From positions 8,198 through 72,197 of the IMG/VR virus record IMGVR_UViG_3300021490_000001: a stretch of 64,000 nucleotides of DNA; one strand, 5' to 3'. Source of the stretch: a virus. Below are positions 1 to 64,000 of this stretch, one piece after another. Each line of letters starts with the position of its first letter. The first letter of the stretch is position 1. Under the pieces are notes generated by a model. The model had not been told where the DNA came from. It saw nothing but the letters and a program-made list of their open reading frames with translations, and made no database searches. The translations under genes and the position numbers were made by a program.

Positions 1-44
1 TCGAAAGTTACTTTCAGAATATAAAAAAGCCAATGTAGATTATT

Positions 45-380
45 ATGAAATTTAAACCTAATGCAAAGACAAAAGGTCCAAATTACAATTATAATGATCG
101 ACATAGGATGCATATTATAATGATCTCAAGATTCGGTAGCAAGAGTAAAGACATACGATTGGTTACTCTTACAAAGGGAGAGGAAAAGCAAATAGATGAT
201 GGTGTACTTAACCTAGCAGATATCGTTGAAGACAGCCTTGACTTAGGTTCTGGAGACTCTTGGTCTGAAATCGAAGTCAATAATCAAAATATTAGTACAT
301 TTACTGAATTGTTATTTCTATTAAAGAGTATTGAAGACAATAAAGATTACTCTATACTAACAGTAAAAAGGAGAGAATAA
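45..380 (+). CDS. hypothetical protein
   Basis: 111-aa ORF in a run of plus-strand genes; no motif recognised. Confidence 0.6.
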   Translation: MKFKPNAKTKGPNYNYNDRHRMHIIMISRFGSKSKDIRLVTLTKGEEKQIDDGVLNLADIVEDSLDLGSGDSWSEIEVNNQNISTFTELLFLLKSIEDNKDYSILTVKRRE

Positions 381-381
381 T

Positions 382-504
382 ATGCCAATTCCCATTGATC
401 CAAATCGAGATCCGCTATATGCTTGTCGAATATGTAATGCTATCTATAGAGGAATAACTGCTGCAAGGAACTGTGAAGAATCACACTTGAAAAAAAGCGA
501 TTGA
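382..504 (+). CDS. small zinc-finger protein (40 aa)
   Basis: Manual translation MPIPIDPNRDPLYACRICNAIYRGITAARNCEESHLKKSD; CxxC...CxxxH; fills the gap between neighbours. Confidence 0.6.
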   Translation: MPIPIDPNRDPLYACRICNAIYRGITAARNCEESHLKKSD

Positions 505-884
505 AAATGATAAAAACAAATAAGCAAATATTGAGAAAAGAAATATCAAGAGACCTAAAAGACGGTATTGAGACCGTGAAAAATAAGTATTTCGAGCAAA
601 TGGTAATTACAGATGATGAGTATAACGAAATTTACAATATTTTCTGCGATGGAGATTATGAAATGGCATATTATGCCGGATTAAGTGTTGATATCTATGG
701 AGACATTGTTTCAATTGATATAGATACCCTGATAACTGCGTTGGCTGGGTGTATCAAAGATACTTCTATGATAGACGAACAATACAATCGTAGTATCTTT
801 ATTCAACTTAGAAAAAAACTAATCAAGTGGAAAGGATATACTCTGTATATTGAAAAGGCGATGAATGACAAAAAAGGTGAATGA
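501..884 (+). CDS. hypothetical protein
   Basis: 127-aa ORF overlapping the upstream stop. Confidence 0.6.
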   Translation: MKMIKTNKQILRKEISRDLKDGIETVKNKYFEQMVITDDEYNEIYNIFCDGDYEMAYYAGLSVDIYGDIVSIDIDTLITALAGCIKDTSMIDEQYNRSIFIQLRKKLIKWKGYTLYIEKAMNDKKGE

Positions 885-885
885 A

Positions 886-927
886 AAAATGAATGAAGAA
901 CGGAAAGATAACTATGACTTTGTTGGC
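886..927 (+). repeat. 42-bp duplicate of the 5' end of the WG-repeat gene (second copy 1705-1746)
   Basis: AAAATGAATGAA(G/A)AA(C/T)GGAAAGATAACTATGACTTTGTTGGC, 40/42 identical. Confidence 0.85.
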
Positions 928-1030
928 AATTGTGCTTTTTTTTTGCGATTGTGATGTGTTTTTTTCCTCGCAAAGCCTAAGAGGAAATCAAAGTTTGCGA
1001 AGGTAAATGAAAAAAAAGTAATGAAAACAG

Positions 1031-1603
1031 GTGGAATTGATGAATGACAAAATAATAACACAAGAGGATTTGGATGAAAACAACAGCCTTGATGAACTAA
1101 AATATGATGGTGGGCGAATTATCTTTGGAGAAAATTTAGGGGTTGTGAAAATCAAAAAATCGTTAATCTGTAAATTTTCTATTTTTGCAAAAGCAGGCAC
1201 TGGCATCGAAGCAGGCGAGGGTATCGAAGCAGGCGATGGTATCGAAGCAGGCTGGAGTATCAAAGCAGGCGAGGGTATCGAAGCAGGCTGGGGTATCAAA
1301 GCAGGATGGGGCATTAAAGCAGGCTGGGGTATCAAAGCAGGCTGGGACATCGAAGCAGGCGAGGGTATCGAAGCAGGCTGGGGTATCAAAGCAGGCTGGG
1401 GTATCGAAGCAGGCACTGGCATCAAAGCAGGCAATGGCATCGAAGCAGGCTGGGGCATCATAACATTATTTCGTGGCAGGATAATTGCAAATTTCATTTC
1501 ATGCCATAGAATAGCTACCGGACTACATATCCATGAAGAACAGGAAATCAAAGCAGAAATCAGGAAAGGAACTATTATTTTAGGGAAGGTGTCTAAACCA
1601 TAA
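1031..1603 (+). CDS. hexapeptide-repeat (I[EK]AGxG) beta-solenoid protein
   Basis: About 14 tandem 6-aa repeats encoded by 18-bp repeats at about 1190-1460; the start may be ATG at 1040. Confidence 0.8.
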   Translation: MELMNDKIITQEDLDENNSLDELKYDGGRIIFGENLGVVKIKKSLICKFSIFAKAGTGIEAGEGIEAGDGIEAGWSIKAGEGIEAGWGIKAGWGIKAGWGIKAGWDIEAGEGIEAGWGIKAGWGIEAGTGIKAGNGIEAGWGIITLFRGRIIANFISCHRIATGLHIHEEQEIKAEIRKGTIILGKVSKP

Positions 1604-1701
1604 CACAAACAACAACACACTCGGAGTAATCTTCTTGGGCTGAGGGGGGTGCATCTAACCCCCCTCACTATTGAAAAAGACACAAAAAAAAGAAAAAGGC
1701 G

Positions 1702-2547
1702 ATGAAAATGAATGAAAAATGGAAAGATAACTATGACTTTGTTGGCTATTTTTCAGAAGGGCTTGCAGAGGTTAAAAAGAATGAAAAATATGGATTTAAC
1801 AATAAGAAAGGAAAGACTGTAATTCCATTAAAATATGACTATGCTGATTCCTTCTCAGAAGGGCTTGCATTGGTTAGAATTAATGAAAAACATGGATTTA
1901 TTGACAAAAAAGGGAAAATCGTAATTCCATTAAAATACGACTTTGTTGACTCTTTTTCAGAAGGATTGGCAGGGGTTGAAAAGAATGGAAAATATGGATT
2001 TATTAATAAGAAAGGGAAAATTACAATTCCTTTAGAATATGACCTTGCTGGCTTTTTTTCAGAAGAAGTAACATGGGTTAAGAAAGATGGAAAATACGGG
2101 TTCATTAACAAGAAAGGTAATGTTATAATTCCATTGAAATATGATGATGCATGCCATTTTTCAGACGGGCTAGCATGGATTAAGGAAAATGGAAAAGAAG
2201 GATTTATCGATAAGAACGGGAAAGTAGTAATTCTATTAGAATATGATCAGGTTTATACTTTTTCAGATGGGCGTGCATTGGTTGAAAAAGATAAAAAATA
2301 TGGATTTATTGATAAGAAAATGAAACTCGTAATTCCATTGGAATATGAGGATGCTGAGTCTTTCTCAGAAGGACTTGCACGAGTTAGAAAAAATGGTAAA
2401 GATGGATTTATCGACAAGACTGGAAAAATTGTAATCCCATTAGATTACGATGATGTTGGTCCTTTTTCAAATGGAAAGTCCTGGGTTCTGAAAAATGGTA
2501 AAGAATATTTTATTGATAAAAAGGGAAATGTAAAATGGGACGAGTAA
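1702..2547 (+). CDS. WG-repeat (KWG-like) protein
   Basis: About 7-8 repeats of FSEGLAxVxKNGKYGFIDKKGKIVIPLxYD. Confidence 0.9.
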   Translation: MKMNEKWKDNYDFVGYFSEGLAEVKKNEKYGFNNKKGKTVIPLKYDYADSFSEGLALVRINEKHGFIDKKGKIVIPLKYDFVDSFSEGLAGVEKNGKYGFINKKGKITIPLEYDLAGFFSEEVTWVKKDGKYGFINKKGNVIIPLKYDDACHFSDGLAWIKENGKEGFIDKNGKVVILLEYDQVYTFSDGRALVEKDKKYGFIDKKMKLVIPLEYEDAESFSEGLARVRKNGKDGFIDKTGKIVIPLDYDDVGPFSNGKSWVLKNGKEYFIDKKGNVKWDE

Positions 2548-2590
2548 AGGGAATGTTTAAAAAAAAGGCGATGAAAAAAAAGGTGATTGA

Positions 2591-2828
2591 ATGGCAGAAG
2601 ACCTAGTAAATCATCTACCTCACTATGAGAAAGGCGGGATTGAGACAATAGATTTTATTAAGGCGAAAGGATTGTATAAAGATTTCTACCTTACCCAATG
2701 TCATCAAATATATTTCAAGAGCAAAGTATAAGAGAAAGGAGCTTGAAGACCTTAAAAAAAAAGCAAAATGGTATCTAAAAAGGGCAATCTCATTATTAGA
2801 AAAAAAACTGAAACATCAGGCTCTGTAG
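2591..2828 (+). pseudogene. DUF3310-like protein, frameshifted
   Basis: DLVNHLPHYEKGGIETIDFI...NVIKYISRAKYK...EDLKK/AKWYL can only be read across two frameshifts (about 2696 and the poly-A at about 2754-2762). Confidence 0.7.
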
Positions 2829-2895
2829 TCTAGTGGACTAAGACATGGGAATAGTAGATACCCCCAAGACTCTGGTTCGAATCCAGACGGAGCCT
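2819..2895 (+). tRNA. tRNA-like gene with a non-canonical 21-nt anticodon arm; anticodon not assignable
   Basis: Acceptor GGCTCTG/CGGAGCC, D arm GTCT-AGTGGACTA-AGAC, T arm TCTGG-TTCGAAT-CCAGA; anticodon arm TGGGAATAGTAGATACCCCCA; no encoded CCA. Confidence 0.75.
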
Positions 2896-2911
2896 TTAAG
2901 AAATAGGAGGA

Positions 2912-3100
2912 ATGACTATGGCATTAACATTCGAAGAAACAAAAGAAATGGAAGAACTTAAGCAATTACACAAAAAAGAACTTGCAGAGATATCATTGCA
3001 AAATGCAAAAGAAGAACACGAAATGAAAATGAAACGACTAGAACTAATGCTTAAGATAGCACAGGCAGGTGGAATCTTTAAAGAAGAAGAAAAAAATTAA
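2912..3100 (+). CDS. small coiled-coil protein
   Basis: GGAGG RBS upstream; E/K-rich helical sequence. Confidence 0.65.
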   Translation: MTMALTFEETKEMEELKQLHKKELAEISLQNAKEEHEMKMKRLELMLKIAQAGGIFKEEEKN

Positions 3101-3117
3101 ATACACAAGCGATTAAA

Positions 3118-3477
3118 ATGGATTTTCTAGTGTATCTTGATTATGTCGATTTAGACCTACAACCCAAGCTAATTGATAAGGATGACAAGAATCGATATGC
3201 GCGAGCTTCTTTTCTGTCAATTGATAAAGTTTTTAAGGTAAAGAAGTCTTTATATTTGTTTGAAATTAACGAAAAAATTGTCATAATCGATACTGCCAGT
3301 ATGAAAGCACACTGTTCCTGTATGGATTTTGCTAGCAGACGACATAGTAAAAATCGATACTGCAAGCATATTTATCGTGCAGTAAGATGGTTAGTTGAGT
3401 CAAAAGATAAATCCATTAAGATAACTTCAAATCAATTTGTTATTGAAAGATTCTCTAATCTCAAATTCCTTCGTTAG
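3118..3477 (+). CDS. SWIM zinc-finger protein
   Basis: CSCMDF...CKHIY (CxC-x(n)-CxH). Confidence 0.75.
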   Translation: MDFLVYLDYVDLDLQPKLIDKDDKNRYARASFLSIDKVFKVKKSLYLFEINEKIVIIDTASMKAHCSCMDFASRRHSKNRYCKHIYRAVRWLVESKDKSIKITSNQFVIERFSNLKFLR

Positions 3478-3612
3478 AGCGATTTTAAGAAACTTTTATC
3501 TTTAATTGATCAAATATATGTAATTAAGATTAAATTTCCTGTATGGAGCTAATATTAGCTATAGTAATGAACTCTAATGTTTAAAAGAAGGACATGCTTA
3601 AAAATAGACTAG

Positions 3613-3795
3613 ATGATATTCATAAATAAGGAAAAGATTAAGAAACAAATTGAGAAATTGTATAACTTAAATGTAGACATAGCCCTTAAATTCATTACTA
3701 TGAAAAAGGAACCAACGATTAGGGACATGCTATATATTAATCGATTAATCGAAAGTATAATCAAAAAACTAAGAGAGGCGACTGAAGATGAATGA
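3613..3795 (+). CDS. hypothetical protein
   Basis: 60-aa ORF coupled to the next gene. Confidence 0.5.
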   Translation: MIFINKEKIKKQIEKLYNLNVDIALKFITMKKEPTIRDMLYINRLIESIIKKLREATEDE

Positions 3796-3994
3796 TGATA
3801 ATGCAAGGACATTAGCTATTGAGATATTGGATCTCTTCGAGGACTTGCTAAATCAACATGATATAACTATTCCTAGTCCAGATAGATGTGGAAACCAAGA
3901 AGAAGCCAGACTGTATGGAGATATATACTATGCTCTTGAAGATCAAATAACAGACCTAATAAAAAGAAACAAGAATCTTAAAAATAAAGTTTAG
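3788..3994 (+). CDS. hypothetical protein
   Basis: 68-aa ORF overlapping the upstream stop. Confidence 0.6.
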   Translation: MNDDNARTLAIEILDLFEDLLNQHDITIPSPDRCGNQEEARLYGDIYYALEDQITDLIKRNKNLKNKV

Positions 3995-4004
3995 TGGTAG
4001 TCCA

Positions 4005-4406
4005 ATGAAAGAAGTTATAATCTTAAAAGAGTCAACTGGAGTTATTCGAGAAGCTAGAGATATCTTCAAAAATATCAAGGAAATGAATATAGATTATGCT
4101 CAAGAGAACTTTATTGTCTTTTTCCTTGACTCCAAAAATAAGATTATCAATGCTGAAGTATTATTTAAAGGTGGCTTAAACTCTTGCCTAATCGATCCTA
4201 AGACAATATTCAGAATAGCATTATTACATAACTCAAATGGGATAATCGTGGCTCACAATCATCCCTCTGGAGATCTAACGCCCTCTGATGAAGATAAGAA
4301 TATCTATGAGTCACTACAAATGTCAGGAGAGTTCTTAGATCTCCGTTGTATGGATTCGATCATATTCAATGAAAAAGAATATTATTCAATGAATTCCAGC
4401 AAATAG
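4005..4406 (+). CDS. RadC-like JAB/MPN domain protein
   Basis: QENF...HNHPSGDLTPSDED...D, the RadC JAB signature. Confidence 0.9.
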   Translation: MKEVIILKESTGVIREARDIFKNIKEMNIDYAQENFIVFFLDSKNKIINAEVLFKGGLNSCLIDPKTIFRIALLHNSNGIIVAHNHPSGDLTPSDEDKNIYESLQMSGEFLDLRCMDSIIFNEKEYYSMNSSK

Positions 4407-4438
4407 ATATATATAATTAACTTTACCTTTAATACATA

Positions 4439-4735
4439 ATGTCCTCGCAAAAAGATCTGGTTGAAATTCCAAAGCCACTTTGGGATCTTGCCATTACTGT
4501 TATCGATGAAGCTACATCTACTGAATTGTTTAAATATATGCCTGTTACGGAGTTTAGTTTTACTAGACTATACGATAAGGTAACTATCAGGGCTTCGTTC
4601 GATTTAATGACTTTGGAAGATCTAACTATTTTAGATAAGTATGTTACTGTTCTTCTTCCTAAATCCAAAGGCATAGTAAAAGAGAAATTGAATAAATCGA
4701 AACAATATATCTGTGATCATTATGTCAATGATTGA
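4439..4735 (+). CDS. hypothetical protein
   Basis: 98-aa ORF with a TATA-like element upstream. Confidence 0.5.
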   Translation: MSSQKDLVEIPKPLWDLAITVIDEATSTELFKYMPVTEFSFTRLYDKVTIRASFDLMTLEDLTILDKYVTVLLPKSKGIVKEKLNKSKQYICDHYVND

Positions 4736-4874
4736 ATGGTTAATGCTGTTAGCTACTCTGCTATTTATAATTTATTTTTCAGATACCATTCTATGGATAT
4801 TCTTTTGGATTCTTATCATAATCATATTTGGAATCTGTGGAATAGTATCTTTCATTGGTGGTTTGTTTGATTGA
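4728..4874 (+). CDS. small membrane protein (48 aa)
   Basis: Manual translation MIEWLMLLATLLFIIYFSDTILWIFFWILIIIIFGICGIVSFIGGLFD. Confidence 0.5.
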   Translation: MIEWLMLLATLLFIIYFSDTILWIFFWILIIIIFGICGIVSFIGGLFD

Positions 4875-5215
4875 TGTAAGACATAGACTATGCAATAGAC
4901 CGATTGACTATCATAGAGATTATACCTCTTTTTCAAATAAATCTCCGATCCATGCAAGGAAAATGAAAGATGGAACATTCGAAGTTACAATTTATGACTG
5001 GACTTTTAAATTAACAGAAAACCAGAGATGTGTATTAGTTTGGAAACTAAACAAAGCGTAATCAAACGAGTAAAGCAATGGATGCTTGAAATGTATGATG
5101 AGGCTACTAACTCCAGAATACAGAATTACAATGATCTAAAAAAATATGAAGAAGGTGGAGCTAAGATTAATGCACTTAATGATTTATGGAAGAAGTTTAC
5201 TAAAGAATTTGTAGA

Positions 5216-5581
5216 CTAGTTTAATCGATAGTTAAATTCTTTTCCGATTCGTTTGATGTTCACGCTATTCTCAAGGATGTGTAATCTGTTCATTAGCTTC
5301 TTGGTAGAATCGATTGTTATCCCTAAATTGTATGCTAGTTCATATACGCTTATATAACGATCGCTGTGAGACTTTAAGTATTCTAAGGCTAATTGTTCCT
5401 TTTCTTTCCATTCTTCGCTGTAATGGCTTGTATCGACTCCCTGTACTGTATCCTTAATGACTATTAACTTTACCGGAGTATCTTTGTCTAATTTATCATA
5501 AGAAGTATAAGGAATTGAGATTCTGGTTCTTCCATCGGATCTCTTTCGTATGATCCCATTTATGTAAGTTACATCATCCAT
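5216..5581 (-). CDS. putative DNA-binding protein (AbrB-like N-terminus, HTH C-terminus)
   Basis: DGRTRISIP...VKLIVI followed by ISVYELAYNLGITIDSTKKLMNRL. Confidence 0.55.
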   Translation of the reverse strand: MDDVTYINGIIRKRSDGRTRISIPYTSYDKLDKDTPVKLIVIKDTVQGVDTSHYSEEWKEKEQLALEYLKSHSDRYISVYELAYNLGITIDSTKKLMNRLHILENSVNIKRIGKEFNYRLN

Positions 5582-5629
5582 ACAGATATTTAAAAACTAA
5601 TCTTTAAAAACCTTTTTTGAGGTGATTGC

Positions 5630-5815
5630 ATGTTTGGAGTAAAACAGAAAATTAAATGGTTAAGTTCGAATACAACAATGGATATAGAGAAACAATTCGA
5701 TGAATTCTTCGAATCTACAATAGTAGCTGGAATACTCGAAGTAACTCCTTTGGTTAAAAAAGATGGAAGAATATCTAAATTCATGCTTGTAGTTCGATAT
5801 ATACCAAAAAGTTGA
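5630..5815 (+). CDS. hypothetical protein
   Basis: GAGGTGA RBS upstream. Confidence 0.6.
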   Translation: MFGVKQKIKWLSSNTTMDIEKQFDEFFESTIVAGILEVTPLVKKDGRISKFMLVVRYIPKS

Positions 5816-5819
5816 TCTT

Positions 5820-6149
5820 ATGACTTTGTGTATCAAATGCAGAAGGAATCCAAGAGTAAAAGGAAGAAGAGTATGCCAAAAATGTATAAATAAATCTAAA
5901 AGATTACTTTATGCAACTGATAAAGAATTTCGAGAAAGAGAATCGAAACGAAATATAAATTATCAGCGTAAAAAGATTAAGAACGATCCTTCCTTTAGAA
6001 AACACAAGAGAGAGTATACTGCTTACTGGAGATCTAAACATAACGATAGATATATTTTCCTTCAGGCAAGATCTGCATTCAATCGATTAAGCCCTTATTA
6101 CCGTAAGAAATTTCTTAAGGAATTTAACTTACATTTGAATATACTTTAA
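5820..6149 (+). CDS. basic zinc-finger protein
   Basis: CxxC...CxxC N-terminus, R/K-rich. Confidence 0.6.
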   Translation: MTLCIKCRRNPRVKGRRVCQKCINKSKRLLYATDKEFRERESKRNINYQRKKIKNDPSFRKHKREYTAYWRSKHNDRYIFLQARSAFNRLSPYYRKKFLKEFNLHLNIL

Positions 6150-6432
6150 AGCTAGAGATACTAGAATGATATGTTCCGGAAGCTATTACTACTTTTGCCT
6201 GTAGAGTCCATGTTCCTGTTTGATCTAAATCTCCTGCAACTGAAGTACAATATATTTTACCATCGGTACCATCTGTTTCAAATATGCCAGATTTTGTAAT
6301 AATTGTTCCATCTGGCTTTTGAAATATTATTTCTTTTGTTGTTGCACCTGAGATATCTTCTGCTGTTGTTCCATTTTTTATAGTTAGCAAAAACTTTGTT
6401 CCTATATCATTTAAATGTATTTCTTCTACCAT
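6124..6432 (-). CDS. BppU-N-like Ig-fold virion protein
   Basis: DIGT...DISGAT...FQKPDGT...DGKIY...GDLDQTGTW pattern typical of this baseplate domain. Confidence 0.65.
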   Translation of the reverse strand: MVEEIHLNDIGTKFLLTIKNGTTAEDISGATTKEIIFQKPDGTIITKSGIFETDGTDGKIYCTSVAGDLDQTGTWTLQAKVVIASGTYHSSISSFKVYSNVS

Positions 6433-8216
6433 TATAATTCCACCTCAAATTCCTTTTGTTTGTCAATATATACTGTGATACTCCTTTCTTTATCGATATA
6501 TAAAGTATATGAAACTACATCTATAGATTCCATTATCATAAAATTGGAAGTTTTGGTTATACTATTTGTTCCTTTGACTATGAAATCAGATGACTTTTGG
6601 ATGCTATAAACTGCATTGATTATAAAATCGGATGTCTTTTCTATTACTCTTGATGCGTTAATATAAATATCAGAAGTCTTATTGATATTTCGTGTTCCCT
6701 TTATGGTTAAATCTGAATTTAGTGAAAGGTCAAATGCACCCTTTATAACAAAATCAGAGTTTAGATCTAATGATTGAATCGCATTGATCACAAATTCTGA
6801 AAATTTATATGTGCTTTGTGTTCCTTTGATTACTAAATCAGAAGTTCTTGTTGTGCTTACAGCTCCTTTGATTACGAAATCTGAATTTTTTGTTATATCG
6901 AATGTGTCCTGTATTATCAAGTCACTTGTTTTAGTTATCGATAATGTGCCTTTGATTGTAAAATCAGAGTTTTTGTAAACTGTATATTCTGCTTCTATTA
7001 TGAAGTTTGAGGTCTTATTTAAGGAGTTCGTTCCTTTTATAGTTAAATCTGAATTTTTAGTAAGCTGAATGGTATCCTTAATTGAAAAGTCGGAAGTCTT
7101 AGATATATCAAATGTATCAACTATGAAAAAGTCGCTTGTTTTTGATACATCCTGTGTTCCTTTAATTACAAAACTTGAAAATTTGTAAGTTGATAATGTT
7201 CCTTTTATTACTAAATCGCTTGATATTGACTTATTATTTGATGCTTCTTTAATTACAAAATTAGAAGTCTTGTCTATACTGAAAGTATCTGCAATTGTAA
7301 AATCACTTGTCTTTGTTGTTTCTAATGTTCCTTTAATTACCAATTCGGAATATTTGAAGGTGCTTTGTGTTCCTTTAATTACAAGATCTGAAGTTTTTGA
7401 TGTAGATAATGTTCCTTTGATTACTAAATCCGAATCTTTCTGTATTGTGTAGACTTCGTTAATTACTAAATTGCTTGTCTTTGTTGTTGTTAATGCTCCC
7501 TTGATTGTAAAGTCTGAATTCTTATAAACTGTATATTCTGCTTCTATTATGAAATTTGAAGTTTTAGATAAAGATTGCGTACCTTTGATTATGAAGTCCG
7601 AATTCTTGGATACCTGTAATGTATCCTTGATTGATAAATCTGATGTTTTATTAATACTAAAAGTGTCTGCGATTGTAAAATCACTTGTCTTTGATGTGCT
7701 TTGTGTTCCTTTGATTACAAAATTTGAAAATCTATAAGTACTATTTGTTCCTTTAATTACTATGTCTGAATTCTTTGTGGTTTGAAATGTATCGGTTATT
7801 ATAAAATCAGATGTTTTAGAAGTGCTTACTGTTCCTTTTATTGATATATCTGAGTTCTTAGTAACTTGTAAACTTCCTTTTATTACTAAATCAGCATTTT
7901 TGGTTAAATCGAATGTATCTTTAATTGTAAAATTACTGGTCTTTGAAGTGCTTAATGTTCCCTTGACTACTAAATCAGAAGTCTTTGAAGTGCTATTTGT
8001 TCCCTTGATTGTAAAATCTGATGTCTTGGAGAACTGAAATGTTACGATTTGAATTCCAGGAAATTTTATTTCTGAACCACTTTCGCTTGAACTTTGGATT
8101 ACTGTATAAGGTTCTCCATTATTCCAATATTTTAATTCAACTAAATTATCGTCAGGTATTATTGGCTGTCCATTTAACCAAAACTTTAATGTGCCATCAA
8201 GCGCCATATTTATCAC
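6432..8216 (-). CDS. 15-aa tandem-repeat fibre or beta-solenoid protein
   Basis: About 33 repeats of K(T/N)SDFxIKGTxxxx (45-bp period). Confidence 0.8.
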   Translation of the reverse strand: MINMALDGTLKFWLNGQPIIPDDNLVELKYWNNGEPYTVIQSSSESGSEIKFPGIQIVTFQFSKTSDFTIKGTNSTSKTSDLVVKGTLSTSKTSNFTIKDTFDLTKNADLVIKGSLQVTKNSDISIKGTVSTSKTSDFIITDTFQTTKNSDIVIKGTNSTYRFSNFVIKGTQSTSKTSDFTIADTFSINKTSDLSIKDTLQVSKNSDFIIKGTQSLSKTSNFIIEAEYTVYKNSDFTIKGALTTTKTSNLVINEVYTIQKDSDLVIKGTLSTSKTSDLVIKGTQSTFKYSELVIKGTLETTKTSDFTIADTFSIDKTSNFVIKEASNNKSISSDLVIKGTLSTYKFSSFVIKGTQDVSKTSDFFIVDTFDISKTSDFSIKDTIQLTKNSDLTIKGTNSLNKTSNFIIEAEYTVYKNSDFTIKGTLSITKTSDLIIQDTFDITKNSDFVIKGAVSTTRTSDLVIKGTQSTYKFSEFVINAIQSLDLNSDFVIKGAFDLSLNSDLTIKGTRNINKTSDIYINASRVIEKTSDFIINAVYSIQKSSDFIVKGTNSITKTSNFMIMESIDVVSYTLYIDKERSITVYIDKQKEFEVEL

Positions 8217-9904
8217 GCAGTACTTAAGTCATCAACAAATATATTACCTGCTATGCTTCTGCATTTTATTCTTAATTCAAGAACTCCATCTTCTGTGATA
8301 TCTGTTGATGATGCAGTAAGACTTTTCTGCTCATAAGTATCTGGTACACTTGGAGTTATTTCAGTCCATCCTGTAATTCTTTCACCCATGAAATAAATTG
8401 CTCCTTGAACATCTCCATTACCAAATGAAGTATCTTTTTTAATATAAGCAGACAGTGTTTGTTCAACTCCACTATCTGCTTTAAAAAAGAAAGACTGGCT
8501 GATATAATATGTTGCTGATGTAGGACTATATTTAAGGCATTGTGTGCTTCTTGCATTTGCTGTATCTCTATAAGTTACTCCATATTCGTAATAGCATCTA
8601 TTGTCGCCTGATGTTTTGAAGTGCTGACATTTAGCGCAAGGATAATCTCCATAATGTTTTCCTGGTTCTGTATAAACATCTCCGCTTGAATTTCCTGTTC
8701 CTGAATATTTATTGATGGTGTTGTTGGAACTGGAATATAACCGAATGCCATAGTTACTATTGTTATTACAAGTTGGAGTAGTTATGGTATTGTTGTCGGA
8801 ATAGTTAGACATGTAAATACCGTTTTGATTGATATTACAAGTCGGAGTGGTTATGGTATTATTGGAAGAGTAAGACATGTAAATGCCGTAGTTGCTATTA
8901 CTATTACAAGTCGAAGTAGTGATAGTATTATTGGAAGTGTAAGCCATGTAAATGCCGCAGAAGCTGTTGTTATTACAAGTCGGAGTAGTGATGGTATTAT
9001 TGGAACCGGAATTTAAGTAAATACCGTATTTGTTGCTATTACAAGTCGGAGTGGTTATAGTATTATTGAAAGCGGAATATATGTAAATACCGTGGTTGCT
9101 GTTACTATTACAAATCGGAGTGGTTATGGTATTATTGGAACCGGAATAAAAGTAAATGCCTATATCCGCACTGCTATTAACAACAGGCGTTATTATTTCA
9201 TTACTTAAACAACTACTTAAATACCATGCTTCATCACCAGCACTTAACAAACTAGCAGAAGTAACTTTCCAATTATCACAAGATGACATATAAATACAAT
9301 TATCATATCTTAAGAAATGCAAACGCTCTATTTCAATATAATCTTTACTGCTTGCATATAATCCACGGCCATATCGATTAGCAAAAGTAGAGTGCATTTG
9401 CCTAAAATAGGTTTGTCCATTTTGCGTTGTAGTTCCTAAATCCCATCCGCCTGATATTTTTAATCTGCTTGCAGTTGAGCTTCCTGAAGAGGAAACTGTT
9501 TGAACTGCTGTTGAAGTTGCTGCTGCTTCTCCTGTGCTTGTTACTCCTAATTTATAGCCAGTAACTCCTGATTCTGTCGTACCTGGATATTTCTTATATA
9601 GAACAGCATTTGTATTATCTGTAATTGTTACAATTTCATAATATTGACCATCACCGCCTTTGACAAAATCACCAATAGCTAATTCGGTAGTGAATAGCGT
9701 CCCTGAACCTGTTACTGCTGTGCTACCAGCTGTAAATCCTAAAGTCCCTGTTAAGGCTGTATCAGATGGACTTTTGGCAACTCTGACTTCATCACCACCC
9801 GTAAGACCAGTTGATGCTTGTGTAATGGTCTTGTATGGATTTCCTGACGAACCATCGCCTGTAGAGTCATCACCATTTGTAAAATCACAGTAAACAATTG
9901 TCAT
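8213..9904 (-). CDS. parallel beta-helix (pectin lyase-like/NosD) virion protein, candidate receptor-binding protein
   Basis: N-terminal GDDSTGDGSSGNPYKTI motif; 22-23-aa repeats GIYxxxxSNNTITTPTCNxN. Confidence 0.8.
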   Translation of the reverse strand: MTIVYCDFTNGDDSTGDGSSGNPYKTITQASTGLTGGDEVRVAKSPSDTALTGTLGFTAGSTAVTGSGTLFTTELAIGDFVKGGDGQYYEIVTITDNTNAVLYKKYPGTTESGVTGYKLGVTSTGEAAATSTAVQTVSSSGSSTASRLKISGGWDLGTTTQNGQTYFRQMHSTFANRYGRGLYASSKDYIEIERLHFLRYDNCIYMSSCDNWKVTSASLLSAGDEAWYLSSCLSNEIITPVVNSSADIGIYFYSGSNNTITTPICNSNSNHGIYIYSAFNNTITTPTCNSNKYGIYLNSGSNNTITTPTCNNNSFCGIYMAYTSNNTITTSTCNSNSNYGIYMSYSSNNTITTPTCNINQNGIYMSNYSDNNTITTPTCNNNSNYGIRLYSSSNNTINKYSGTGNSSGDVYTEPGKHYGDYPCAKCQHFKTSGDNRCYYEYGVTYRDTANARSTQCLKYSPTSATYYISQSFFFKADSGVEQTLSAYIKKDTSFGNGDVQGAIYFMGERITGWTEITPSVPDTYEQKSLTASSTDITEDGVLELRIKCRSIAGNIFVDDLSTA

Positions 9905-9909
9905 CTATA

Positions 9910-10161
9910 TCACTCCGTAGTTTCTTCATCTACCGTAATTTCCTTGTTTATCTTAGATTTTAGTACTAAGTATCCTGCTTCCAAATCATTGATTCGCTTT
10001 ATTTCATTTTTTACTGTTTGGTCAAAGTTATTGTTAATATCGACCATGTGAACAAATGGATATCTTTTTGTAAACGACTTTTTGCCATTAAAGAACTCTA
10101 CATCTACAATTAGTTCATCTTCTTGTTTTTCTACATTAGCAATTTTAGCTTTGTATTTCAT
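9910..10161 (-). CDS. hypothetical protein (possible fibre chaperone)
   Basis: GAGGT RBS; in the structural operon. Confidence 0.65.
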   Translation of the reverse strand: MKYKAKIANVEKQEDELIVDVEFFNGKKSFTKRYPFVHMVDINNNFDQTVKNEIKRINDLEAGYLVLKSKINKEITVDEETTE

Positions 10162-10179
10162 GTTATTACCTCTCTTTAT

Positions 10180-13100
10180 TTATATTGAATTTATGGTTAG
10201 TCCATAATCGAAACCACCCATTGTGAAAACAGACGAGTTATATCCCCGTTTACACCATACTTGAAATGATCCACCTGGAGCTACTGTGCTTCCTATGTTT
10301 TGAAAAGTCTGTGTTAAATTAATATGAGAAGTATAGGCATTATTATCTGCACAGCTATCTACAATATTTTGATATGCAAGAGATGTATTCATTTGCACTT
10401 GTCCTGTGGCAGAACCATTGTTTGTGCAATTAATAAGTGGAATGCTATTTGTTTGACCTGATGCGTTTACCCAGAGCCAATTTGAATTTGTTGGTGGGTT
10501 ATCTAAATCAATCAATGGCCTATATACTATTTGACTAATACCTGAGCCTAATGAACAATCTAGATCTGGTATGCCATTATCTATTGTAAAATTCTCATTG
10601 AGTAAATTAGAAGAACATCTGCTTGTAGTATCGCAATTTGTAAGATTTAATTTATAAATTCCATCATCTACAAGACTTGTATCAAAAGAGACATTAATCT
10701 CTAACCCACCATCTGAAAAACTTCCATTTATTGTGTAATTGAAAGTTCCGTCAGTATTTCTAAGAGTTAAGTTTCCCGTTACTACATCTCCATTTGCATC
10801 TTTTCCTAAAAGACAGCCAATATCTATTGTAGAACTATAAGTTCCATTTTTGTTCTTATCACCATTAATATGAATTATTTGTGGTTTTCCAGGAGCATAC
10901 TGAATAACTCCAATTTCGTCTGTAGTAACTGAACTCCAACCACAATTTGAAAGATTATCGCAAGCATATATTTTATAAGTAATTTCATCTATATTATTAT
11001 GAATCTCTGAAAGCCAAACAACACCAGTTCCGCTATGTTGTGTAAATGTAGCTCCATCATCTGAACTTGTGTATAGCATTCCTGAAGTGTTCATACTAAT
11101 ATTTCCTATTAATGTTGTATCATCTGAATATTTTAAATCCCAATTTTTAACAGCATTTGCAGTTGTTACAAAACCAAAATAACTTATTTCTGTAGCTTTT
11201 ACAGTTCCTATTGTTTCGTTTTCATCTATATAGAAATTTAGTTCATAGTAACTTACATTGCTCCTTGTGTAACTGTAACTATCTGTGGTTTCGATATTCC
11301 CAAGATAAACACAATTTGTAGAGTCTGAAATGCTGAGTCCATCTGTTTTTTTCGTTTCATTGCAATAATAAATTAATGAGTCTTTGTTTGAATTCGTTCC
11401 ATCGATATAAAATAATACTTGCATAGTTGAATTAGATTCAATATCTCTATAATGGATTTCTGTTATTGCGGGATTATTATTATAATAACTTAGAGTATCT
11501 ATTCCCATAGATTCTAATGTTGTTTTATCTAATGGAAAAAATTGATGGAACAAGCCTCTAACATCTGGTTTAGTGAAATTATAAACTTTCCAACCTGAAC
11601 CATTACTTGAACAAGTCAGATGCCCACAGGAACAATCATGCACGCTCCATTCCCAAATGTTATCAAACAAACTTTCAAACCATTTACTTTCATTCCTGTG
11701 TTCTGCTCTTTGTTCGTTATATGCTCCTCCTGCTTTGGTATTTGAAGGAAATCTCCATGAGAAGTTAAGATTGTTTTCTGTCGTATGATTGACAGTAGTG
11801 GCTATTAATATGCTGGAATCATTAAGTCCATCTGTATCGGAACAATTGTATAAAATAGTTATTGAACCTGTACTGGAAGTGTTTATATCTGCAGGACTCT
11901 GAGAAATGAAGGTACAATTTGGTGGTAGATTTGGAACATATTCATCACTTAATGGAAGCCAGTCAATGTTTCCATTTGTTAAGTTATAATAATCATCACA
12001 GAATCCATCAGTATTTGAATCAGTGCAAGTATCTGAATAATCATTTCCTGTTGAATTTGTCCAGTAGTTTCCACCGATTTGTGTTCCAATACTATATATT
12101 CTGGTTCCTGTTTGTTTTGTCGTGTTCCAATTGTTTGCATAAACTGTTCCAAACTTAACATTATCCGTCTGATTGAAAAGATTATTGTAAATGAGATTTA
12201 CTTCTCCATTTCCTGCACCATTCATGTAAAGACCGTAAGTATTGGAATAGATTCTATTATCGTATATTGTGTTATTCGTGGCTGTTGTATCGAGTTGAAT
12301 ACCATAATAGTTTGAATGTATTGTGTTATTGTAAATAAGATTATCATCGTCACTAATAAAAAGCCCGACATCAGAAGTGCCACTTTGTGAATATATTGTG
12401 GATTCTTTTATTGTGTTTAAGTTTCCGTTTATATAAATACCGTCATCAGTATTTGAATTAGCGATTATGTTTGTAAATGTGTTTGAATTTGAATAATAAC
12501 TGTAAATACCATTATAATTATTTGAATTAGCGATTACATTTGTAAATGTATTTGAATCTGAATAAGTACCATAAAAACCATAATTATTAGAATTAGCACT
12601 TATATTTGTAAATGTGTTTGAATCTGAATTATAACTATAAAAACCATAAGTATTTGAATTAGCTGTAATGTTTGTAAATGTGTTTGAATTTGAATTATAA
12701 CTATAAATACCATCATCGGTATTTGAATTAGCAGTTATATTTGTAACTGTATTTGAAACAGAATAATAACTGTAGATACCCCATTCCATATCGGTAAATT
12801 GTGAATTAGATATATTTGCTCCTTGTGTCGCAATTAAAAAGAACCCGTTGTTTTCTGTTCCTGTTCTATCCATAACTAAATTAGATACATTTGAATTATC
12901 AGCACCGCATAAGATTATTTCAGACACATTATTAGTCCAATCCTGAATATTTACAGATGAATTATAAAACAATATTGGCTTTTCTTCTGTTCCTATAACA
13001 TTAACAAATTCTGAATTACAATCAAGTGCAGTTCGTGTGGTTACATAGTAAAAATCAGCTAATACATTGTCTTTTATAGTAATATTTGTAAATGTGTTTG

Positions 13101-14670
13101 AATCTGAAATATAACTGTAAATACCATAATTATTTGAATTAGCTGTAATGTTTGCAAATATATTTGAATCTGAATAATAAATGTAAAAACCATAATTATT
13201 TGAATTAGCAGTTATATTTGTAACTGTATTTGAATCTGAATAAGAACATGAAATACCAAAAGTATTTGAATTAGCAGTTAGATTTGTAACTGTATTTGAA
13301 TCTGAATAATAAGTATAAATACCATTATCAGGATTTGAATTCACTGTATTATTAGTCAAATTATTTCCATCAGCGTAATATAAATAAATTCCATTAGTGT
13401 CCCAATCACTAACAACACAATTCTTAATAGTCACATTCGTGGTTTCAGCAGATGCTCTCTTGACATAAATCCCATAATCTGCTACATCATCACCGTCAAT
13501 AGTAAATCCTGCACAATCGAGAGTTACATCATTTGCACTGATGTTTATGCAGTAGCTTGTAGAAGAACCTGTAATGCTTTGGTTCATGGTATATGTTCCT
13601 GCTTGGTCTAATACCATACAGCCAGAAACAATCGGATCTATCTCAATGTCAAGAATTGTTATGTTGAACTTATCTGTTGCCCACATAGGATAATCAAATT
13701 CATAAGTTATAGTATGGTTTCCTTTAGTTAGTGATTTCATTTTTTTCAATGTGATTTCCTTGGTGGTACCTTTATTATTAACAATATCAGGAATCTTATC
13801 GTTTAACTTACTAAGATGTTTGTCTAATGTTACAACTTTCTTTGTAAATGGTCTCTTTTTGAAAGCCAGACCTGGATTCAAATCTTGTACTTTTGCAGGA
13901 GTATCAGACTTGTATTCGATATCAACAGCTAACGAACAATGAACTGTGTTATTTTCTCTAGCAACGCAATGTGCACTATTGGGTACCTTTAATGAATATT
14001 TGTCTGATTCATACTTCCAATAATTCGTAGTTATATATTGCGAAACATTAGTTATCTCATGTGTTTCACTTGATTCGTTTATCGCCTCTATATAGCCCGC
14101 AAATACTTCTTCAGTTACAAATGTTAATCCTGCTTTCCATATAGGGTCAATATCTACATAATCATCTAACATAAAAGACCACTTGATTGTATCTTCTGGT
14201 TTTTTATGGCCTACTAATTGTATTTTATTAACCTTTTTTCGTTCCCAACAATCTCCATCTTTAATGGGCCTGTATTTATTGCCATAAGTAGGTACATTCC
14301 AATCTACTTGAATGTCATAAGGAACCCAAGAACCATTATCAAGAAGTTTCTGTGTTGTTATGATATTATCTATCTTATTCAAATTTACATGAAGTGTTCT
14401 GCTTCTGGCTACCTTTTTAAATAAAGTTTCGTTTTCATATTTGGTATTGTTATAATCAGCAAAACACACACGCCAATAAGAAGTGGTTACATTAATATAA
14501 GAATTACATTCAGAACCGCAGGTTATGTCACCAGTGTAATTATAAGTTACACCCTTAAGATTAAAAAGAACTCCAAATAAATCTGTATAGGTCATTAATC
14601 CACCAGATGCCACAATTACAACTAATACTGTTGCTGCTTGCTGCCAGGTAAATTTGTTCATTTCAATCAT
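10180..14670 (-). CDS. giant NosD/CASH beta-helix surface or adhesin protein with N-terminal hydrophobic segment
   Basis: TVLVVIVASGGL segment; SDSNTFTNITANSN repeats; IYNNLFN...WNTT...GGNYW...D.DGFCD...DWLPL NosD C-terminus; Ig-like C-terminal part. Confidence 0.85.
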   Translation of the reverse strand: MIEMNKFTWQQAATVLVVIVASGGLMTYTDLFGVLFNLKGVTYNYTGDITCGSECNSYINVTTSYWRVCFADYNNTKYENETLFKKVARSRTLHVNLNKIDNIITTQKLLDNGSWVPYDIQVDWNVPTYGNKYRPIKDGDCWERKKVNKIQLVGHKKPEDTIKWSFMLDDYVDIDPIWKAGLTFVTEEVFAGYIEAINESSETHEITNVSQYITTNYWKYESDKYSLKVPNSAHCVARENNTVHCSLAVDIEYKSDTPAKVQDLNPGLAFKKRPFTKKVVTLDKHLSKLNDKIPDIVNNKGTTKEITLKKMKSLTKGNHTITYEFDYPMWATDKFNITILDIEIDPIVSGCMVLDQAGTYTMNQSITGSSTSYCINISANDVTLDCAGFTIDGDDVADYGIYVKRASAETTNVTIKNCVVSDWDTNGIYLYYADGNNLTNNTVNSNPDNGIYTYYSDSNTVTNLTANSNTFGISCSYSDSNTVTNITANSNNYGFYIYYSDSNIFANITANSNNYGIYSYISDSNTFTNITIKDNVLADFYYVTTRTALDCNSEFVNVIGTEEKPILFYNSSVNIQDWTNNVSEIILCGADNSNVSNLVMDRTGTENNGFFLIATQGANISNSQFTDMEWGIYSYYSVSNTVTNITANSNTDDGIYSYNSNSNTFTNITANSNTYGFYSYNSDSNTFTNISANSNNYGFYGTYSDSNTFTNVIANSNNYNGIYSYYSNSNTFTNIIANSNTDDGIYINGNLNTIKESTIYSQSGTSDVGLFISDDDNLIYNNTIHSNYYGIQLDTTATNNTIYDNRIYSNTYGLYMNGAGNGEVNLIYNNLFNQTDNVKFGTVYANNWNTTKQTGTRIYSIGTQIGGNYWTNSTGNDYSDTCTDSNTDGFCDDYYNLTNGNIDWLPLSDEYVPNLPPNCTFISQSPADINTSSTGSITILYNCSDTDGLNDSSILIATTVNHTTENNLNFSWRFPSNTKAGGAYNEQRAEHRNESKWFESLFDNIWEWSVHDCSCGHLTCSSNGSGWKVYNFTKPDVRGLFHQFFPLDKTTLESMGIDTLSYYNNNPAITEIHYRDIESNSTMQVLFYIDGTNSNKDSLIYYCNETKKTDGLSISDSTNCVYLGNIETTDSYSYTRSNVSYYELNFYIDENETIGTVKATEISYFGFVTTANAVKNWDLKYSDDTTLIGNISMNTSGMLYTSSDDGATFTQHSGTGVVWLSEIHNNIDEITYKIYACDNLSNCGWSSVTTDEIGVIQYAPGKPQIIHINGDKNKNGTYSSTIDIGCLLGKDANGDVVTGNLTLRNTDGTFNYTINGSFSDGGLEINVSFDTSLVDDGIYKLNLTNCDTTSRCSSNLLNENFTIDNGIPDLDCSLGSGISQIVYRPLIDLDNPPTNSNWLWVNASGQTNSIPLINCTNNGSATGQVQMNTSLAYQNIVDSCADNNAYTSHINLTQTFQNIGSTVAPGGSFQVWCKRGYNSSVFTMGGFDYGLTINSI

Positions 14671-15079
14671 TCCTGTTATCTGTATCCTTCATAAGCAGGA
14701 AGTCATCGACTTCGATTACGCTTTTGAAGTTAGTATTGTTTTTGGTCTGTTGATAACCAAATAGAAATTTAATAGTTCGGATTTCTTTTCCTGTTTCGAT
14801 TTCTTTTATTATCGTAGTTCTTGCTACAAAAATTAGTCTTTTGTTCTTATCGAGAACTAAACCTATGTTCCATGGTATCAAAAAGAATTGTTCTATGTAA
14901 GAGCTGATTTTATTGTAATCAGATGGCTCGATTTTAGGTTTATCAATTAGAATCTTAGAGTTGATATAGTCTGCTATCTGTCTCCAAGGCAGTTCTTTAC
15001 CTTCTAAGGTGTCTCCGTTTGTTAATTTTACCCTCCATAGTGGGTCTATGGACATTACTTTGTTATAGTCTAATGGCAT
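14663..15079 (-). CDS. hypothetical protein
   Basis: GGAGG RBS; operon position. Confidence 0.65.
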   Translation of the reverse strand: MPLDYNKVMSIDPLWRVKLTNGDTLEGKELPWRQIADYINSKILIDKPKIEPSDYNKISSYIEQFFLIPWNIGLVLDKNKRLIFVARTTIIKEIETGKEIRTIKFLFGYQQTKNNTNFKSVIEVDDFLLMKDTDNRND

Positions 15080-15156
15080 TGGATTGCCTCCTATGATATT
15101 GAATTATCGAAATTCTTTCCTTTTGTTCCATACTGTTTGTGTTTCAAATCATTCTT

Positions 15157-15705
15157 CTATGACCTACTCATTTTTTTTAGTTTCTTTTGGCCCAGCGGAA
15201 ACCAAGATGAACCAAGATAGTATCTGGATGACTGACAAGCTCTGCATAGTATTCGCAGGTTTTTTAGTTGATTATTGAAATGATCTCCATCCCTGTGATG
15301 TACACATAAATTCTTTTCTGTATGGCAAATATCGCATCTTTTTGGCAGGTTTTCCATTGCCAATTTTTTATATGCTTTAGTGTTTTTGCTTTTGCCTGTT
15401 GTTGTTTGCGCATTGAATATTTTCTTTTTTGTTTCATCTGAATGATGTTTTCTCAACATTGATCTTGGGTTGTTTTCTGTCATAAATTTAGACTTCTTGC
15501 GTTTCCATTCTTCTGTTCGTGGCTTCTTCAAATAATTTGATTCACAGACCTTTTGTGCCTCACTTAAGGTTCTTGACCTGATTTTGTATTTCTTTAAATA
15601 ATATCTTACAGCATTTTGTGCGCATCCAAGTTTAGATGCGATTTGCCATGTTGAAAGCTTATCATTTAAATACCATTTTTTCAGTTGATCTTTAGTTATT
15701 AGCAT
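15157..15705 (-). CDS. free-standing HNH homing endonuclease-like protein with HTH and NUMOD3-like motifs
   Basis: LSTWQIASKLGC HTH; HHSDETKKKI NUMOD3-like; CDIC...VHHRDGDHFNNQLKNLRILCRAC. Confidence 0.8.
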   Translation of the reverse strand: MLITKDQLKKWYLNDKLSTWQIASKLGCAQNAVRYYLKKYKIRSRTLSEAQKVCESNYLKKPRTEEWKRKKSKFMTENNPRSMLRKHHSDETKKKIFNAQTTTGKSKNTKAYKKLAMENLPKRCDICHTEKNLCVHHRDGDHFNNQLKNLRILCRACQSSRYYLGSSWFPLGQKKLKKMSRS

Positions 15706-15739
15706 ATATTTTATTTGTTGCTTAAGCTATTTAAATGTA

Positions 15740-16252
15740 TTATTGTTCGTCCCATTGAAAGGTTATGGTTAGCTGTGCATGAGGACCTACAGGAGCATCT
15801 GTATCAACATATATCTGAGATACGATATAGTCGCTGTATCCCGTTGATGTAAGACTTCCTGTCAATGAACCGCTTATACCGATGTTTGCTGTTCCAGGAT
15901 CTGATGTTGGAAATGTCGTATCTGCTTTGGTAGACTGTGTATTTACTGGAGTAGAATATGTTTCTGCTGTATATCCTGATGTTACCAGATTTGCTTTCAT
16001 TGTTCCAGATGAACCTAAAGATAATGTTCCTGCTGATTTCCATACTTGCAGATTATCGATTTTCGTTGATGTTCCCATATCGGTTACATTGTATCTATTC
16101 CATTTTTCATAGCTATAAGTACCTCGTGTAATTGGGTAATCTGCTGGCACAAGGTTTACTGCATCTGTGCTTCCATAATTAATGTTAGATACACTTGCAG
16201 TAATTGTTTCACCCGCACCATTAGATTCGCTTATACTTACTGTTGCTGCCAT
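15740..16252 (-). CDS. putative virion structural protein
   Basis: S/T/G-rich beta-type sequence; GGAGG RBS. Confidence 0.65.
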   Translation of the reverse strand: MAATVSISESNGAGETITASVSNINYGSTDAVNLVPADYPITRGTYSYEKWNRYNVTDMGTSTKIDNLQVWKSAGTLSLGSSGTMKANLVTSGYTAETYSTPVNTQSTKADTTFPTSDPGTANIGISGSLTGSLTSTGYSDYIVSQIYVDTDAPVGPHAQLTITFQWDEQ

Positions 16253-16263
16253 TTAAATTCCTC

Positions 16264-16659
16264 CTACTTCTTTTTTCTTAAGTCTCTAACATCTTGTTTT
16301 ATTTCGCTAATCGAGAAGCTAATACTCTTATTGCTTGCGTTTATTTCTGCTGTATGTACTTCAAGACCATTTATCATTTTAGTTAGTGACCTGATTTCTT
16401 TTTGTGTGTTGTTCATTACTTCGATTATTTTACTATCCAGACTTGATTTCGTATGTTCAAAATCTTTTCTGAGACACTTATGGTCAGTTTTAATAATTTT
16501 CAGCTCTTTAGTTGATTGATTTTTATGTGTATTAAGTTCTTTTATTATCGCTTTATGATTCAATGAAAATAAAAACGCGATAAAGGATAATAATAGTAAC
16601 GATACAACACTCATAGGTTTCAACTCTACTGGAACCCATGTAAACAAACTCTCTATCAA
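16264..16659 (-). CDS. membrane protein with coiled coil (lysis-associated?)
   Basis: One transmembrane segment then heptad repeats; GGTGA RBS. Confidence 0.6.
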   Translation of the reverse strand: MIESLFTWVPVELKPMSVVSLLLLSFIAFLFSLNHKAIIKELNTHKNQSTKELKIIKTDHKCLRKDFEHTKSSLDSKIIEVMNNTQKEIRSLTKMINGLEVHTAEINASNKSISFSISEIKQDVRDLRKKK

Positions 16660-16691
16660 ACAATCACCAATATATTTTAATGTGTATATCT

Positions 16692-17111
16692 TTATTCTTC
16701 AGTATAATATACAATAACTCTTGTTACAGCACTTCCTACTGAGTATGTTATGTTCGTAAGCCTTAGTACTTCATCAACATCACCAACTACATTTATATTT
16801 GGCATACTTATGAATAGTGGGCTACTTGTATTAATATGTCGATAACTGCATAGTATTTTAGAGTCGTCTGTTGTATGTCCTGTTCCGAATGCAATCGTTC
16901 CTCTTACTGTTGAAGTTAAGTCTGATAAGACTGTACCGCTAATACAAAATCCTAATACTCTAATTTTTTTTCCTGAAGCGGGTGTCAAATCATCTGTTCC
17001 TGCTGAAGTTGAAACTCTAAGTTCTTTAGTTGACATCTCTACGGGAATGATTCGTTTAGCATGGTTTGTGTCTTCATGTTCATGAATTTCAATTACATCT
17101 TTTGATGTCAT
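16692..17111 (-). CDS. putative virion protein
   Basis: AGGTGA RBS; beta-rich. Confidence 0.6.
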   Translation of the reverse strand: MTSKDVIEIHEHEDTNHAKRIIPVEMSTKELRVSTSAGTDDLTPASGKKIRVLGFCISGTVLSDLTSTVRGTIAFGTGHTTDDSKILCSYRHINTSSPLFISMPNINVVGDVDEVLRLTNITYSVGSAVTRVIVYYTEE

Positions 17112-17116
17112 TTAGA

Positions 17117-17539
17117 TCACCTTAATTTTTCAAGGAAAGACAAGATCTTCTTTCTGTTTTTTCCTTTGAGTTCCATACTTATTAGCAAATCGATATCAGC
17201 CGACTTTAAGTCCATGCTCTTTAGTTTTTTCTTTATAGTATATGTATTTTGATTTAAGTAGAGACTGGCTTCCTCTTCATTGTCAAGAAGTCTGTCTATT
17301 GGTTTCTTTTCTTTCTTTTCTTTTTTTTCTGTTTTTACCTGTATTGGTTTTTCTACTTTTTTCTTTAATGCTTTTGGCTCTTCTGCTGGCTTTGTGTCTT
17401 CGACAAGTATTCTGCCTAGATCGATATACATCTGGAGCCCATTGTTCAGTTCAGCTACATCTACGCTTTCGCCTGGGTGAATAATTTTGTTCTCAATAGA
17501 AAATGTTATGTTCCTTGCTGTTAATTTCAATATGGTCAC
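17117..17539 (-). CDS. hypothetical protein
   Basis: First gene after the conserved promoter at 17565-17584. Confidence 0.65.
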   Translation of the reverse strand: MTILKLTARNITFSIENKIIHPGESVDVAELNNGLQMYIDLGRILVEDTKPAEEPKALKKKVEKPIQVKTEKKEKKEKKPIDRLLDNEEEASLYLNQNTYTIKKKLKSMDLKSADIDLLISMELKGKNRKKILSFLEKLR

Positions 17540-17564
17540 CTCTAAAGTTACTCTTTATTATATA

Positions 17565-17584
17565 TAAGAAGTGTTGGTTATTTA
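17565..17584 (-). promoter_or_regulatory. conserved putative late promoter TAAATAACCAACACTTCTTA (copy 1)
   Basis: 20/20 identical to 30767-30786; TATA-like box upstream of a structural operon. Confidence 0.7.
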
Positions 17585-17588
17585 TTAG

Positions 17589-18290
17589 TTAGTTTTTTTG
17601 CTTAACCAGAATCTTGAAGATGTCATCTACTTTTCTATTTCGTAAATTTTCTTCTGTTGTTTTATTCTGATTGTATCTATATCCTTTGTGTTTGATTGCG
17701 ATTATTCCAAATAGATTTATGTTCTGGCCTGTTTTCCTAAACTTATTAAGTAAGTAGATATTGAAATCATAAGTGAATCTGGAAACTAATTCAAACATGT
17801 CATAATAATTGAACCGTTGTTTATGCATTATATCCGGAATTCTATTTTCTATAGGTACTGTTATTAGGATCCTTCCTTTGTCTTTGCACTTTTTGAATAA
17901 CTCCATCATAATCTCATGTGGCTTATCTACATGTTCTAATACTTCAAAGCAACTTACATTATCGAAATAGTTATTTTGAATATCCTTGAGGTTATTATAT
18001 AAAACTGCTTTGTTCTGTAGCTTGGCTTTCGCTATCGAGAGAGCTTCTTCTGAGATATCATAACCGCTTGGTCTGAGGTTATTGCCAGCGCATAATGATA
18101 GAAATATACCATCACCACAACCGTAGTCCAGAATATTTTTGCCTGCTGTTCGTTCTAAGGCCCAGATAAATCTATGATCTGGTTTCATTATTCTAGGTTC
18201 CCATGGAGTATAACATCGTTTATAATCTTCATTATAAGCTAATTTAATATATTTCTCTTCGTTTTCATTTTTGACATTATATCCTTTCAA
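17589..18290 (-). CDS. class I SAM-dependent methyltransferase
   Basis: ILDYGCGDG, YDIS, FDNVSCFEVLEHV, GRILITVP. Confidence 0.9.
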   Translation of the reverse strand: MKGYNVKNENEEKYIKLAYNEDYKRCYTPWEPRIMKPDHRFIWALERTAGKNILDYGCGDGIFLSLCAGNNLRPSGYDISEEALSIAKAKLQNKAVLYNNLKDIQNNYFDNVSCFEVLEHVDKPHEIMMELFKKCKDKGRILITVPIENRIPDIMHKQRFNYYDMFELVSRFTYDFNIYLLNKFRKTGQNINLFGIIAIKHKGYRYNQNKTTEENLRNRKVDDIFKILVKQKN

Positions 18291-19018
18291 TGTAAATCAC
18301 CTGGTGGAGTTAATTTTACTCGTTCATTGAACCAGCGCATTTCATCTTCAATGTAATATGATGGATTTAACCATGCTTTATCAGATACATGTCTGCTTAC
18401 CTGATTGAGTTTTAATATATTTCCATATTTACCAAGAGCAAGATCATTTAAATTTCCCACTTGGTTAGATAAAATCCATCGAAGATACTTCATTATTTTA
18501 TGTACTCTATCTGGCATTTTGCATTCTGGATTTATATGAGATTCCAAAATGGTTCCATACCAATCAATTGCATCCTTTTTGAACCAATGTATCTTTGCTT
18601 CTAAATGCGCCCAAGTACAATTGAGTTTGGCTAATGCATCAAGAGTTGCTGAATTCCATTTATAAAATGGTGGCTTGAATCCCCAGTATTTTGGCATGTA
18701 AGGTTTGAGGATATCTAAAGATTTACCATATAATTCAAGCTGTTCTTCGTACGATTGATAACCTTCAAACTTGGTTTTAGTTGTACATCTCAAATGATGA
18801 TAGCCATGCATGGCTATATGCACCCAATCTTTGTGAGCTTCATACCAGTCATTCCATGCTCTTGAGTCATTTAGTTTATACTTTGAATTGTTCTCCCATA
18901 CTGGAACTGTAAAAGCTGTGACTTCAAGTTGAGGGAATTCCTCTTTTAGTACATCGAATGTAGTAGTCCAGTAATCCAAAAACTTTGGGTTTAGATCATC
19001 TGTTGTAATATAAATCAA
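18287..19018 (-). CDS. polysaccharide deacetylase (NodB/DUF2334-like)
   Basis: ITTDD, MHGYHH, GFKPPFY, late H motif. Confidence 0.8.
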   Translation of the reverse strand: MIYITTDDLNPKFLDYWTTTFDVLKEEFPQLEVTAFTVPVWENNSKYKLNDSRAWNDWYEAHKDWVHIAMHGYHHLRCTTKTKFEGYQSYEEQLELYGKSLDILKPYMPKYWGFKPPFYKWNSATLDALAKLNCTWAHLEAKIHWFKKDAIDWYGTILESHINPECKMPDRVHKIMKYLRWILSNQVGNLNDLALGKYGNILKLNQVSRHVSDKAWLNPSYYIEDEMRWFNERVKLTPPGDLH

Positions 19019-19836
19019 TTTAAATCCTCCTTTATACGATTCTGATTTGCATATCTTGTATTTGAATCGAGAGCTGCTAAGATCATGCGTGATTTGTAGA
19101 CAAAATCGTTAATTAGTTCCATGTTTTGTCGTACGCATGTTCCTCCAATATAGTTTGATTTAATGTCTGGTCTTAAGCCAAGAATCTTTTGCGTTTCCTC
19201 ACCAAACTCTCTAACTAATTTGTGGTTTATATTATATCTATTACAGATTCTTTCTGCTTCCTGTGCCCATGCTATTAAAATACCATATTGAGTTGTATCT
19301 AGAAGTTTAAGAATTTCTGTAACATAATGATGTGTATTGTGAACTGTCTTGACTTTTAATCCCATGCCTTCGAATATTTTTCTAGCTGATATTAATGCTT
19401 CCCCATCTCTACCTGAAATCCATTTCGTATACTGTCGAATATGTTCATTAATTAGATCATGCTGTCCCCTGACTGGTGAATGAACAACTTTAGCACTTGC
19501 TTGTTTTTCTAATTGCAGGCATGTTCCTGGAACTACAGTTGAGTTTATTATTAATAATTTTGGCTTGAATCGATTTGTATATTCAGTTACGATCCTTACG
19601 AATTTCCTGGAATAATGCAGGTTGATTAGTAATACATCTATTGAATCCACAGTCAAGGCATCAACTCCTGTGACTTCTTTCATAAGATCTGTTTTTAAAT
19701 CCAGACCATGGACTTCATATTGTCCGCTTTCTTTTGCTAAGTTATATAATGCAGCTCCTGTTACGCCTAATCCGATAAAAAGTAATTTCTTCATAATAGA
19801 TCTTCCTCCTTGATATTGAAAAAATATTGAATCCAA
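19015..19836 (-). CDS. UDP-glucose/GDP-mannose dehydrogenase-family protein, lacking the C-terminal domain
   Basis: IGLGVTG Rossmann motif, INSTVVPGT, SPVR, EILKL, IGGTCV; real start probably ATG at 19794. Confidence 0.8.
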   Translation of the reverse strand: MDSIFFQYQGGRSIMKKLLFIGLGVTGAALYNLAKESGQYEVHGLDLKTDLMKEVTGVDALTVDSIDVLLINLHYSRKFVRIVTEYTNRFKPKLLIINSTVVPGTCLQLEKQASAKVVHSPVRGQHDLINEHIRQYTKWISGRDGEALISARKIFEGMGLKVKTVHNTHHYVTEILKLLDTTQYGILIAWAQEAERICNRYNINHKLVREFGEETQKILGLRPDIKSNYIGGTCVRQNMELINDFVYKSRMILAALDSNTRYANQNRIKEDLN

Positions 19837-20045
19837 TTTGGTGTATTAAGCCAATAGTTAATAATATGTCTTTCGTTTTGAGATGTATCATGAGAATCAA
19901 ACGCTTTAATCCATTTGATAGCCTCTGCTTTTAGAGCTTCTTCAGTGATAGTATGATTCATACCACAGGTAGCGCATATGCTTCCTTCAATGCCTTGGTG
20001 CAGTTCGCAGCCAATTAAGTCATTTAATGTTTTTGGTCTTATCAT
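19791..20045 (-). CDS. hypothetical protein
   Basis: Translationally coupled within the operon; EAIKWIK...WIQYFFNI. Confidence 0.6.
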   Translation of the reverse strand: MIRPKTLNDLIGCELHQGIEGSICATCGMNHTITEEALKAEAIKWIKAFDSHDTSQNERHIINYWLNTPNWIQYFFNIKEEDLL

Positions 20046-20158
20046 TTTTCTCCTCTAATTGCAAGATCACTAAACCAATACTAGAAGATGCATCTAGTAT
20101 TAACTTGAACTGTTCGTTTGTTAATGGATACTCTGCATCTATGAATTCATTGAGATAA

Positions 20159-21112
20159 TCATAGATTCTTCGTAGTTCTAACATCATCAAGTAGTTTCTT
20201 GTACCTTTCTTTTGAGTTTTTCCAGTTGAAATATTCGACTTTGTCATAGGCATAGTCTATCACCTTTTGGTAAAATTCTCCATCTTCAGAGAGTTTTTTA
20301 AATAGAGATGTTATTGTTTTCACATCATATTGGTCTACGCTAGTATAAGGATAAAGAACCTGGTGAGAATATACCTTATCACATCCAACTAATGGAACCT
20401 GCAAGCAGGCAGCATCACATCCTATGCGTCCATACGAATAGCCATCATACGAATCGTAAATCCAATATGATTCCTTTAATAATTTTATAAAATCAGGAAA
20501 GGGCATATATGGAATTATGTTGTCATATAAGCATTTTGTGGCTCTGAAACGAGGATCTTCCTTTTCCATGTATCCTACGAGAGATAATGATTTATTCGAT
20601 TTATGCAAGTGGATCCATGGCATTAGTACATTGTTATCGTATCTATGGTATATAATCGAGATATGCTTGAATTTATTATCTGTGCCAAATCGTTTAAGCA
20701 AATGAGTTTCACAAGGATGAGGAATTAAATGTATTTTCCTATCAAGAATATGTTCCATTAAGTTTTTAGCTGTTGGAGTTGTAGCAAATATTCCATCACA
20801 GGAATTCACAGAATGCTTAAAGGCAAAAGGGTGCTCCATCGATTTAGTCCATAATTCAGGCGAATGATCATGATTTCCAATTAATATAGTAGAAGACCCT
20901 TTAAGGCGTTCTTTTATGTCAGAAAGCATCTGTATATCCATTGGATCCAGATTCACTTGTATGACATCATAATCTTCGAGATTGTCTTTGACTGTATTGT
21001 AATCTTTACAGTCGCCATTGAATAATTTAATCCATTGATAGCAACCAGTCATCGTTGGCTTTACATCTATAAGATTCTGGAATACCTTAAAAGCAGTAAA
21101 TAAATATTTCAA
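20159..21112 (-). CDS. glycosyltransferase (GT-B-like)
   Basis: YDVIQV, CDGIFATT, IHLIPHP, YSYGRIGCDAACLQVPLVG, FNWKNSKERY: GT4-like C-terminus. Confidence 0.75.
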   Translation of the reverse strand: MKYLFTAFKVFQNLIDVKPTMTGCYQWIKLFNGDCKDYNTVKDNLEDYDVIQVNLDPMDIQMLSDIKERLKGSSTILIGNHDHSPELWTKSMEHPFAFKHSVNSCDGIFATTPTAKNLMEHILDRKIHLIPHPCETHLLKRFGTDNKFKHISIIYHRYDNNVLMPWIHLHKSNKSLSLVGYMEKEDPRFRATKCLYDNIIPYMPFPDFIKLLKESYWIYDSYDGYSYGRIGCDAACLQVPLVGCDKVYSHQVLYPYTSVDQYDVKTITSLFKKLSEDGEFYQKVIDYAYDKVEYFNWKNSKERYKKLLDDVRTTKNL

Positions 21113-21249
21113 GATCTAGCCTCTTTGATTTTTTCTATGGTTACCTTTAGATAGTCGCCTTCGTCTATGTTATTCAGTGCTCGTATCGTATCAGGAATTC
21201 TGACTCGTTTGCCTTTTTGAAGTCTTGCATAAAATGTAGAATGTACCAT
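21109..21249 (-). CDS. AbrB/MazE-like DNA-binding protein (46 aa)
   Basis: Manual translation MVHSTFYARLQKGKRVRIPDTIRALNNIDEGDYLKVTIEKIKEARS; TTTATATA box about 25 nt upstream. Confidence 0.75.
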   Translation of the reverse strand: MVHSTFYARLQKGKRVRIPDTIRALNNIDEGDYLKVTIEKIKEARS

Positions 21250-21287
21250 AGATACTATTATGAATCTTAGATATATAAATCTAATGG

Positions 21288-21308
21288 AAAAAAAAGAAAA
21301 AAAAGAAG
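21288..21308 (-). terminator. poly-T terminator after the head operon
   Basis: Long A-run on the plus strand directly after the stop at 21314. Confidence 0.6.
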
Positions 21309-21313
21309 GGTGA

Positions 21314-21775
21314 TTAACCCTTCGTAAATTCTATTACTGCAGTTACCATAGATGCTGTTGTTACAGTTGGAACTTTTAGATAGAAACCTTCAGTTTCAGC
21401 TATCGAGATTGCAGTTGTAGCGGAGTTTGTTTGATACGTAGCATCTGCTGTTGTAGTTCCTGTGGCTGATAGTGCTACTGAAGTTGTTCCTGCTGCATTC
21501 TTTTTAACTAGATATGCATCTAGTTCAGAAACAGCTGTACCAGTACTTCGCCAGGTTACACCAAGCTTTGTGATTGTTATGGCTTCTCCAGGAATAAAGC
21601 AAGCTGCTTCTCCACCTAGAAATGTATCTGCTGCTGTTGGTGTAGCCAAGTTGAGTGCCATATAATGTTTTTTAACAGCAGTTACTACATCTCCAACACT
21701 CACGCTGTCATCTTCTAGTATACCTGCACCAATAGTTTTTTTATTTTGTAATGGTAGTTTTAGTACTCCACCCAT
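21314..21775 (-). CDS. putative capsid-associated or decoration protein
   Basis: Directly after the capsid gene; A/T-rich; GGTGA RBS. Confidence 0.55.
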   Translation of the reverse strand: MGGVLKLPLQNKKTIGAGILEDDSVSVGDVVTAVKKHYMALNLATPTAADTFLGGEAACFIPGEAITITKLGVTWRSTGTAVSELDAYLVKKNAAGTTSVALSATGTTTADATYQTNSATTAISIAETEGFYLKVPTVTTASMVTAVIEFTKG

Positions 21776-21784
21776 CTAAATCAC

Positions 21785-22681
21785 CTAGATGCCTGTTAAT
21801 GTGCATACTGCATCTGGTCTTACAACTGCTATGCCGACTCTTTCGAATGCCTGAACTTTTGTAGTGTGTTTATCTTGGTCATCGAACATGTTGATCGATA
21901 CGGGCATTGCTTCGCCTACTTGGTATGCTCCACCTGGTCCTCTCTTTAGGATTATAGCTGTATCTTCTGTGACTTCTGTGCATTCGATAATCTTAAGTCC
22001 CATGAAGAAAGGTAGTACTCCTGTGCTTACAGTTTTCTCAGTTAGACCATTCCATAGATTTTGGGAAACGATTGTGGTTAGTTCTTCTGCATTTGTTGGG
22101 TTAAGAAGAAGTGTGTCCGCTTCGTATCCTTTGTTTTTGATTAGTCTCTTTGCCCTGCGTATGTTTTGCACGGGATCAGCTGTTGTAGAGCTCCATACAC
22201 CTTTTGGATTAGCGTAAGTACTTCCTGCATCTGCAATCAATCGTGTAACGATTACACTGTCTTCTTTCTTTATGACTTTGGTTACAGCTTGTTTAGACTG
22301 AGCAGCCCTAATTGCTAGTTTTGATAGGTGGTCTGCTTCCCATGTTAGCTGGAATCCTTTACCATATTTCTTGATGTTCACTACGCTTTCTGTTGCATCT
22401 GCATCGTCATATACGAAGTCTGCTCCTTCGCCTACCTCTGTTGCATCGCCTAGATCAGAAAAAGGGTAAAAGTAATATTTGGTAGCTCCCTGATCTTTTA
22501 GTTTTTCGACCATACAATATTGTCGAAGTCGTGCTATGTCTTCTAGTTTTTCAATCGCTGCATCTCTGATTACTTCTGAAACCTTTCGCGGAATCGAATC
22601 AGTAGTTACAGTGAAGGAAAAGTCCTTTCTCTTAAGAGAGAAGCTTTTTTTCTCTGGAGTTGTATCTGTCATTTCATTCAC
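21785..22681 (-). CDS. major capsid protein (HK97-fold, inferred)
   Basis: EVGEGADF, KKYGKGFQLTWEA, DTLLLNP, FMGLKII, ERVGIAVVRPDAV; lies after scaffold and cement genes. Confidence 0.85.
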   Translation of the reverse strand: MNEMTDTTPEKKSFSLKRKDFSFTVTTDSIPRKVSEVIRDAAIEKLEDIARLRQYCMVEKLKDQGATKYYFYPFSDLGDATEVGEGADFVYDDADATESVVNIKKYGKGFQLTWEADHLSKLAIRAAQSKQAVTKVIKKEDSVIVTRLIADAGSTYANPKGVWSSTTADPVQNIRRAKRLIKNKGYEADTLLLNPTNAEELTTIVSQNLWNGLTEKTVSTGVLPFFMGLKIIECTEVTEDTAIILKRGPGGAYQVGEAMPVSINMFDDQDKHTTKVQAFERVGIAVVRPDAVCTLTGI

Positions 22682-22683
22682 CT

Positions 22684-23109
22684 CTACTGAAGCCTCAAGT
22701 CAATTACTGCAGTTGTATCTGTAGTAGTTGCTGGTATAACAACGGGTCCAAGATAGTCACCGCGTATTCCTATTCCTGCAAATGTGGTTCCATAGGTTGC
22801 AGCTACTGTTGCTAAGCTTGCTGTTGTGGCAGATAGGATCATCCTTGCTCCAGCAGTTGTTGCAGCACCATCTGCGGTTACGGTTACTTTAGCTAACCCA
22901 GAAGTCTGGACAGTTAGTTCTGCCGATTCTGCTGTCGAAGTTGTGTCCTTGCCCACTACGACTACACCAATTACTGAACCGGATACGCTTTCACCGACTG
23001 TTCCTGTTCCATTGTCTGCTAAACCGGAGCTGTATATCACTATACTTCCTGGAGTTATAGCAGATGTCGTTGAAGCGGAAGTTATTGTTATATTAGATGG
23101 TAGGGACAT
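22684..23109 (-). CDS. capsid cement or decoration protein
   Basis: VIGVV...LTVQTSGLAKV pattern; between scaffold and capsid genes. Confidence 0.65.
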   Translation of the reverse strand: MSLPSNITITSASTTSAITPGSIVIYSSGLADNGTGTVGESVSGSVIGVVVVGKDTTSTAESAELTVQTSGLAKVTVTADGAATTAGARMILSATTASLATVAATYGTTFAGIGIRGDYLGPVVIPATTTDTTAVIDLRLQ

Positions 23110-23738
23110 TAGTCATCACCCTCCGTTAGTTCTTTAAGTTCTTTTTTAAGATCGTCTGCCTTGAGACCAGCACTTTCTCTTGTTGATATTCTGGACTTTA
23201 GGTCTTTGATCTTAGACTCGATTTCTCCGGTTTTAGCTTTTTTGAGTTCTTTTCCTTTCAATGATGCTTTTCCGTCCTCAGTTTCCTCAATGGCTTCAAC
23301 TCTAGACTGAAGTGCATTAATTGCAGTAAGGTCTAGTTTCTGATACTCTTTTGCCATGTCGGTAGCTTTTTCCTTAGAATAGAGTTCTTTTTTTAGTTCG
23401 AGGTTTACGAGCTTGTTTATTTCTGCAGCTTTTTCTTTCTGCTCGTATTCACTGACTTTCTTAGAAAGTTCAGTTTTTTCTTCGACTAGGGAATCAACCT
23501 TTTCCTTTAGTTCTTTGATTTCATCCTCGTTTTCTTTTTCTTTTTCATCTTTTTTTGGTTTGGGATATCCTTCAGGATATGGGTATTCTTCTTTTTTCTT
23601 TTTCTTTGCCAAGCCCTCAATAAGAGCTGCTAGGTCTTTTTCGATTTTTGCCAGCCTGTCTTCTACGCTAGCAGAATCACTTCTAGGAGAATCTCCATCA
23701 GTGATCACATCATCGAATAGATCGTTTACGTTTGTCAT
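23109..23738 (-). CDS. capsid scaffolding protein
   Basis: Highly charged coiled coil with YPYP motif, upstream of the capsid gene. Confidence 0.7.
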   Translation of the reverse strand: MTNVNDLFDDVITDGDSPRSDSASVEDRLAKIEKDLAALIEGLAKKKKKEEYPYPEGYPKPKKDEKEKENEDEIKELKEKVDSLVEEKTELSKKVSEYEQKEKAAEINKLVNLELKKELYSKEKATDMAKEYQKLDLTAINALQSRVEAIEETEDGKASLKGKELKKAKTGEIESKIKDLKSRISTRESAGLKADDLKKELKELTEGDD

Positions 23739-23802
23739 GATTACATAACAAAGTGCAGACTATATTAATGCTAACATTCTCTGTGTCTCATTTATATAGG
23801 AA

Positions 23803-26800
23803 TTAGTACAGAATTGTGCATATGTCACAAGCTGGTTCCATGACTAATGCTGCATGTCCCCATCCTATAATCTTTATTGCTATTTCATTATTGGAATTGT
23901 CTTTGTAGGAATCTGTCCAGCAACGCATAGAGACGCCACGTATTTGTCTTGTGGCAAGCTGTTTATTTACTTCGCTGTTGGTTATCTTGAATTTTATTAT
24001 CATTGCTTTGAGATCATCGTCCCATCGAGAGCTAAGTATCTTGCCTACCTGATGGATTACATCATCCGAATGATCTCTTACTATATTAAGTCCATTTGGT
24101 TTTGGTGCATTCTTTACGACCTCCTCAGAATAAGTAATGCCATTCCATACTCCAGGAGCAAATCCTATTGCTTCCCATGTATCATTAGTTTCCTTGCTTA
24201 ATTCTCTTATTGTAAAGGAATGGCTTTGCCATGCTGTAGTCTTAGGAGCATCTGTATCTTTTTTTAGAATCCAAGTTTTGTTTTGTCTTGTGGCTGTATA
24301 TATTCCTTTAAGTTTCCCTGAAGTAAACTTAATTTGTTTAAGATCAGATGTGTCTTTCAATATAGTTGCTGTTCCACTTGTAAGTTTTCGTATCCATGCT
24401 GGTGTATTCTTAGTCCGATTTTCTGGATGACCTGGCTTCAGTTCGCCTGAATATGTGAACATATCTATATTTTTATCATGTCTTAATATTCCTGCCACTG
24501 TGTTTGTATCTATTAGATTGTGCTGTAGGATAAAATGACTGTATGTGTCTTTGCCTGGTTCTTTTATCCTTAAGTCATACACTTGTTTTGATGGACCTTT
24601 TCTTATTACGACTGGCCCTTTCCAATATCTATGCTGAAGGACATATTTAGCAGAGTTAGCATAATTTAAGGCATTTGTATTTATCTCATTAGAGAATCCG
24701 AAAGTGTCATTATCATTCGCTAACATCGAAACAGATCTACCTTTTGTTAATCTCTCTATCCATGATTCCAAATGAGGTTCAAGCTTAATTGATTCCTCGC
24801 TGAAATTCGTAATTAAGAGATTAGGTATATTATATTTTACTGCATTTTGTAAATTGGTTTTTAGGCTAGCAGTTTTGGCTTCTTGCGTCACAACATTTCT
24901 TGCATCTAGGATCAAGACATCTATGCCATTTCCTTTAAGTAATTCTTCATTTGAGTGATCTAATGCATAAGCGAATGAGCAAGGGCCTATATCTATTTTT
25001 AATGCAGTCGCTTCTTTGCCAATTGCTTCTATCTTAACTCCTGTAAGTGTTAAATGTCTATCAAATACATGGATCTCATTAGGATAGTTTAATCTTTTGA
25101 GTTCCGCTTCCATTTCCTTAGTCCCATAAATTGGGATGTCTATTTTATTCTTAAGTGCCCCAATATGTTTTGGGCTTATTCCTGTAAGGATTATTGCATC
25201 GGGATTGTCTTCTTTGAGTTTGCCTAAATAATCGATTCCTGCATTTATCCTAATTTTTATTTTATCTGTAGATAATAGCGCGCTTGTATTTAGTTTATGA
25301 GTTTTTGATTGCTTTCCTGAGCCTAAAGTACCATACCAGAAGATAGTAGCATTGGAGATATTATAGTCTATCAACATAGCTTTCTGTATAGGAAACGGTT
25401 GTTTCTTGATAGCATTAATCAGATCTAATCTTATTTGCTTTCTTTTACTTCGTTCATCATAATTCCAATACTGATATTGCTTTGGAATCTTAGATGCTAA
25501 TTTCTTAGGGATCGCTTTTATTCCTTTCTCTGGCACATAGTCTTTGTTTATACTTCTTAGTGTAAGCATATAAGGAGGAGAATTAGAAGGAAAACCCATC
25601 CATGTGAAATATCCTTCTGGTGTTTTTTTCCATTCGGATTTGTTCTCTAATTCTCTGAATGAGAACTTACCATTGAGTAACTTTCCATCGAAAAAGTATT
25701 CATGATATTGGCTTTTTTGCGCTCCATACTGCACAGTGCCTTTATCTACTATTATAAACTGTCCTGCTTCCTTTTTTGTTGCGCCTATTTCACCTGGTTC
25801 AACCCATCCTTCTGCAGTAAGCCATTCAATGGGTTCTACTTGTTTTAGCTTGCAGTTGAACTTAGTTAATGGATTGTGGAACTTGTCATCTACTATAGGT
25901 TTTATTTCTTTATTGTACAATTCTTTAGCATCTTCGAAGGAAGTAGCATCTCTTGAGAATCCTTTGGGAACAAATAAAGTATATCCTATTAGGTGTTTGT
26001 CGCTAAATTGTATGCGAAGATCGAGATGTACGCTACGCCCACGTGCGTGTGCGTGTATTACATAATTATACGTTTTAGATTCATCTGGTATTTTAAGGTA
26101 GACATCAGAGTAATCGAGTTTCTCTTCTGTTTTTTCCAGATCGAAGAGTGAACGCGCTGATTTTGGCATTCTCTTCTTTTCTTCTGTTCCTGTTGTTTCT
26201 TGAACTATTTCTTTTACTCGTTTGATAGAGAATGCATCTTCTTTTCCTCTATGTCTTATGACTCTTGGACTCCACCAGTTGAACCATAGTTTTCCTTTAT
26301 CATCATATTGTGATATTTCTACTACTATTACTTCTATTGTTTCTCCTTCTTTTGCGTCTATATTTGTATTAAATGTTCTGCCTATGTATGCTTCATCTTT
26401 AGGAGAACCAACAACACAGTCGTAGAAGAATGTATTTTCTGTGCCAGCTACTTTATGTTTCTTTTTTATTCTGGCAAAGATCGAAACTTCATTTTTATAT
26501 TTAAGGACTTTATCTGTCTTCCCATCAAAATCATAAATGTGTGAAGGCATCTTGATCATAGCTCCTTCGCTTCCTGGAAGTTTTGATTTCTTTTCTATTG
26601 CATTCCTTACATCATCAAGATCTTTAGCTATAATAGGATCTGTGTGAAATATATTTTTTCCCTTAAACTTGTAGATATATTCCAATCTTATGGAGTATGG
26701 CTCTTTAACTAATTCTTTTCCATTGAAATAAAGCGTATCGTATACATGCGCTTGGAGATATTTCTCATCTGGTGATACTTCTTTTGAATGAATAATGCCT

Positions 26801-29547
26801 GACGTGACTGCCCTTGGCTGATGTTTTCCATCTTTATATAATTCTATTTCAAATTCCGCTTCAAAGTCACCGTTTATTTTAAGGAACTGCTCCTTTAGGG
26901 TAGGAACCTTATTGGTAATAATATTTCCTTCATCTGACCATATATTTATTTTTTCATTAATTTTATGGACTTGGGCTCTTATGCCATCATATTTCTTTTC
27001 TATGTATAATCCATTTTCTTCTAATTCTTTTTCCCATTCTGGTTTGGATTTGATTACATTGATTACACTCAAAGGAGTATATATCTCTTCTTTTGATCGC
27101 CCATGAGTTGGCTTAGGCATTGTATGGAATTTTCCTAACTTGAAACCTGGGTGGGATAAATTTTTTGGACTGACTAATTCCCATTGGATTCCGATACTAC
27201 CTAGACATTCCATTGTGTAATCTGTTAGATCAGAAGCTATGAGTAGGCTTACGGAATTTTCATCCAATAGCTTAAGGACATCTTCACGTATATTAGAGGT
27301 TATTTCTTGTTTGGTTCCATCAGGGCATACCAGAAATTTAGCAGTAGCAAAAGATGCAAGATTACCTGCCTTATCGATTAACTGCCACTTTGCCTCTGTA
27401 TTATCGACCAGGCTCATTTCATGTAATCTATGGTCTGTATTTGGAACAAGTTCTAAATCCCAAATTGGGTAATGATTAGTAAATGGGCCATGAAGTGTAT
27501 CATACAAAAAATGCACTCTTGGTCTTAATTTTTCAGGAAGTGCACGTAAGATTCTGAATTTAAGTGCTCTGTCTTCATTTGGGTTTTCAGGTTCCTCTTT
27601 TTTAATAAGTATGTCTATATCGCCTGTTGTACCTTCTTTCTCATGGGTTGCAACGCCACCAACTATATATACATACGGTTCAGCTAATTTAATATTACCT
27701 TGGAAATGTGGCAAAATATCCTTGATAAATATTCGTTCTCCATCTACTTTGCCAGATGGATTTACCCGCACATAACGGAAGTTAGTTAAGTCTCTTGTTC
27801 GTTTATGTAATGCAATGATTTTATTATAAAATTGTCTGGAATATTTTTTCATTTTATTAGAGTGAAATTTTGTTCCTCTTCTTGTGAGTTCTTTGTATAC
27901 TTTAAGTCCTATGTCTGTTAATTCTTTTAGTGAATATTTTGTCTTCTGGCCTTTTAGTGCATTTACATATTCGTTTGATAGGAATCTCCAATCATCTTTT
28001 AGTTGTACTGTTTTTCTTGATTTTGGAGTATAATCGGATATGTTTTTTGTATATTGTAGATTCTTTTCTCTTATGAATGGCAGAATCGAATCTTCTGGCT
28101 TCATTGTTCCAAGATATTTTAGTGTGGCATCATCGAGTGCATCTTGATAGTGGTGCGTGAAATGTCTCCTTTCAAATTCCTTAGTTATTCTATAATGTGC
28201 GTTTACTAGATCAGCCATCTCTTTTCCGCTTGTTATACCATGCCTTAGATAGTTTCCAAAAGCAACATGGAGTTTGAAATGAGTTCCAATTACTTGAGAA
28301 TCTGTATATCCTTCAAGCAATTTTGTAGTTATGCTTGGCGTCTTGATTAAATCCTGTTCAAGATGAGCATCAAGAGAGTCTATCTTATTGATTTTTATTT
28401 TATGATCTAAATAAGGAACAATTTTATTATGAGTTGATATTATTTGCTCCATAGTCCAAGAAGCGACATGTTTCCCTTCGCTGAATTTTCTTGCCATTCT
28501 GTGTAAGTTATAATGCACTTCATATAATGAGTCCTCATTCATTAAAGACGGTTCTGTTAAATTTTTCATTAAGTAACGTGGGAATATTAGCTTATACCAT
28601 TTCTTAGAGTCTTCTTTTTTGTATGTTGAAGAGGTATCCTTTAGAACAAATCCTTCAATGGACTTATTCTCTGTGGCTTTAATTATGTCCTTAAAATTCT
28701 CATAGGATTTTATGGTGAGATATTTTACTTTTGAAATGTATTTTTTATCGCTTACCTTTTCAAGTTTCATTTTTCGCTCATATAATAACTCTTCTGTATG
28801 ATAAGTTCCGTTTGTATTTAGTATGTCAAATACCTTTACCCTTAATGATTTATCTGGTGTCGTTATGTCTTTGTTTGAAATTATCGAATATACATCTTTT
28901 CCTGTATCTGAGATTAGTTCTCCATCGAGGATTAATATGTCATAGTTTAATTGCTTTACTTCATCTAAAATGTGCTGAATTTTATTATTTGGAATTCTAT
29001 TTCCAAAAAAAGTATATGCAGAAACTTTGTTTAGGTCCTTGTGTATTTGTATTCTTATTCCATCTTCTTTCTTTTCAAGAATAAGATTAGCGAAATCTAA
29101 GTCTTTCATGTCTTCATAGCAGAAGAATTCGTTTGATATGTTGTTTATCTTATCCTTAAATGGCTTAATGGGCTGAACAAATTCTATATTCGTGCTTGTA
29201 AAGTTATTGAATGCAGGAATGTCAGCATAAAAACCTTTCTCTAAGTTGGCGTTTATTTTCACCGGTGCAGAGAACTTGAAGATAGATTTGATTGCATATT
29301 GATAAAAGATCTTGGTCTTTTGCCTGAATTCCTTTTTAAGATTATATGTATAAATTGCTTGTTGTAATTTGCATTCTTTAGGGGTGCTTAGTGAGAGTAT
29401 AGCTAAAGCATGTTTATTTTTTACAAATACTAAGTCTTTGTTTATGGCTTTTCGAGAATATATTTTGGAAATAATCTCTTCTTTACCATTCAATCGATTT
29501 TGTACAAGTTGAAAAACTGTGTTGTCTATTCCTATCATAATTTTCAC
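23803..29547 (-). CDS. 1914-aa multidomain head protein: two ATP-dependent DNA ligase domains, nucleotidyltransferase, two LigD phosphoesterase-like domains, degenerate MBL-like segment, C-terminal prohead protease-like domain
   Basis: KEDG...DGE...FDIL...EGFVLK; GGVAT...GDIDILI; KYDG...YDTL...EGAMIK...KYK; HAHARGRSVHLDLRI; QVYDLRI; GVWNG...DH...RGVSM...ALV.EPAC. Confidence 0.8.
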   Translation of the reverse strand: MKIMIGIDNTVFQLVQNRLNGKEEIISKIYSRKAINKDLVFVKNKHALAILSLSTPKECKLQQAIYTYNLKKEFRQKTKIFYQYAIKSIFKFSAPVKINANLEKGFYADIPAFNNFTSTNIEFVQPIKPFKDKINNISNEFFCYEDMKDLDFANLILEKKEDGIRIQIHKDLNKVSAYTFFGNRIPNNKIQHILDEVKQLNYDILILDGELISDTGKDVYSIISNKDITTPDKSLRVKVFDILNTNGTYHTEELLYERKMKLEKVSDKKYISKVKYLTIKSYENFKDIIKATENKSIEGFVLKDTSSTYKKEDSKKWYKLIFPRYLMKNLTEPSLMNEDSLYEVHYNLHRMARKFSEGKHVASWTMEQIISTHNKIVPYLDHKIKINKIDSLDAHLEQDLIKTPSITTKLLEGYTDSQVIGTHFKLHVAFGNYLRHGITSGKEMADLVNAHYRITKEFERRHFTHHYQDALDDATLKYLGTMKPEDSILPFIREKNLQYTKNISDYTPKSRKTVQLKDDWRFLSNEYVNALKGQKTKYSLKELTDIGLKVYKELTRRGTKFHSNKMKKYSRQFYNKIIALHKRTRDLTNFRYVRVNPSGKVDGERIFIKDILPHFQGNIKLAEPYVYIVGGVATHEKEGTTGDIDILIKKEEPENPNEDRALKFRILRALPEKLRPRVHFLYDTLHGPFTNHYPIWDLELVPNTDHRLHEMSLVDNTEAKWQLIDKAGNLASFATAKFLVCPDGTKQEITSNIREDVLKLLDENSVSLLIASDLTDYTMECLGSIGIQWELVSPKNLSHPGFKLGKFHTMPKPTHGRSKEEIYTPLSVINVIKSKPEWEKELEENGLYIEKKYDGIRAQVHKINEKINIWSDEGNIITNKVPTLKEQFLKINGDFEAEFEIELYKDGKHQPRAVTSGIIHSKEVSPDEKYLQAHVYDTLYFNGKELVKEPYSIRLEYIYKFKGKNIFHTDPIIAKDLDDVRNAIEKKSKLPGSEGAMIKMPSHIYDFDGKTDKVLKYKNEVSIFARIKKKHKVAGTENTFFYDCVVGSPKDEAYIGRTFNTNIDAKEGETIEVIVVEISQYDDKGKLWFNWWSPRVIRHRGKEDAFSIKRVKEIVQETTGTEEKKRMPKSARSLFDLEKTEEKLDYSDVYLKIPDESKTYNYVIHAHARGRSVHLDLRIQFSDKHLIGYTLFVPKGFSRDATSFEDAKELYNKEIKPIVDDKFHNPLTKFNCKLKQVEPIEWLTAEGWVEPGEIGATKKEAGQFIIVDKGTVQYGAQKSQYHEYFFDGKLLNGKFSFRELENKSEWKKTPEGYFTWMGFPSNSPPYMLTLRSINKDYVPEKGIKAIPKKLASKIPKQYQYWNYDERSKRKQIRLDLINAIKKQPFPIQKAMLIDYNISNATIFWYGTLGSGKQSKTHKLNTSALLSTDKIKIRINAGIDYLGKLKEDNPDAIILTGISPKHIGALKNKIDIPIYGTKEMEAELKRLNYPNEIHVFDRHLTLTGVKIEAIGKEATALKIDIGPCSFAYALDHSNEELLKGNGIDVLILDARNVVTQEAKTASLKTNLQNAVKYNIPNLLITNFSEESIKLEPHLESWIERLTKGRSVSMLANDNDTFGFSNEINTNALNYANSAKYVLQHRYWKGPVVIRKGPSKQVYDLRIKEPGKDTYSHFILQHNLIDTNTVAGILRHDKNIDMFTYSGELKPGHPENRTKNTPAWIRKLTSGTATILKDTSDLKQIKFTSGKLKGIYTATRQNKTWILKKDTDAPKTTAWQSHSFTIRELSKETNDTWEAIGFAPGVWNGITYSEEVVKNAPKPNGLNIVRDHSDDVIHQVGKILSSRWDDDLKAMIIKFKITNSEVNKQLATRQIRGVSMRCWTDSYKDNSNNEIAIKIIGWGHAALVMEPACDICTILY

Positions 29548-30758
29548 ACATTTGTATCTTCTATAGCCAAGGCTTTTTTTACTGCCTTTGATCCTTCTTC
29601 TCTTGTTATTAGACCTGCTCTGACTGCTTCTGTTAAGTAGCTGATTTTATAGTTGTTTATTTCTGCTCTTTCTTTTTCGTTGTCAATCGAGAGTGTATTC
29701 CACCCTAGATCTGGTATATTGAATAATCCTCTTCTTATACAGGCATTAGTGAATATTTGAAGCTCTATGCTTGATGAAACAGTCTGCTGAAGCTGGACTA
29801 TTTCTTTTTCTGACTGTTTGATCAAAAATTCGAGAGAGCTTCTATTGAGATTTTTACCTTTAGGTAATAGTGTTTCTTTTGGAACTCTTAGGCAACCGGA
29901 AATAGAATCAAGTATGTTCTCAAAAATAGGAGTGAAATCAGGGAAGTTCTTCTTTTCACCTATTAGTTTTATCTCTAGGTTATCTGTTGATGAGATAATA
30001 GAGGTTCGCTTAAAATTTTTAAGATCTTTATGTAAGTCTTCTAAGTCTTTTTCTTCTGCTTCTTTTAGTGTTCCATGAAGAGAAGGATTAGAGTACTTGT
30101 CTATGGCTTCATCTGAGGATTTTTCTGCTGATCGTTTTGAGTATAGTCTATGTAACATTGGTTCTATTAGTCCTATACCATGTATGTTATCCTCAATTGA
30201 CCAGAATTTTAAGTGCATTACTTGGTCTGGTCTTAGGATTATCGTTTTACTTTGGTACTTATTTATGGTTTGTTCATATCGAATTATTTTTCCTTTTTTG
30301 TCCCATTTGGGTTCTATCGTATCTGGATTGATATACGCTGTATCTACTATATTATTTCCTGCCCAGATCAATTCTAGATAACCATCTCCATAACCTAATG
30401 CATCCCCTATTGTTTTTCTAAGATTTGGCTTAAATGTTTTGCTTGTGATTATCTTAGTGCAGATTTCAGACTCTTTTGTAAATGCTGGTCCTGGAACGGT
30501 AAAAAAGCCTGTTCCAAGTATAGCCTGAACTAGTAGATTTATTCCTGTAAATACCATTGGATCCTTGTATCTGTAATACTGAAGATCTTCAAATGGAGCT
30601 CGATTATAGCTACTAGTTAAAAGATAGCTATTGAAATCTTCTGTATTTTCGCCCATAGAAACATAAGTTCTCTTTTTAGGCAATGGCCTGGGCTTAAATC
30701 TATTAAACATAATATTGACTTTTTTTGATATATCCCTGTTTAGAGAACTGAGCTTCAT
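29544..30758 (-). CDS. portal protein
   Basis: GYGDGYLEL, INPDTI, QVMHLK...GIGLIEP, LRVPKETL; start of the head module. Confidence 0.85.
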   Translation of the reverse strand: MKLSSLNRDISKKVNIMFNRFKPRPLPKKRTYVSMGENTEDFNSYLLTSSYNRAPFEDLQYYRYKDPMVFTGINLLVQAILGTGFFTVPGPAFTKESEICTKIITSKTFKPNLRKTIGDALGYGDGYLELIWAGNNIVDTAYINPDTIEPKWDKKGKIIRYEQTINKYQSKTIILRPDQVMHLKFWSIEDNIHGIGLIEPMLHRLYSKRSAEKSSDEAIDKYSNPSLHGTLKEAEEKDLEDLHKDLKNFKRTSIISSTDNLEIKLIGEKKNFPDFTPIFENILDSISGCLRVPKETLLPKGKNLNRSSLEFLIKQSEKEIVQLQQTVSSSIELQIFTNACIRRGLFNIPDLGWNTLSIDNEKERAEINNYKISYLTEAVRAGLITREEGSKAVKKALAIEDTNV

Positions 30759-30766
30759 AGATAAAT

Positions 30767-30786
30767 TAAGAAGTGTTGGTTATTTA
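30767..30786 (-). promoter_or_regulatory. conserved putative late promoter (copy 2), leaderless for the portal gene
   Basis: Identical to 17565-17584; TTAAATA lies about 25 nt before the portal ATG. Confidence 0.7.
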
Positions 30787-30793
30787 ATTGTTG

Positions 30794-32314
30794 TTATTTA
30801 TATAGTAATGCGATCGAATCAAAACGAGGTATCCTATCTGTTGAATCATTGTTCATTATTACCTTTATTCGTGGATATCTTCCAGCATTGATTATAGTAT
30901 GAACTTCTTTTAGATTGACTGATTCCCATATGTTTGATGCAGTGAATGCAACATAGAATTTACAATTATCTGTTTTATAATCTGCATTTGTCTTTATCAT
31001 GCATTCTGTTGGTGTAAAGCTTAATACAGAACTTGGTGAAATCCAAGTGCCTGTGCTTCCAGAAATTACAGCTAATTCTGTTTTTTCATTGTTGTTGCTA
31101 GTTATATTTGTAACATTAGAACTTGATGGATCTATATCACTACTTGAATCAAAGGTATAATTGATCGAATATTGCATTCCCTCTTCTTGAATATCCTTAA
31201 GGGCTCCTTTTGCTTTATCATTTAATTCCAATATGCTCGTACTTAAATCACTTGGTCTCTGGGCATAATTAAATGAAGTAAGCAATCCCTGTTCATTGAG
31301 TGTTGTTGTAAATGAGACTATATCTTTCCATCCATTTACTCCATCATAAGGTGAGACTACTCTGAGTTCATAACCGGGTATTTGATTAACTAATCCAATA
31401 CATCTTCCGCGTCCCATATTTTTTTCAGCACTTAATTCATTTAGTCTTTGAGTTGCCCTTACTATTAGCTGTTCATTAGTATAAGCTAAATTATCGTTAT
31501 ATATATCTTCCTTGTCGCTTGATCCGGTAGATACAGTAGTTAAATTTGGCAATCCATCGATTCTTGCTCCTGATGCATATATCTTATTTCGGATAGTCGT
31601 TGAATCGAATATATTATTCAAAGAGATTAAATTCATTGCATATGCAACATATTCTGTACTATTTTGCCTTCCTGCTCCTGTTTTCTTAAAGAAGTAAAAA
31701 TCCTTGAATGTATTTCCTTTGAGGAATAAATAACATCCACAATACTCAGCTACAGTCCGTAGGCAGTCCATAACAGACTGACCAACGAATTTAGGGGCTA
31801 AAGTATCCGCGATAGCATCTACATTCGTATATGTAAATCCTGTAGTGTAGGTATCTATTATATCCTTTATGATATAATCTCCTGTCTGTGCGCTTGTATA
31901 GCTCTTCCAGACGAAGATCTTATGCAGGTCATAGGTATAATCATAGCTAGTTAAAGTTACGAATCTACCACTTGTGCTTAGATCTAGAGAATATTTTTTG
32001 ACGGTTCCTTCGAACTGTTGAGTTGTCGCATCCTGGAAATCATAATAGATTTTAATCACTGCATCATTTTCTATCTTGTCTGTAAAGTAGCCATTCTTGT
32101 TGACTAAGACCACATTAGATGACCATGATCTAGCGTCTGCATTAGCGGATACGCTAATTGATTTGACATAATCTGAAATGTCCGTTAATGTGGAATCTAT
32201 CATCAGCTCTACTTTTCTATATGGTCTATAGTATTCACCTGGAACGAATACTCTTCCATCTACTGATTTCTTTATAGGGCTTGAACTTATTGAATTAACT
32301 GCCATTACCAACAA
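30794..32314 (-). CDS. baseplate hub / Tal-like tail protein
   Basis: QFEGTV...YDYTYDL...IIKDIID...CLRTVAEY...IRNKIYASG; downstream of tape measure and Dit-like genes. Confidence 0.65.
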   Translation of the reverse strand: MLVMAVNSISSSPIKKSVDGRVFVPGEYYRPYRKVELMIDSTLTDISDYVKSISVSANADARSWSSNVVLVNKNGYFTDKIENDAVIKIYYDFQDATTQQFEGTVKKYSLDLSTSGRFVTLTSYDYTYDLHKIFVWKSYTSAQTGDYIIKDIIDTYTTGFTYTNVDAIADTLAPKFVGQSVMDCLRTVAEYCGCYLFLKGNTFKDFYFFKKTGAGRQNSTEYVAYAMNLISLNNIFDSTTIRNKIYASGARIDGLPNLTTVSTGSSDKEDIYNDNLAYTNEQLIVRATQRLNELSAEKNMGRGRCIGLVNQIPGYELRVVSPYDGVNGWKDIVSFTTTLNEQGLLTSFNYAQRPSDLSTSILELNDKAKGALKDIQEEGMQYSINYTFDSSSDIDPSSSNVTNITSNNNEKTELAVISGSTGTWISPSSVLSFTPTECMIKTNADYKTDNCKFYVAFTASNIWESVNLKEVHTIINAGRYPRIKVIMNNDSTDRIPRFDSIALLYK

Positions 32315-35300
32315 CTCACACAGTCACTGCAACAGGCTGATATGTTGTAGGTTATATCAGGATAGGTTCCACCTGCTGTACAGCTAAAATAATCTCTCCA
32401 CAACCATAAGCCATTTGAATCTAAGGAGTCTAATGTTAAGTATCGAGTCAGAGTTTCAGTTAGCAATCCTCCGTCATTCTTAGAGCTTGTATTGCTTATT
32501 GTTTCATTGATACATGAGTTTGGCTGGGTATCGAATCTGATTGCATAATCCGCTCTATGCGTGCTAAGAGATGATATGTTCATTATAGGGATGCTCGATG
32601 TCTGACCAAATGGAGTCACATTTTTTGAGTTGCTAGTTAGAGGCATATAATCTATATTTTCGATTAATCTTGGAAGAGTAACATCGAAATTGCTCCAAAT
32701 AATCTTTGCTGTGTGAGAATTATTGCTGGCATAGTAATTAACATTGCCATCAAAGTGGGCGGTTATAGTTACATTATCATCCCCATAATAAGATATGTTC
32801 AAGTTAGATAAAGTTACATTGCCCCAATAGTTAGCAGTGATGTTTAGAGGGATATCTACATTTTTTTCGTTTTTGTTATCCACATAATCTTGGAATTTAG
32901 TTTCATTCAATTCTATTGGATTATAGGTATAATTTATTTGGATATCTGAATATGTTAGATACCCAGGAGTTAAAGATGAAAAGACAATGGGAATATTGCA
33001 TGCTGGTGATTCGCAGTTATTGGAGTTGATATATTGTTGTATACTTGTGGCATTTAGATCTATGTTTTTAGAATCATTAAAATCACCAGACATAGAATAT
33101 TCTATGTCTTCGTCTGCTCCTATATTGATTGTCACATTAGAAGGATATGATTTGGTATAGGTGTACTTATGAATCACATTATTTGCGTAATCACTGACAT
33201 AAAAATAATCACCATCATTTTCGATACCAGATATTTTATATGTAGTAATCGAGCCAAAGCAGGAATCAGTTTCACTTAGATTAGATGTATAATATCTGGA
33301 GATTCCTGTACCATAATCATTACTTTGGGTATAGATATAGTTATTAGATTCAAATGTGCCATAGGTTAGATATGCAGGTAATCTATCACTATTTAGTCTC
33401 CATACATTTTGATATGTGATTTCCGTTCCATCAACATTTCTTTTGGTAAGTTGGAAATACGTAAACATATGATATATTTCATTAAACTCCATTAAATATA
33501 GATAACCATCATCTCCATATTCTATATCATAGAGTAGTCTTGGAGCTGTAAATAGTTCTTTGATGTATGTTCCATTTTTCCATAGTAAATGTGTTTTATT
33601 TGTTGATGTTTCAGTTATAAAATAATGTGTGCCATTACTTGTAATTCCATAGGCACCGTCTATTGTACTATTGAAGCTAGTTTGATAAGTTCCATCAGTA
33701 TTGTATTCAAAGACGATTCCATTATCCCCTACAATTTGGATCCTACCAGTGGAATCGAGATTCATACCACGAGGAGTACCTACCCTAGAGATATCAAATG
33801 AGTCATTGATATTTGTTCCAATAGGGGCTTCAGCTCCAGTTAAAGTCAAATTAGATGTTTCTATTGTTGCATCTTTAGACATTCGAATATATCGAATACT
33901 TGATTGAAATTCATTAACAAGCATGGCTTCTGTTTCATGATAAGTAGAGTCTTTGAGATTATATTGATAGCTATAATTCTCAGTTAAGTAGCCTGGTAGC
34001 TCTATGTCAGCAATCGAATCATTATTATAATCTACATTTAGATCTAAACGATAATAAGAAAATACACCATTTTGGGGTGCAATATGCAACCCCAATTCAA
34101 AATTAATTATTTCATAGTCTAAAAAATTATATAGTATAATAGGCTTTGGAAATGTATTGCTAGTCCATCCAGATTCAAATCGAGTATCTCGTTCCCAACA
34201 AGTACCATTCCACTGATAAACTTGAAAGGTTGTTCTGGAAGTTGTTATAATTCTGCTAATTTCTAGTCCTTCTATACTTTTAAATGTCTCAGAATTTTGA
34301 TATAAATAACTATCAGATGAAGGTAAACCACAAACTTTAGTTGTATCCTCAATCCAAGTAGATCCATTATAGTAGTAGTTTCTATATCCTACAGCATCCG
34401 CATTATATGAACTAGTCATCATTGTCCAATTATTTTCATTGTATAAGTTATAATCTACATTAGCAGCAGTTACCCATAATCTATCATGTATTCCGCTAAA
34501 GATAGAATTATTAACGTTCCATCCAGTTCCATTCCATGTATAACCAGACCAATTTCCAGTATACAAACCAACAAATAAATGAGTATTTCCATCACCAGAA
34601 AAATTAAAGTTAAATTCCGGATTAATCCATTTTTCTGGATTATATAGCCCATTAACCAGCGTTGAATTTTCTTCCCAACAAGTACCATTCCATTGATAAC
34701 CAATATATGAATCAGAATCATAATGAGCTAATATTAATGTCCATTTTTCGTTCCCTGAGAAATTATACATTATATCTCCAGCATCATATGAATCTTCAGG
34801 TACTCCGCATCCAAATGTTTCGTTTAATTCCCATTTTTTAAATCTAAGATGCGTATTACCACTTATATTAATATATGCAGATTTAATTTGAGAGTAATTA
34901 CTTAAAGTAAACCATGCTGTATCATTCTCAAATTCATCACTTATAAATTCAGTAGTTGAATCATTAAACTCATCTAATGTTGCATCTGTAGTCCAATTAT
35001 ATTCCACAGTTCCATTTGAGCAGATATAGTCATCACCGTAATTCGTAGAATCGATATCAAGGCAAATTGTCTCATTGATAAGGTCTCCAGTAGAATTTGT
35101 TATATTTGCTTTGAGTTCTGCCACATGACCTAATTCATAATATCTATCCTGGCTTAATCCATTTAGATATAGCGTACTCACTGAATTATTTGGTATTAGT
35201 TGTTGAACGGTCGTAGTCATATTAGACTTGCTTGTGTTTTCAGTTCCATCTCCTGCCCAGAATTCTGCTGTCAGGTTATCCCAATAAGTATAATTTCCAT

Positions 35301-38052
35301 ACCCAAGAGTTGCGATTAGTGTGTTTGTGTTGTTGGTAACTTCTGTTGAATATATTCCGCCGACTTGTGCATCGTTCTTGTAGAATTGAACATATCCTGT
35401 TAATGTATCTCCGCTGCTCGGGTCTGTAATTGTCAAATTTACCAACCAATCTGTGTTGTTGTAGACCGTGTCTGGACTTGTGGCATTTGCTATAATTGTC
35501 GGTGGAGTATTAACCGTAAAATATTGGGTTGTTTCATTCATATTTCCTGCTGTGTCATTTGCATAAATTGTAATGTTATTTAGTCCTTCTATTGCAATTA
35601 TTGTTGTGTTTGATATCCCATTGAATCCATAGAAAACACCATAAGATTCTCCTGCAATAAGATACCAAATACCACTTTTTTGAAATACTGTTGGAGCTGC
35701 ATTCCCTCCAATGTCAGGAAGATTATCCACAATTTTATTATCTGATTGCCATTGTGTTCCTGTCCAATTATAACCAATAAAATTGCCTACATATTGTCCA
35801 ACAATTAAATACCATGTATCGTCTTTATAAAATACATCAGGCGAATTTCCATTCCCACCAGACAGACCGTTTATAATTCCTGTATCGTTTTGCCATTCAC
35901 TTCCTACCCACTTAAAACCATAAAATACGTTATTATTTCCTGAAATTAAATACCATGTTCCATCTTTTTGAAAAACAGTAGGTTTTACTGTGGTTAATGA
36001 GGGAATTGTGAGACCCGTAATAATAGCAGAATCAGATTGCCATGTTGAACCTGTCCAATTATAACCACTAAAATGTGTTGAGTATTTTCCTACAATAAGA
36101 TACCAATTGTCATTTTTTTGAAATATTGTTGGGTTTGAATTCATTCCAACATCGCCAAGACCTGATACTATTGCTGAATCAGACTGCCAAGTTGAGCCAG
36201 TCCAGTTGTAGCCATTGAAAACGCCATCCATTTCACCTGCAATAAGATACCATGTTCCGTCTTTTTGAAAGACTGTTGGTACTGACTTGTCGCCAACATC
36301 GCCAAGACCTGATGTTATTGATGAATCGGACTGCCATTTGTTCGGAAAGCTAATATTACTTCCACCATTCAAACTATATGCTATCCAATCTAAACTTTCA
36401 TCAGTACTCCAATTTAAATCAATATCCGTATAATTATAGGTAATATTTTCCGGAGAATCAATTGTTATTGTTGGGGGGGTGTTGTCATGTGTTTCTTCTT
36501 CTCCGAAATAGTAAGTCGGTTCTGCTGTTGTATATAATGCTCGTAATTCAGATGCAGAAAGAGTTCTATGATATATTCTAAGCTCTTCTAAACTTCCCTT
36601 TAAATAGTCACTAGTGTCTTGTTTTTTCCCTATTTGCAATTTGTATGAATCTCCATCCTGTCTTATTTTTCCAGTGTGAGAATAAGAACCCTGAGGAATA
36701 CCATCTAAGTAATTGTATCCAATATCATTAGTATCATCGAAAGTAAAAGATAATAAATGCCAGTCATTATCAAACCATGATCCATTACTTAAACCGCCGC
36801 GAACTCCACCCGTGTTTTCCCATTGGATAGCCATTTTATGATCAACATTATACCATCTAATCCAAAAGTTATAGTGTCCAGAGGAATACCATGAAGATAA
36901 AAAATGATTGTAGTGTGAAGTATCGCTTAATTTTGTCCAAAAAGTCACTGTCCAATTGTTTGTATTTAACATATTTGATATTGAACAAAGAGTTATGAGA
37001 TCATTTCCATCGAAACTATATGCGCCATTCGAATCTCCTCTCCAACCAGTTGAAAGTGTTGCCCCGCTTACTGCACCGTTGCAGCTGCCCACCCTATCTA
37101 TTGCATCACCATCGAAAGTGTAAAAATTCTTTATGTCTTCACCGAGCGTTTTATCTGCATCACTTGTAGTTTCAGCACTATCATTCCCATAATACATATA
37201 GATTGTTGTGTTTGAAGTGTTCGATATTTCAGGGACTTTAACCCAAACAATTGCGTTTGTGCTTGAAACAGTCTTTTCAATCCAGTAGTCTACTTCCTGC
37301 TCTGTTGTATCATTAAGCCAGGTAAATCGCAGGTCTTTGAAAGTTGAATTCATCTTGCCTGAAACGTAATCAACATCCAATTTCAACTGATAATTGTTGG
37401 ATACATTCAGTCCTGTCCCGTTAATCTGAATTTTTTTTCTGTAAGCAAAGGATGAGTTAAACCATGTGGGGTCAAATAATCTTACATTATATGTTTCATC
37501 ATTAGAATTTATCCTGTATTTAACAGTCAGCTTGCCAACATCTCTCCATTTGTATTTGTATATCCTGGAATAATAATTTCCTTCATCCCATTCAACTTTC
37601 ATTTTATGGCCAAAACTTTGTGGACTTTTTATATCATTTATTGTTTCTCCTGTATAAAGCAAATCTGTTACATCATATTGCAGTATCTTACCTATTGCAT
37701 TATGCACTTGTATCCTATGCTCTACAGGAAACAATTCTACATCTGTAGTATTCGTTAGAAATTTATATGTTTCATTTACGGTTATGTTCTGCTTATAAAG
37801 AACATTGCGCTTTATGATTGTATAATCGCCATCGGATGAGTTTATTACTTCTCGATATTTGGCTCTCATTTTCTTAGTTCCATCGAATAGATTAACCCAT
37901 TCAGTTCCGCTTACAACCCATTGCTCATTTTCCCAAACCTTGAAAATAGATTTGGTTGGCTGTATATCTATTCTAACTGAATCTGGCAACATAATGTAAA
38001 TACTGCAAGTCAGTATTACTAAAATCAATAGTCCTATATGATATTTTTTCAA
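32305..38052 (-). CDS. giant adhesin-like protein (signal/TM segment, DUF2341, LamG, beta-propeller-like repeats, Ig)
   Basis: MKKYHIGLLILVIL; DLRFT...YWIE...VWVKVP...IYMYYGN (DUF2341); WHLLSFTFD...YLDG...ELRIYHRTLS (LamG); PTVFQKDGTWYLIAG repeats. Confidence 0.85.
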   Translation of the reverse strand: MKKYHIGLLILVILTCSIYIMLPDSVRIDIQPTKSIFKVWENEQWVVSGTEWVNLFDGTKKMRAKYREVINSSDGDYTIIKRNVLYKQNITVNETYKFLTNTTDVELFPVEHRIQVHNAIGKILQYDVTDLLYTGETINDIKSPQSFGHKMKVEWDEGNYYSRIYKYKWRDVGKLTVKYRINSNDETYNVRLFDPTWFNSSFAYRKKIQINGTGLNVSNNYQLKLDVDYVSGKMNSTFKDLRFTWLNDTTEQEVDYWIEKTVSSTNAIVWVKVPEISNTSNTTIYMYYGNDSAETTSDADKTLGEDIKNFYTFDGDAIDRVGSCNGAVSGATLSTGWRGDSNGAYSFDGNDLITLCSISNMLNTNNWTVTFWTKLSDTSHYNHFLSSWYSSGHYNFWIRWYNVDHKMAIQWENTGGVRGGLSNGSWFDNDWHLLSFTFDDTNDIGYNYLDGIPQGSYSHTGKIRQDGDSYKLQIGKKQDTSDYLKGSLEELRIYHRTLSASELRALYTTAEPTYYFGEEETHDNTPPTITIDSPENITYNYTDIDLNWSTDESLDWIAYSLNGGSNISFPNKWQSDSSITSGLGDVGDKSVPTVFQKDGTWYLIAGEMDGVFNGYNWTGSTWQSDSAIVSGLGDVGMNSNPTIFQKNDNWYLIVGKYSTHFSGYNWTGSTWQSDSAIITGLTIPSLTTVKPTVFQKDGTWYLISGNNNVFYGFKWVGSEWQNDTGIINGLSGGNGNSPDVFYKDDTWYLIVGQYVGNFIGYNWTGTQWQSDNKIVDNLPDIGGNAAPTVFQKSGIWYLIAGESYGVFYGFNGISNTTIIAIEGLNNITIYANDTAGNMNETTQYFTVNTPPTIIANATSPDTVYNNTDWLVNLTITDPSSGDTLTGYVQFYKNDAQVGGIYSTEVTNNTNTLIATLGYGNYTYWDNLTAEFWAGDGTENTSKSNMTTTVQQLIPNNSVSTLYLNGLSQDRYYELGHVAELKANITNSTGDLINETICLDIDSTNYGDDYICSNGTVEYNWTTDATLDEFNDSTTEFISDEFENDTAWFTLSNYSQIKSAYINISGNTHLRFKKWELNETFGCGVPEDSYDAGDIMYNFSGNEKWTLILAHYDSDSYIGYQWNGTCWEENSTLVNGLYNPEKWINPEFNFNFSGDGNTHLFVGLYTGNWSGYTWNGTGWNVNNSIFSGIHDRLWVTAANVDYNLYNENNWTMMTSSYNADAVGYRNYYYNGSTWIEDTTKVCGLPSSDSYLYQNSETFKSIEGLEISRIITTSRTTFQVYQWNGTCWERDTRFESGWTSNTFPKPIILYNFLDYEIINFELGLHIAPQNGVFSYYRLDLNVDYNNDSIADIELPGYLTENYSYQYNLKDSTYHETEAMLVNEFQSSIRYIRMSKDATIETSNLTLTGAEAPIGTNINDSFDISRVGTPRGMNLDSTGRIQIVGDNGIVFEYNTDGTYQTSFNSTIDGAYGITSNGTHYFITETSTNKTHLLWKNGTYIKELFTAPRLLYDIEYGDDGYLYLMEFNEIYHMFTYFQLTKRNVDGTEITYQNVWRLNSDRLPAYLTYGTFESNNYIYTQSNDYGTGISRYYTSNLSETDSCFGSITTYKISGIENDGDYFYVSDYANNVIHKYTYTKSYPSNVTINIGADEDIEYSMSGDFNDSKNIDLNATSIQQYINSNNCESPACNIPIVFSSLTPGYLTYSDIQINYTYNPIELNETKFQDYVDNKNEKNVDIPLNITANYWGNVTLSNLNISYYGDDNVTITAHFDGNVNYYASNNSHTAKIIWSNFDVTLPRLIENIDYMPLTSNSKNVTPFGQTSSIPIMNISSLSTHRADYAIRFDTQPNSCINETISNTSSKNDGGLLTETLTRYLTLDSLDSNGLWLWRDYFSCTAGGTYPDITYNISACCSDCVSCW

Positions 38053-38405
38053 GTGATCACCTTAAGTATGATTGTAAAGTCCCTGAATGTAGCATGCGTA
38101 TCAGCATTATGAGGTATATTAACCGATTCAACTTGGACAGTCAGGTCTCCATTATCTGTATCATTATAGCTTACTGAATCGAGGCTGTCAGCATATCCCT
38201 TAAGCGTAGCCATATCAGCTTCTCGATTGGCTCCAAATAATCTTCCTTTGAGCGTTATTACATTGCTCATTACTGATACTACCTGTGTCTGTGGTGCTGT
38301 CCTTCCTGGAATAGGTTGAGCCGGGACTAATTTCTTATTTGGCCTGTCTACTATATTACAATATAAACTTACTGAACCTAGTGTTACTGATGTGATCCTT
38401 GTCAT
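38049..38405 (-). CDS. distal tail (Dit-like) protein
   Basis: Directly after tape measure; PIPGR...ITLKG pattern. Confidence 0.55.
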   Translation of the reverse strand: MTRITSVTLGSVSLYCNIVDRPNKKLVPAQPIPGRTAPQTQVVSVMSNVITLKGRLFGANREADMATLKGYADSLDSVSYNDTDNGDLTVQVESVNIPHNADTHATFRDFTIILKVIT

Positions 38406-41344
38406 ACTATCCCCTTAGCTTCTCTTAGTTTGTTTAATATCGAATCTGATATTGTCTCTCCGATTGATTCCTGGTCTGACATCGAGACTCCTGTAAATGT
38501 ATTGTTAACTATTAAAGTTACTTCGCCACTTCCTGCATGTTCTTTAGCTATAACCCTTTCTCCTTTTTGGACAGCAATTATTCTATCAGATGTTATAAAA
38601 CCACCAGAGTGAAAATAATCCCTATATGGAGAATCTTCCTCAGGTGTAAAACCTCTTTTCTTTAATTCAGTAGCAGCGCCATATGCTCCTGATCCTCCTG
38701 ATCTGAGCATGTCAAACAGATCTGCATTAGAATAGTCAGCCCATGTTTTGGAAGGCCCACGTGGCTCAGTAGGAACACGACTACTTCTACCTCCTCCACC
38801 TCCAGTTGCTTCACCTATGTTTACATCATAGCCTCGTAATTCAATAATCTTATTTATTGTCTTTACCATAGCAGAATATAAAGTAATAGTTTGACCTTCT
38901 AAGGTTCCTAAAGCAGAAGTGTATTTTTCTGCATTTTCTCTTGCTACCTTATATAGTGTAGTAGCCTTACTTATGGCTCCATTTACATCTTCTGTTCCAT
39001 TGAATAATAAGTCATTGGCTTTTAGATAGTTATCTTCTATTTCTCTTACATTCAATTGGATTTCTCTTCTCATAGCTCCGAATGACAATTCATATTGCAT
39101 CTGAAGTAATTGGACGCTTGCATTAGCTTCATCGAGTTTTATCTTCTTTTCTTCAAAGGCGATCATCTCATCTTTGTGGGCTAGCTGGAAATCCAGAGAC
39201 TTTTTTTGCTGTTCTTTATTTAGTTCCATCAATGCTTTGGCTTCTGTTTCATACATGACAGTTCCTTTGGAATGTTCTAATAACCTTCGTTGGATCGCTA
39301 TACCCTCAAAACCAGAGCGAAATTCAGTAAGTTTTTGTGCTGATAATGCCTTACCGTAAGTTGAAGTAGGACCATAGTTTAACATCATTTCTTCCTGGAG
39401 TTTCATGGCATTAATCTGGCCTGCAAATATTTCTCTCTCTGCTCCTATTTGACCAACGAATCTTGCTTGAGTAATTGCCCCCATCGTAGATTCTGCGTTT
39501 TTTAGAAGCTTGTTATATATACTGGTTTGAATATTTACGGATTTCTGTTTCAATTCTAAGGCGTTTAGAGTTCGTTCTTGGTTTATTAGAGCTTGAACCC
39601 CTTCTTCATAAGTTAAGTCAAGCCCAGCAAATATCGCTTCTTGCGTCTCTTTAGCTTTTTCTGATGCAGCTATCATTTGAGGAATACTTACCTCTACAGT
39701 CTGAAGCATCATTTTAGCCTGAGCATCGTATGCTTTAAGAAGACCTCTAGCTATCTGGAGAGCTTCAGCGTCCTCCATTCCGAATTTTTCGGCTATTTCT
39801 TTTTGCAATTCTTCTACGCTTCTTTTTGCGCTTGTGAAACCAAGAATTGTTTCCCTTAGACCTTTGGTTAAGTCTCTTGCAGTTTCATATTGTCCAGCCT
39901 TAGTAGCCTGTTGAATCTGCATAGTCATTGGCTGGAATACATCTTCAGCCATAAATCCAAGCCAAGCAGCCATTTCGGAATATTGCTGCATTCCCTGAAC
40001 TTGCATTGCTTTACCTATGCCCTGAGTTAATTCATTGCCTATCTTAGATCCAAGACCTTCAATTGCTTCACCTATAGCAATCTTTCCAGGTCCTGTCGTC
40101 ATTGCTCCTATTAAGGCACTAGCTCCAAGAGCTCCGGAAGTCCACAGCGCACCTGTTTTCAATACTCCCAATAGGCCTCCTTTACTGCCTGCGGAAATGG
40201 CTAGGCCTCCAATTCTTCCTCCTGCTTCGGCAACTAGTCTTCTTTGCAGTGCTGGATCTTCTATTCCTTTACCAACTAATTTTGGACCTAAAAGAGGGAT
40301 TGCTCTGATTAATTCTTTAATGGAATTAGAATTTTTAGCTGTTTCTTTTATTACTTTAGTTGCGACATTAGTAGTGGCTGAGGCTTCTTTTGATCCGAGA
40401 TATGGTGTTTGTGTAAACATCTTAATGCTCTCAGCACGAAGTTGAGCTGTAGTTAATCCAGATGTAGGCCCTAATCCTGCTGCTCTTCTTGCAGCAGATA
40501 ATTCCTGGCGAGTTAGAGCCAACGCATCCTTATGCTTAACTTCAGCTTTAATCAGTTCGTCTACATTGGCAGAAGCTGTGCGTCGTGCTGCACTAAGCTC
40601 ATTCTGTTGTTCGGCTAATGTCCTGTAATATTTTTTGATATCAGAGTTTATTGAGGATATACCCTTGCTGATTTGTCTTTTATCAACAAATAGATTTCCT
40701 TCGCCTCCTTTGTTCTTCAATAAATCATATAATGCAGAGCGATCCGCTTTCGCTTTGGAAATCATTCCTCTTGTTTTATCGATCTCTTCAATCATTTGAG
40801 CCTGCGTTCCTGTCTTCCAGCTTGCTTTTATATCTGTAATTTCTGTTCGTATTTTGCTGATCTGCTTTTCGAGTTGAACTTGTTTTTCCAGGTTCTTAGT
40901 CGTAAATGATTCTAAACTAGCTGACTCTTTTTCTATCTTGAACATATCTTTCAATGATTTAAGAGCTTTTTCCCTGGTAGCTAAGGCTTTAGCTTCATCA
41001 GCAGCATTTATGGCTGTAGTTGCACTTTTAGAAATGTCAGATAGTTGCCCTACAGTTTTTGCTGCTTTGATCGATTTTAATCCTTTATATGCACTATAAC
41101 CAATTATTGATGCATCTATTACTGCACCGCCAAGTTGCATTTTTCCAAGCTCAATTAGCGGTGGGACTACTTTAGATACTTCAGAAGCAAGGCCAGAGTA
41201 GGCACGCAAGGATTTCTCATTAGCGGAGAGTTGGTTTCTATTCATTTCTTCCAGGATTCGAATCATTTCTGCTTCTGTATTTCCTGTAATGTTATTCCCT
41301 ATAGTATCTGCATCTATTATCCTGCCTTTAAATGTCTCTGCCAT
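38402..41344 (-). CDS. tail tape measure protein
   Basis: 980-aa helical A/K/E-rich protein; C-terminal FHSGG...GERVI. Confidence 0.8.
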   Translation of the reverse strand: MAETFKGRIIDADTIGNNITGNTEAEMIRILEEMNRNQLSANEKSLRAYSGLASEVSKVVPPLIELGKMQLGGAVIDASIIGYSAYKGLKSIKAAKTVGQLSDISKSATTAINAADEAKALATREKALKSLKDMFKIEKESASLESFTTKNLEKQVQLEKQISKIRTEITDIKASWKTGTQAQMIEEIDKTRGMISKAKADRSALYDLLKNKGGEGNLFVDKRQISKGISSINSDIKKYYRTLAEQQNELSAARRTASANVDELIKAEVKHKDALALTRQELSAARRAAGLGPTSGLTTAQLRAESIKMFTQTPYLGSKEASATTNVATKVIKETAKNSNSIKELIRAIPLLGPKLVGKGIEDPALQRRLVAEAGGRIGGLAISAGSKGGLLGVLKTGALWTSGALGASALIGAMTTGPGKIAIGEAIEGLGSKIGNELTQGIGKAMQVQGMQQYSEMAAWLGFMAEDVFQPMTMQIQQATKAGQYETARDLTKGLRETILGFTSAKRSVEELQKEIAEKFGMEDAEALQIARGLLKAYDAQAKMMLQTVEVSIPQMIAASEKAKETQEAIFAGLDLTYEEGVQALINQERTLNALELKQKSVNIQTSIYNKLLKNAESTMGAITQARFVGQIGAEREIFAGQINAMKLQEEMMLNYGPTSTYGKALSAQKLTEFRSGFEGIAIQRRLLEHSKGTVMYETEAKALMELNKEQQKKSLDFQLAHKDEMIAFEEKKIKLDEANASVQLLQMQYELSFGAMRREIQLNVREIEDNYLKANDLLFNGTEDVNGAISKATTLYKVARENAEKYTSALGTLEGQTITLYSAMVKTINKIIELRGYDVNIGEATGGGGGRSSRVPTEPRGPSKTWADYSNADLFDMLRSGGSGAYGAATELKKRGFTPEEDSPYRDYFHSGGFITSDRIIAVQKGERVIAKEHAGSGEVTLIVNNTFTGVSMSDQESIGETISDSILNKLREAKGIV

Positions 41345-41542
41345 TTACTTCGCCTGTTTTTTAAACTGCTCGATTATCTTCCTAGCTCTCGCTTGCTCTT
41401 CCTCTATTCTTTTCTTTTTCTCTGCTTTTTCGAAATCGAGGTTATCAAGGAACATAAGCCCAAGGATATCACAGGCTCTTTCTTTTCTTACCTGCGAAGG
41501 AAGCCATCCGCATTTATCTCTAAAATATTGATATGTTTTCAA
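41345..41542 (-). CDS. tail assembly chaperone, downstream (T-like) ORF
   Basis: GWLPSQV motif; between chaperone and tape measure, in the -1 frame. Confidence 0.6.
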   Translation of the reverse strand: MKTYQYFRDKCGWLPSQVRKERACDILGLMFLDNLDFEKAEKKKRIEEEQARARKIIEQFKKQAK

Positions 41543-41847
41543 TTCTTCTGGGATAGCTTCTTTCGAAAATTAACAGGCTTAAATGCATAGATCTCCAACC
41601 AAAGGCTGGTTCCCTCCTGGAAGGTCAAACTCTTTAGGATTTCATTTTTTTCCTGCTCAGATCCTATTATGGATGCTTTTACATGGGACTCAATTTGTTT
41701 GTCTGTCTCACTATTTAATTTTATATACTCGCTATAGTTAAGACACCTGAAAGTTACACTAAAACCATCATTGAAAGTAATGGTTCTAGTTCCATCAGGG
41801 TTGTCTTTTAGTTTATAGTCTGCATCCTTAATTGCTGGTTCAATCAC
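41539..41847 (-). CDS. tail assembly chaperone (G-like)
   Basis: Position after tail tube gene; GAGGTGA RBS. Confidence 0.65.
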   Translation of the reverse strand: MIEPAIKDADYKLKDNPDGTRTITFNDGFSVTFRCLNYSEYIKLNSETDKQIESHVKASIIGSEQEKNEILKSLTFQEGTSLWLEIYAFKPVNFRKKLSQKN

Positions 41848-41858
41848 TCAATCACCTC

Positions 41859-42890
41859 TTAACTCCATGGAGACGCATCTGAATTGTAGATATGGCAACT
41901 ATCGAGAGCTAATGGTCTGATTGCCATAGCAAGTGTAATAGGGGTATTGCCTACGTCCTTAGTAAATCCAGGAGTATCAATTATTGAGTTTTTGAATCCT
42001 ATAAAGATTTCGTCTTTTGTTGTAGTTGCACTACGAGTCATTGTGATATTGAAATTAAAGTCAAAGATAGTTGTGCCTTGTGCCTTGGTTGTGGTTTCAA
42101 CACCACCTGTGGTTCCTGTAAAGAACGCATCATAGTGTTTTCTGTCTGTGAAATCTACATTAAGGATTGCATTGTAATTTCTTCCCTGCTCATGGATTGC
42201 AGAGATGCATCGTTCGTCTCCTGTATCAGTGCAATACATTTTTGGATTAAGATCATTATCGATTGTGACTTCCCAGCGATTTACATTTTCGAATACTTCA
42301 GCTACTGTAGTTGCAGCATTATTTGTCTTGATAACACAGTGATGCCACCTGAAAGGCTCTACATCCGGTGCGCTTGCTGTAAGGACAGTAGTTGCGATTC
42401 TCATATCTTGGGCTATGAAATCAACATTCTCTGTTACAAAACCACCTGAGTCGCCTGAGATCGAATATCTGCTAACTTTGCATCCTTCATATTCTCTAGA
42501 GAATCCACTACCTGCTACCTGGTCATACAAAGTAAACGAAGGGATTTCATCCTTCTCTGCGATTGTATGGTCATAGTAGTCTGCGGTTGTTGTTCCGACA
42601 GGTGAGCTTGTTACGCTTCCAAAGGCCATTTTCAAAAACCATCCATCACTTAGCCATTGTGAAAAAGAATCAGAATAGCTAAGAGGCCCTAACTGAGGTT
42701 GTGGCATGTTTCTTGTATTTACTCCATCAAAGAATCTCTGATCACTGAATCCTTTGTTTTCTGAGCCTGCTGGTCCTGAAATAGGGAACCTTAACTTAGT
42801 GGCTGCTGCTGTTGTAGCTGTTCCATAAGTTGCTTCTTCTGCTACAAATATCTGGCCTGAATAGCCAAATGCTGGTCGTGTAATTGTCAT
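41859..42890 (-). CDS. major tail tube protein
   Basis: AEEATYGT, PSFTL, YEGCKVSRYSISG, WEVTIDNDL. Confidence 0.8.
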   Translation of the reverse strand: MTITRPAFGYSGQIFVAEEATYGTATTAAATKLRFPISGPAGSENKGFSDQRFFDGVNTRNMPQPQLGPLSYSDSFSQWLSDGWFLKMAFGSVTSSPVGTTTADYYDHTIAEKDEIPSFTLYDQVAGSGFSREYEGCKVSRYSISGDSGGFVTENVDFIAQDMRIATTVLTASAPDVEPFRWHHCVIKTNNAATTVAEVFENVNRWEVTIDNDLNPKMYCTDTGDERCISAIHEQGRNYNAILNVDFTDRKHYDAFFTGTTGGVETTTKAQGTTIFDFNFNITMTRSATTTKDEIFIGFKNSIIDTPGFTKDVGNTPITLAMAIRPLALDSCHIYNSDASPWS

Positions 42891-43126
42891 TTCTTATCCT
42901 CTCCTATTTTTGGATTTGTGGGTTTAGTCTTTTCCACTTTCTTTTCTGATTTGGTTTCTATATGCTTGGCGATGAATCTTTTGTCTTTTACTAATTTGCC
43001 TAATTCATCCGGAACTGTCGCTGATACTCCAGGCTCCATATTAAGCCATGTTATTTTTTTTGATGATGGATGTACTAAACCCAATATTCGTTTTCCTTCA
43101 CCTTGTTTTAGTTTGATTTCAAACAT
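42887..43126 (-). CDS. hypothetical protein
   Basis: GGAGG RBS; tail operon. Confidence 0.6.
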   Translation of the reverse strand: MFEIKLKQGEGKRILGLVHPSSKKITWLNMEPGVSATVPDELGKLVKDKRFIAKHIETKSEKKVEKTKPTNPKIGEDKK

Positions 43127-43128
43127 GT

Positions 43129-43587
43129 TTAACTCCTCCAGATAAATAGATTGAAATATGTTCTATTGAAATACATCTTGCTCTGCGGATCGAAATCAAA
43201 AGCCAATCTTAGCGTCGGGGCTCTTGTTATGCTTGTGATTCCAGGGATGCTTGTTGAGTTCGACTCGATGTAGTTCATGACCTGATCCCAAATTCTGTTT
43301 AATAGCTTAGATCCTCCATATTCAACTTCATTTATTGTTCCCTTAACTCCACCTCTCACCAGGATATACATTCTAAGTATGACATTCATTGGCTGGACTG
43401 TAGAGCCCATGTGCATCCGTCCTGGAGTCTCTTTATCCCATATGAAATAAATCCTTGGAGTTTTGGCATTCTCTTCGTATGCACCATAATATATCCAATT
43501 CTTATCCGTTCTATGAATCGGATCTTCTACATTATCACGCAAACCCTCAAGGAGGTTGTCTACAGCTTCGCTAATGTAGTCTGTCAT
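43129..43587 (-). CDS. tail terminator or neck protein (inferred)
   Basis: Size and position before the tail tube; TPRIYF. Confidence 0.5.
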   Translation of the reverse strand: MTDYISEAVDNLLEGLRDNVEDPIHRTDKNWIYYGAYEENAKTPRIYFIWDKETPGRMHMGSTVQPMNVILRMYILVRGGVKGTINEVEYGGSKLLNRIWDQVMNYIESNSTSIPGITSITRAPTLRLAFDFDPQSKMYFNRTYFNLFIWRS

Positions 43588-43589
43588 AT

Positions 43590-44498
43590 TTACCAGTATG
43601 GATTTCCAGTAGCTTCAAGTCGAGATGAAAGCATCTTTCCTCTTGCCCTTAGTGCCTTTTTGATGTAATATTCATATTGTGCTTTATTCCAGTCTGTAGT
43701 TGCTCCTTCCATTTTAAGTGCGGGTTCAGGAGTATCACCATAATGTCCTGATTTGATCAGGCTCATCGTAAGGTGAGCAACAGCAGACTGAATTAAAGAG
43801 TATCCTGCATCTGTAGACACCCATCTTCTACCGCTATCTCTCTCTGCAATCAGCGATGCTTTGGTTACGCTGGTCGTGAAAGCACTTCTTGAGATTTCTT
43901 TTCCAGTGCCAACTTCTGATTCAGTAATCGCGGCGAATTCAGCTGGCGTTACGTAGTTTTTAGTGTGGAGAGAGAAGAATAATTGATCAACCCAGAAGCG
44001 CCCAATAGACGTTCCTGTAATGACTTTTATCTTTGCATGGCTGGCAGTTGATGGTGAAGTTGTGGATATTTCTGAACGAGTCCAGTCTGAGTAAGAATAT
44101 ATTTTATCTCCTTCATCGGAGCTTATTAAGGTGCCTTCATTCGTATACCAATCAATCTGTCCCATGATGTATCCGCTAGAGGAATATGACTTAAGCCAGC
44201 ATCTCATATCATAAGTTGAGCCTGCTGTGATTGGCACATTAAATTGTGTTCTTAAACCGGAAGAATAAATCGTAGATCCCTCGCTGTTAATTTTAAACAT
44301 GCGCGTGCCTTCAATGGGCCTTACTTCATAAGTGGTGCCAACATCGAGATTTTGTTCCATTGAAAATATTGGTGTGGCTCCTGTAGTCGAATAAAAAGAT
44401 TCGTATCCTTCAGGAACATCAGCATCAGTTGCGCTTATAATTTCAAAATTGCCATTATTAAGAATATTCAGGTCTATTTCTCTTGCTTGATAATTCAT
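43590..44498 (-). CDS. carbohydrate-binding-module-like domain fused to a head-tail adaptor-like domain
   Basis: NILNNGNFE...GSTY...WLKS...DWTR...SPSTA...FWVDQL, then NYVTPAEF helical domain. Confidence 0.55.
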   Translation of the reverse strand: MNYQAREIDLNILNNGNFEIISATDADVPEGYESFYSTTGATPIFSMEQNLDVGTTYEVRPIEGTRMFKINSEGSTIYSSGLRTQFNVPITAGSTYDMRCWLKSYSSSGYIMGQIDWYTNEGTLISSDEGDKIYSYSDWTRSEISTTSPSTASHAKIKVITGTSIGRFWVDQLFFSLHTKNYVTPAEFAAITESEVGTGKEISRSAFTTSVTKASLIAERDSGRRWVSTDAGYSLIQSAVAHLTMSLIKSGHYGDTPEPALKMEGATTDWNKAQYEYYIKKALRARGKMLSSRLEATGNPYW

Positions 44499-44559
44499 AT
44501 ATTTCGCCTTGCTTGGCTAGGTTTGTGGCTGGGCATAGCCCAGCCACGAAGGTGATACA

Positions 44560-44874
44560 TTAAGGGATGATGTCTCTTACTTTCGCTTTAACAGCTTTGG
44601 TTGTATTCTGAGTTATATGAACAAGTCCAATTGCTGCGAGGAAAGGGGTGAGATTAGAGACTATGTTTGCAGCCTGTTCATATGGCACGCCTTGCACCGC
44701 TGCTACTATTCCTATCATAGCCCCATAGATGGCTGTGTTCCTAAGTTTTTCCATCTCAAAGGTCATCTTAGGATTCTCAAGTTTCTTCTTCATATACGGA
44801 GCTAATCCGCAAATTATGCCTGCTGTTGCTCCATATACTACAGGCCATAGACCTGCTATAATAGATATATCCAT
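44560..44874 (-). CDS. multi-pass membrane protein (holin-like candidate)
   Basis: Three hydrophobic segments, basic C-terminus, GAGGTG RBS. Confidence 0.6.
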   Translation of the reverse strand: MDISIIAGLWPVVYGATAGIICGLAPYMKKKLENPKMTFEMEKLRNTAIYGAMIGIVAAVQGVPYEQAANIVSNLTPFLAAIGLVHITQNTTKAVKAKVRDIIP

Positions 44875-44920
44875 ATTTACACCTCTAAAGGTTTATGGTT
44901 ATAGTTAGAGTGCATTTTAT

Positions 44921-45229
44921 TTAATTGTTATCTTTAATTGCCTGATCGAGAAGGATCATAGAATCGATAAGCTGCGTGCCCTCTTTAGAAGTCGAATAAT
45001 AGTTGGAGATCTTATGGTTGTAATATCTATTCTTTTTTTCTATCAAACCAAGATCAATCATTTTAGAAACCATGTTATAGGTATTACTGGAATGAAAATG
45101 GAATTTCTTTATTATACTTCCAATAGAATTAGGCTCGATCATTCTGATTTCCTTTAGTAACGTAAATGGCTTAGTTCTAAAGAATGGATTGGTATATGAG
45201 TTCCGGATCTGAATCACCCAAAGCCACAA
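44921..45229 (-). CDS. MarR-like winged-helix protein
   Basis: SSNTYNMVSKMIDLGLIEK...YYSTSKEG; true start uncertain. Confidence 0.55.
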   Translation of the reverse strand: MWLWVIQIRNSYTNPFFRTKPFTLLKEIRMIEPNSIGSIIKKFHFHSSNTYNMVSKMIDLGLIEKKNRYYNHKISNYYSTSKEGTQLIDSMILLDQAIKDNN

Positions 45230-45542
45230 ATGGCTTATTTCGAATATCGCATTTATTCAAAATTGAGGAATACATTAGCGATTGTTTCTTGGCTTTTAAA
45301 TAATTATTATATGTATTTCTGCTTTTAATCTCTCCAACTAAGTAGTAGTCTTCAAGCTCATAGATGATGTCTGGTTCTTTGCGGGAATCGCATCCGTATT
45401 TTTTAAAGGAAATCCTTAATGGAGTTTCAGCGCAAATTCTCATGATTTCACAGCATGAGATTCCTAATGGTTTGAGAAGCTCATCTGTAGGAAATCTATA
45501 TTTACTTACTATTCGATCATGTGTTCTGCTAGTTGACCTCAT
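45177..45542 (-). CDS. PD-(D/E)XK nuclease-family protein
   Basis: EPDIIY...VGEIKS...KAKKQ. Confidence 0.65.
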   Translation of the reverse strand: MRSTSRTHDRIVSKYRFPTDELLKPLGISCCEIMRICAETPLRISFKKYGCDSRKEPDIIYELEDYYLVGEIKSRNTYNNYLKAKKQSLMYSSILNKCDIRNKPFVALGDSDPELIYQSIL

Positions 45543-45763
45543 AAATACTTCACTCGGTTCCTGGTATATATTTGCTTTTCCAGGACATTAAGAGTTTCCA
45601 TCATGTCTCCCAAACATCTATATGCATTAATTGTATTTATAGATTCCATCACTTCACTTGGTGTATTCTCGCTTTCCATATACTCTCTGCAAAAGGCTCT
45701 TTGTATGGGATCGCACTCCAGTCTCAAGCAGAATGGATTTCCACATTTTTTCATTACTTGCAC
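45539..45763 (-). CDS. small Cys-rich protein
   Basis: CGNPFC...C...C; coupled to neighbours. Confidence 0.5.
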   Translation of the reverse strand: MQVMKKCGNPFCLRLECDPIQRAFCREYMESENTPSEVMESINTINAYRCLGDMMETLNVLEKQIYTRNRVKYL

Positions 45764-46239
45764 CTTAGTTTGCTTATGATTTCATCCTGTAGTATATATT
45801 GCTCTACTTTCTTTGTCAAATCGAAGTCCTTTTTGTCCAAATAATTCATGAGCTCTTTTTTATGATATTGATTTTCTGATTCGCGCTCAATCAGTTCAAG
45901 GAATCTCATATATGTCTTATCAAGGACTTCAAGAGCAATAACTGCCATTTCATGCCTCTGAGCTATCAGGCTGTTAGGCATGGTATGATTTTCCTTAATA
46001 TACCTATAGATGTAGTTCGTAATTCCTTCTAATGGTTTTAGAGCTTTTTCAAAAGATACTTGAGAGTCTTGTTCATAGAACAAAGGCAAGCGCCTTAGTC
46101 CAATTTCCACATATGCGCTTGCATCTTCGTTGAGGACTCTTTTGCTAGGAAACATTTTTTCCATTTGATTCTCGTTCATCTGGTCACCCATATATTTTAT
46201 TAGTCTGCTCATCCTCTGCAGTATGAAAATTCTCGTCAA
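45754..46239 (-). CDS. hypothetical protein
   Basis: ORF in a minus-strand run; start probably later than annotated. Confidence 0.55.
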   Translation of the reverse strand: MTRIFILQRMSRLIKYMGDQMNENQMEKMFPSKRVLNEDASAYVEIGLRRLPLFYEQDSQVSFEKALKPLEGITNYIYRYIKENHTMPNSLIAQRHEMAVIALEVLDKTYMRFLELIERESENQYHKKELMNYLDKKDFDLTKKVEQYILQDEIISKLRCK

Positions 46240-46555
46240 TTAATTCGTCATATTCTTCATTTTCAATTAATTCTATTTCTTTTTCTAATAGCTTATAGTC
46301 TTCATTGGTTGTAAAAGAAGGCAAGCCTTTCTCGTTTAGATAAAATGTGTAGTGTTCTTCATTGGCTCGCTTTCCAAATTGATAGCCCCGATAGTTATTA
46401 AGAAACGATTGTCCTACATGTATTGCAGACTCTATATTAAACATATTCTCAAGATTGTCATCACCGAGTTTGCTCAATCGTTGAAATTCGGACTTGGAAT
46501 TCATGGCTAATGCATAGATTCTATCAAGGAAATCTTCTTTGGTTATTTTTTGCAT
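46184..46555 (-). CDS. hypothetical protein
   Basis: TTTATATA box about 25 nt upstream. Confidence 0.6.
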   Translation of the reverse strand: MQKITKEDFLDRIYALAMNSKSEFQRLSKLGDDNLENMFNIESAIHVGQSFLNNYRGYQFGKRANEEHYTFYLNEKGLPSFTTNEDYKLLEKEIELIENEEYDELIDENFHTAEDEQTNKIYG

Positions 46556-46593
46556 ATATAATTAAGGAATTGCTTTCTATATAAATGTGTTCC

Positions 46594-46827
46594 TTATAAC
46601 ACAATAAAATCTTCCGTTATCGACTGTGTCATTATGGGAAGCCCAAACAGGCTCTGCACCGAATGTCGCTTTTCACCTTCTTCAGTTATCCTCATTAAGT
46701 CTCTGCAATGGATGTTGAGTTTCGCAAGGAATTCATGGCTGACTATTATGTGAGTGGGCTGTTCTGCCTTGTATTCCTTAAAGGTCAATAATACTTTCTG
46801 TATCCTTTCAATTGGATCTCCTTTCAT
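46594..46827 (-). CDS. hypothetical protein
   Basis: Coupled ORF; PTHIIVS...LFGLPI. Confidence 0.6.
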   Translation of the reverse strand: MKGDPIERIQKVLLTFKEYKAEQPTHIIVSHEFLAKLNIHCRDLMRITEEGEKRHSVQSLFGLPIMTQSITEDFIVL

Positions 46828-47135
46828 TTAACCACTTTGAATTTCTTCTCAAATTCTTCAGGCGAATAGATGCCTGTTGAAAACGCCAAATTAACTATCC
46901 AATCTTTATCTCTAATTTTATATCCATCTTTTCCATAGGCATCATAGATATAGAATGTATAGTCTTCATCTTTGAATACTTGTATTTTCGTATCGCATAT
47001 CTCTAAAGTGCACTTGACGATGCTCGCTTTGGAGTCCTTCGTTTGTTTGTCTGCAAGCTTTTTAGCCTTCGCCTCATCGAACTGAAATGCAGTTCCATTT
47101 GTTGTTAGTTCTGTAGTTACATTTATCGGTTTCAT
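46824..47135 (-). CDS. hypothetical protein
   Basis: GGAGG RBS; coupled. Confidence 0.6.
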   Translation of the reverse strand: MKPINVTTELTTNGTAFQFDEAKAKKLADKQTKDSKASIVKCTLEICDTKIQVFKDEDYTFYIYDAYGKDGYKIRDKDWIVNLAFSTGIYSPEEFEKKFKVVK

Positions 47136-47320
47136 TTTAATTCCTCCTTTAATGCCTTGAAAGTATCAAGGGCTTCCTCGGATGTTCTTCCTGAGACTTG
47201 AAGTGTCTGGGTTTTTATATCTGACAGTCCTTTGCGTTCTTCCTTGTTAAAATAAATCGTAGGGAGATTTTTGTCTATATATTCAGTCTTGTGAATTACT
47301 TCCTTATTTGGCTCTTTCAT
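47132..47320 (-). CDS. hypothetical protein
   Basis: GGAGG RBS; coupled. Confidence 0.55.
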   Translation of the reverse strand: MKEPNKEVIHKTEYIDKNLPTIYFNKEERKGLSDIKTQTLQVSGRTSEEALDTFKALKEELK

Positions 47321-47519
47321 TAGATCCCTCCAGTATCTGCTTGATTAACTTATGCTGCTCTTTGACTAAGTCGGTTTCGCATAATCGATCGGCTTCGCAT
47401 TTGCAATACAATCCAGCGTATCCCAAAACTGCCAAGTTTCTTTTAGTGTTGCACAGTTTGCATTTATCGTATTCATCCAACAGTTTCCTTGCTCTTCCTA
47501 TCTGGTCTATGGCTTTCAT
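47304..47519 (-). CDS. small Cys-rich protein
   Basis: CKLC...CKC. Confidence 0.5.
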   Translation of the reverse strand: MKAIDQIGRARKLLDEYDKCKLCNTKRNLAVLGYAGLYCKCEADRLCETDLVKEQHKLIKQILEGSNERAK

Positions 47520-47713
47520 GGTATCCCTGTCTCGATTGATTCCTGATTAGTATGGCCTGGGTCGTGTTGGGGATTCATCGTAGATGCACATCACTCCCGG
47601 TTCTGTATCTAAAGGACAAGGTTCACCCCTCTGGTTTAGAGCATCGTCTTTTGCTTTCGCATGGATTCAGGTCATCTGTTTTAGAGTTCTTAATTTTCTA
47701 TATCTATGGTTCC

Positions 47714-48193
47714 TTAGCTCCTCTCAATGCAAATCGCCAAGAGGATTATGAATAATAGTATCGGAATCGCCTGTGAAGCTTGAGATATATCGCCTGCTAG
47801 GTCTATCAGTGTTAGGATACAGATCAGACACACTCCAAGGGTTGACATCCAACTATTCATATTAACCACAATACTAACCACAATCTGCGCATCTGGTCAG
47901 CCAGCATTTTTATGAACAGGACACCACACATTTCTTTATTCATTTAGATTCCTCCCAGCGCTCCCAGCGCATATGCTATCACCATGCAGAGTGTTAAGAG
48001 TAGCATAAGAAGCATCGCCTTGTAAAGTTTAGGTATGTCGCTGATGGCTATGTCTATCAGTGTTAGGATACAGACTAGATACCATCCAATGACTATCAGG
48101 CAATTAATCATATTAACCACAATCTGCGCATCTGGTCAGCCAGTATTTTTTATGAATAGGACACCACACCAGGCCTTTAATCTCTTTCTCCAT
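47714..48193 (-). repeat. tandem duplication (about 240-bp period) of a two-mini-gene unit
   Basis: Shared blocks TCTATCAGTGTTAGGATACAGA and AACCACAATCTGCGCATCTGGTCAGCCAG...AGGACACCACAC at about 47802-47930 and 48053-48170. Confidence 0.8.
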
Positions 48194-48272
48194 AGTTAGA
48201 ATTGGTGAGTTTTCTTTATATATCTATGGACTATCAGAGACTATGTATCTGTTAGGATTTAGTCTAATGCTC

Positions 48273-48362
48273 TCACTTGCATGGTCCTAGTCTTCGTCCG
48301 CCTTTTCTTCTGCTTGGATATCTGCTTCTTTTTCTTGGACCTCTTCCATCTCTGTCTGGCAT
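48273..48362 (-). CDS. 29-aa basic peptide, DUF5320-like
   Basis: MPDRDGRGPRKRSRYPSRRKGGRRLGPCK; GAGGTGA RBS and TATA-like box upstream. Confidence 0.55.
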   Translation of the reverse strand: MPDRDGRGPRKRSRYPSRRKGGRRLGPCK

Positions 48363-48426
48363 AGTGTCACCTCTGCTTATCTTGAATGTTAATTATTGGT
48401 ATAGTTTCTTTATATGTCTGTGTATC

Positions 48427-48540
48427 CTCTCAGAGTCCTTTCCTAAAAATTTGGGTGTGCTCAAGTGAGTTTGTACTCATTGGGTTTGTACTCCTTGGGT
48501 TTGTACTCTCAGAGACCATTCTTGAAATTTTGGTGTGCTC
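48427..48540. repeat. three G(A/G)GTTTGTACTC repeats (15-bp period) between two ~35-bp direct repeats
   Basis: Copies at 48467, 48482 and 48497; flanks CTCTCAGAG...TGTGCTC at 48427 and 48506. Confidence 0.8.
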
Positions 48541-48789
48541 GACGAGTGACATATAGTAATAAGTAGAAAAAAGTTGACTGAATTCTGAGAGATGTATAGT
48601 CTATAGTAAGTACATATCACATTGCGCGCGCATGCATAGCGATCCATTGGTTCATTGGTTCCGTTGTTGTAGTGGGCATTGGCGCATTTAATTAATTCCA
48701 GGCGCTAAGGCGCTTAGTGAATGGGGGGACACCCCCCGTAACCCCCCCGATAAAAGTTGTCCTCAGCAAGTGTCTCGTTCGTGGTTAAG

Positions 48790-49090
48790 AGGTTGGTTCT
48801 CACTTGATGCGTTGGTGAGTGAGAACCAATTTGCATTCATGAATGGGGCGGTGCTGAAAGCAGACCAGAGCCCGGGGCCCCTACCCCAAACTCTGGCAGA
48901 GCGGGCGCTAAAGACGCCCGCATATTTATCATCGGAGAGGGGCACCTTTAATTGAGGTTTGCGGTTGGCAGTTCTATTAAATATAAACCGCAAACCTCAT
49001 TAACCCATTCATTCATGCAAACTGCGCTCCGCTTGCCTCTATCTGGTAATCTCTCTCTCACAAAAAAAATTGGTGAGAGAGAGAGGTAAA
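48790..49090 (+). ncRNA. candidate large multi-stem structured RNA or ssDNA element
   Basis: At least six helices, including 48793-48805/48817-48829, 48830-48847/49004-49021 (long range), 48901-48921 and 48953-48966/48986-48999; strand tentative. Confidence 0.5.
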
Positions 49091-49112
49091 AACCTCTCGG
49101 GAGGTGTTCACC

Positions 49113-49214
49113 ATGAGTTTAAAACAGAAAACATATGAACTGCAGATGAAATTAATTCGTCTGCAAAAGGCGCACGCAATGCGTCACACAGATTATGAGC
49201 TGGAGGTTGATTAA
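49113..49214 (+). CDS. 33-aa peptide
   Basis: GGAGGTG RBS; MSLKQKTYELQMKLIRLQKAHAMRHTDYELEVD. Confidence 0.5.
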   Translation: MSLKQKTYELQMKLIRLQKAHAMRHTDYELEVD

Positions 49215-49815
49215 TATGTTATCTCCACAGCAGAAGCTACAGAACAGGTTGAATTCACTTCTGCCTGATTTGAGGAAAACGACCAGGTTTAGCCCTGAGT
49301 CGATCAGCTTCCTTCGGGTGGCTGTGCAGATGGGTGAACCGTCTGCTGTTCAGCGTGCGCTGGACAGGTTGGAAGCACTGGATGACTTTGTCATGGGTGC
49401 TACTGGTCTGGCGCAAAAGGTGGAGAGTTTTACTTTGTATGACCTCCATCTAGACCGAATCGAAGCTGAAGCAGACTCGATAAGATCTGCTCTTCTTACC
49501 TCTCCTGAGAAGGCTCAGGCAGAGGCTGAGAAGGAAGACAGACTTCAGAAGATGTCTGGGTTGGATTATTCAGACATCTACGGACAAGAACCCTCATGGG
49601 AACCTGTTGGAGCTACATCGAGAGCTCAGGCTTTCCGTCAGGGTAAACTCCAGTCTCGAACAGCTGAGCGGGACAGAGAGTTCACCGAGATGGAGATTAT
49701 GCATGAGCAGAGTCTGTTTGATTCTGCTTATCCGCATGAGACGCTTGCGGATAGAGAAGAGCGTCTCAAAAAGGAAGAAACTCCGACATTGGAGTCATTC
49801 CTAAGTTTCTTGTAG
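49195..49815 (+). CDS. hypothetical acidic helical protein (putative early gene)
   Basis: Visibly more GC-rich than the rest of the window; likely start ATG 49216 after GGAGGT; followed by hairpin plus poly-T. Confidence 0.7.
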   Translation: MSWRLINMLSPQQKLQNRLNSLLPDLRKTTRFSPESISFLRVAVQMGEPSAVQRALDRLEALDDFVMGATGLAQKVESFTLYDLHLDRIEAEADSIRSALLTSPEKAQAEAEKEDRLQKMSGLDYSDIYGQEPSWEPVGATSRAQAFRQGKLQSRTAERDREFTEMEIMHEQSLFDSAYPHETLADREERLKKEETPTLESFLSFL

Positions 49816-49846
49816 GGCTTGTCCCTACTTTCTTTTTTTTTATATT

Positions 49847-49990
49847 TAGGCGCTCTATGCAATTGGTGAGCGCGAATAAAGGCTTTTGGTGTACTGCACA
49901 CGGAGGAGGTTGGTGTCCGCAAGGGCAAATAAAGTTTTCCCCTCCGGGTCGCTAGCGCTAAAACTTTATAAGCCCTTGCTCTTCCGTGTA
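49847..49990 (+). promoter_or_regulatory. structured element A: small hairpin plus long hairpin containing BRE/TATA-like sequence
   Basis: GCAAGGGC-AA-ATAAAGTTTT-loop-AAAACTTTAT-AA-GCCCTTGC; core shared with element B. Confidence 0.7.
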
Positions 49991-50019
49991 GGGTTAAAGA
50001 AAGTCAGGAGGAGGTCTGA

Positions 50020-50310
50020 ATGAATATTAAATTTATACATAATTGGGGCGGAAAGCTGGATGCAAAGAAATTCACAACCATACGGAGAAATCCGTATTGG
50101 TTAGATAAACGTGGAGAGATTCATGTTTATCTAAAGGGAGAATATTATGCTAAAAGAGAACTCGTTGATGTTATTAGAGTTCCTTTTGGCACAATCGACA
50201 GGTCTGTTGTTGAAGCAGATACAGGACTGTCTTATGAAGCTTCTCTTAAGATTTTTGAGAGCTTCAGAATAAAAGAGGATACGATGGTTTGTATTCTCTT
50301 TTTTGAATAA
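50020..50310 (+). CDS. ASCH/PUA-like domain protein
   Basis: IKF...KKFTTIRR...EADTG; GGAGG RBS. Confidence 0.6.
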   Translation: MNIKFIHNWGGKLDAKKFTTIRRNPYWLDKRGEIHVYLKGEYYAKRELVDVIRVPFGTIDRSVVEADTGLSYEASLKIFESFRIKEDTMVCILFFE

Positions 50311-50464
50311 CTTTTCTTTTTTTTTCTCCTGTGGAGGTCACCTTGACTTCCACTGGAAAAAAACGCGCCTGCCTTGGTTATATTGGGGAAGGCAGGCGCT
50401 CTACACTTCCACAGGAAGTGAAGGTGCCAGCCAGTGTGACCTACATTTCCTGTGGAACTTGAGT

Positions 50465-50612
50465 TAGGCGCTCTATGCAATGGGTAAGCGCTTAACCTAC
50501 CAACCATACATACCTTACCTACCCATCGGAGATACACGTTGGTGAGCGGGATGAGGCATATAAAGTTTTCCCCTCCGGGTCGCTTCGCTAAAACTTTATT
50601 AGCCCCACCCGC
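50465..50612 (+). promoter_or_regulatory. structured element B, homologous to element A
   Basis: TAGGCGCTCTATGCAAT hairpin; ATAAAGTTTTCCCCTCCGGGTCGCTTCGCTAAAACTTTAT core with a different but still pairing outer stem. Confidence 0.7.
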
Positions 50613-50688
50613 CAGGGAGAGCACATAACATTTAAGAATTAAATGTGTATGGTGTTTACTCACCCTCTGCACATTTAGATAAAGGAGG

Positions 50689-50910
50689 ATGAGTGATATG
50701 AGTGATATATTAGAAAATCTTCAGCACAATAACTATGGTTATTGTGATTGTGGATTGAGATTAACGCTTCTCGTAAGAGAGGCGGGTGTGTCTTCCACAT
50801 ACCCACAGGAGGGCTGGAAAGTGTACGATCATAAGGTGATGTGTTCTTCCTGTGATGTAGAAGAAATTAGGCACCTTGAAGAAGAAGGGTGGTATGTGGT
50901 AGGCTGGTAA
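50689..50910 (+). CDS. small zinc-binding protein
   Basis: CDCG...CSSC; GGAGG RBS. Confidence 0.6.
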   Translation: MSDMSDILENLQHNNYGYCDCGLRLTLLVREAGVSSTYPQEGWKVYDHKVMCSSCDVEEIRHLEEEGWYVVGW

Positions 50911-50920
50911 ATTTCCGTAG

Positions 50921-51280
50921 GTGAAAAAAATGAAAACAAAAACATTAGATGTTAAGAGTATAACGGTTAGCTATTTCCCTGTGGAGGAAATAACTGACAT
51001 GCTAGAAAAGGTGAAAAAGGAAGTTTCACCTTTTTTGAAGGAACTTCCACGTTTTATTAATCAAGTGGAAGTTCAGATAAAAGGAACGAGCCCACAGATG
51101 GAAGCGTGGGCGAATGTTTCGATTAAACTGTATATATTCGATACGTCTAGAAATGAATATATCTCCGAGAAAAGCATAAACTGTAGATGGAGCTATAAAC
51201 GGAAGATATCTAGAGATCTCTTCCTGAATGATATAGACTCCTTTGAAGGAGTCGAGTCATATTGTAAGAAGTTAGCTTAA
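50921..51280 (+). CDS. hypothetical protein
   Basis: GGTGA RBS before ATG 50930. Confidence 0.65.
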   Translation: MKKMKTKTLDVKSITVSYFPVEEITDMLEKVKKEVSPFLKELPRFINQVEVQIKGTSPQMEAWANVSIKLYIFDTSRNEYISEKSINCRWSYKRKISRDLFLNDIDSFEGVESYCKKLA

Positions 51281-51299
51281 TCGATTAAGCAGTAACTCT

Positions 51300-51478
51300 A
51301 TTAGTATATAAGATAGTATATAGTATATAGTATGTATATGTTATGTATATGTTATGTATATGTTATGTATATGTTATGTATACAGTATATATAGTATATA
51401 TATAGTATGTATATATATAGTATGTATATATATAGTATGTATATATATAGTATGTATATATATAGTATGTATATAGTA
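51300..51478. repeat. AT-rich tandem repeat tract (TATGTATATGT x4-5; AGTATGTATATATAT x4-5)
   Basis: Read directly; almost no C on the plus strand. Confidence 0.9.
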
Positions 51479-51616
51479 CCTACCTTATAGAGTATGTCAT
51501 ACATATAGGTAGAGTAGAGTAATGTTGAGGTGGGGGGTAACCCCCCACATTCTTGCGCTTATTGATGTACTCAGTAAATCGATAAGCATATAAAGATAAT
51601 AGTACACTTTTCTTGT

Positions 51617-51889
51617 ATGAATTCCAGAAAGACGCTTCAAATTGATGAAGACCTAAAAATGCGCTTTGATAAAATCAGAGGCAGTAGCGCCAACAGCAAA
51701 ATGGCACTATTGCTGGATGTATACACTAAAAAGATAGCAGAAGAAGACAATGTATACAGATTAATCAATGCGCACATGATAGACTTAAAAGGACAGCTCA
51801 ATTCATATCACAAAGATATTAAATCCTTAAGTGAGAGGATATACCAACTAGAACAAAACATTAGAGGTAAAATAGAAATGTTAAGATAG
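51617..51889 (+). CDS. ribbon-helix-helix-like regulator with coiled coil (paralogue 1)
   Basis: KTLQIDEDLKMRFDKIRG.S.N.KM..LL. Confidence 0.65.
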   Translation: MNSRKTLQIDEDLKMRFDKIRGSSANSKMALLLDVYTKKIAEEDNVYRLINAHMIDLKGQLNSYHKDIKSLSERIYQLEQNIRGKIEMLR

Positions 51890-51965
51890 CTATAAACCCT
51901 TGCGCTTATGCAAGTAGTAATACCAAATCGATAGCTATATAAAGAATTAGTATTAAAATATAGAC

Positions 51966-52253
51966 ATGGTTATTCAAAAACACATAGTAGTCTCTGAAAC
52001 GATCTGGAATTCATTTCAGAAAATCAGAGGCAAGAGCCACAATGACAAAATGCTCAATTTGCTAAATAGTACTACCAAAACAGTAGCAAAGGAAGAGATT
52101 ATTACTAAATTATTAACTGATCATATGGAAGACATTAAAACAATCCTTGAAAGGCAAAATAATATCATAGAATCTCAAGCTAGAGACATACAGAATTTTC
52201 TCGATAAAGCTGGATCTTTAATGAGCTATATCGAGAATCATACTGGATATTAG
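51966..52253 (+). CDS. ribbon-helix-helix-like regulator with coiled coil (paralogue 2)
   Basis: KHIVVSETIWNSFQKIRGKSHNDKMLNLL; upstream region duplicated from paralogue 1. Confidence 0.65.
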   Translation: MVIQKHIVVSETIWNSFQKIRGKSHNDKMLNLLNSTTKTVAKEEIITKLLTDHMEDIKTILERQNNIIESQARDIQNFLDKAGSLMSYIENHTGY

Positions 52254-52445
52254 ATACATTATGCTCTCAGACCTCCTGAGAGGCTTGTAGTTAAACGATC
52301 AGGTTTCTAGGTATAAATACCTACCTTCCCCCCTGATCGTTCCTCTATGAGCTCCTATGGAGGTTATAGGTATATCCTCTACTCAATATACCTCTAGAGG
52401 ATATTTGATTTTTGGTAACACATACTGTTGTTTTCTATGGGTACT

Positions 52446-52625
52446 ACACTACGAAACGGAAGCAGTAGGACTTGTGTAGATATAATTAACTTATTTACAT
52501 TATGAAACGTAAGTAGGACTTGTAAATAGTGTAATTACCTTATCACATTACGAAACGTAGTAGGGCCTATGAATAATGTAACTAACAATTATTACAAAAT
52601 GTAAAGTAATGGGATTTATAACTTT
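52446..52625. repeat. degenerate tandem repeat, 44-51-bp period, x4
   Basis: ACAYTAYGAAACG...AGTAGG...TAAYTA at 52446, 52497, 52545 and a weaker copy at about 52588. Confidence 0.7.
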
Positions 52626-52807
52626 GCCAAATCGATAGTGGTTGGTTCAGTTGGGTAACTGGAGATCAAATGAAACAAAAAGAATATCAAGGAGAGGAAA
52701 ATCTGTTTCGATTTCTAGCTGAGATGACTTTCCTTGATGTGAATAAACTTAGAAGATATTACCGTGAATGGAACAATGTTAGTAACAATTTCAAGGAAAG
52801 TGATTAA

Positions 52808-53380
52808 ATGATAAACTGTGCTGTTAGAACTACGAGCAAAAAAGAGAGAGAACGAGTTGAACAGATATGTGCTCAATATGATATCTCCTGGGAGTTAGGT
52901 ATTAAGCCACCGTCTGGAGTTTATAGTACTAAAAAAGCTGTATACTTTTGTATAGGACGGTTTCTTTCATATACGTATAAACTTAATGTAGCTAATAACA
53001 AATACATAAAAGCAAATAGGGAAGTTTATTCTTATGATGACTTTGTTTTCTACTTTGATAAATCGAAAATGAATGCTATGAAAGGATCTATTGTTCAAAT
53101 TAAAACTGCAAATGAATTGTATAAAGTAGAAAGTGTTTGCTCTAAGTATAACATTTACTGGGATCACAATTATTGGCTAAGCAACAAATGGATAGCTGAT
53201 GGGTTACATATCGACTTTAATTGTATAAACAAAGGTAAAGAATTTTATATCTGCATTGATAATGCATTGACATTTACTCTTTCAATTTCCACTGAAAATA
53301 AAGACTTACCTATGTATTCAGTTAAAGAATTTGTAAAGAAATTTGATAAATTCTTGGAGAACAAAAGTGAACTGGACTAG
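52808..53380 (+). CDS. hypothetical protein with two internal repeats; paralogue of 53990-54592
   Basis: Repeated pattern V...E...VE.IC.KY.I.W ... YS..EF. Confidence 0.65.
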   Translation: MINCAVRTTSKKERERVEQICAQYDISWELGIKPPSGVYSTKKAVYFCIGRFLSYTYKLNVANNKYIKANREVYSYDDFVFYFDKSKMNAMKGSIVQIKTANELYKVESVCSKYNIYWDHNYWLSNKWIADGLHIDFNCINKGKEFYICIDNALTFTLSISTENKDLPMYSVKEFVKKFDKFLENKSELD

Positions 53381-53633
53381 TCTTAGTACTATGGACTATC
53401 TCTTTGGTAAGGAATTAAAAGATGAAGAAGCCAAAAAGATATTAGCAGGAAAAGCTTATCTATTCGGCTGGACTATATACAAGTAGATGATAACTAAAAT
53501 GCAACCTATCTATTCATGTTTATTCGAAGATATTCCGATGAAGTTCAAAACTGAAAAGTTTAAATTATCTGATAGTCTTTATGAATCTCATAAACAAAAA
53601 CTAAATTAAGACAATTAAAAATGAGGTGATAAA

Positions 53634-53939
53634 ATGGCAGTAAAAAAAAGTCTGTTTGATGAACTATACGATAAAGCAGACGAAATTGTAAAAAAACTGA
53701 AGAAACCATTAACAAAAAAGGGAATTAAAAGAAAATTTTCTGCAGCATACGATGATGCGGAAAATAACAAAATAGATGCAGAACTTAAACTGCAAGATTT
53801 AAGAAGCAAGTTTAATGACTTCGATGTAAATGCAATATTAGAGCAAAAAATAATCATCGAGGAGAATATTGCACTGCAAGAGAAACTAGAACAGGAATAT
53901 GAAGAACTGTTCGGAAAGAAAATGCCAAAAAGCGAGTAA
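53634..53939 (+). CDS. coiled-coil protein
   Basis: GAGGTGA RBS; followed by a hairpin. Confidence 0.7.
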   Translation: MAVKKSLFDELYDKADEIVKKLKKPLTKKGIKRKFSAAYDDAENNKIDAELKLQDLRSKFNDFDVNAILEQKIIIEENIALQEKLEQEYEELFGKKMPKSE

Positions 53940-53989
53940 ATTGGGGGAACTTCCTCCCTAATTTTACTCCATTAAAGAATGGTGATACT

Positions 53990-54592
53990 ATGGAACATTG
54001 TATTGTAAAAGTTGAGTCAGAAAACGAAGTAACTAAAGTCGTAGATATATGCTATAAAAATGGCGTAGAATGGCGTTCAAGAACAAAAGATTATATGCCA
54101 TTTGATTTTAAGAAAGACAAAGAATGTTATTTGTTCGTTCAAAACACTATTATTTATGATATAAATGCTAAGAGTTATGCAATATGTAAATCCAAAAGAG
54201 ATAAACAAAATATATACTCAGCCAAAGAATTTATTCGTAAGTTTGGTGAATCGAAATATAGAATCAAAACGAAAGAAGAATTCATTGAAGAGTTTGGTGA
54301 GAATTGGAGATATCATGTAAATCTGACATTCACACCGAGCATGGATGAACTTTTTGGTATAAAATTAACAAATGATGAATATATTGAATTAGAACAAAAA
54401 GGAAATTGTTACATCCGACCTTGGTTTATAAGCAAGGATATGATAACTGAAGTGGATAAACCCATAAATCGTTGGGACAAAGCACGACTGTTTGAAACGA
54501 TAACAAAACCATTTAGATTAGAAAAAGAAAAATTCAAATTATCGGATAGTCTTTTTAAAAGAAAAAAGCCAAAACTAAATCAAGACAATTAA
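53990..54592 (+). CDS. hypothetical protein
   Basis: GGTGA RBS; N-terminus similar to the 52808 repeats; KYRIKTKEEF...MDELFG second domain. Confidence 0.7.
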   Translation: MEHCIVKVESENEVTKVVDICYKNGVEWRSRTKDYMPFDFKKDKECYLFVQNTIIYDINAKSYAICKSKRDKQNIYSAKEFIRKFGESKYRIKTKEEFIEEFGENWRYHVNLTFTPSMDELFGIKLTNDEYIELEQKGNCYIRPWFISKDMITEVDKPINRWDKARLFETITKPFRLEKEKFKLSDSLFKRKKPKLNQDN

Positions 54593-54652
54593 ACCTGAAT
54601 GTGAAATGAGTGGAAAGAAATGAATATAAGCAAATGACAAAAGGAATTAACT

Positions 54653-54820
54653 ATGATATGTCCAAATTGCGGAAAGGAGTATGAACCCATTCTTAAGCGC
54701 AAGCATCCAGAGATAAATATCTCAGATGAGTTTCCTGATGCCTTGCCAATCGAAAGGGAACAACTTATATCTGGCATCTGTTCAGATGATTGTTGGGATA
54801 CTTGGATTATTGGAAAGTAA
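54653..54820 (+). CDS. small zinc-binding protein (55 aa)
   Basis: MICPNCGKEY...EREQLISGICSDDCWDTW. Confidence 0.6.
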   Translation: MICPNCGKEYEPILKRKHPEINISDEFPDALPIEREQLISGICSDDCWDTWIIGK

Positions 54821-54975
54821 TTACCTCTGGCGAAAGATCGTACGACTTTGGGTGGTGCGTCCTTGCTGTCGAGATAAATGTGTGATCTGCATTTATTTGA
54901 AGGGACAGTAGGTTAAATGTGTTATAAAAAGACACCACACGATCCGCCAATAGAAAACAGTAGGAAGTAAAAATT

Positions 54976-55563
54976 ATGAAAATATTAATTTATCTAGTTG
55001 AAACTTTACTTTTAATAACTGCATTCTGTTGTGGATATTACTGGTCAATCGAGAATCATGATCCTGAAATTCAGATAGAAACTGTAAATATATCTATAGA
55101 AAACAAGACAGAGCTAAATCAATTGCAAAATCGAATTGCAGATGAAATCAAATTAAAAGAATACTATATATCTGAAGCTAAATACTATGAACTCAAATAT
55201 TTAAGTGAAAATAAATTAGATAAGAACCCATTGTTTGAAGAAGTCTTTGCCTTTATTAAGAAAGATAAAACAGATCGAAATCTGTACTTAGACAAATCGA
55301 GATATGACTGTACACAATTTTCAAATACATTAATAAGAAATGCTTTCAAAGAGAATATATTAATGTGCGCTGTTGAAATAAACTATAACGAATCCAAAGG
55401 ACATATGATAGTAGCTGTGAATACTTCAGATAGGGGTTTGATTTACATTGAACCTCAAACAGATAAAATCGTTGAACTAACTTTTGGAAAAAATAAATGG
55501 ATGAACCATGAACCAGAAGTAATTGGATGGGATAGTTGCTTTGAAAGAAAATTCAAAAGGTAA
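54976..55563 (+). CDS. membrane-anchored transglutaminase/papain-like protein
   Basis: N-terminal TM; YDCTQFS...GHMIVAV...IEPQTD. Confidence 0.7.
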   Translation: MKILIYLVETLLLITAFCCGYYWSIENHDPEIQIETVNISIENKTELNQLQNRIADEIKLKEYYISEAKYYELKYLSENKLDKNPLFEEVFAFIKKDKTDRNLYLDKSRYDCTQFSNTLIRNAFKENILMCAVEINYNESKGHMIVAVNTSDRGLIYIEPQTDKIVELTFGKNKWMNHEPEVIGWDSCFERKFKR

Positions 55564-55568
55564 AGCTT

Positions 55569-55835
55569 ATGGAAATTAATGGATATAGAATTGATTTCGA
55601 TAAATCACTAGAGATGCACAAGAAAGATGCTATTGAACAGATCACTGAAGTAATTAAAGAACATGAAAAGTGGATACAACAAAATAAAAGCAAGACAATA
55701 GAACTAACTGAAGCGCAATTAAAAAAGCTACTTGCTGATATCGAATCTGCTCTCGTCTTTAATGATTATTATATTTATGCTCCAGAAGAAATCAAAGGAA
55801 TAATCGAAAGAGTATTAAGAAAACATTTGAGATAA
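55569..55835 (+). CDS. hypothetical protein
   Basis: 88-aa ORF in an operon. Confidence 0.55.
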   Translation: MEINGYRIDFDKSLEMHKKDAIEQITEVIKEHEKWIQQNKSKTIELTEAQLKKLLADIESALVFNDYYIYAPEEIKGIIERVLRKHLR

Positions 55836-56002
55836 GATGTATCTAATTGTTCAGTCCAGCCATAATGTGTCTTTCGCTCTAAGCGAAACACACTTAAGGC
55901 TGGACTCAGAGATGTTCATTATGTTAGATATTCTATTTTATAATTATTATCGGATTCTGGGTTATCCACGATATCCTAAAATCCGAGAATAAACTTTAGG
56001 AG

Positions 56003-56422
56003 GTGTCTTTAATGGACACAAACTTTGAGAAATTGCTAGCTACTGTTAGCAAGAAAATTGAAAATGGAAACTTCACTAGGAAATCCAGAGAGATTTCAGA
56101 AGTGTTTTCCGCGCTTGTTGAAGAGAATAAAGGAAAAGCCAAAGGAAAGAAAAGAGGAATGAGCGCAAGTGAATGTGGCGTAGTTGGAAACCTCTATAAG
56201 GATATGGCTATCATTGCTGCACTACAAGCGAAAGAAACAAAAGACCTTGAGGTAGCTAAAGCTGCAAGCGGATTGAATCAAAGAGCAACCTATTGGTTCA
56301 ATGAGCGTAGGCTTAAAGTAGAGTTTGCTAAAAAGCTTGATTCCGAAGGAAAGTATACACCTCGTGAGCTAAGCGAAAAGTCCAAAGAAGCTTTATTGAA
56401 TGGCTACCTTAGCCATATCTAA
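56003..56422 (+). CDS. hypothetical protein
   Basis: GGAGGTG RBS (start probably ATG 56012); hairpin plus poly-T after the stop. Confidence 0.7.
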   Translation: MSLMDTNFEKLLATVSKKIENGNFTRKSREISEVFSALVEENKGKAKGKKRGMSASECGVVGNLYKDMAIIAALQAKETKDLEVAKAASGLNQRATYWFNERRLKVEFAKKLDSEGKYTPRELSEKSKEALLNGYLSHI

Positions 56423-56506
56423 TTGAGAGGCTATTCCTCTCTTTTTTTGCTTTTTTTTATTTTTATTTAAAGTTAAAGAGACAGTAATATAGTAATTGGA
56501 TGCCTT

Positions 56507-57400
56507 ATGACTTTCCATAAATATCCTAAGATTTATCGAATTGGATCTGACGAAACTAAAGAACTAATAACTAGTCCTACTGACAAACTCTATGTAGAAG
56601 AAAAATTGGACGGTGGAAATGCCAGATTTATGGTAAAGGATAAAAGGATAATCTTTGGAAATCGAACTAAAATCATTGATGATACCACTAGAGGTAGTAA
56701 TAAGATATGGTATAATCGATGGACTACATATATAACAAATCTGCTTAAAGATAACGATGTGCCTGAAGATTTAATCTTCTATGGAGAAGCAATGTTTGAA
56801 CATAGCATTAACTACGATTTTAAGAAACATCCACCATTTATTGGATTTGATATTTTCGACTTAAAGACTAATAAATTTGTAGATTATGGATTTAAAGTTA
56901 GCATGTTTAACTCACTTGGTATTGAACCTGTTCGTTTAATCGAGATAACTACTCCTAGAAAATTTACAGAAGAAGATATTGGCGCTTCTTCTTATTATTC
57001 AGGAAAGTGTGAAGGATATGTTATTAAAAACTACAAAACTCAGGTATTTGGAAAAATAGTACGAAAAGAATTCCAAGAAATAAATAAGAAAATATTTGGT
57101 ATGAGTAAGAAAGAAGCTAGAAAATTAGGAAATGACTCTGAAATATTTGTAGTTACATATTGTCCAAATGCTAGAATAAATAAACACATATTCAAGCTTC
57201 TTGATAAAGGTAAAAAACTCGATATGAGCTTAATGAAATATCTACCTAAAAGCGTTTGGGAAGATATAATCAATGAAGAAGCTAAAACGATATTACGCTC
57301 AAATCTAACTCTTAATTTAAAAGATATTAGGATCAAAGTAACTAAACGATGTAAAATATTACTTGAACAAATGATCAAGAATAATTACTTAAATTCATAG
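56507..57400 (+). CDS. ATP-dependent RNA ligase, Rnl2-like
   Basis: FHKYPKI, EEKLDGGN (motif I), YGE, GFDI, EGYVIK, KIV...F.E; helical C-terminal domain and no OB fold. Confidence 0.85.
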   Translation: MTFHKYPKIYRIGSDETKELITSPTDKLYVEEKLDGGNARFMVKDKRIIFGNRTKIIDDTTRGSNKIWYNRWTTYITNLLKDNDVPEDLIFYGEAMFEHSINYDFKKHPPFIGFDIFDLKTNKFVDYGFKVSMFNSLGIEPVRLIEITTPRKFTEEDIGASSYYSGKCEGYVIKNYKTQVFGKIVRKEFQEINKKIFGMSKKEARKLGNDSEIFVVTYCPNARINKHIFKLLDKGKKLDMSLMKYLPKSVWEDIINEEAKTILRSNLTLNLKDIRIKVTKRCKILLEQMIKNNYLNS

Positions 57401-57402
57401 TT

Positions 57403-57450
57403 AAGGCATAGGACGTTCCTATTTATCATTTGGATACTACGTCCCGCCTT
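57403..57450 (+). ncRNA. bulged-hairpin RNA motif, copy 1
   Basis: AAGGC-ATA-GGACGT-TCCTAT...ACGTCC-C-GCCTT. Confidence 0.7.
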
Positions 57451-57455
57451 TTCAC

Positions 57456-57513
57456 TAAAGGCATAAGAGGTTCCTATGTAGATCTCTAATCTGATCTGTA
57501 CCTCTAGCCTTTA
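57456..57513 (+). ncRNA. bulged-hairpin RNA motif, copy 2
   Basis: TAAAGGC-ATA-AGAGGT-TCCTAT...ACCTCT-A-GCCTTTA; compensatory changes relative to copy 1. Confidence 0.7.
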
Positions 57514-57533
57514 TACTTATCGGAGGAACCGAA

Positions 57534-59408
57534 ATGAATGAACAACTCATTAGACTGTTTAAAGCAGTAGAAGTAAAAACAAAAAGCAAAGAGAATTTAA
57601 ACGAGATTCTAAAATTAACTATACCAAAAGGGTTTATCTTCTCGCCTGTGGTAATAGCTAATTATAATAAGGAAGAATTAATTAAACTTATTGCTATTAT
57701 CAAAAAAGAAATTGGTCTGACATCTGCCCAGATGAATTCTTCATTTCATAAATCATGGCAAAAGGTAAAAGAAGCAAGTATAGAGCAACTTGTACTTGAA
57801 CAAATGATACATTACCTTACAACTTATGGTTTTGAACAACTTGGCATTTATGACAAGGACTCTGTGTATATTCCTAATGAAAAATTAGAACTTCCTGAAT
57901 TAACAGAAGATTTCAAGTTACTTGTAATAAATGGTTACAACAAAACTGAAATCAAAACTAAATTGATGACACTCCTGAATGGAATAGCTCTAAGTGAATC
58001 TACAGTTCAAGATGTATCAAAGGTAGCTATTGAAGTTGGATTAACTGCTAATGAAATCGAACTGATTAAAAACAAAGAAGTTAGTACAATACTCTTTAAT
58101 CACATGAATCTAATTCCACATAGTCCTGTAGAATTTCTTAGATTACTTGTTTATAAATCCACTGGAAAAATGCTTCTAATCAAAAGTCCAGAAGTCATAA
58201 GTGATCTTAGAACTACTATATGCATGCCTATACCTTACTTGATTTCAAAGTACAAAGAACAATATGGACTAGAACCATTAGCTAGTATTTTCTATAGATA
58301 TAAACCACTATTTTTAGCGCTTAGAACAAATGGCACTGCAGTTAGAAAATATATTAATAAAATAAGAAAGCTAGCTAAAAAGCATCACAAACCAATGAAA
58401 CCAGACTATTTGAATGATCTTACGCGTTCTTTAAAGTTCGGAGTGTCTACAGAACTTAATGAAGAACTAAAGAAAGTAAATATCTATAGGAAAATAAGAT
58501 TAGCTTATGCTCTGAAATTCAGAACTATAGACACTGATTCAATTATATATAGAATAAGAAATGGAAAAAGCTATGCTACTAGTTTTGATTATAAGTACAA
58601 AGAAAATGCCAGGATCGCATTAGATCAAGTTCTGAAATCTATATCAGATGACATCGCAAAAAATGTAAAAGGTAAAAAGATATATATTCCAAAAGAAATA
58701 ACCTATATGCTTCCAACTTCTGATAAACAATTTACTGGCAATTTTCCCTCTGGTTCTTATGTATCTATTCCTAAAAATATGATAGCTGGAATCTATTGGG
58801 AAGACATTGGTTCTAAACGAATTGATTTAGATTTATCTATAATCGATACTGAACAAAAAATAGGTTGGGATGGAGAGTATCGAAATAAAGAAAGGACTAT
58901 CCTTTTCTCTGGTGATATGACCTCTGCGCCATATGGAGCTTCAGAATTATTCTACATTAAAAAGAATAATCCATCTGCATACATTGTACTAGTAAATTAT
59001 TTCAATTATACCAAGGACATAGAAATTCCCTTTAAGATAATTATAGCTAAAAATAAAATGGAATCTATAACTCGAAACTACATGATAGATCCTAATGATG
59101 TAATTACCATCGCTAAATCGAAAATTACACAAGAGCAAAAGATACTTGGGTTGTTAATCACTACTACAAATGAATGCAGGTTTTACTTTATGGAAACTCA
59201 TATAGGCACTGAAATCTCAGCAGGAAATCTAGAATATATAGAACAAAGTAGAAGATATCTATTTGATTTTTACACTAATGCAATTAGCTTAAATGAAATG
59301 TTAGTTAAAGCTGGAGCTATAATCGAGACTGATAAAGCTAAGTGTGATATCGATTTATCTACAGAGAACTTAGAAAAAGATACACTTATTAATTTAATAT
59401 CATCATAA
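57534..59408 (+). CDS. large helical (ROT/TROVE-like?) protein with C-terminal TerD-like domain
   Basis: IYWED...IDLDLS...GWDGEYR...LFSGDMTSAPYGASELFYI...VNYFN; N-terminal FHKSW...EQMIHYLTTYG; GGAGG RBS. Confidence 0.65.
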   Translation: MNEQLIRLFKAVEVKTKSKENLNEILKLTIPKGFIFSPVVIANYNKEELIKLIAIIKKEIGLTSAQMNSSFHKSWQKVKEASIEQLVLEQMIHYLTTYGFEQLGIYDKDSVYIPNEKLELPELTEDFKLLVINGYNKTEIKTKLMTLLNGIALSESTVQDVSKVAIEVGLTANEIELIKNKEVSTILFNHMNLIPHSPVEFLRLLVYKSTGKMLLIKSPEVISDLRTTICMPIPYLISKYKEQYGLEPLASIFYRYKPLFLALRTNGTAVRKYINKIRKLAKKHHKPMKPDYLNDLTRSLKFGVSTELNEELKKVNIYRKIRLAYALKFRTIDTDSIIYRIRNGKSYATSFDYKYKENARIALDQVLKSISDDIAKNVKGKKIYIPKEITYMLPTSDKQFTGNFPSGSYVSIPKNMIAGIYWEDIGSKRIDLDLSIIDTEQKIGWDGEYRNKERTILFSGDMTSAPYGASELFYIKKNNPSAYIVLVNYFNYTKDIEIPFKIIIAKNKMESITRNYMIDPNDVITIAKSKITQEQKILGLLITTTNECRFYFMETHIGTEISAGNLEYIEQSRRYLFDFYTNAISLNEMLVKAGAIIETDKAKCDIDLSTENLEKDTLINLISS

Positions 59409-59446
59409 TTCTATAAAGAAATTGATTTAACAATCGAGGTGATCTT

Positions 59447-59797
59447 ACGGAAATAGCAGAGGTATTATCGCAACTTGTTGCACAACTTGGAATATCGTCT
59501 ACAGAATTGGTTCGAATTTATACTGAACCAAGAGCACTTATTGGCGTACTGAATTTGCTAGCATTATCGACAAGCATATTGATATCTATTTGTATTGGAT
59601 ATTATACATACAAGAAACTCAAATCGATTTACGAAGATTGGGAGCCTGCATTGGCTGCAAGCATAACAACAACTATTCTCTTAGCGATCGTTCTTGGTAT
59701 TCTTACTTATTCACTAACCAATGCCATTCTTAGTATATATTATCCTAAATATATGGCAATAGAAGCTTTGCTAGACAAATTTTTAGCAATTAAATAG
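59447..59797 (+). CDS. membrane protein, probable ACG start
   Basis: GAGGTGA RBS 4 nt before an in-frame ACG; two TM segments; YYPKY. Confidence 0.6.
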   Translation, partial: TEIAEVLSQLVAQLGISSTELVRIYTEPRALIGVLNLLALSTSILISICIGYYTYKKLKSIYEDWEPALAASITTTILLAIVLGILTYSLTNAILSIYYPKYMAIEALLDKFLAIK

Positions 59798-59859
59798 AAC
59801 TTAAGTTATATATAAAATGATAATGGAAATAGAAAAAATAATTATCAAGGTAAGTTGCT

Positions 59860-60117
59860 GTGTTATTCGAATTAGATAAATCGATTGTAAGATCCTTGGT
59901 TAATGATGACGTTCTAGAAGAAAGGATATTCGAGCTTGCGCTTCAAGGCAAAAGAAAATATCCAATGACAGCACAAGCTAGTTTGCTAGCTGCATCGACA
60001 TTTGTTGTTTGCAAACTAGAGGGAATACGAGTTAATCAGGCAGATATGACTAGATTATTCGGAGTCAATAATGTCTCGATTAGACGAGACATACAAAGAA
60101 TACTTAAAATGATTTAG
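59860..60117 (+). CDS. TFB/TFIIB C-terminal cyclin-repeat-like protein
   Basis: LLAASTFVVCKLEGIRVNQADMTRLFGVNNVSIRRDIQRI resembles AAA.LY.A.......TQ..IA...GVT..TIR. Confidence 0.65.
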   Translation: MLFELDKSIVRSLVNDDVLEERIFELALQGKRKYPMTAQASLLAASTFVVCKLEGIRVNQADMTRLFGVNNVSIRRDIQRILKMI

Positions 60118-60281
60118 TAACTTACATTAGGTAATGAACATGAATCTCAAAGAACGATTTAAAAAAAATAGCAGCATTAAGAAAAGAACAGGAAGAATGT
60201 TCTTTCAATTATGAAATCTATAAAGATATAGAAAAAGAAATTAGAGCATTAGAAAAACTAACTGATTGAAAGGATAAAACC

Positions 60282-60581
60282 ATGCCAAATAAATCTTATC
60301 GAAAAGGATACCGATTAGAGAAACGAGTACAAAAGCATTTAGAATCTAATGGTTGGATAATAATTAGATCTGCTAAATCTAGATTTCCAGATCTTGTTGC
60401 TATTAAACATGGTAAGGTCATGTTCGTAGAATCGAAATATAATAAGTATCTTTCAAAAGATGAAAAAGAAAAAGCTTCTCGATTAATCGAACATGCTCCC
60501 TTGTATGTATATTGGAACAACAATCGAAAGTTAGATTGGTATCAATATAACGAATCAAAAAAGAACAGGACAAACAGTTAG
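60282..60581 (+). CDS. hjc: archaeal Holliday junction resolvase
   Basis: KGYRLEKRV...GWIIIRSAKS..PDLVAIK...FVESK. Confidence 0.8.
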   Translation: MPNKSYRKGYRLEKRVQKHLESNGWIIIRSAKSRFPDLVAIKHGKVMFVESKYNKYLSKDEKEKASRLIEHAPLYVYWNNNRKLDWYQYNESKKNRTNS

Positions 60582-60656
60582 ATGTTAAATTCATAAAGAC
60601 TTTGTGTTATATTCTTGTATGTATTATTCGACATAAAAAAACAAAAGGTGAAATAA

Positions 60657-60953
60657 ATAGGATGCTTCAGTTATATTCAAATAACTTGTCCTAAGTGCAA
60701 AAAACCAATAGAACTCCAGACGAAAGCCTTGGGTGAAAATTGCATGGATACTCTAAGACTTAATAGTAAAATCCATGGTGACATAGATTTTGATGATTGT
60801 CTTTTTCAGTTAAAAGACCATTGTCCTAAGTGCAATGAACCGATTATTCTTGAAATTAGAAATGGGATAATATTCAATGTATTTAATAGCCTAAAGACTC
60901 CGAATTACATTGAAGGAACCTTTGGAGAAGTCTACACTATTATTGACAATTGA
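60657..60953 (+). CDS. zinc-ribbon protein, probable ATA start
   Basis: GGTGA RBS; (M)GCFSYIQITCPKC...QTK...CPKC; in-frame TAA immediately upstream of the ATA. Confidence 0.6.
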   Translation: MGCFSYIQITCPKCKKPIELQTKALGENCMDTLRLNSKIHGDIDFDDCLFQLKDHCPKCNEPIILEIRNGIIFNVFNSLKTPNYIEGTFGEVYTIIDN

Positions 60954-60991
60954 TTAACTGAACCCTTAGAAAAAGACACATAAGAAATAAA

Positions 60992-61351
60992 TTGATAATC
61001 AAAAAAAAAGAAGGTGATACAATGAAAAAAGTAGGTCTAGTACTGAATGCAATCTTGGATCTAAAGCGAGAAGACAAAGAGATAAATCTTGCTTCGATCG
61101 AGAAAAAATCCAAAGTAAGAGACAAAACAATATATGGAACTATTAAAGACCTAAAGCAAACAGGATTCATAATTGAAGATATAACCTCTCCAGGAGTGTT
61201 TCTCTTGAACGGTAATCCAGCTCAAATAGAAACAGGATTTACTAGGTTATTCCCTGAAATTCGCGAAATCGAAATGCTAAGAGCAAAGATAAAAAGCATT
61301 TATACGAAACCAAAAAGAGGAAGACCTAAGAAGAGATTCTTTGGTTTTTAA
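60992..61351 (+). CDS. winged-helix DNA-binding protein with AT-hook-like tail
   Basis: LASIEKKSKVRDKTIYGTIKDLKQTGFI; KRGRPKK; likely start ATG 61022 after GGTGA. Confidence 0.65.
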   Translation: MIIKKKEGDTMKKVGLVLNAILDLKREDKEINLASIEKKSKVRDKTIYGTIKDLKQTGFIIEDITSPGVFLLNGNPAQIETGFTRLFPEIREIEMLRAKIKSIYTKPKRGRPKKRFFGF

Positions 61352-62778
61352 TACTCTGGAGCATCAGAATAAAGAATATGCTTTCGTCTCGATTCAGATG
61401 AAATACTCTCAGTACCTGTAAAAAATCCAGTATAACTAAAGCCCTTTATAGCAAAATGAGATAGGATCGCTAATGCAATAGCTCTATCATCCTTGCCATG
61501 TAGGGCTTTAAGTTTTTGATTTTTATCGAAACCCAAATTATTCAGTTCAAGTAGGATCTTATTGGTTTCGATTTGATCTCCTTTAGTCATATATGGAAAC
61601 TTAATTGTGTCTCTTTCAAAGCGATTAACCAGAGTCTCCTTGAACATATCGAGCTTAAGATCTCTTGTGGTATTGATTAAACGATGTGGTTGCTCAATCT
61701 TGTTTACCTCTTTGAGTATGCTCTGTAATGAGTTCTTCTCAGCGTAAGTCATTTTTATGTTAAATCGATACAATTTGTCTTCCCAGCGTTTGAGAAACTT
61801 AATTGGATCGCCTTTAATATCAGACCTGGCATCGATATGGATTATAAATAATATCCCTTTTTCGATGTAGCCTACAATAAACACGCAATTGTCTGTTGAG
61901 CCAAAGCTTGGATCAATAGCCATGATACATTTCTTTTTAGAAAATGTTGAGTAGTAATGCAATGAATAATCTAAAGATTTACCTTGTATTAGATCTGATG
62001 GAAACATCTGCCCAGTAGAACTATCCATTGGATTGAGTTGAAACTCCTGTTCAAATTCAAGATCACCGATTACTGCTTTTCTTTTGATTAAACGAGAATA
62101 AGGCCATACTTCTGGCCAAGATACTCTTTTATGTTTTAAGTCTGTAATGGCAGGATAACATAAAAATTTCCAGTCAGGATTATCGATTATACGAGGATCA
62201 TGAAGCAAATCAGATTTCATCTGAGGAGTACCAATTAAAATAGTATGACAATTGGGTTCTTCTAATCTCATATTCATAACAGTCTTAAAAAAATAATCCT
62301 TAATAAATTGATGACTAAATCTCATCTTGTCTTCAAATGGATCATCGATTATTATCCAATGAGGATGCTCACCTCTTGCTGGAGAACCTATACCTACTGC
62401 ATTAATTGAATAGGAACCTTGCTTCCTTAACTCAGCTTTAGATTCCCTGTCTCTTTGACCTCCTGGGATCAACGGAGAGAGCAGTTCATTGTTTAAGCAA
62501 GTTTCTACTATCCTATCTAACTTCGCGCAAGCTTGAGGCTTTGTATGACCATATACGAGACCTCTACGATTAGTCCGGAAATACATATCTCTAGTTGCAT
62601 AACCAACTAACATCATTGAAGATTTATAAGATTCTCTAAATCCTTGTATCATTACATTCTGATGAGTATTAAGCGCATCAGACCATGATTTATGCATATT
62701 ATCATTCAAAGGATAACCAAGTCCATGATAACACCAATACCATAAATGCTTAAGAGAATTCTTTTTGAATTCTTTCAT
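61348..62778 (-). CDS. terL: terminase large subunit
   Basis: Walker A variant RESYKS, RGEHP..IIIDDP (Walker B), IGTP, FEQEFQLNP, RNase H-like AIDPS and DDRAIAL. Confidence 0.9.
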   Translation of the reverse strand: MKEFKKNSLKHLWYWCYHGLGYPLNDNMHKSWSDALNTHQNVMIQGFRESYKSSMMLVGYATRDMYFRTNRRGLVYGHTKPQACAKLDRIVETCLNNELLSPLIPGGQRDRESKAELRKQGSYSINAVGIGSPARGEHPHWIIIDDPFEDKMRFSHQFIKDYFFKTVMNMRLEEPNCHTILIGTPQMKSDLLHDPRIIDNPDWKFLCYPAITDLKHKRVSWPEVWPYSRLIKRKAVIGDLEFEQEFQLNPMDSSTGQMFPSDLIQGKSLDYSLHYYSTFSKKKCIMAIDPSFGSTDNCVFIVGYIEKGILFIIHIDARSDIKGDPIKFLKRWEDKLYRFNIKMTYAEKNSLQSILKEVNKIEQPHRLINTTRDLKLDMFKETLVNRFERDTIKFPYMTKGDQIETNKILLELNNLGFDKNQKLKALHGKDDRAIALAILSHFAIKGFSYTGFFTGTESISSESRRKHILYSDAPEY

Positions 62779-62872
62779 TTTAGTAGATGTAACTTTACTG
62801 TCTCCAAAAATGTCTTTTAATGTTCTTATAGGATCACAACTATCGTTAATTGTTTATAATAGTAACTACTAA

Positions 62873-63388
62873 TTAGTCTTCATTGATTTCAGTATCAATT
62901 ACTATCTCTTTCATAGTATCATATATCTCTTGCGATTTGCTTGAACGAATGGTCTTCTTGGTTCCATAAATGGCCTTCTTGATATTGATGAGTGAATCAT
63001 TTATTTTCATAAGTAGAAATGGATCTAACTCCTCTCTATTTTTAGCTATAAGAAAAGCATTCTCTAAAAGAACTTTGTTTAATCCATTTTCCTTGCCAAA
63101 TAAAATGTTTACGAAAAGATTTTTGTCCTTCTCTGATTTGTTTGCTAATGGACATTCATATGTTTCTTTATCTACATATGGTTGTAAGATACAAGGAAAT
63201 ATTGGACAACTGGAATCACATTTAACGCGATGAATTAACTTATGAGCGATGATCTTAGTAATAGATTTAGACTTACCACCTTTAGCTCGTTCATCGTATG
63301 TAAGTTCGTGCATAAGACTTATTGGAATAGAATATATATAAATATACAGGTTTAAAATATGTTGATGAGTCTTGATTACTTTCAGCAT
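62873..63388 (-). CDS. putative terminase small subunit
   Basis: Upstream of terL; ERAKGGKSKS, Cys cluster, YGTKK; start probably at MHEL. Confidence 0.5.
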   Translation of the reverse strand: MLKVIKTHQHILNLYIYIYSIPISLMHELTYDERAKGGKSKSITKIIAHKLIHRVKCDSSCPIFPCILQPYVDKETYECPLANKSEKDKNLFVNILFGKENGLNKVLLENAFLIAKNREELDPFLLMKINDSLINIKKAIYGTKKTIRSSKSQEIYDTMKEIVIDTEINED

Positions 63389-63688
63389 AAAGTATTAACA
63401 ATTGTTTATAGAAATAAACATATCTATAACTTAACAGAGGAAGATCTGGATAAAGCCAAAAAATGTGTTGCTAAATTTGATTCGGTAAAATATCCATGTG
63501 CGCCATCGAGTATAGCAGCAACTATAATTTATCATTTAGTTAAAAGTAAGGATGCTTCTATTAAGATAGAACCCTTTCGCTTGAAGTTTGTTACAAATAT
63601 AATTGTATTCAAACGAAATGTTCAAAAGAAAGTTACGCGTTTTACCATTACAAAATGGAAAGATATAATCAAGGAACTGATGGAGTAG
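63359..63688 (+). CDS. TFB/cyclin-fold-like protein
   Basis: YNLTEED...A...APSSIAATIIYH...QKKV...TITKW; followed by poly-T. Confidence 0.45.
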   Translation: MLMSLDYFQHKVLTIVYRNKHIYNLTEEDLDKAKKCVAKFDSVKYPCAPSSIAATIIYHLVKSKDASIKIEPFRLKFVTNIIVFKRNVQKKVTRFTITKWKDIIKELME

Positions 63689-63768
63689 AGTAATCCCCCA
63701 TTATCTTCTTTTGTTTTTTTTTCTTTTTTTTTCTTGAATATAATAGTTAGGACTATGAGGTGGATTAA

Positions 63769-64000
63769 GTGATATCAGAAGAAATAACAACACCAGAAAT
63801 TGGTAAGTTAGAAATCCATGAAAATGGGTTTTCTCTAACAAAAACAGAATCCATAAACATCGAAGGAGTAACCATTGAAAAAAAAGTAACAGAAATTATC
63901 TATAAAATTAATGGGAAATACTATCATCAAAATTCAATTGTATTAAATAACACTGTAGTAGGTAATACAAATCCCATAAAATTAACCAAAAAAGCGTACA
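63769..64000 (+). CDS. hypothetical protein, truncated by the window end
   Basis: GAGGTG RBS, GTG start, open to the end. Confidence 0.5.
   Translation, partial: MISEEITTPEIGKLEIHENGFSLTKTESINIEGVTIEKKVTEIIYKINGKYYHQNSIVLNNTVVGNTNPIKLTKKAY

Follow-up and report, generated by a model that had tools for sequence, protein, structure and literature searches.

Genomic setting of the two repeat copies

A non-coding repeat made of two parts is present in two copies, referred to here as copies A and B, near the start of the rightward gene block of a viral genome. The window that we analyzed is a stretch of 64,000 nt corresponding to bases 8198–72197 of a 72,197-bp IMG/VR virus record (IMGVR_UViG_3300021490_000001), and coordinates are those of the window unless stated otherwise. 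The record is classed as presenting direct terminal repeats and as 100% complete, and we measured a terminal overlap of 127 nt. The genome has a G+C content of ~33% and encodes a tail tube protein (PF18906), a Mu-like portal, an HK97-type major head protein, and a large terminase; to judge from these genes, it is a tailed, double-stranded DNA virus. The sequencing runs that contain the stretch (11 rows from 10 studies, one row being possibly the source of the record) are labeled hydrothermal vent, marine sediment, or marine metagenome; none of the 12 runs listed is an RNA run. Late genes are oriented leftward from ~47.3 kb and early genes rightward from ~49.1 kb. Both copies lie no more than 1.5 kb into the rightward block, and the right end of the record is ~14 kb away.

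Copy A is preceded by the end of the upstream transcription unit, a terminator-like site (49812–49841, plus strand) where the hairpin GTAGGGCTTGTCCCTAC is followed by a T-rich tail that includes nine T (49833–49841). Downstream of copy A, the open reading frame list contains a 96-aa gene (50006–50310 with its RBS, plus strand), whose RBS AGGAGGAGGT is at 50006–50015 and whose ATG is at 50020. This gene presents a weak ASCH-like match that falls under the Pfam cut-off. It has three homologues of equal length (83–94% identity) and is, on sequence grounds, a real gene. One of these homologues is found on a 32,311-nt contig, and a homologue of the upstream gene is likewise on a contig of that length, presumably the same one. 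Directly after the 96-aa gene, a run of nine T (50317–50325, plus strand) presumably represents a terminator. Copy B is followed by a small Cys-rich gene (50684–50910 with its RBS, plus strand). The listed frame starts at 50689, but GGAGG at 50684–50688 abuts this ATG, so the ATG at 50698 (70 aa) is the likelier start. These two genes bear out the original prediction that a short, RBS-led gene lies downstream of the elements. Because each element comes after a nine-T run and before a gene with a strong RBS, a promoter must lie inside each gap. Terminator-like signals are also present on the leftward side, with one site at 49796–49770 and a hairpin followed by seven T at 50399–50357 on the minus strand (an 11-bp G+C-rich hairpin at 50365–50399), so that each element is bracketed on both strands. 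Hairpin-plus-T terminators are in excess (11 relative to 3.0 ± 1.8 expected). The gaps of this region present G+C contents of 0.47, 0.47, and 0.43, relative to ~33% for the genome, and are three of only six gaps among 37 with a value of at least 0.40.

The surrounding control region contains several other repeated or structured sequences. Two direct repeats of ~250 nt (47714–48170; 77-nt core at 81% identity) each cover a small hydrophobic minus-strand frame of 55 and 58 aa, and these frames may encode paralogous membrane proteins heading the leftward block. A 431-nt G+C-rich non-coding segment (48680–49110) is strongly folded relative to shuffled sequences (z −8.8 on the plus strand and −7.7 on the minus strand), with a long-range pairing of 21 nt (48827–48847 with 49004–49024) that encloses several hairpins. 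It has no Rfam match and could be a new RNA gene or a part of an origin. An A+T-rich tandem array of ~13 units with periods of 11 and 15 nt (51312–51490) could correspond to iterons or to an unwinding element. Finally, the only two G6-N3-4-C6 hairpins of the genome (48723–48750 and 51532–51546) are both located in the control region.

Other features of the genome were recorded. A tRNA-like gene at 2818–2896, assigned to Tyr(GTA) by ARAGORN, is odd: its acceptor stem is 8 bp long, its anticodon stem contains an A.A mismatch, and the anticodon is not preceded by U. The sequence also falls under the threshold of the Rfam tRNA model. A 1,914-aa protein of the structural module (23803–29547) contains an ATP-dependent DNA ligase domain (E 1e-40), and a separate RNA ligase gene is found at 56507–57400. 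The first 8 kb of the record (192–2506; 5660–6037 of the record) encode an amidoligase_2 with a LIM-like zinc finger, adjoining a class-II glutamine amidotransferase, and a Tad2-like protein, i.e., a Thoeris anti-defence domain protein. One early protein of 624 aa has no Pfam, PHROG, or PDB match.

Sequence and symmetry of the repeats

The repeat consists of a 28-nt dyad block (block 1) and a core of ~55 nt, and exactly two copies were found in the 72,197-bp record. They are direct repeats confined to two intergenic gaps, upstream of genes. The original prediction had described two intergenic elements with a common small hairpin and a common core, which is what we observed. Block 1 (copy A, 49846–49873; copy B, 50464–50491; both plus strand) forms a GCGCTC/GAGCGC stem with a 12-nt loop and is 93% identical between the copies. 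Its 17-mer TAGGCGCTCTATGCAAT occurs at 49847 and 50465, relative to 0.13 occurrences expected (two were reached in one of 100 shuffles). The core (copy A, 49924–49975; copy B, 50555–50605) appears in the repeat search as 30 nt at 97% identity and 20 nt at 95% identity. Its 25-mer ATAAAGTTTTCCCCTCCGGGTCGCT is found at 49929 and 50560, both on the plus strand; allowing up to three mismatches, it has two matches in the window and two in the whole record, and none in 100 shuffles. With the same tolerance, the central 15-mer of the core has two matches relative to 0.11 expected. Over the 45–55 nt that separate block 1 from the core, GTTGGTG alone is common to both copies. No sequence is common to the copies to the right of the core, and conservation reaches leftward (GTTGGTG and block 1). 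The distance from block 1 to the core differs by 13 nt between the copies and the core contains a 1-nt indel. Coding through the elements was discarded in view of these length differences and of the frames over the copies, which are in different phases on both strands.

Two short words recur around the elements. AGGCGCT, which is also part of block 1, is present six times in the genome, including five times on the plus strand at 48700–50466, and five of the seven occurrences of TTGGTGAG lie at 48202–50539. This distribution points to putative regulator sites spread across the control region.

We searched for the repeat in other sequences. Exact core words gave no match in viral contigs for either word (0 and 0). 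The core 18-mer yielded 61 loci in metagenome contigs and 45 in genome contigs, all attributable to chance, with the arms present in none of the 106 matches. A gapped pattern made of the arms only was found at no fewer than 115 loci (116 matches), and none of the 40 most G+C-rich centers inspected resembled the core or its flanks. The block-1 16-mer was found at nine loci, all unrelated. A blastn search against phage records returned no match, and scans guided by the proteins of the neighboring genes identified no relative bearing the element. The whole analysis of the elements is thus based on two copies in one genome. A CRISPR-like solitary repeat and an H/ACA or C/D RNA were also considered for the elements and dropped.

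In both copies the core is part of a long dyad. The dyad of copy A extends over 49898–49989. Its arms (49929–49938 and 49960–49969) pair perfectly over 10 bp around a 21-nt center (49939–49959). A 2×2 A/A loop separates them from an outer stem of 8 bp (49919–49926 with 49972–49979), and a further stem of 10 pairs, including one G.T (49898–49907 with 49980–49989), is found beyond a one-sided loop of 10–11 nt. The dyad of copy B (50538–50612), with the conserved GTTGGTG just before it, has its arms at 50560–50569 and 50590–50599 around a 20-nt center (50570–50589). Its outer stem (50546–50557 with 50602–50612) is made of 10 Watson–Crick pairs, one bulged A, and one A.C mismatch, which becomes G.U when read on the other strand. 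The perfect pairing of the 10-bp arms that had been predicted is therefore seen in both copies, and so is the prediction that the outer stems are unlike in sequence yet remain paired. A single pair of the 10 in the inner stem is G-C. The hairpins are more stable than expected on both strands, whether folded as RNA (z −3.9 to −5.3; zero to one of 300 shuffles as good) or as DNA (z −4.8 to −5.8; none of 200 shuffles as good). The whole elements of 151–163 nt are modestly structured (z −1.9 and −2.1; five of 200 shuffles as good in each case), and RNAalifold, run on the two copies only, added little. As it is very improbable that, in both copies, unrelated flanks would pair by chance beside the arms, either pairing or dyad symmetry is under selection.

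The arms resemble archaeal promoter boxes facing outward. In copy A, the rightward box is TTTATAAG (49965–49972) and the leftward box is TTTATTTG (complement of 49926–49933); in copy B, these are TTTATTAG (50595–50602) and TTTATATG (complement of 50557–50564), respectively. In archaeal promoters, the transcript starts ~23–25 nt past the TATA box. The box at 49965–49972 ends 47 nt upstream of the ATG at 50020, so a start 23–25 nt further on would leave a leader of ~23 nt containing the RBS. The rightward box of copy A thus seems ideally placed for the gene at 50020. In copy B, ~95 nt separate the rightward box from the likelier start codon (50698), and a second small palindromic A+T-rich box at 50627–50645 could serve this gene instead. 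According to PMC11065993, strong promoters follow a rule of a TTTAWATA box preceded by G (−6) and A (−3). Relative to this consensus as given there, the minus-strand boxes match at 7/8 positions in copy B and 6/8 in copy A, and the plus-strand boxes at 6/8 in copy A and 5/8 in copy B. Both minus-strand boxes present G at −6 and A at −3 (GGAAAAC followed by TTTATATG in copy B and by TTTATTTG in copy A), whereas the plus-strand boxes present A at −3 without G at −6. By sequence, the minus-strand boxes are a better fit to this rule than the plus-strand boxes. The original prediction had read the 3' arm as BRE plus TATA. Its position before the gene at 50020 agrees with that reading, but its sequence does so only in part, with 6/8 and 5/8 matches, and the prediction had missed that the 5' arm provides an equal or better outward box on the minus strand.

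The virus does not use the arm motif as a general promoter signal: 69 matches with up to two mismatches were found relative to 94 expected. A motif sampler applied upstream of 42 genes returned A-rich runs only and no promoter motif. As regards bacterial signals, we found no sigma-70 hexamers in the dyad stem and no −35/−10 pair within the dyads or close to them; the 17 sigma-70-like sites represent no enrichment relative to the 16.6 expected.

An ORB-like cluster and the domain of the host

Between copies A and B lie four ORB-like dyads of the form TTCCAC(A/T)GGAA, at 50326–50336 (minus strand), 50348–50358 (plus), 50407–50417 (plus), and 50447–50457 (minus). The exact motif TTCCACWGGAA occurs three times in the 64-kb window, and all three occurrences fall within the 110-nt stretch 50348–50457. 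The Pyrococcus ORB1–3 and mini-ORB oligonucleotides carry the same dyad, in which TTCC and GAA are invariant, as reported in PMC1904270; one of the ORB-like copies matches the ORB3 oligonucleotide given there at 16 of 19 positions. Clusters of mini-ORBs have been used to call origins in Thermococcales (PMC4640148). The cluster at 50326–50457 is probably an Orc1/Cdc6-type replication origin. No Orc1/Cdc6 initiator gene was recognized in the virus.

ORB-like inverted-pair arrays were also found in three other tailed-virus contigs (2822–3149, 3808–3853, and 3974–4052). In these arrays the dyad sequence varies from pair to pair and is complementary within each pair. All three adjoin runs of 8–9 G, A+T-rich DNA, and terminase or portal genes. 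A strict ORB-pair pattern was present in one of 301 genomes of one archaeal phylum and is uninformative on the host.

The domain of the host is decisive for the interpretation of the boxes, as a BRE/TATA sequence is meaningful only with an archaeal host. Compared with 50,697 phage records, the portal matched a single one, that of Halorubrum tailed virus 27 (22.8% identity, E 9e-6). The best matches of the head protein are Bacillus phages in 21 of 25 records, and it also matches Methanobacterium virus PhiF1. Several genes would suit a bacterial host (Tad2-like, RadC, amidoligase with GATase, and WG-repeat), as would the excess of hairpin-plus-T terminators. Two paralogous genes starting at 51617 and 51966 have no RBS and share an upstream block (AAATCGATA..TATAAAGA) with a TATA-like box. 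In both genes, 20 nt separate the end of this box from the ATG, a geometry that corresponds to leaderless mRNAs of archaea. A dehydrogenase-like gene compared with a protein atlas gave no informative clue to the host. Overall, these sequences make an archaeal host likely, with some room left for a bacterial one.

Interpretation and comparison with known systems

The reading that we favor, although tentatively, is that the two copies represent paralogous divergent promoter/operator cassettes acting as duplex DNA. They would be control regions for a block of early genes close to the origin, in a tailed virus that probably infects an archaeon. Each of the long dyads would consist of back-to-back BRE/TATA-like boxes, provided by the 10-bp arms, around a G+C-rich conserved spacer of 20–21 bp that would constitute a putative regulator site. 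The right-facing box would direct the mRNA of the RBS-bearing small gene and the left-facing box a short non-coding transcript through block 1; in copy A, this transcript would end at the terminator-like site at 49796–49770, and in copy B it would cross two ORB-like boxes and end at the hairpin followed by seven T. Block 1 would act either as another binding site for a protein or, within the leftward RNA, as a hairpin. The presence of conservation to the left of the core, and its absence to the right, fits a functional leftward unit and thereby a divergent promoter pair.

On the same reading, the elements would be bound as ordinary duplex by TBP/TFB and dimeric regulators, and the dyad symmetry of the outer flanks would reflect symmetric protein binding that diverged between the copies, with no need for folding. 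In phage immunity regions, paralogous operators diverge while each stays symmetric. Since a symmetric dimer needs two matching half-sites, co-varying outer arms do not require folding. Two observations count against a symmetric protein: the outer arms of copy B differ by one base in length, and the outermost stem of copy A is offset by 10–11 nt. Such irregularities would be tolerated more easily by a hairpin. The 47% G+C of the gaps would also be less usual for promoters than for structured RNA.

The candidate regulators are the paralogues at 51617 and 51966 (90 and 95 aa; 51533–52253). They have no family match and no match to a PDB fold. The first has two distant relatives only among 1.8 billion representatives, and its structural model presents one short and one long helix (pLDDT 83). 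A by-eye guess of a ribbon-helix-helix protein for 51617 was dropped, as no PDB fold match supports it. The host domain, the regulators, and the activity of the boxes as promoters, leftward or rightward, are all inferred from sequence. If this reading is correct, a vent-dwelling, probably archaeal tailed virus would join the few in which early promoters and operators can be read from intergenic repeats, and the two small genes behind the repeats would be immediate-early candidates. This would be the class in which anti-defence genes occur, by analogy with PMC11065993. The design is unusual, with outward boxes inside a long dyad, co-varying outer arms, and ORB-like boxes next to it, and would offer a clean case for testing whether promoter elements of archaea can function in a folded form, as DNA or as RNA.

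The difference in arm length, the one-sided loop, the G.U-type pairs, and the 47% G+C are easier to reconcile with a folded nucleic acid, and for this reason two readings based on folding were kept. One of them, which we consider unlikely, is that transcripts initiated upstream or on the opposite strand include the dyads, which would act as RNA hairpins, as a leader or a processing/stability element of the small genes or as members of a small RNA family. It would account for outer stems that differ yet pair in both copies, for the hairpins exceeding shuffled sequences, and for the G+C-rich gaps; the neighboring segment at 48680–49110 is also strongly folded, and the CCCCTCC within the conserved loop is complementary to the downstream ribosome-binding sites. 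Each copy further contains one G.U-type pair, on the plus strand in copy A and on the minus strand in copy B, so that this evidence points to both strands for such an RNA. However, no Rfam family matched the elements at the gathering threshold, and the 15 sub-threshold matches all had E ≥ 0.69. The T runs close upstream should block read-through, and block 1 of copy B has no conserved promoter-like box before it. Moreover, the A/U-rich inner stem would be odd for the RNA of a vent organism, and the z scores of the whole elements are weak.

Less probable, in our judgment, is a bacterial host in which the dyads would be operators bound by a repressor of the phage or by some other regulator, the likeness to TATA being a coincidence of A+T-rich arms. 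Accessory genes of kinds common in bacteriophages, the enrichment in hairpin-plus-T terminators, and the capsid matches, mostly to Bacillus phages, are all consistent with such operators. On the other hand, the dyads lack a −35/−10 pair in or near them, and sites of this kind are not enriched in the genome. The ORB-like boxes, a portal matching only a haloarchaeal virus, and the two RBS-less paralogues with their common TATA-like box also argue against this reading.

Slightly less credible still is the second folding-based reading, in which the copies would be origin-linked DNA hairpins: the strands would fold once the adjacent ORB-type origin unwinds and would serve as a signal for loading, priming, or transcription. 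The idea of the original prediction, in which single-stranded DNA regains a BRE/TATA duplex by folding into the stem, is included here. The position of the copies on either side of the ORB-like cluster is in line with this view, as are the folding of both strands as DNA, a region crowded with inverted pairs, and the arrays of other viral contigs, which are complementary within pairs. But the copies are direct repeats and form no mirror image about the origin, and no primase or polymerase was recognized. Extrusion from the duplex would have to open 60–90 bp around 20–21 unpaired bases and a 2×2 mismatch, and would be costly. We know of no archaeal folded-DNA promoter of this type, and a literature search for one found none. 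In a more specific proposal, which appears highly unlikely, each strand folds when the Orc1-type origin opens, and the stem, as a restored BRE/TATA duplex or as some other recognition surface, attracts the transcription or priming apparatus of the host to single-stranded DNA; if true, it would couple early transcription to the start of replication and be the first such signal in archaea. The original prediction of an archaeal promoter is retained only in part. An archaeal setting is plausible and the nine-T runs demand a promoter, but the need for folding is unsupported. A single-strand or cruciform promoter fits poorly with elements ~14 kb from the right end of a tailed double-stranded DNA virus, with a 20–21-nt unpaired center, with an inner stem of one G-C pair in 10, and with the failure to recognize a polymerase among the proteins scanned.

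It is very improbable that the repeat is a small mobile element of palindromic type or a site for cassette recombination: two dispersed copies with terminal inverted repeats do flank a small gene, but there are two copies only, with no visible target-site duplication, no recombinase recognized nearby, no copy in any collection scanned, and a conserved center between variable ends. Integron attC sites have conserved ends, a variable center, and an integrase nearby. An attC identity was rejected on this reversed pattern of conservation and on the lack of a recognized recombinase.

Hairpins that bear promoter information in their stem or loop are known from other systems. Frpo/ssi elements act upon the entry of single-stranded DNA, with −35/−10 bacterial hexamers formed in the stem, and the hairpin promoters of phage N4 have stems of 5–7 bp and loops of 3 nt and are used by a virion RNA polymerase. 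The present elements share with them the general likeness, but no sigma-70-like pair is found in the dyads of this tailed double-stranded DNA virus, and the stems are 18–30 bp long around a center of 20–21 nt. An N4-type virion RNA polymerase was not found either: the two virion-module proteins of 1.9 kaa present ligase and lectin domains and no polymerase. As for the archaeal ORB and mini-ORB motifs, the likeness (a TTCC...GGAA dyad) belongs to the neighboring cluster at 50326–50457 rather than to the two elements.

The closest parallels are intergenic repeats of archaeal viruses. The intergenic repeats of halovirus HF2 (class I, 58 bp; class II, 29 bp) carry promoters, and this virus also has a complex bidirectional promoter region (PMC8707807). 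Like the elements described here, these repeats are restricted to intergenic sequences, are repeated in one genome of an archaeal tailed virus (the host being predicted in our case), and present an A+T-rich TATA-like motif beside conserved flanks, upstream of genes. In contrast to our elements, which are known from the sequence of one genome, the HF2 repeats are backed by reporter assays and primer extension and are conserved in related viruses; their description in PMC8707807 mentions no long dyads with outer arms that vary from copy to copy yet remain complementary. Archaeal viruses also share regulatory motifs of early (anti-defence) genes, some with inverted repeats over the BRE that were interpreted as a repressor site (PMC11065993). 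Those motifs resemble ours in conserving 30–100 bp around a BRE/TATA core, in preceding small single genes, and in being repeated. They differ in that they come from viruses of Sulfolobales and have near-consensus boxes, whereas here the gene-side boxes are weaker, an inverted duplicate is present, and the copies are two. By place and composition, the elements appear to be of the kind of the HF2 repeats and of these early motifs, and what seems to set them apart is the inverted duplication of the box, the co-varying outer arms, and their position on either side of ORB-like boxes.
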